NCBI GenBank assembly: GCA_021294815.2
Contig: CP095464.1
Span: 510,001 to 542,000, forward strand
Length of the DNA stretch: 32,000 nt
Reading direction: 5' to 3'
Origin: Verrucomicrobiota bacterium
GTDB taxonomy: Bacteria > Verrucomicrobiota > Verrucomicrobiia > Opitutales > LL51
The position numbers were made by a program, and so were the translations under genes. The notes beneath the pieces were generated by a model. That model saw only the letters and a program-made list of their open reading frames with translations, was not told the origin of the DNA and did no database searches. Every line of letters starts with the position of its first letter. Position 1 is the stretch's first letter. Positions 1 to 32,000 of the stretch are shown piece by piece.

Positions 1-762
1 TTTAACGACCTTAACGCGTGTGCGATTGCCGAGGAAATGACCGGTGTTGTCCTTGATTTGGTTGACACGCCGGATGTCGAGGCGTACGGAGGCAAAAAAC
101 TTAAGCGCACGGCCGCCGGGTGTCGTCTCGGGGCTGCCGAACATAATCCCGATCTTTTCGCGGATCTGGTTTGTAAAAATACAAATACATTGGGTACGGC
201 TGACGGCAGATGTGAGTCGTCGCATGGCCTGGCTCATCATTCGGGCTTGGAGGCCGATGGTGGTATCGCCGATTTGGCCTTCGAGTTCGGCCTTTGGGAT
301 GAGTGCAGCAACAGAATCGATTACAATCACATCAATTGCACCGGAGCGAATGAGGGTTTCGGCGATATTGAGCGCATCTTCACCACTCTCAGGCTGAGAA
401 ACCATGAGATTATCGAGATCGACGCCGACAACTTTGGTGTATTTGGGGTCCAACGCATGTTCGACATCGATAAATACCGCATTGCCGCCCTTGCGCTGGG
501 CTTCGGCAATAACGCTGAGACAGAGCGTTGTTTTCCCCGAGGACTCTGGTCCGTAAATTTCACAAATTCGCCCACGCGGTAGACCACCAACACCGAGGGC
601 GAGATCGAGCGATAGCGAACCGGTTGAAATCACCGAAACGTTCATTTTTTTCGCATCGCCCATCCGCATGACGGACCCGTCGCCAAACTGTTTATTAACG
701 GCCGCAATCGCGAAATCGATCGGCCGATTTTGTGGTTCGTTTTTTTGGGTATCCGTCGTCAT
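1..762 (-). CDS. recA: Recombinase RecA, N-terminal 254 codons (3' end lies beyond the left window edge)
   Basis: Absent from the ORF track because it has no in-window stop. My reverse-strand translation from the ATG at 762-760 reads [36 protein letters not shown]...[56 protein letters not shown]...[18 protein letters not shown]. It shows the RecA Walker A (GPESSGKT) and typical flanking blocks. The frame is exact (762 = 254 codons). Confidence 0.93.
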
Positions 763-810
763 AGCCGTATCTTCTACTGCGATTACCGGCTACTTCAAGA
801 TAAAAACTTT

Positions 811-1749
811 TTAGAGTTCGGCGCGGATTTGTTGGGTGTAGGATTCGATGACGGTTGCGGATTTATCGAGGCCGATCCGTTCATTTTCGCTGAGCTTCGG
901 GTGTAAAACTTGTACAATTCCCTGACGATTGACAACTGTTGGCATCGCGAGACAGATATCGTGGGCGGACTCGAGGCGCTCATGATGCGACGAAACCGGG
1001 AGAATCGCGTTTGCATCCATAGCGATTGTATGGCAGATTTTGGTTAAAGCTCCGGCGATACCGTAGAACGTCGCACGCTTTCCGGCGATAATTTTATACG
1101 CGGCATTGCGGACATTATCATCAATTTTACCACGGACTTCTTTAGTAAAGACTTTGCCGACGGTTTGAGCGAAATCTTCGATACCCATAATCCCGACATT
1201 GGCTTTCGACCAGATGAGGACTTCGTTATCGCCGTGTTCACCAAGTACATACGCACTAATAGTCTCGGAGGAAATCCCTAAAAACTGAGCAATTTCCGCT
1301 TGGAAACGCGCACTATCTAAAAGCGTCCCACTACCAATAACACGCGTTTTCGGAAGACCCGATAGCTGAAGGACGATCTCGGTCATGATATCGGCTGGGT
1401 TAGAGGCAACAAGGAAAATCGCATCTTTGGCGTATTGCATTACCTGCGGAACAATTTCCTTAAAGATCGAGGCGTTGACCTTGAGAAGATCAAGGCGTGT
1501 TTGACCGGGTTTCTGATTCGCACCAGCAGTGAAAATAATAATATCGGATCCAGTGAGGTCTTTGTAATCCCCAAAAGAGATCCGGTTATGGTGGCCACAA
1601 GGAGTCGCGTGAACGATATCGATGGCCTCGGCTTCGGCCCGCGCGGCATCCTTATCGATGAGGAGAACTTCGTGCGCCGTACCACTCATCACAAGCTGAA
1701 AGGCCGTTGCACTGCCGACAAATCCCGAACCTATAATTGCAATTTTCAT
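811..1749 (-). CDS. ldh: L-lactate dehydrogenase (LDH/MDH superfamily)
   Basis: 312 aa. N-terminal Rossmann motif MKIAIIGSGFVGS, the block AGANQKPGQTRLDLL, LDSARF, and the catalytic-His block LGEHGDNE. Gln (not Arg) at the specificity position in AGANQKPG favours lactate over malate. Confidence 0.8.
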   Translation of the reverse strand: MKIAIIGSGFVGSATAFQLVMSGTAHEVLLIDKDAARAEAEAIDIVHATPCGHHNRISFGDYKDLTGSDIIIFTAGANQKPGQTRLDLLKVNASIFKEIVPQVMQYAKDAIFLVASNPADIMTEIVLQLSGLPKTRVIGSGTLLDSARFQAEIAQFLGISSETISAYVLGEHGDNEVLIWSKANVGIMGIEDFAQTVGKVFTKEVRGKIDDNVRNAAYKIIAGKRATFYGIAGALTKICHTIAMDANAILPVSSHHERLESAHDICLAMPTVVNRQGIVQVLHPKLSENERIGLDKSATVIESYTQQIRAEL

Positions 1750-1801
1750 AGTAGTGCTGATTTTATCAGGAAATCGCTGGATTTACAAGGTAATTTTACA
1801 T

Positions 1802-2596
1802 TTATTTTAAATTCCGATGTACCAGCGTCTCGTCGAAGTAATTGAAGTCCATACCTGCGTTCACAACGATACCAGCGCCATTGATACCCGTTGAAAGGTT
1901 ACTCAATAAGAATAAAATCGTTTTAGCGACCTCTTCAGTCGTGACGGCTCGTTTCCGAAGCGTCATCTGTTCCGCATAAAGGTAATTATCAACATAACCG
2001 GGGATTCCTGCGGAGGCACTCGTTTTCAACGGTCCTGCTTTGACACAGTTGAAACGTACTTCGCTATCGGCACTGAAAGATTTCGCTAAAAATCGAACAA
2101 CGCTTTCGAGCGCAGCTTTGATCGGAGAGAGGTAACCATAGGTCGGTGCCGTTACTTGTGACGAAATACCAACCGTTACGACGGACGCATCATTGGCAAA
2201 CAATGATTTGAAGGCATTCGCGAGCTCGACAAGTGAAAAACAGGAAATCTGGGTTGCCTGTAAAAAATCTGCCCGCTTGGTTGCGTGAAAGGGCTTAAAG
2301 CCATCGGCGTAATTCCCAAATGCAATCGAGTGAACAAGTCCATGTAAGATGGGATGCTTTTGTCGGATGTTTTCCGCAAGACCCACGATTTGATCCGGAT
2401 CTTCGACGTCGCAAATATAAATTTCGCGTCCCGGTAAAAGCTTTTGAACGGAGTCGCGGCGCTGAGGCGAACGGACACTGTAAAGAACCTCCGCCCCAAG
2501 AGCTCCTAAAAGCTGAGCAACAGCCCATGCTACGCTCTTTTTATTCGCAACACCCATGACGAGGATACACTTCCCCGCCAATTGCAACAAATCCAT
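1802..2596 (-). CDS. fabI: Enoyl-[acyl-carrier-protein] reductase (NADH), FabI type
   Basis: 264 aa. Glycine-rich N-terminus GKCILVMGVANKKSVAW, HSIAFG, and a Tyr-x6-Lys catalytic pair in YGYLSPIKAALES, as in FabI. Confidence 0.82.
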   Translation of the reverse strand: MDLLQLAGKCILVMGVANKKSVAWAVAQLLGALGAEVLYSVRSPQRRDSVQKLLPGREIYICDVEDPDQIVGLAENIRQKHPILHGLVHSIAFGNYADGFKPFHATKRADFLQATQISCFSLVELANAFKSLFANDASVVTVGISSQVTAPTYGYLSPIKAALESVVRFLAKSFSADSEVRFNCVKAGPLKTSASAGIPGYVDNYLYAEQMTLRKRAVTTEEVAKTILFLLSNLSTGINGAGIVVNAGMDFNYFDETLVHRNLK

Positions 2597-2607
2597 GGCG
2601 TATCTCT

Positions 2608-2636
2608 AAAAAAAAACGCGCCATGAAGACAAGGCG
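2608..2636 (-). terminator. Weak hairpin plus T9 run between fbaB and fabI (possible attenuating terminator)
   Basis: The minus strand reads TAA-TCGCC-TTGTCTTCAT-GGCGCG-TTTTTTTTT. The GC stem is only 4 bp with a 10-nt loop, followed by nine T. The fabI ATG follows 11 nt later, so read-through is likely. Confidence 0.3.
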
Positions 2637-2637
2637 A

Positions 2638-3690
2638 TTACGCAATCGTAATCGAGTGATCAAGGTAGACGTCCTGAATGGTATTCAAGAGTTCAACACC
2701 CTGAGCCATCGAGCGCTGGAACGCTTTACGTCCGCAAATCAATCCGGATCCACCGGCACGCTTATTGATAATTGCCGTCCGGACTGCTTCTTCAAAATCG
2801 TTATCACCGGAAGCACCACCAGAGTTAATCAGTCCCATCCGGCCCATATAGCAGTTGGCGAGCTGGTAGCGGGCCAAATCGATCGGGTTATCCGTGGTTA
2901 ACTCGCTATACACCTTGTCGTGCGTTTTACCGAACTTAATCGCCTTAAACCCACCATTATTAGTCGGTAGCTTTTGTTTGATGATATCCGCTTCGATCGT
3001 GACACCGATATGATTCGCTTGTCCGGTTAAGTCTGCTGCGGTATGGTAATCTTGATCGGCCTTAAATCCAGGGTTACGGAGATAGCACCAGAGAATTGTG
3101 ACCATTCCGAGCTCATGAGCCCGCTGAAATGCCAGCGAAGTTTCTTGGATTTGGCGTGTTGATTCTTCCGAGCCGAAGTAAATGGTCGCTCCGATTGCCG
3201 CAGCTCCCATATCATAGGCCTGTTCGACTTGGCCGAAGTAGATTTGATCGAACTTGTTCGGATAGGTTAACAATTCGTTGTGGTTAAGTTTCACAACAAA
3301 CGGGATTTTGTGTGCGTACTTACGGCTGACACTTCCCAAGACACCTAGTGTCGAAGCAACGGCGCTACAACCACCCTCGATCGCGAGCTTAACAATATTT
3401 TCAGGGTCGAAGTAAAGCGGATTCGGTGCAAAACTCGCCCCAGCCGAGTGCTCGATGCCCTGATCAACCGGAAGGATCGAAATATAGCCGGTTCCCGCAA
3501 GGCGACCGGTATGATACATCCACGCTAACTGATTAAGGACGGGTGTAGGGCGATCGGTGTGAACAAAGACGCGATCGATAAAGTCAGGCCCCGGAAGGTG
3601 AAGATCTTTTTGGGAAATCGTCTCGCAACGATGCTCTAGAAGATGTTCCGAATCGTGATCAATGAAGTTTTGAATATGCTGGTTCATCAC
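2638..3690 (-). CDS. fbaB: Class I fructose-bisphosphate aldolase, DhnA/FbaB type
   Basis: 350 aa, collinear and highly similar to E. coli FbaB as I recall it. Shared blocks: [102 protein letters not shown] at the C-terminus. Confidence 0.92.
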
Positions 3691-3718
3691 CTTTAGGATA
3701 TCACTTTAAACCAACAAG

Positions 3719-5113
3719 TCAAGCGAGGATGGCATCGCGTAAATGTCGCGCAACATTGGAGAAATCACCGTTGGAGAGAAATAAAAAGACTTGCTTTTGA
3801 CCGGTGACTTTTTGGGGAAACGTCGCTTTGATCTTTTCCGGATCTGTTGCAAATGCCGGACAGGAATGAATTTCACGGACTAACCGTTCGACATCGAGAC
3901 CGTGTGCTTTGTTCTTAAAAATTTGGGAAACATATGCTTCGTTGCTTCCTTGAAAGGCATCGATAAAGCGCGCTTGAAAAAAGTCCGAGCAGGCCGTATT
4001 GCTTCGCGGTTCAAAGGCGGTAATGATTTGGTGTTCCGGAAATGCCTGACGAATCGCCTCAATTGTTTTCGCAATCGCCGTAGGGTGATGCGCGAAGTCC
4101 TCAATAATCACCGTTCGTCCATTGTTAAAGATGACCTCCTGGCGTTTTTTGACACCCTTAAAGCCCTGAAGGTTGAGATTGAGCGGCGCTTCGAAAAGTG
4201 CCCCCTGTTTGTGATGATAGGCGTAGAGGGCTGTAACGGCCATGGCGACATTGCGCACATTGTGATGGCCAAAGATGGGACTTTTAAGTGTCAGTACCGT
4301 GTTTCCGCTTTTTAAGGAAAACGTTGTGCCTTGATCGGTTTGAACTTCATCGGTAATCACGACGTCGTTTGTATTCGATGTTCCGACAAAAATCGTCTGT
4401 GTCCAGGAAACAGGTAGAAGCGCACGAACGGTTTCGGAATCTCCGTTGGCGATAATGCGCCCTTCGGAAGGAACGATACGGATCAGATGCGAAAAAGAGC
4501 GCTGGATATCGGCAAGATCGCGAAAGATATCCAAATGATCTTCCTCGATATTATTGATAACTAGAATCTTTGGGGAGTAGTGAATGAATTTACTGCGCTT
4601 ATCAAAAAACGCAGAGTCGTACTCGTCGCCTTCAATAATGAAGGGCGAATCTTTTGTGCCATAGTAGGCTCCGGAGGGGAAGTTTAATGGAACGCCACCA
4701 ATAAAGTATCCCGGCTGGAGATTGTTTTCTTGAGAGAGGTAGGTCGTGAGTGCTGTTGTCGTCGTCTTGCCGTGGGTCCCCGTAATAACAACTGCATCTC
4801 GATTGGCGATAACATGATGATGAATTAACTCGGGCAGCGAGCAGTACGGAAATTGCTTGGTATTGAGAAGCCATTCCATGGTGGCGTTTCCGCGGGTGAT
4901 CACATTGCCGACGACGACGAGATCGGGGGATTTTTGAATGAGATGCTGCGGATCGTAACCTTCTTGAATTTCAATCTTGGATTGCTGGAGTAGGTCGGAC
5001 ATCGGCGGGTAGAGCTTCGCGTCGGCCCCCGAAACGGTATGCCCTTGGGCCTGCATTAAGATCGCTAAATTCCCCATCGCAGTTCCTCCAATCCCCAGAA
5101 AATAAATCTTCAT
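3719..5113 (-). CDS. mpl: UDP-N-acetylmuramate:L-alanyl-gamma-D-glutamyl-meso-diaminopimelate ligase (murein peptide ligase)
   Basis: 464 aa. The N-terminus MKIYFLGIGGTAMGNLAILMQAQGHTVSGADAKLYPPMSDLL parallels Mpl. Also the Mur-ligase P-loop VVITGTHGKTTTT and FIIEGDEYDSAFFDKRSKF. Confidence 0.85.
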   Translation of the reverse strand: MKIYFLGIGGTAMGNLAILMQAQGHTVSGADAKLYPPMSDLLQQSKIEIQEGYDPQHLIQKSPDLVVVGNVITRGNATMEWLLNTKQFPYCSLPELIHHHVIANRDAVVITGTHGKTTTTALTTYLSQENNLQPGYFIGGVPLNFPSGAYYGTKDSPFIIEGDEYDSAFFDKRSKFIHYSPKILVINNIEEDHLDIFRDLADIQRSFSHLIRIVPSEGRIIANGDSETVRALLPVSWTQTIFVGTSNTNDVVITDEVQTDQGTTFSLKSGNTVLTLKSPIFGHHNVRNVAMAVTALYAYHHKQGALFEAPLNLNLQGFKGVKKRQEVIFNNGRTVIIEDFAHHPTAIAKTIEAIRQAFPEHQIITAFEPRSNTACSDFFQARFIDAFQGSNEAYVSQIFKNKAHGLDVERLVREIHSCPAFATDPEKIKATFPQKVTGQKQVFLFLSNGDFSNVARHLRDAILA

Positions 5114-5194
5114 TGCTCTGGGCCCTGCACCGTATCGTTTGGACTAAAAAATCAAGTTTTTACTGTAAAATTTTTATATTTTTACCAATTCGTT

Positions 5195-6226
5195 TCATTC
5201 ATGGTATTGAGCGGCGACCATCAAGGAACTGATTCCACTTCCGATACCGAGTAATGCTAGGTGATCACCGGGGTTAATCCGTTCGGATTCGAGTGCGAGC
5301 GAAAGCGTTATGGGTAAGGCGACAGAGCCGGTATTACCCAAAAGCGGAAAGGTTGAATAATCCGTACAGAGATCGAGTTCGAGGGCCTCATAGAGCGCCG
5401 CGCGATGGCGGAGTCCAACCTGATGGCAAATGGTATGTTGAAAAGTATTTTTTGTATAGCGATGCTCGTTTAAGAACTTTTGCCAATTGTCTTTTGCGAG
5501 CTGAATACCGAGTTCTAGGAGTTTTCCGGAATCTGTCTGCATCACGAGTCCTTCGTCGTCGCTATCGCCTTGGCAAAGTGTACATCCGGCACTGTTGCTA
5601 CTGCCTGTTATCGCTTGGATATGCAGTGCTGGTTGAGATAGAAGCGTATCGTGTGTGATGAGGGCAGCGACGGCACCCGACCCGATCGTAAGGTTTGCGA
5701 AAAATGCTTTTATTTCTTGACGGGAGATGGTGGTGTTGTGCTCAAGTTGAGCCAGCGTTCGATCGAGGAGTGGCTTCCCATTTTCTCCGCAAACGATGAG
5801 TGCCGAACGGATTCTTTGCGTTTCAATAAGCCCCGCGACCATCATGAGTGCATTGAGGAAGCCAAGACAGGCATTCGAAAGATCAAAAAAGAGCGTTTCT
5901 GGCGGAAGGTGTAGCGCTTGGTGTACGTAGGCGGCCGTTGCCGGTTCCAAACGATCGCGACAGACGGAGGCGTGGATCAGTAAATCGGGGACGATATCGG
6001 CTTTTTTGAGGACAGCTTGGCCGGCTAGTGTACTCGCGGCGGAGGGAAGGATGGGCTCTGGCCAAGCCCGGCGTTCCCGGATCCCGGTCATTAGCTCGAG
6101 GCGTCCGTGTGGGAGGTGTAGACGTTCATAGAGTGTACGTAAACGTGTTTCAATCGCCTCCGAAGTAATGACGACTGAAGGGAGGATATGTTCGATCGCG
6201 GCAATGGCGACGTGTTCGAATTTCAT
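5195..6226 (-). CDS. KAS III-like (FabH family) condensing enzyme
   Basis: 343 aa. Thiolase-fold Cys-His-Asn triad candidates in LSNACLGFLNA, ICHQVG and LLGNTGSVALP. The N-terminus is of the variant type with ...LPHGRLELMTGIRERR.... The substrate cannot be inferred from sequence alone. Confidence 0.7.
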   Translation of the reverse strand: MKFEHVAIAAIEHILPSVVITSEAIETRLRTLYERLHLPHGRLELMTGIRERRAWPEPILPSAASTLAGQAVLKKADIVPDLLIHASVCRDRLEPATAAYVHQALHLPPETLFFDLSNACLGFLNALMMVAGLIETQRIRSALIVCGENGKPLLDRTLAQLEHNTTISRQEIKAFFANLTIGSGAVAALITHDTLLSQPALHIQAITGSSNSAGCTLCQGDSDDEGLVMQTDSGKLLELGIQLAKDNWQKFLNEHRYTKNTFQHTICHQVGLRHRAALYEALELDLCTDYSTFPLLGNTGSVALPITLSLALESERINPGDHLALLGIGSGISSLMVAAQYHE

Positions 6227-6606
6227 CGCTCAGAATCGACAGGGGTCATCGCACGCGCTTTAATAACGAGGGCTTCGCGGTATTCGTTGGGTTCTGGGTC
6301 GCCCATCACTGAAACCTGCTTGCCGACGAGGTCAAGGAGCGGCATCCCCAGCACTAGCTCTGAAGTGTCGATGTAGGCCAAGATCTGACCATGATCCCCC
6401 GTGAGCGCATAATCATACCGGGGCCGGATCAAGCCGCCGAGAAAACACTTCAGCCGTCCGCCGTACGTTCTCGGGGAAAAATCTGACTTCGGCCGTTCGA
6501 CTACCTTTTTAGCAACGGGTTCTGGGCGTTTGGAGCGTGGGATTGCGGGGCGCGCCGTTAGAATTATGGGCACCAACGCGGCCAGCAAAGTAAATACATA
6601 TTTCAT
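6223..6606 (-). CDS. Small exported or membrane-anchored hypothetical protein
   Basis: 127 aa. The N-terminus MKYVFTLLAALVPIILTARP is signal-peptide or anchor-like, followed by a basic Pro/Lys linker. Its stop overlaps the KAS III-like start by 4 nt (6223-6226), which implies co-translation. I recognise no family. Confidence 0.5.
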   Translation of the reverse strand: MKYVFTLLAALVPIILTARPAIPRSKRPEPVAKKVVERPKSDFSPRTYGGRLKCFLGGLIRPRYDYALTGDHGQILAYIDTSELVLGMPLLDLVGKQVSVMGDPEPNEYREALVIKARAMTPVDSER

Positions 6607-6693
6607 GCGGTATATTTTACTGGAAAAGGTGTCTAATTTTTCAAGTCCGATTTCACACGCTGCGGTTTCTTGTTAAATGTTTTATAAAAAGCA

Positions 6694-6720
6694 TTGAACT
6701 TACCAAAAAAAACCTAAAAT
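6694..6720 (+). promoter_or_regulatory. Candidate sigma70-type promoter for the giant ORF
   Basis: TTGAAC (6694-6699), a 15-nt spacer, then TAAAAT (6715-6720), 27 nt upstream of the ATG at 6748. An AAGG Shine-Dalgarno-like element lies at 6737-6740. The spacer is short, so the call is weak. Confidence 0.25.
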
Positions 6721-6747
6721 GGTCCACTGAACAAAAAAGGTAAAGAT

Positions 6748-9700
6748 ATGGATAAAAAGGGAATTACGAAAATCTTAACGGGGATGCTATTCTTAAGCCC
6801 TCTCGTTTCGGAAGCCTGGAAGTACAGCACATACGTCGAGGAGCTTAGAGGTAAGTGGAAATTCACTAAAAACGTGAAAGACTGGAGCGATAATCCAATT
6901 GATGAAGGCAAGGAAGAAAAAGATGTCTACGAGGGCTCGCGGTCCGTTGTTATTTCTAAACCAAATACATTCGCTATTTTTGCCGATATCGATGGCAAAT
7001 TCAAAAATGATCACCAGATGTGGCTGGCGGAAACATCAAATGAGGACGGAGCCCAAGGCAAAGGTGTTATAAAAAATGGAAATTCAAAAACCGTGTCTAA
7101 TGGAACGCGATTCACCTACTACAAGCACCCGACGATTTATATTTCGAAAGGTAATCCCAAGGATTGCTCGATGGAAGCCGCGTTTTATGATCGCATCCCA
7201 ACCATTAAATCGGGAGAGCAAAATGTCAGTGTCTTATTCGAATTGAAGGCTCTCAAGGATGGCAAAGGCAGTCAATCCGTCAAAATTCCCACAGCGCCGT
7301 TGTTTTTCCCATTGAGCACAAAGGGCAAGGTCGGGGACGTCCCAATGTCCAAACAAATTTTCGACGCAGCTACAAAGAAAACATTTGAAGATCGTGCCAA
7401 GGAACCCTGTCTAGATTTTTCGAATACGCCGATTATACACATTGATTTAGGCTTAGGAAAAGCGACATACAACGGTGAAGAAATCGATGCGCAACGTTTC
7501 ATGGAATTTTACATGCTTCCGGCGGAGGTTTCTAAGTGGTATTTCCACCCCGCTATGGCGCTCCACCGTGCGGGATTACTCCAAGAGGAATTCTCTCCTG
7601 TGGAGTATACATTTTCAATTTCCAATGATATGACGCCAGATGGTATCAAGACTTGGCCCAGTAGCGTCGATGGCATGAAGGGTTTGGTCATTGATGATAC
7701 TCTCACAAGCATCAATTGCAAAGCCTGGGCCTTGAGTAAAGTCTCGTGCGCCGGAAATGAGGTAATGACTGTTGCATCTGCTCCTCGAACGAAGTACTTC
7801 AAGGATGGAACTGAGGCCGAGACAGATCAACTGGTCGGAGTGGAAATTCAACCCGATGGCGACATACTTCGGGCGGCGGTGTTCTATAAGATGGGGGGCA
7901 CTACAAAAGCCTTCACGGCGATTTACGGCTTCCTTCCCTACGACCCCGCGATGGCGATGATCCAAAAAATGTGCACGGGAGCACTACCAGATGGCGGCAA
8001 GAAGTTCACGGAGTTAGAGACCTACAGCGAGGAAATGAAGGCGGTTGCTCAGATCTTAAATGAATTGAAAGATGATCATGGAGGTGCTTTACCGGCCAAC
8101 TTCGAAAACGTCATCACCGCTATGGATAACTTGAGCAGCATTGACGTTTTGGCATTAAAAGCATGGGACGACATTGCAAAGCTATCAGCAGACGACATGC
8201 TCAGTGCGCATGAGAAATATCTGAAACTTAAGCCAGAGAACCACGGGTTAGATGTTTTTGTAAGAGCTGCTGTGGAAAAACCCACAGGTATAAAGTGGGA
8301 CGATAACTGGACGTACGCAGGTCATAAGAAGACTGTTGAAGATGAAGTTGATAAAAAATTAGGGTCGACAACAGGTACGAAGCCACAAGCCCATAACTAT
8401 GTTCAGTTTAGACTAGCCATAAACGACTTAAAAAGAGACAAGGCAGATACTAATGCGCTCAAGATTGCTGCGAAGAAGTTAGCGGACCTTTTAGGCGTTA
8501 AGAGGCCAACTGACGGCGTCTTAACCAAGGCAGAAATTGAAGCAGAAGAGGAGAAACTGAGGGAAGATTTTGAAGCGCTTGACGGGAAGACGAAAGGAAC
8601 AGAGTTCTGGAATGCGTATGACGCAATGAACATCAAGAAAGGAGCTCCCGCGAAAGATGTCGAGGTGGCGATCAATAAATTCCTCAATGAGAATAATTGC
8701 AATAAAGCCCTAACAGATCAATTAAATGCGTGGTTGGAGTGCTATAAAGCTGGAGAGGCGATTAATACTCAGATCAATGCTGTTCCGGATGATGTTTCTA
8801 AACTGACAAAGCCTTCAGATGCACAAAAAGCCCTTGAAGATGCTCAAAAGAAATTTGACGCCCTCAAAGCTCTTCTCGAGAAAGGTGGTGGTAAATTCGA
8901 AAAGAAACCTGCCGGCGGCGGTGGTGGCGGTGAAAATGGTACAGCCATCCTTGCGAAGTTGCCGGGTGACAACGAGGCTAAGAAAGACCTCGATGCGTTT
9001 TTAGGTATGCCGGAGAACGGAAAGCTGAAAGATGCCATTGCTGAAATCGATGCGCTTGCAATTAAGGCGGATACGCTGCCGATGGCTTTGATTAAGACTC
9101 TAGATGATGCAAATAAAATAGACAACTCGGTGTTTCGAGCTCAATTATGTGCATACGTAGAGCTCCTAAAAACAGTGCGAAAGTACAATGAAACTAACAC
9201 ACCGAAGAATTTGGCGGAAGTCAAAAAGGCTTTGACGACATTTCAAGAGACCAAGGTATGGACACCTGCGGAAATCACGGCGAAAACCGATGCAATTAAG
9301 GCGGCTGCAAAGAAACTCAGAGAAGAGCATGCGGCGTTCGATAAAGCGATAAAAGAGAGCATTGAGGCTAAGCCAGTAAAGAAGATCAATGACTATACTA
9401 GTGATGATAAATTACAGCAGAAATTAAGTGCGTATGGAGCATATGTAAATTACATGAATCTTGCAGAAGGAGAAGATTGGGATACCTTTTTTTCCGATGC
9501 AGTTCCGCCTCCGCCTCCGCCTCCGCCTCCGCCGGGAAAGGGGCCGAGGAAGGATACCAAGCAGGCTCATATTGAATCTGCCCAACAAAACCTCACCGAA
9601 CTCACAAAACTTTTAAACAGTGCAGAGCATCACGACGAACCGACACCTCCTGGGGTATGGACTTGGAAAGAGATTGACGCTAATACGAACAAATTTAAAG

Positions 9701-16191: not shown

Positions 16192-17037
16192 TTGGTGGAA
16201 GAGACGTTGTTGGAGTTGATGAAGCGTGCGGTCCGGTTTTTAGAGCAACGGGGTGTGCCGAGGCCGAAATGCGATGTCGAATGGATGTTTTCCACCATGC
16301 TCGGATACCAACGTCTGGCGCTCTATCTCAACGGGCACAGGACGATTAGTACTCATCAAAAGCAACAGCTTCGAACGTGGCTTCAGCGCCGAGCACAACG
16401 GGAACCGCTACAGTATATTCTAGAAAAAGTCGAGTTTTACGGCATATCCCTTCATGTTGACCCACGCGTTTTAATTCCGCGACCAGAGACGGAATTTTTA
16501 GTCGATTGGCTGTGTACCCAGCAGGTGCAGCAACCCAAAACGATTTTAGATCTCGGCACCGGTAGTGGCGCGATAGCGATTGCGCTCGCGAATCATTTCC
16601 CGGAAGCCCAAGTCGTGGCCGTAGATATTTCGCCTGATGCGCTTGAGGTTGCACAAGAAAATGCACGTCATCACCAAATTTCAAACATTCACTTTATCGT
16701 TTCAGATTGGTTTAAAAATATTCCGCAGCAGCGTTTTGATTGGATTATTGCGAATCCGCCTTACTTAACCGAAGAAGAGTACGCAACCGCAGAAGCAGAA
16801 GTCCGACAATATGAACCGAAAAATGCCCTCGTTGCTGAGCAAGAAGGCTTTCAGCACCTTGATCAGATTTTACAGACAGCGCCCCGGTTTCTTCAATCAC
16901 AGGGTATAGTCGCTTTAGAAACGGGCATCCTCCATTCCCATATTTTACAAGAACGCTACCAAGCTTACAGGATGACGAAAATCCTCCAGGATCTTACAGG
17001 CCGTGACCGCTTTTTCATCGCAATGAACGGTGGGTGA
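16192..17037 (+). CDS. prmC: Release-factor glutamine N5-methyltransferase (PrmC/HemK)
   Basis: 281 aa. SAM motif ILDLGTGSGAIAIALA, catalytic IANPPY, and PLQYILEKVEFYGISLHVDPRVLIPRPETE. The start is ambiguous: TTG 16192, GTG 16195 or ATG 16219. An in-frame stop lies at 16186. Confidence 0.88.
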   Translation: MVEETLLELMKRAVRFLEQRGVPRPKCDVEWMFSTMLGYQRLALYLNGHRTISTHQKQQLRTWLQRRAQREPLQYILEKVEFYGISLHVDPRVLIPRPETEFLVDWLCTQQVQQPKTILDLGTGSGAIAIALANHFPEAQVVAVDISPDALEVAQENARHHQISNIHFIVSDWFKNIPQQRFDWIIANPPYLTEEEYATAEAEVRQYEPKNALVAEQEGFQHLDQILQTAPRFLQSQGIVALETGILHSHILQERYQAYRMTKILQDLTGRDRFFIAMNGG

Positions 17038-17040
17038 GGC

Positions 17041-17068
17041 TTGCTATCTTTCAAAAAATCATTACAAG
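17041..17068 (+). promoter_or_regulatory. Weak candidate internal promoter upstream of sctS
   Basis: TTGCTA (17041-17046), a 16-nt spacer, TACAAG (17063-17068), 21 nt before the sctS ATG. The -10 is poor, and the gene may instead be read through from prmC. Confidence 0.2.
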
Positions 17069-17089
17069 TAGTGGCTGGATAGGGGTGGT

Positions 17090-17359
17090 ATGGATCAGGA
17101 TTTCATCATCAACATTACGGAGCAGGCGATGTTGCTCGTGCTCATCCTCTCGATGCCTCCGATCTTGATTGCGACTTGCGTCGGGTTAATGACGAGCCTA
17201 CTCCAAGCCCTAACGCAGATCCAGGAACAGACGCTGAGTTTCGCGATCAAACTCTTTTTCACCGTACTCGTCCTGTCGCTTTCGGCGTATTGGATTGGTG
17301 ATCAGCTGATGGCCTTTGCGAACTTCTTGTTTACTTCATTTGCGACGATTATCCGATGA
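17090..17359 (+). CDS. sctS: Type III secretion export-gate protein SctS (YscS/CdsS/FliQ family)
   Basis: 89 aa. LLVLILSMPPILIATCVGLMTSLLQALTQIQEQTLSFAIKL is nearly the YscS block LSMPP.L.A..VG...SL.QALTQIQEQTL.F.IKL. It is less like the FliQ version. Confidence 0.88.
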   Translation: MDQDFIINITEQAMLLVLILSMPPILIATCVGLMTSLLQALTQIQEQTLSFAIKLFFTVLVLSLSAYWIGDQLMAFANFLFTSFATIIR

Positions 17360-18144
17360 ATCCAGGGATCCAATACCTCGGCGGGGTGCTCATGATGATG
17401 ATGCTCTGCCTTGTGCGTCTCGCCGCGGCGCTTTCGTTGACGCCAGTTTTCGCGAAGCAGTACATTATGGGAACGGGACGAAATGTTGTGATCTTAGCGA
17501 TGGCACTTCCGCTATTTTACACGGTTTTCCCGGAATGTCCATCGACGCAGCTTCCGATTTCGATCCTGATTTTAACGATCTGCAAAGAAGTGATTATTGG
17601 AGCGCTTTTGGGATATCTTTCGGGCTTTATTTTTTACGCTGCGGATAGCGTCGGGTTTATTATCGATATTCAACGGGGATCGTCGATGGCGATGACGTTT
17701 GACCCAGTTGCGGGTTCACAGACCTCCTTAATCGGTAGCTTTTTGACGCAGATGATCGCAACGCTGTTTTTTACGATGGGGGGATTCTTGTTCTTCCTCG
17801 GACTGATCTACCAGACCTACATTATCTGGCCGGTTTTCGGGTTTTATCCGACATTTGACGCCAATTTCCCAGCATTTGTGATGTCCTTTGTCGACGATCT
17901 CATGGAGGTTATTTTCTGTTTTTCAGCTCCGATTCTCCTTGTTTTATTTCTCTCGGAATTTGGACTCGGTATGATCAGTCGGTTCGCGCCGCAGCTAAAC
18001 GTATTCTTTATGGCGATGCCGGTCAAGAGCTGGCTATCGATGTTTTTTTTACTGTTTTACTTTTCGTTGCTTGGAGAACTGTTCCACTACTACTTCTTTA
18101 CGCAGAGTAAGATGGCGTTGTTCGTCAATAAGGTGTTTCATTAA
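17356..18144 (+). CDS. sctT: Type III secretion export-gate protein SctT (YscT/CdsT/FliR family)
   Basis: 262 aa, polytopic membrane protein. ATGA overlap with the sctS stop. The position and length fit the S-T-U order. N-terminal ...LTPVFAKQYIMG... resembles YscT. Confidence 0.8.
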   Translation: MNPGIQYLGGVLMMMMLCLVRLAAALSLTPVFAKQYIMGTGRNVVILAMALPLFYTVFPECPSTQLPISILILTICKEVIIGALLGYLSGFIFYAADSVGFIIDIQRGSSMAMTFDPVAGSQTSLIGSFLTQMIATLFFTMGGFLFFLGLIYQTYIIWPVFGFYPTFDANFPAFVMSFVDDLMEVIFCFSAPILLVLFLSEFGLGMISRFAPQLNVFFMAMPVKSWLSMFFLLFYFSLLGELFHYYFFTQSKMALFVNKVFH

Positions 18145-18146
18145 CG

Positions 18147-19238
18147 ATGGGAGAAAAGACTGAAGAGCCGACACCGAAAAGAATCCGCGATGCCCGGAAT
18201 AAAGGGAATATCGCCAAGAGTCAGGACGTTACCTCGACCGCAACCCTCATCGGTGCGTTTTGTTTTGTCGGCCTCGGTTGGGATTCACACCTTAATGATC
18301 TGGCCGAGCTTATGCTCATTCCGACGGTTTTTATCGGCAACTGTAACCTTGCGGACTACAAAGATCAAGTTCTCTGGGCGGTTGTGGCCAAATCGGGAGC
18401 GATCATTACGCCTTGTCTTGCGATGGTTGCGCTGATGGGGCTCATTGCGAATTTTGCGCAAGTGGGACTTTTATTTACGACGCAGCCGATTATGCCGGAT
18501 CTCAACAAGATCAATCCGATATCGAAAGCGCAACAGATGTTTTCGATGAAAAATATCGTTGAGATGCTCAAATCGACGGTCAAAATTTTATTTCTCGGAT
18601 TTTTAATTTATGGTCTCATCAAGAGTGTTTTTGATGACTTGTTGCTCTTGCCGTACTGTGGATTAGGGGGTGTGTTTAGTATTTTAGGTCCGGTGATGAA
18701 GGACTTTGCGAAGCTCGTGATTTTCGCATACATTGCGGTTGCGGCGGTCGACTACGCCTACCAGAAATACAACTGGAAGCAACAGCTTATGATGAGTAAG
18801 GACGAGATCAAGCAAGAGTACAAAGAATCCGAAGGTGATGGGCAGGTCAAAAGTAAACGTAAGCAGATCCACCAGGAGATGATGGAGGAAGACCCGCCAC
18901 AGCGCACAAAACACGCATCCGCTTTAGTCACAAACCCGGAGCACGTCGCCGTTGCATTGCTCTATAATTTCGAACAACCGATTTTTCTTCTACCGATTGT
19001 ATTGGCGAAAGGCGTAGGAAGGGTCGCCGAAGAGATGATCAAAGTCGCTAAAGACGAAGGGATTCCCATTGTCCGGAACGTTCCACTCGCTCACGCACTA
19101 TTGGATACTTCCCAAGTCATGCGCTACATTCCGCGCGAACTCATTCTTCCGGTTGCCGAAGTCCTCCGCTGGGTCAAAGAAGCTCGCTCCCCGCAGTATC
19201 AGGGCCCGCTCATTCGGGATGATGAGGACAATTTTTAA
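18147..19238 (+). CDS. sctU: Type III secretion autoprotease / substrate-specificity switch SctU (YscU/CdsU/FlhB family)
   Basis: 363 aa. The N-terminus MGEKTEEPTPKRIRDARNKGNIAKSQD matches the YscU/CdsU signature. Four TM segments, MSKDEIKQEYKESEGD, the autocleavage region VTNPEHVAVAL (NPEH at 18933-18944, canonical NPTH), and the C-terminal IVRNVPLAHALL...IPRELILPVAEVLRWV. Confidence 0.9.
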   Translation: MGEKTEEPTPKRIRDARNKGNIAKSQDVTSTATLIGAFCFVGLGWDSHLNDLAELMLIPTVFIGNCNLADYKDQVLWAVVAKSGAIITPCLAMVALMGLIANFAQVGLLFTTQPIMPDLNKINPISKAQQMFSMKNIVEMLKSTVKILFLGFLIYGLIKSVFDDLLLLPYCGLGGVFSILGPVMKDFAKLVIFAYIAVAAVDYAYQKYNWKQQLMMSKDEIKQEYKESEGDGQVKSKRKQIHQEMMEEDPPQRTKHASALVTNPEHVAVALLYNFEQPIFLLPIVLAKGVGRVAEEMIKVAKDEGIPIVRNVPLAHALLDTSQVMRYIPRELILPVAEVLRWVKEARSPQYQGPLIRDDEDNF

Positions 19239-19299
19239 GTACTCGTTGTATTTGTAAAATAGTTTACTTTTATTTATTTTACATACAATTGTCAAATTT

Positions 19300-20052
19300 G
19301 TGAGTACGACTAAAAAATTGATGGCGTTATGGGTCCTCTTCCAAGGAAGTTGGGGAATACAAAAAGTTTTAGGGAGTGCCTCGCTATTTCCGGAATCGCT
19401 GATCCAAGAGATCCATGATAATCTCGAGAGCGGTGATGAAATAGAAAAAACTCTATCGGTGATGCGCAGCCTGTTTCGTTTGCATATTGGACCTTACACT
19501 CAAGATAACTTTAACGTTCATAATTTGGCGTTTTCCACACCGGTAATGAAAGTTCTTCTGCGCCAGCAGGCACAAGAAGGTGTGACCAAGGGTGATGATA
19601 TTTTGGGAATTTTGTCATTCTTATGTCAGTTGCCGGTCATTACACTTGATGTTACGGAAGATAGCACGGGCCCTGGAAATCCTGTTAATTTTTTTCGCCG
19701 CATAACGATTTGCTTCCCAGGAGAAGTTGAAAATCCAGCGGCACTCTATCTTCAAAACTCCGGCGATTTGCCGGCACTACGGAATCAATTTGAGGTGAGC
19801 ACCTATGCGATCCCTGAGGACGCGGATACAGACGATGCGATCCGTCAGGTGATTTTAACGGATGGTGGGCGTATTGGCGATGATGATGGCTGGTCATCCA
19901 ACGCGTACTACCTTTCCGATTGGGCCCATTTGTGGAAGCAGGGAGAGCTTCTATTTTTCATTCGCCACCACACGGCACAATCGCTTCTGTGGGTATGTTA
20001 CAACGACAATGGCGACGGATTTTTCCAGGTCCACGATGAGAATGGTGCATAA
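19300..20052 (+). CDS. Acidic hypothetical protein downstream of sctU
   Basis: 250-aa ORF with a GTG start at 19300 (alternative ATG at 19321, MALWVLFQG...). A 61-nt AT-rich gap separates it from sctU. No motif recognised. The C-terminal third is Asp/Gly-rich (DADTDDAIRQVILTDGGRIGDDDGW...YNDNGDGFFQVHDENGA). Confidence 0.5.
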   Translation: MSTTKKLMALWVLFQGSWGIQKVLGSASLFPESLIQEIHDNLESGDEIEKTLSVMRSLFRLHIGPYTQDNFNVHNLAFSTPVMKVLLRQQAQEGVTKGDDILGILSFLCQLPVITLDVTEDSTGPGNPVNFFRRITICFPGEVENPAALYLQNSGDLPALRNQFEVSTYAIPEDADTDDAIRQVILTDGGRIGDDDGWSSNAYYLSDWAHLWKQGELLFFIRHHTAQSLLWVCYNDNGDGFFQVHDENGA

Positions 20053-20099
20053 ATTGTAAAAATAGAGCAAATGTTTCTTGACATTACCGCCAGCGGCCT

Positions 20100-20792
20100 T
20101 TGCATGACGGAATGGAACCGTGCGCATTCGTCGCGTCGCTCGCGCAAGATTGTCTCCACAGTGGGACTTTTACAGAATGTTTTTGGCAGGTCTTTCTTGC
20201 CGTCTGTCCTTTAGCGGTTGTCGCACTTTATCTCAGCATGACGATCGAGTACACGGTTAAGGAGCGCATCCGAACAGCGTGTACGGCGTGTCTCGTTTCT
20301 TGGGGATTCATGGTTTTGACGGTACTTGCGGGACGCAAGGCACTTGAAACTATTGGTGTCGAGTTTAATGCGTTTCAGATCGCAGGTGGTGCGCTACTTC
20401 TTTTGACGGGATTTAGCATGGTCCGCTCTGGAGATCCGGAAATTCCCGGCAAGAACGATAATGGCCAGACGAAGAGGAAGCGTGCGGATATTTCGATTGT
20501 ACCTGTGGCCATTCCGCTCATTTCGGGGCCCAGTGTACTGACGATTATTATTGCGAACCGTGGCACCTGTCTCGACTACTCCTGCTGTATCTCTTGCTTG
20601 TCCGCAGTCACAATGGTCGCCGTGCTCATGTACGGCATTTTGTACCTAACCGCTCGAGGTGCGCAGTGGCTCACGCCGGCAGTCCTCAAACTCGCATTCC
20701 GCCTATCGGGGCTCTTTCTCATCGCGATTGGTGTCCAATTTATGATGGATGGCCTCAAGTCGACCGAGTGGATTTTGCAGCTCGTTAAGTAA
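20100..20792 (+). CDS. MarC-family (UPF0056/NAAT) integral membrane protein
   Basis: The central block FQIAGGALLLLTGFSMV...ISIVPVAIPLISGPSVLTIII and the C-terminal GLFLIAIGVQFMMDGL parallel E. coli MarC. The start is uncertain: TTG 20100 per the track, or ATG 20112. Confidence 0.7.
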   Translation: MHDGMEPCAFVASLAQDCLHSGTFTECFWQVFLAVCPLAVVALYLSMTIEYTVKERIRTACTACLVSWGFMVLTVLAGRKALETIGVEFNAFQIAGGALLLLTGFSMVRSGDPEIPGKNDNGQTKRKRADISIVPVAIPLISGPSVLTIIIANRGTCLDYSCCISCLSAVTMVAVLMYGILYLTARGAQWLTPAVLKLAFRLSGLFLIAIGVQFMMDGLKSTEWILQLVK

Positions 20793-20802
20793 CTTTTTAT
20801 GA

Positions 20803-20832
20803 AGCCTGGTTGATCGATCAGGCTCTTTTATT
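20803..20832 (+). terminator. Intrinsic terminator after the MarC-family gene (convergent with the gyrA end)
   Basis: AGCCTG (20803-20808) / CAGGCT (20819-20824), a 6-bp stem with a 10-nt loop, then cTTTTaTT. Confidence 0.55.
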
Positions 20833-20836
20833 GTCC

Positions 20837-23272
20837 TTAGGCAGCGTCTTCGACTTCGATGAGGCGGCTGATGCCGACGAGTTTGTCGCCTTTTTCGAGA
20901 TTGACGAGCCGAACACCTTGAGTCGTCCGGCCAATGACACGGACGCCTTTGACAGGGAAACGTACCGCTTGGCCGTGTTGGGTTACCGCCATGATCTCGT
21001 CCGTTTCGCTTACCGTTAGGGCTGCGGCAACACCGACTTTAGCGGCCATTTTAATCGCAATCACGCCGTGTCCCGCCCGCTTTTGTAGACGATAGCTCTC
21101 AAAGGAAGAGCGCTTCCCTTGGCCATTTTCGGCGGCAATCAGAAAAGTCGCTGCGTCGTCGACGATTGTCATTGCGACCACGTAATCGTTGTCATAGAGG
21201 GAAATGCCCCGAACACCACGAGTTGCTCGTCCCTGATCCCGAAGCTCGGTCTCGCTAAAGCGGATCGACATACCGTTGTGGGTAATTAAGACGACTTCGT
21301 CAATGCCACCTGAGAGACGCGCCGAAAGGATATCATCGCCCTCATCGACCTCGATCCCAATAATCCCGCCGCGACGGTAATTGGCATAGGCGTTGAGGTT
21401 AGTCTTTTTTACGACGCCCTTCTTTGTGCACATAATGAGGTGTTTTTCCTCGGAAAATTCTGGGAAACAGATCATCGCCGCGATCTTTTCATCGGGCTGC
21501 ATTTCGAGGATATTAACGATCGAACGGCCTTTCGATGTCCGTGCTCCCTCGGGGATTTCGTAAATTTTTTCGACATATACGCGTCCATTCGTCATGACGA
21601 ACATGATATAGTCGTGCGTACTTGCGGAGAGCAGGTTCGTAATTGTATCGTCTTCGTGCTGTCCCGCGCCGATAACCCCTTTACCGCCACGCTTCTGGGA
21701 GCGGTATGCATCGTTGCTCGTACGCTTAATAAAGCCATTAGCGGTTACCGTCACAATACACCCTTCATTCGCAATAACGTCTTCGATGCGAAATTCGTCT
21801 TCAGCAGGTAAAATTGCGGTCATCCGAGGCGAAGCATACACATCCTTAAGCGCCAAGAGCTCTTGTTTGACGACACCCAGTAGGAGCTGTTCGTTATTTA
21901 AAATGTGACGATATTCCTCGATCTGTTGGATAAGTTTTGCGTACTCTTCTTCAATTTTGGCCTGTTCGAGTCCCGTGAGCTGGTAAAGGCGTAGCTCTAA
22001 AATTGCATCTACCTGGCGTTCCGAGAGGGGATAGCGCTTTAAAAATTCGGCTTTCGCAGTCTCACGATCCTTAGATTGCCGGATAATACGGACGAAATCA
22101 TCGAGATTCGCGAGTGCAACTTTGTATCCCTCTAAAATATGGGCCCTCGCTTCGGCCTTTTGGAGCCGGAATTGTGTCCGACGGAAGATGACTTCGCGAC
22201 GGTGATCGAGATAGCACTCGAGTAATTCCTTGATGTTCATCTGCTTCGGCCGACGTCCGTCGAGCGCGAGGAGAATGACACCAAAAGACGATTCCATCGG
22301 CGTTAGCTTCCAGAGCTTATTAATGACAACCCGTGGCGATTCGTTGCGTTTGAGTTCGATTACAATGCGAGTGTTTTCGTCCGATTCGTCGCGGAGATCG
22401 CTTGCTTCGTCAATAACCTTATCGTTGATCAGCTCCGCAATTCGTGTAACGATCGCTGCCCGATTGGTGTTGTACGGCACCGTTGTAATGACCAGCTGTT
22501 CACGGCCATTACTCTGTATTTCAACTTCAATAACACCGCGGTTACGGATAATGCCTCGTCCAGTACGTAAGTATTTTTGGATATTTTCGAGTCCAATAAC
22601 TGAACCACCGGTAGGAAAATCCGGGCCCTTGATAATTCCGCAAAGGTCGTCGACCGTTGTAAGCGGATCATCAATCATCCGGCATAGTGCATCAATGAGT
22701 TCGCCGAGATTATGGGGAGGAATATTTGTGGTCATCCCAACCGCAATTCCCGTCGAGCCGTTCATCAAGAGATTCGGGAGCGCGGAGGGCAGAACGGTGG
22801 GTTCTGTCGTGCTTTCTTTATAATTGGGCTGGAAATCGACCGTTTGCTCGTCGATGTCCTTCAAAAGGTCTTCGGAAATCTTTTCGAGCTTACATTCCGT
22901 GTAACGGTAGGCCGCTGGTGGGTCGCCATCAATGGAACCAAAATTCCCCTGGGGGGTGATGAGCGGATACCGCATAACCCAATTTTGCCCTAAGCGTACG
23001 AGGGTTTCATAGACCGATGAATCGCCGTGTGGGTGATAATTTTTTAAAACCTCACCGACGACACCCGCACACTTATCGAAGGGCCGTGCATTGACAAGTC
23101 CCTCCCGGAGCATCGCATAGAGGATACGGCGTTGGACGGGCTTAAGTCCATCACGTGCATCGGGTAGCGCACGGCTCACGATGACCGACATGGAATAATC
23201 GATATACGACCGTTGCATGACATCGCTAATGTCAGACGGCAGAATTTTTTCAGTTAAAGTGTTTTCGGTCAT
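20837..23272 (-). CDS. gyrA: DNA gyrase subunit A
   Basis: 811 aa. DGLKPVQRRILYAM, QRDR HPHGDSSVYETLVRLGQ, active-site AAYRYTE, and a GyrA-box (SQKRGGKGVIG), which argues for gyrase rather than ParC. The Ser equivalent to E. coli S83 is retained. The D87 equivalent is Glu. Confidence 0.95.
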   Translation of the reverse strand: MTENTLTEKILPSDISDVMQRSYIDYSMSVIVSRALPDARDGLKPVQRRILYAMLREGLVNARPFDKCAGVVGEVLKNYHPHGDSSVYETLVRLGQNWVMRYPLITPQGNFGSIDGDPPAAYRYTECKLEKISEDLLKDIDEQTVDFQPNYKESTTEPTVLPSALPNLLMNGSTGIAVGMTTNIPPHNLGELIDALCRMIDDPLTTVDDLCGIIKGPDFPTGGSVIGLENIQKYLRTGRGIIRNRGVIEVEIQSNGREQLVITTVPYNTNRAAIVTRIAELINDKVIDEASDLRDESDENTRIVIELKRNESPRVVINKLWKLTPMESSFGVILLALDGRRPKQMNIKELLECYLDHRREVIFRRTQFRLQKAEARAHILEGYKVALANLDDFVRIIRQSKDRETAKAEFLKRYPLSERQVDAILELRLYQLTGLEQAKIEEEYAKLIQQIEEYRHILNNEQLLLGVVKQELLALKDVYASPRMTAILPAEDEFRIEDVIANEGCIVTVTANGFIKRTSNDAYRSQKRGGKGVIGAGQHEDDTITNLLSASTHDYIMFVMTNGRVYVEKIYEIPEGARTSKGRSIVNILEMQPDEKIAAMICFPEFSEEKHLIMCTKKGVVKKTNLNAYANYRRGGIIGIEVDEGDDILSARLSGGIDEVVLITHNGMSIRFSETELRDQGRATRGVRGISLYDNDYVVAMTIVDDAATFLIAAENGQGKRSSFESYRLQKRAGHGVIAIKMAAKVGVAAALTVSETDEIMAVTQHGQAVRFPVKGVRVIGRTTQGVRLVNLEKGDKLVGISRLIEVEDAA

Positions 23273-23278
23273 AGTATT

Positions 23279-25816
<2,538 letters not shown>

Positions 25817-25835
25817 TTAGGAATACCAATAAATT

Positions 25836-26312
25836 TTACAGCATTGGTCCAGCGGGCGCTTCTTCAGTGTCCTCTTCTTCGATAAACTGGATTTCGTCTT
25901 TCGGGAGGTCACCTTGAAGGTAACTTGCTATTTTGTCTTTTTCTTGGAGGTTACGCTCGATAAATTTTTCTAAAACTTTTTTGAAATTTTCAAGATCAAG
26001 AAAATCCTTGTAAAGGAGATGTGCCATACCGATTTGCTTATTGTCGGCGTCGTAGCTAAAAGTCATTCCGCCAGAAGTAGGTTGCCCATTTTCGTAAACG
26101 TAGTGTCTCAGGATTTCTTTTCGGCCGAAATCAGGAAGCTCTCCCAGCTCAGAATAGAGAATGAGACCGTTAAAATGCTCATTAAACTTCAGGTGAACTT
26201 GCATATCATCGCCAACCGCAAGACAGCAGTAAGCGTCCTCATCGATTTCAAGTTCCGCTCCAATTTCATTCCCAAAATCCTTGATCACTTGCTCCATTAA
26301 CTCTTTGGACAT
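25836..26312 (-). CDS. Class I type III secretion chaperone (CesT/Tir-chaperone fold, Slc1-like)
   Basis: 158 aa, acidic. The layout MSKELMEQVIKDFGNEIGAELEIDEDAYCCLAVGDDMQVHLKFNEHFNGLILYSELGELPD...GGMTFSYDADNKQIGMAHLL...LENFKKVLEKFIE follows the CesT-family pattern (ligand-naming N-helix, 'D..g.c.l.v......l......l.l...lg.lp', C-terminal dimer helix). It closely parallels chlamydial Slc1 as I recall it, including an unstructured tail. Confidence 0.65.
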   Translation of the reverse strand: MSKELMEQVIKDFGNEIGAELEIDEDAYCCLAVGDDMQVHLKFNEHFNGLILYSELGELPDFGRKEILRHYVYENGQPTSGGMTFSYDADNKQIGMAHLLYKDFLDLENFKKVLEKFIERNLQEKDKIASYLQGDLPKDEIQFIEEEDTEEAPAGPML

Positions 26313-26329
26313 AACCGACTCCTAACGGT

Positions 26330-26357
26330 AGTCTAAAGAACAGAGATTGATTGTCAA
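26330..26357 (-). promoter_or_regulatory. Candidate promoter plus SD for the chaperone gene
   Basis: Minus strand: TTGACA (revcomp of 26352-26357), a 16-nt spacer, TAGACT (revcomp of 26330-26335). AGGAG (revcomp of 26319-26323) lies 6 nt before the ATG at 26312. Confidence 0.45.
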
Positions 26358-26363
26358 TAAATC

Positions 26364-28271
26364 TTAAATATTTTGCGCCAGTTGTTTAAGATTGTCACGG
26401 ATAGCTGCGGCGACAACTGATGGACGTAGCGACTCAAAGTGTTCGGGATCGGGTGCGCGCAGGATTGTAACCGGAGCGTCATATCCGGGGCGTGTTTTTT
26501 CAGGACTAGTTGGACCAAAAAGCACAAGCGTCGGAATACTAATAAAGTTCGCCAGATGGACGCCCCCTGTATCGTTACCCACCACCAACCGGCAATGCGC
26601 AAGCTCGTCAAAGAACATGCATAGGTCGGTTTTCCCTGCACGATCAACAATACGCGGATTGTTGGGAAAGCGTTCCTTAATGGCCTGTGTAATAGGAACA
26701 TCCTGTTGACCGCCGAAAAGCACGAACCGCGCATCGATTTGCGGCAAAAGCTCCTGAATTAGTGCGACCCAATGTTCGATGGGCCAACGTTTAGGGCTAT
26801 GATTCGCGCTTCCGCAGATGAGACCGATATCATTGCGCTGCGGAATTCCAGTTTTGATGGCCGTTCGATCGCAGATTCCAGTGTACCCCATCTGGCGTGC
26901 GAAGTAGAGATGATCCTCCATCTGATGCGAGTGCTCTGGATTGGGCAACGTCATCAGAACATAATCGCAGAAAAACGGGCACTTTTTTTTCGGAAACCGC
27001 AACGCGAACGTATGTCGGGCCCCGAGAATCACACCCCCAATGTCACCGCGGACAGAATTATACATGCGTAGACAGATATCGGGCGTCAAGGCCCGAAATT
27101 GCCAAAGCAGCTTGTAGTGAATCGCACCGCGTTTTGGCAAGGACAGAACCTGGTTAACGGGTAGCCCATACCGTTCTCGCAATAGTTCTAAAAAGGGCGC
27201 AAAGTGTGGTTGAGCGACAAGCGAAATCTCTGCCGTCGGATGAGCGTAGCGGACCGCTCGGACAAGCGGTAGGAGCATGACGACATCACCGAGCCAATTG
27301 GGCATGTAGAGAAAAATCTTCGTCGGGCGTAGTTTAGAAGGGTCCGCGATGCTCGGATATTGAGGCAAGCTGAGCCAATCGCTGAGCTGATTGCAGACAT
27401 TCCAACGGTTATGAACCCAGAGCCAGTCGCAGCAGGTAGCGGTATCCGACAAGAGCTTCTTTTCGAGCCATGCATTCATAGCCGTCGTGATGCCGTCGGT
27501 GTTGTAACGTTGGTTGCCAATTTTTGGTTTCAGCGTCAGGCGCTCTACCGTGCAGTGAGCTTGGAAAACACCCGTCCTCTTCGGGAAAAGCATGTAGATG
27601 GGGCCGTGAAATTGTCGGTAGAGTGCATCGGGGAGGTGCGTTGTCGAAGCGAGATGGCCTAAAAAGTCACAAAGGACGCCGGAGCCGCACGCATTTTGAT
27701 CGAAAAGAATGACAACAATCCCCTTATGTTTGAGAATTTTTCGTGCTTCGCGGAGACCTTGATGTCGCGCTAATAATTGAAGGCCAAAGCGCCCACGCGT
27801 TTTTCGGACCCATGCTTCGAGTGCCTTGTTTTTAAAGGGGCGGTAGAGGACACCGATTTCACGCTCTTTGAGCTCCGGTACCAGAAGCGGAAGAACCGTC
27901 ATGGCCTCCATCTGCGAGAAATGGGGAAGGAGGATGATCGTCGGCTGATTTTTAGCGGTTTCGAGGCACTGTCGAATGGAAACGTCGATCGTAAACGCGC
28001 GGCGAATCTTTTCCTCGGAAAGAAAGGGCATAGCCACCGCTAGTAGGCCGAGTTCGACCATTCGGATGGAACTTTGGAGGGCGAGTTTTTTACACTCACG
28101 GCGCGTTTTTCCGGGGAAAGCACCCAGAAAGTTTTCAATTGTAATTTTACGGCGGCGCCGAAAGATAAAGAAAAAAAGACGCCCGACAACCGAACAGATA
28201 AGCGAAATGATCGGGAGCGGAAGGTGTGCGACAATCCAGCCGACACTATTGAGTATCCAGGAGGTGAACAT
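26364..28271 (-). CDS. Fusion protein: LpxL/HtrB-type lipid A late acyltransferase (N-terminal) + family 9 glycosyltransferase (heptosyltransferase-like, C-terminal)
   Basis: 635 aa. Residues ~1-295 carry an N-terminal TM, the PHFSQMEAM (H-x4-E) acyltransferase motif, ILFDQNA, and the family's usual C-terminal block CDWLWVHNRW (compare E. coli LpxL ...YLWIHRRFK). Residues ~315-635 carry KIFLYMPNWLGDVVMLLPLVRAVRYAHPTAEISLV (GT9 N-terminal signature, compare WaaF PSWVGDMMM) and VVGNDTGGVHLANFISIPTLVLFGPTSP (GT9 C-terminal signature). No stop or frame change separates the halves. Confidence 0.75.
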   Translation of the reverse strand: MFTSWILNSVGWIVAHLPLPIISLICSVVGRLFFFIFRRRRKITIENFLGAFPGKTRRECKKLALQSSIRMVELGLLAVAMPFLSEEKIRRAFTIDVSIRQCLETAKNQPTIILLPHFSQMEAMTVLPLLVPELKEREIGVLYRPFKNKALEAWVRKTRGRFGLQLLARHQGLREARKILKHKGIVVILFDQNACGSGVLCDFLGHLASTTHLPDALYRQFHGPIYMLFPKRTGVFQAHCTVERLTLKPKIGNQRYNTDGITTAMNAWLEKKLLSDTATCCDWLWVHNRWNVCNQLSDWLSLPQYPSIADPSKLRPTKIFLYMPNWLGDVVMLLPLVRAVRYAHPTAEISLVAQPHFAPFLELLRERYGLPVNQVLSLPKRGAIHYKLLWQFRALTPDICLRMYNSVRGDIGGVILGARHTFALRFPKKKCPFFCDYVLMTLPNPEHSHQMEDHLYFARQMGYTGICDRTAIKTGIPQRNDIGLICGSANHSPKRWPIEHWVALIQELLPQIDARFVLFGGQQDVPITQAIKERFPNNPRIVDRAGKTDLCMFFDELAHCRLVVGNDTGGVHLANFISIPTLVLFGPTSPEKTRPGYDAPVTILRAPDPEHFESLRPSVVAAAIRDNLKQLAQNI

Positions 28272-29518
28272 TACCGATATTTCTGGAACATTAATGCCGC
28301 GTTTTGTCCGCCAAAACCGAGATTCTCGCTAATAGCGACATTCACAGGTTGCTGAATTGCACGATTGGGAACGCAGTCGAGATCGCAATCAGGATCGGGA
28401 TTTTCGTAATTGACTGTTGGTGGGATAATTCCTGTTTCGATCGCTTTCGCACAAGCAATTGCCTCGATTGCGCCTGCAGCGCCTAGGAGATGTCCCGTCA
28501 TACTTTTGGTGGAACTGATTTTTAAATGTTGAGCGTATTCCTTGAAGACTTTTTTTATCGCGAGCGTCTCTGTTTTGTCGTTGAGCACGGTCGAAGTCCC
28601 ATGCGCATTGATGTAGTCGACATCCTGCGGATTGAGTTTCGTCTCTTGAAGGAGGTTTTTAAGGCAACTGGCAAGGCCGTTCGCTTCTGGATCGGGGCTC
28701 GTCATGTGGTGCGCATCGCCGCTGGCCGCGTAACCGACGACTTCACAGTAAATTTTTGCTTTCCGGGCGAGAGCACTCTCTAGGGTCTCTAATAACAGAA
28801 TACCAGATCCTTCTCCCATTACAAACCCATCGCGTTTGGCATCAAATGGCCGACTAGCACGTTTTGGTGTGTCGTTGAAGTGTGTTGAAACCGCCTTCAT
28901 CATGCAGAAACCCGAAAAACTCAAGCCTGTCATGGAGCCTTCGGAACCACCGGTAAAGATTGCATCGGCTTTACCGAGTTTCAACATATGGTAGGCTTCT
29001 CCGATGGCATGTGAGGCGGAAGAACAAGCCGTGACGACGGAAAAATTGGGGCCTTTGAAGCCGTAGGTAATCGCAACCATCCCCGGGGCGATATTGCAAA
29101 TGAGAGATGGAATCATGAACGGTGAGACCCGTAATGGACCAAGCTCATGAAAGCGCTTAGTCTGATGCTGAATGGTCGTTACGCCGCCAATCCCTGTGCC
29201 AATAATTACGCCAACGCGGTAGGGATCAAAGTTTTTCAAGTCGAAATCCCCATCGTCGATTGCTTTCTGAACCGCACCACAAGCTAAGTGCGTAAACCGA
29301 TCACTATGCCTCGCCTCTCGGGAATCCATATAGTCCTCTGGGCGAAAATCAGATACCTCTGCACCCACTTGACAGGGATAGCCTGTAACGTCAAAGAGTC
29401 GGATTTTAGAAATCCCACTCCGACCCGCGATGAGGTTAGACCAAAGCTCAGAAACACTATGGCCGAGCGACGTAATCGCGCCTAAACCGGTAACAACGAC
29501 TCGGCGTAAATCGCTCAT
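28271..29518 (-). CDS. fabF: 3-oxoacyl-[ACP] synthase II
   Basis: MSDLRRVVVTGLGAITSLG, active-site Cys in VVTACSSASHAIG, the His pair in INAHGTST and SMTGHLLGAAG, and GFGGQNAALMF at the C-terminus. Start taken at ATG 29518 (the track uses GTG 29524). Its TAA overlaps the ATG of the downstream fusion gene (TAATG at 28269-28273). Confidence 0.92.
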   Translation of the reverse strand: MSDLRRVVVTGLGAITSLGHSVSELWSNLIAGRSGISKIRLFDVTGYPCQVGAEVSDFRPEDYMDSREARHSDRFTHLACGAVQKAIDDGDFDLKNFDPYRVGVIIGTGIGGVTTIQHQTKRFHELGPLRVSPFMIPSLICNIAPGMVAITYGFKGPNFSVVTACSSASHAIGEAYHMLKLGKADAIFTGGSEGSMTGLSFSGFCMMKAVSTHFNDTPKRASRPFDAKRDGFVMGEGSGILLLETLESALARKAKIYCEVVGYAASGDAHHMTSPDPEANGLASCLKNLLQETKLNPQDVDYINAHGTSTVLNDKTETLAIKKVFKEYAQHLKISSTKSMTGHLLGAAGAIEAIACAKAIETGIIPPTVNYENPDPDCDLDCVPNRAIQQPVNVAISENLGFGGQNAALMFQKYR

Positions 29519-29527
29519 GCGCACGGG

Positions 29528-29782
29528 CTATGCGAGGCGGCTCTTAATATAATTCACAACGTCCTTGACGGTCAGTAATTTTTCCGCGTCTTCCTCGGGA
29601 ATACCGCCTTCGATTTCGTTTTCAAATTCATCTTCGAAGGCCATCATGAGTTCGACAGTACTGAGGGAATCGGCGCCGAGATCCTCTAAAAACGAGGCAT
29701 CGTCCGTCACTTTATCCTCGCTTACGTTCAGCGAATTGACGATGACTTCTTTAACTCTTTGTTCGATCGATTTTTCGGCCAT
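29528..29782 (-). CDS. acpP: Acyl carrier protein
   Basis: [15 protein letters not shown]...[25 protein letters not shown], with the phosphopantetheine-Ser motif DSL. A small insertion ([12 protein letters not shown]) is present relative to E. coli AcpP. The track ORF adds 7 codons up to 29803. Confidence 0.9.
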
Positions 29783-29840
29783 AATATTCAATATTCCGTA
29801 CACATATGAAGTTTCGCGTTTGAAGTCAAGCGACTTTTGG

Positions 29841-31052
29841 CTACGATTTTCGCCCCAGAATTTTGTGTATTTTTTTCAATCCTTGGACAAGGTGATCGAT
29901 ATCCTCTTCTGTGTTATAAGGAGCCAATGAAACACGGGTACATCCGGTGATACCGAGGTGTTGCATAAGAGGGTAGGCGCACTGGTGACCGGCACGAACC
30001 GCGATGCCTTCACTATCTAAAATACTCGCACAGTCATGGGGATGTACATCGGGCTGCGTCCACGCGACAATCGGGATACGACGGTTTTGCGGGCATAAAA
30101 TATAGACCTCTGGGAGTAACCGTTCGAGGAGTTCGTCTTGGAGTTTCTGAAGATACTTTTGCAAAGAGTCCCAGTCTAGGTTATTTAAGAACTGAATTGC
30201 GGCACGAAGACCAGCGACGCCGATAATATTCGGTGTTCCCGCTTCGAAACGCTCTGGAATGGAACGAAAGATGGCCGGTCGACCTGTAAAGATACGTTCG
30301 ACGATCCCGCCGCCAAAACGTACTGGTTGACAATTATTTAAAAGCGCTGATTTGCCATATAAAAATCCGATGCCTGTGGGACCGTAAGCTTTATGAGCCG
30401 ATGTAACCCAAAAATCGCAATCCATTTCTTGGACATCAATCGGGCCATGTAGCAGAGCTTGAGCACCGTCGACGACACAAAGCGCTCCGACCTGATGCGC
30501 CGCTTTTGCAATCCTTTTAACGGGATTGATCGTTCCCAAAACGTTGTGGTACTGCGCGATCGAGACAACTTTAGTCTGCGGTGAGAGTTTTTTTTGAAAA
30601 TCGTCTTCGTCGAAATCCCCCTCCGGCGTCATCCCAATAAAACGCACCGTCGCCGATAGCCGCTGCCAGGGAAGAATATTGGAGTGATGATCTTGGATAG
30701 TGACGAGAATTTCATCTTCGGGAGTGAGATACGTAAACTGTGAGGCAATCCAGTTGAGACCTTCTGTCGCTCCAGAGTTAAAAATAATTTCCCCGGCTGA
30801 AGCTGCATGGATATAGGAAGCAATTGCTTGGCGCGTCGATTCGTACATGAGCTCCGATTGTGTTCCGAGATCATAAACACTGCGATGAATGTTGGCATTT
30901 TGTCTGCGAAAATGTGTGTCAATCGCCTGAATCACGACTTCAGGAACCTGAGTTGTTGCGGCATTGTCTAGATAAAAAAGTGGCTTCCCAAAGCGGTTCT
31001 GGGTCGCTAAGATCGGAAATTGTTGACGAAAAGCCTGTGGATTAAAACCCAT
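29841..31052 (-). CDS. sufS: Cysteine desulfurase, SufS/CsdA-like (class V aminotransferase, group II)
   Basis: [12 protein letters not shown]-Lys block [19 protein letters not shown], catalytic Cys loop [34 protein letters not shown]. Start taken at ATG 31052 ([15 protein letters not shown]...). The track ORF runs to 31169, inside the NUDIX gene. Confidence 0.82.
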
Positions 31053-31599
31053 TTTTTTCGAAAAAGTATACCAGCAGTGAGAGCGCCGCAATGCCGTGAT
31101 TAATATTCCCTTCATCGATACATCGACGGCATTCTTCCGGTGAGACGAGCATAATCGAAATTTCTTCATTGGGATCTAAGTGTTGTGTATCGATTCGTTG
31201 ACACTGCTCGATTAAGACGATATGGAGCCGATTATTCATCATCGCCGGATTGGGGTAAAGCGATAATAATTCATGTCCGGGTTCACCGACATAACCCGTT
31301 TCTTCGCGGAGTTCTCGGGCCGCGGCGTGAATCGGATCTTCACCGGCATCCATAATACCTCCGGGAGGTTCGAGCGAAAATTCCTGTGTTCCGAAACGGA
31401 ATTGTTTTACCAGAATAAGCTGCTGTTCCGGCGTTATGGCAATCACCTGCACCCAGTCGTTCGCCTCGATGGTATAAAAAGTCCCGTGACGATGATCGAT
31501 CGGGTGTTCAAACTGCTTCGCATAGACCTGAAAAATCGGGCAATTGAGCACTAATGCTTGTCTTTGCAGTTTCCAACGGCTCGGCATGTCACCTTCCAT
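31042..31599 (-). CDS. NUDIX hydrolase (ADP-ribose pyrophosphatase-like)
   Basis: 185 aa. Nudix box GGIMDAGEDPIHAAARELREETGY (G-x5-E-x7-REUXEEXGU). Overlaps the sufS-like start by 11 nt. Confidence 0.8.
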   Translation of the reverse strand: MEGDMPSRWKLQRQALVLNCPIFQVYAKQFEHPIDHRHGTFYTIEANDWVQVIAITPEQQLILVKQFRFGTQEFSLEPPGGIMDAGEDPIHAAARELREETGYVGEPGHELLSLYPNPAMMNNRLHIVLIEQCQRIDTQHLDPNEEISIMLVSPEECRRCIDEGNINHGIAALSLLVYFFEKNGF

Positions 31600-31737
31600 A
31601 AGGTGCGTACTGTTCGCAGATCGGGTTCACGAGTCAATCAAAATTCAAACGACGCTAACATATCGATTAGGAAATCCCGTATTCGGTATGAGAATTACGT
31701 TGAAATCCGTCTCCGTTGTTGCTACTTGTTGGAATAC

Positions 31738-32000
31738 ATGAGGTTGACAAAATATGAGCCCGGAAGTTTTGCCGAAATTTGGACCCTTGCGTGGCCAATG
31801 GTCCTCGCTGCGATGTCAAACTACCTCATGAGTCTTGTCGATCGCTCATTTTTAGGGCGGTACTCGACGGAGGCGATGGTTGCTGCAACGGGCGCCTACA
31901 CCGTTTATTGGACACACGTACGAACGATGATGTCGTTTATCGCGATGGCGACGGTGATTGTCAGTCAATGTCATGGTGCGCACAGTTATCGTCAAATTGG
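31738..32000 (+). CDS. MATE-family efflux transporter, N-terminal fragment (continues past the right window edge)
   Basis: My translation from the ATG at 31738 reads MRLTKYEPGSFAEIWTLAWPMVLAAMSNYLMSLVDRSFLGRYSTEAMVAATGAYTVYW...VIVSQCHGAHSYRQI. This is the typical MATE opening (..i..la.P....l...l...vd..flg.....laa...) plus the later SQ..GA motif. Confidence 0.65.
   Translation, partial: MRLTKYEPGSFAEIWTLAWPMVLAAMSNYLMSLVDRSFLGRYSTEAMVAATGAYTVYWTHVRTMMSFIAMATVIVSQCHGAHSYRQI

Follow-up and report, generated by a model that had tools for sequence, protein, structure and literature searches.

Among the described systems closest to the locus reported here, pneumococcal PspA/PspC and the streptococcal M proteins carry a conserved signal peptide followed by a charged, K/E/A-rich helical region that is hypervariable and, by recombination among alleles, mosaic; their Pro-rich stretches vary in length, and the C-terminal part is more conserved than the body. 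Wolbachia WSP, Orientia TSA56 and the chlamydial Pmps offer a second precedent, in which a host-associated small-genome bacterium has one locus far more variable than its genome and composed of mosaic segments incongruent with the genome tree. For both groups we rely on established knowledge of these proteins. Small-genome host-associated bacteria are usually viewed as clonal and slowly recombining. Further points of comparison are Staphylococcus aureus Ebh (FIVAR/GA-repeat adhesins), very long, exported and made of ~125-aa helical repeat units, and the polyproline-bearing chlamydial TARP, Vibrio VopL/VopF, Rickettsia Sca2/RickA and formin FH1.

We analysed a stretch of 32,000 nucleotides from a Verrucomicrobiota MAG, hereafter the window. 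Its longest ORF, LW808_002435, encodes a giant protein that shares the features listed above for PspA and M proteins and for WSP, TSA56 and Pmps, resembles Ebh in length, predicted export and size of the helical unit, and has, in the window allele, a single stretch of ten prolines adjoining Gly. The giant protein is a new family; the phenomenon itself is of a known sort.

Organization of the locus and of the encoded protein

A preceding sequence-only reading had presented this gene as the longest ORF of the window, standing alone between an AT-rich upstream region and a strong terminator, and the ORF listing with its translations, the GC content and the hairpin agree with it on each point. The gene is monocistronic, flanked by a KAS III operon and an ASCH-like gene, and its upstream neighbour (6223-6606, minus strand) is divergent. 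The upstream intergenic region has a GC content of 32.6% vs 48.4% for the window, and no strong sigma-70 consensus was flagged in it. An equivalent hairpin with T-run lies downstream of the gene in 7/7 other alleles. The features of the locus are as follows.

6607..6747, plus strand: AT-rich intergenic region of 141 bp, presumed promoter and 5' UTR
6748..12297, plus strand: ORF LW808_002435, intact, ATG start, 1849 codons
6748..6816, plus strand: signal peptide, aa 1-23, predicted cleavage SEA/W; n-, h- and c-region read by eye
6817..8067, plus strand: N-terminal head domain of mixed alpha/beta type (aa 24-440), which aligns in every allele with 25-28% identity to the window
8068..8505, plus strand: helical bridge region, aa 441-586, with weak partial module-like jackhmmer matches
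8506..10788, plus strand: array of helical modules M1-M6, ~125-135 aa each, from phmmer by segment, jackhmmer and alignment
8914..8931, plus strand: Gly6 tract, aa 723-728, in the M1-M2 linker
9505..9534, plus strand: Pro10 tract, aa 920-929, in the module 3 loop that precedes its final helix; DNA read directly
10789..12054, plus strand: C-terminal helical region, aa 1348-1769, with one more clear module (aa 1550-1663, jackhmmer iE 3.4e-16)
12055..12294, plus strand: Ser-rich, strongly basic tail, aa 1770-1849, presumably disordered, judging by composition
12347..12385, plus strand: intrinsic terminator with a 13-bp stem (8 GC pairs), a 3-nt loop and a T-run (hairpin and T-run at 12347-12375), then TGTTTTTT

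The architecture proposed earlier, namely a signal peptide, an N-terminal domain of ~420 aa, ~1,300 aa of helical modules, the Gly6 and Pro10 tracts and a basic Ser/Arg tail, was thus recovered. In the allele alignment, ~15% of head-domain positions are invariant at 25% identity, which indicates a constrained fold; one Cys (C221), H267, D233 and D360 are among the residues invariant across alleles. The window protein contains 5 Cys in residues 24-440 and 16 in its whole length of 1849 aa. An AF2 single-sequence model of the head domain was unusable (pLDDT 32.7).

At least six significant module copies are detected in the window allele by iterative HMM, those of the array with jackhmmer iE values of 1e-14 to 1e-54. 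Their limits are aa 587-721 (M1), 737-835 (M2), 833-964 (M3), 965-1099 (M4), 1100-1223 (M5, weak) and 1222-1347 (M6), and they are linked by G/P/H/D-rich linkers. The AF2 model of M4 predicts five helices (pLDDT 86.3, pTM 0.78). The C-terminal helical region is the most diverged part relative to the L003 allele, with ~20-26% identity and large indels.

Searches for relatives

The giant protein had been described as belonging to no recognisable family, and this holds: scans against Pfam and NCBIfam gave nothing at threshold, searches of PDB sequences, including one with a head-domain profile, gave no accepted match, and Foldseek found no neighbour of the M4 model in PDB or BFVD. The separate homology and structure check suggested for the head and for one module thus came back empty, in the PDB profile search as in the M4 Foldseek search. 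An exhaustive phmmer search with aa 24-1200 against 1.84 billion representatives returned only the protein itself and one partial orthologue; since this search missed existing Logan-derived orthologues, absence from that library is no proof of absence. A word-index search with the full-length query returned only itself, and with the N-terminal 941 aa or a six-allele N-domain profile it missed the parent protein among its 8000 candidates, being uninformative for such a K/E/A-rich query. Scans of genome collections with the N-domain and the adjacent KAS III gave no relative, only KAS III proteins of 21-26% identity from unrelated bacteria, and nothing was found in two JGI metagenome scans.

Several candidate identities were rejected. 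The PDB profile match 6h9l (E 0.0017) is a compositional match to K/E/A repeats, with a bias of 6.7 on a 21-bit score. A FIVAR/Ebh identity, prompted by a motif resemblance and one sub-threshold match, was dismissed as well: Pfam FIVAR (PF07554) scores 20.6-26.1 bits at aa 1599-1647 vs a cut-off of 29.2. This stretch, in the module at aa 1550-1663, is the only FIVAR-like one of the protein; the match occurs in 1/21 module sequences scanned and in none of the five clade-B alleles scanned, the six other full-length alleles being without it, and Foldseek retrieves neither Ebh nor any three-helix-bundle repeat. The spectrin repeat is a unit of ~106 aa and three helices. A spectrin-repeat rod was discarded on a Spectrin_Anc-1 score of 13.8 bits vs 33.2, the five-helix module and the lack of a spectrin match in Foldseek.

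Allelic diversity and mosaicism

The allele set comprised the window and seven syntenic alleles from related genomes (six full-length, one partial). The frame is open at the same position in all eight independent assemblies (1773-2137 aa; 773 in the truncated one), and length varies by gain or loss of the helical module. Housekeeping proteins are 97-100% identical among these genomes; for the giant protein the values are ~25% across clades and 40-73% inside one of them. When the window is compared with the other loci, AtpA, GyrA, SctU and TrmD keep 97-99.6% identity where the giant protein has ~25%, and in L011 and L005 GyrA is 99.9% identical and the giant protein 46%. In the four closest genomes, dN is 0.001-0.002 for housekeeping genes vs 0.11-0.17 for the N-domain. 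Such an enormous difference between near-identical genomes suggests contact with a host or another antagonist.

Gene decay, loss of function or a misassembled repetitive region could be suspected from the orphan family, the extreme divergence and a GC3 below that of housekeeping and neighbouring genes. This explanation is effectively refuted by the frame shared by the eight assemblies, by the signal peptide and terminator hairpin kept in every allele and by the lack of long DNA repeats that would mislead assembly; indeed, no intragenic repeat >23 nt that might serve as a recombination substrate is present. Furthermore, omega of the giant-protein gene is 0.3-0.4 (vs 0.02), and since it is not 1, the gene must be functional.

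The variable region is sharply delimited in blastn comparisons.

6859..12629, no strand assigned: hypervariable island without detectable DNA homology to clade-B loci (blastn)

Against L004-L008, homology ends at window position 6858, just past the signal-peptide coding region, and is back at 12630 (12634 for L007), just past the terminator. The flanks retain a DNA identity of 87-92% downstream and 72-84% upstream, the latter including 6607..6747. Synonymous divergence within the gene is 4-5x that of the flanks (N-domain dS 0.28-0.43 vs flank dS 0.074-0.086). The L007 genome is five times more distant than the others, yet its alleles are no farther than those of close pairs; the age of the alleles does not track that of the genomes. 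From one end of the gene to the other, the closest partner of L005 is first L004 (79%), next L007 (64-72%) and finally L008 (92%), and non-partner pairs drop to 18-34%. Since nearest neighbours switch in this way, the gene is mosaic. No 40-codon window has omega >1 (range 0.16-0.93), so positive selection is not demonstrated. A diversity-generating retroelement was rejected, as variation spans the whole mature protein, with indels and gain or loss of modules; the annotated ORFs of the window include no reverse transcriptase.

Two small neighbouring exported proteins also evolve fast (55-58% identity between clades), so part of the variability signal may be general to the non-housekeeping genes of this lineage. 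Relaxed constraint together with recombination could yield much of the pattern. The protein might be a weakly constrained periplasmic or envelope scaffold, a long helical spacer in which little but helicity and charge would count, drifting fast in a small-population symbiont and losing or gaining modules by slippage. Omega below 1 everywhere, the fast neighbours and the low GC3 are compatible with it, as are the lack of a visible outer-membrane export determinant and a composition (K/E/A-rich acidic body, basic tail) that is kept while the sequence is not. Drift alone, however, cannot lift synonymous divergence so far above that of the flanks, bring the alleles of a five-times-distant genome as close as those of near-identical genomes, or switch nearest neighbours segment by segment; the sharp breakpoints and the constrained head domain also speak against a mere spacer, and we regard this scaffold as decidedly unlikely.

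The reading that we favour, with confidence a little short of even, is that of a Sec-exported modular protein, exposed on the envelope or released, whose diversity is kept by recombination. Allele segments would be exchanged between lineages and whole modules gained or lost, with the conserved flanks and signal-peptide coding region acting as recombination anchors.

Signal peptide, predicted export and C-terminal tail

Read as MDKKGITKILTGMLFLSPLVSEA/W, the N-terminus is organised into n-, h- and c-regions like a substrate of signal peptidase I and lacks a lipobox Cys. In the window it reads MDKKGITK, ILTGMLFLSPLV and SEA before W; six other alleles have MERKGITR, ILTGMLFLSPLI and SDA before W, and in none of these seven is a Cys close to the cleavage site. 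By inspection, it combines a basic n-region, a hydrophobic core of 12 residues (10-15 being usual for Sec/SPase I substrates) and small residues at -3/-1 in an SxA motif. The call rests on inspection and conservation. Indeed, the signal peptide is identical in 6/6 clade-B alleles, the window differs by conservative changes only, and dN over codons 1-30 is 0-0.015 among clade-B alleles. In L011 divergence starts directly after ...SDA/W, that is, conservation stops at the predicted cleavage site. The Sec-like signal peptide noted earlier is therefore present and conserved while the mature part varies.

In a diderm, Sec alone takes a protein to the periplasm only. Neither the protein nor the window shows a way across the outer membrane (T2SS, T5SS barrel, lipidation); the window protein lacks LPXTG and choline-binding repeats, and neither a C-terminal beta-barrel translocator of the autotransporter/Pmp (T5SS) type nor an autotransporter Pfam match was found, the end being basic and Ser-rich. 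Judged from its sequence, the protein is predicted to be exported and may be surface-located or extracellular. After cleavage of the signal peptide, the mature protein would lie outside the cytoplasm, most likely on the envelope or released, as a head domain and a string of compact helical modules on short flexible linkers, ending in the basic Ser-rich tail.

The last ~80 aa of the window allele are Ser/Arg-rich, and its last 110 aa have a net charge of +9 vs -31 for the whole protein. The same holds in 7/7 alleles tallied (+8 to +14 vs -31 to -53), and the eighth, L011, likewise ends Ser- and Arg/Lys-rich. Between clades the tails are alike in composition, not in sequence, though the window and L003 share the motif RRxRRQSPSSRNEAYxSSSSDSKS; in 5/6 clade-B alleles the tail is more conserved than the body. 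From this charge and from the presence of a tail in every allele, one may guess that it holds the otherwise acidic protein on anionic envelope polymers.

Polyproline tract, injectisome and the question of a host-delivered effector

The sequence-only reading had taken the Pro10 tract as a polyproline feature of FH1/profilin type, pointing to actin, and had itself named absence of the tract from close relatives as evidence to the contrary. A near-perfect (CCGCCT)n microsatellite underlies the tract, which aligns with short Pro-containing loops of other modules (PMPHLPEEP, VMPPPPGAPEP, IPSDTDPKV). It is present in the window allele alone and absent from 6/6 full-length orthologues, of which 5/6 have no run of at least 3 Pro and 1/6 has a single PPP; the FH1/profilin argument therefore fails. 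No WH2, FH2 or other actin-binding domain was matched in Pfam even at E up to 1, and no LKKV-type motif is present. The position and length of Gly6 are not conserved in other alleles. Its DNA and its distribution among alleles show the polyproline tract to be a repeat expansion peculiar to one strain and no conserved feature related to actin. The more general idea of an exported protein facing a host or the outside fares better, as the mature part is variable and mosaic behind a conserved signal peptide.

The injectisome setting on which the sequence-only reading also drew is partly borne out. SctS, SctT and SctU, encoded at 17090-19238, exceed the NCBIfam equivalog cut-offs; they lie 4.8 kb downstream of the giant-protein gene and past atpA, trmD, rplS and prmC. 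A CesT/SicP-type chaperone gene lies at 25836-26312; its match is weak in the window, and PF05932 is recorded for its orthologues. What connects these genes with the giant protein is their co-occurrence in the genome: the CesT-like gene, the nearest chaperone-like one, is 13.5 kb off, adjoining gyrB, and the giant-protein gene lies outside the T3SS operon. Purifying selection on the injectisome genes is strong and the closed genome measures 878 kb, which fits a host-associated life. Literature searches on host or habitat, including the locus tag and run accessions, gave no answer.

The protein could alternatively be an effector delivered to the host cell, through the injectisome or through Sec and a second step (T2SS, vesicles), and act there via eukaryote-like linear motifs such as Pro-rich loops and an NLS/SR-like basic Ser/Arg tail. 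Some chlamydial Sec-dependent proteins do reach the host cell by a second step. The conserved injectisome, the CesT-family chaperone in the neighbourhood, a hypervariability typical of effectors in arms races and the basic clusters in the tails of all alleles (such as RRRRSQSP, GKRKS, SPKR.SRRR) would all suit an effector. On the other hand, the hydrophobic core and SxA motif, as already remarked, are unlike type III signals, which are non-cleaved and non-hydrophobic, and are at odds with direct type III export; the chaperone gene is not adjacent, the polyproline tract is peculiar to one strain and encoded by a microsatellite, the domain searches gave neither an actin-binding nor another eukaryote-like domain, and the tail motifs are compositional, without sequence conservation between clades. 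Host delivery is, to our mind, rather improbable.

Comparison with known systems

Collectively, these data describe a 5.8-kb locus that stays open, varies at its non-synonymous sites ~100-fold faster than the genome at large and exchanges segments across species-level lineages. The pattern of variability and breakpoints marks it as the place where the organism meets something that discriminates between strains. Under the favoured reading of an exported, recombining modular protein, the partner favouring diversity would be the host of the bacterium, whose genome is small and encodes an injectisome, or perhaps phages or competing strains; that the selective agent is a host is what we infer. If so, the gene would be a ready-made strain-typing marker and a route to the study of host specificity in an uncultured injectisome-bearing verrucomicrobial lineage. 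The head domain and the five-helix module are, besides, two building blocks without recognisable relative in sequence or structure databases. On a bolder and somewhat doubtful view, the protein could be the founding member of an undescribed genus-restricted, recombining exported family with a new module fold and head domain, with alleles older than species; it would be the main host-facing determinant of compatibility or evasion in a reduced-genome, injectisome-bearing Opitutales symbiont and a verrucomicrobial counterpart of emm/pspA- or wsp-type antigenic diversity.

The individual comparisons differ in how far they hold. The single tract of the window allele contrasts with the arrays of TARP, VopL/VopF, Sca2/RickA and FH1, and it is a microsatellite expansion in a module loop of a protein in which no actin-binding domain was detected. 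Ebh is not retrieved by Foldseek, and the one FIVAR-like stretch (aa 1599-1647) stays below the Pfam cut-off. WSP, TSA56 and Pmps are beta-barrel or autotransporter outer-membrane proteins, whereas the giant protein has no predicted barrel or passenger-plus-barrel layout, ends in a low-complexity Ser/Arg-rich C-terminus and shows no homology to them. Toward PspA and the M proteins there is no sequence or fold relationship either: the giant protein has compact five-helix modules instead of a dimeric coiled coil, a large non-helical head domain and no LPXTG or choline-binding anchor, and belongs to a diderm Verrucomicrobiota cell and not to Gram-positive cocci. It does share with them a conserved signal peptide followed by a helical region that is hypervariable and recombines, and is thus an analogue, not a member, of the PspA/M type.

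A long monocistronic gene among housekeeping and injectisome genes

The longest ORF of the window starts with ATG and runs for 1849 codons; NCBI ("MAG: Verrucomicrobiota bacterium") lists it as LW808_002435 on an 878,461-bp contig. Its 5' neighbour lies on the opposite strand, beyond an AT-rich 141-bp intergenic region (GC 32.6% versus 48.4% for the whole window), and a strong terminator hairpin with a 13-bp stem (8 GC pairs) and a T-run follows the stop codon. Given this divergent upstream gene and terminator, the gene is monocistronic, in agreement with the sequence-only reading. Its GC3 is 0.47 versus 0.55-0.57 in gyrA, atpA and sctU, a value that fits relaxed codon selection or AT-biased change, as in a gene that evolves fast, or else a different origin. 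The surrounding housekeeping genes (mdh, fabI-like, aldolase, murC-like, KAS III, atpA, trmD, rplS, prmC, gyrA/B and fabF) are interleaved with injectisome export-apparatus genes.

6223-6606 (-): 127-aa ORF overlapping the KAS III gene start
6748-12297 (+): the long gene, 1849 aa
12347-12385: terminator hairpin
12549-12998 (+): ASCH-like ORF
13068-14705 (-): atpA
15776-16141 (+): FliO-like gene, adjoining rplS
17090-19238 (+): sctS, sctT and sctU, products scoring above the NCBIfam equivalog cut-offs
19300-20052 (+): 250-aa ORF directly 3' of sctU
25836-26312: CesT/SicP-type chaperone gene
26364-28271 (-): 635-aa fusion of a lipid A biosynthesis acyltransferase (PF03279) and a GT9 heptosyltransferase (PF01075)

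The injectisome genes at 15776-19238 are scattered among housekeeping genes and form no single island: the FliO-like gene stands beside rplS, and prmC separates it from sctS/T/U. Purifying selection on them is strong, with an omega of ~0.02 for the concatenate.

A protein without known family and its orthologous alleles

The sequence-only reading found no recognisable family, and the searches bear this out. Pfam and NCBIfam gave no match at threshold, the best Pfam match being FIVAR (aa 1599-1647, 20.6-26.1 bits versus a cut-off of 29.2). Against PDB sequences, neither the whole protein nor the profiles of the N-terminal head domain (six alleles) and the helical module (21 sequences) gave a credible match; 6h9l, a borderline match of the module profile, was rejected as a compositional match to the K/E/A repeat. 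An exhaustive phmmer search with aa 24-1200 of 1.84 billion representative proteins retrieved, besides the protein itself, a single 773-aa fragment, and no relative was found in the GTDB species genomes and JGI metagenomes scanned. On these searches, the protein belongs to no known family.

The fragment lies on a 5.5-kb ENA contig (L003) with atpA, trmD and rplS downstream; the two genomes encode 100% identical copies of ribosomal protein L19. When L19 and a cluster-mate were looked up by exact match, six further syntenic contigs emerged from SRA assemblies, all six carrying a full-length orthologue at the same position, of 1773 (L004), 2085 (L005), 1985 (L006), 1946 (L007), 2137 (L008) and 1967 aa (L011). 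These six loci are termed clade B; the window and L003 lie outside it. The 50%-representative library had not returned such Logan-derived orthologues, later found by exact look-up of a neighbouring gene, and a word-index protein search missed the parent protein of its own K/E/A-rich, low-complexity query. Since existing orthologues were missed, the family may be somewhat wider than it appears, and null matches of K/E/A-rich proteins in such searches should be read with caution.

Head domain, helical modules and basic tail

All features listed in the sequence-only reading are present: a Sec-like N-terminus, N-terminal cysteines, a helical body, Gly6 and Pro10 tracts and a basic Ser/Arg tail. 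The signal peptide (MDKKGITKILTGMLFLSPLVSEA/W in the window allele, with conservative substitutions) is identical in six alleles. The head domain (aa 24-440), with five Cys in the window allele, can be aligned in all alleles, ~15% of its positions being invariant. Among these, C221 (the sole conserved Cys), H267, D233 and D360 are retained across alleles only 25% identical. C221 (7408-7410) precedes H267 (7546-7548) by 46 residues, and the two could possibly form a catalytic Cys-His pair. A single-sequence structure model of this domain had a pLDDT of 32.7, and the fold was not obtained from it.

The K/E/A-rich body is an array of a ~125-135-aa module. At iE below 1e-8, the window allele contains at least six copies (aa 587-721, 737-835, 833-964, 965-1099, 1222-1347 and 1550-1663) plus a weak one (aa 1100-1223); clade-B alleles contain four to six each at this cut-off, plus weaker matches. 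The AlphaFold model of module 4, for which paralogous modules were aligned together with the orthologue from L003, is confident (pLDDT 86.3, pTM 0.78). It has five helices, the last of them preceded by a Pro-containing loop, and its G/H/D-rich linker is disordered. Foldseek found no neighbour of this model among viral models or in the PDB, where the best E was 1.3 and TM did not exceed 0.29. The first module of L004 (1799-7120; aa 539-622) weakly matches PF11647, a four-helix-bundle toxin Membrane Localization Domain; at E 0.013 and 16 bits versus a cut-off of 35, in one allele only, this is probably chance.

The tail (last ~80-110 aa) is Ser-rich and basic in every allele, Ser/Arg-rich in the window, with a net charge of +8 to +14 versus -31 to -53 for the whole protein (seven alleles tallied). 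Five of the six clade-B alleles show stronger conservation in the tail than in the body, and the window and L003 share the motif RRxRRQSPSSRNEAYxSSSSDSKS.

Gly6 (aa 723-728) and Pro10 (aa 920-929) are equally unconserved; Pro runs longer than three are absent from all six full-length orthologues. Pro10 aligns with the short Pro-containing loop of other modules and is encoded by a hexanucleotide microsatellite (CCG CCT CCG CCT CCG CCT CCG CCT CCG CCG); Pfam detected no WH2 or FH2-type domain. The sequence-only reading had likened the tract to profilin-binding FH1 regions and named beforehand its absence from close relatives as evidence against that analogy, which is thus rejected.

Strong divergence with sharp boundaries

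Identity to the window is 98.8-99.6% for AtpA, 98.4-98.5% for GyrA, 98.1-98.6% for SctU and 97.0-97.4% for TrmD in related loci. The long protein reaches only ~25% over its head domain and, patchily, 21-28% in the remainder. Inside clade B, GyrA is 99.0-99.9% and the long protein 40-73% identical; L011 and L005 share 99.9% in GyrA and only 46% in this protein. DNA homology to clade B ends at 6858, 42 nt beyond the signal-peptide coding region (6748-6816), and restarts at 12630, ~250 nt beyond the terminator. In L011, the sequence already diverges at the residues that directly follow the predicted cleavage site. Towards the closer relative L003 (flank dS 0.09-0.25), residues 965-1210 are 77% identical (dN 0.134) and residues 1211-1770 ~20-26%, with large indels.

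Two small neighbouring ORFs also diverge. The 250-aa ORF has no family match and is 55% identical between clades (housekeeping 98%) and 99.6% inside clade B. L005 has a frameshifted version (62 + 165 aa), and those of the window and L007 carry a signal-peptide-like N-terminal extension; the product may evolve fast and be either exported or associated with the injectisome. The 127-aa ORF, with a signal-peptide-like N-terminus (MKYVFTLLAALVPIILTA), matches no family; its identity between clades is 58%, and it is uncalled in L004 and L007. The Pfam score of the ASCH-like ORF is borderline (22.6 bits versus 21.2); because its orthologues have 128-136 aa and align, at 95% identity, only from ~12630, its true start is probably downstream of 12549. 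Its 5' half is absent from L003. Finally, atpA as listed has a GTG start and 545 aa, 34 codons above the 511 aa called in most related loci (522 in L007), and its real start is probably near 14603.

Old alleles and exchange of segments

Divergence was estimated by the Nei-Gojobori method; concatenated housekeeping genes (1947 codons) served as internal control.

Divergence of the head domain and of the housekeeping concatenate
Comparison; housekeeping dS, dN, omega; head domain dS, dN, omega
L004, L005, L006, L008 among themselves; 0.074-0.086, 0.001-0.002, ~0.02; 0.28-0.43, 0.11-0.17, 0.33-0.42
L007 versus those four; ~0.40, ~0.005, ~0.013; 0.40-0.50, 0.16-0.19, 0.36-0.42
Window versus clade B; 0.39-0.59, ~0.009-0.010, 0.017-0.025; saturated (pS 0.76-0.80), ~0.9, not calculable

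Synonymous divergence of the gene is 4-5 times that of its flanks. Moreover, the L007 allele is no farther than those of close pairs while its genome is five times farther, indicating that allele age is decoupled from genome age. In a windowed identity scan, the nearest neighbour changes along the gene: for L005 it is L004 in columns 601-750 (79%), L007 in 901-1200 (64-72%), where L004 has no sequence, and L008 in 2101-2250 (92%), with non-partner pairs down to 18-34%. This pattern bears the mark of allele segments exchanged by recombination and of modules gained and lost. A periplasmic scaffold under weak constraint seems unlikely, since drift can account neither for so high a synonymous divergence nor for the switching of segments and the conflict with the genome tree. 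Gene decay or an assembly artefact is highly improbable; all eight alleles retain an open frame, and the gene is therefore functional. No 40-codon window had omega above 1 (range 0.16-0.93), so positive selection is not demonstrated. What these sequence comparisons demonstrate is constraint much weaker than in housekeeping genes, old alleles and mosaicism.

A candidate envelope-exposed or released protein

We tentatively read the protein as modular, Sec-exported and either exposed on the envelope or released, with a diversity that recombination would maintain because of a discriminating partner. The mature protein would meet this partner outside the cytoplasm, allele diversity would thereby be favoured, and recombination would keep the protein diverse. 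Since the closed genome is of 878 kb and the injectisome is conserved, the partner is most plausibly a eukaryotic host. Delivery into the host as an effector, either via the injectisome or in two steps beginning with Sec, is conceivable and rather doubtful. The host- or surface-interaction role proposed from sequence alone thus survives in part, as an exported, hypervariable, recombining protein, stripped of its polyproline argument.

The protein family and both its building blocks, the head domain and the helical module, are new; a hypervariable recombining exported protein is a known phenomenon. Membership tests placed the protein outside FIVAR/Ebh, spectrin, autotransporters and FH1-type effectors. 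They likewise separated it from its closest functional analogues: PspA/PspC and M protein, which are mosaic helical surface antigens, and recombining envelope proteins of intracellular bacteria such as WSP and TSA56.
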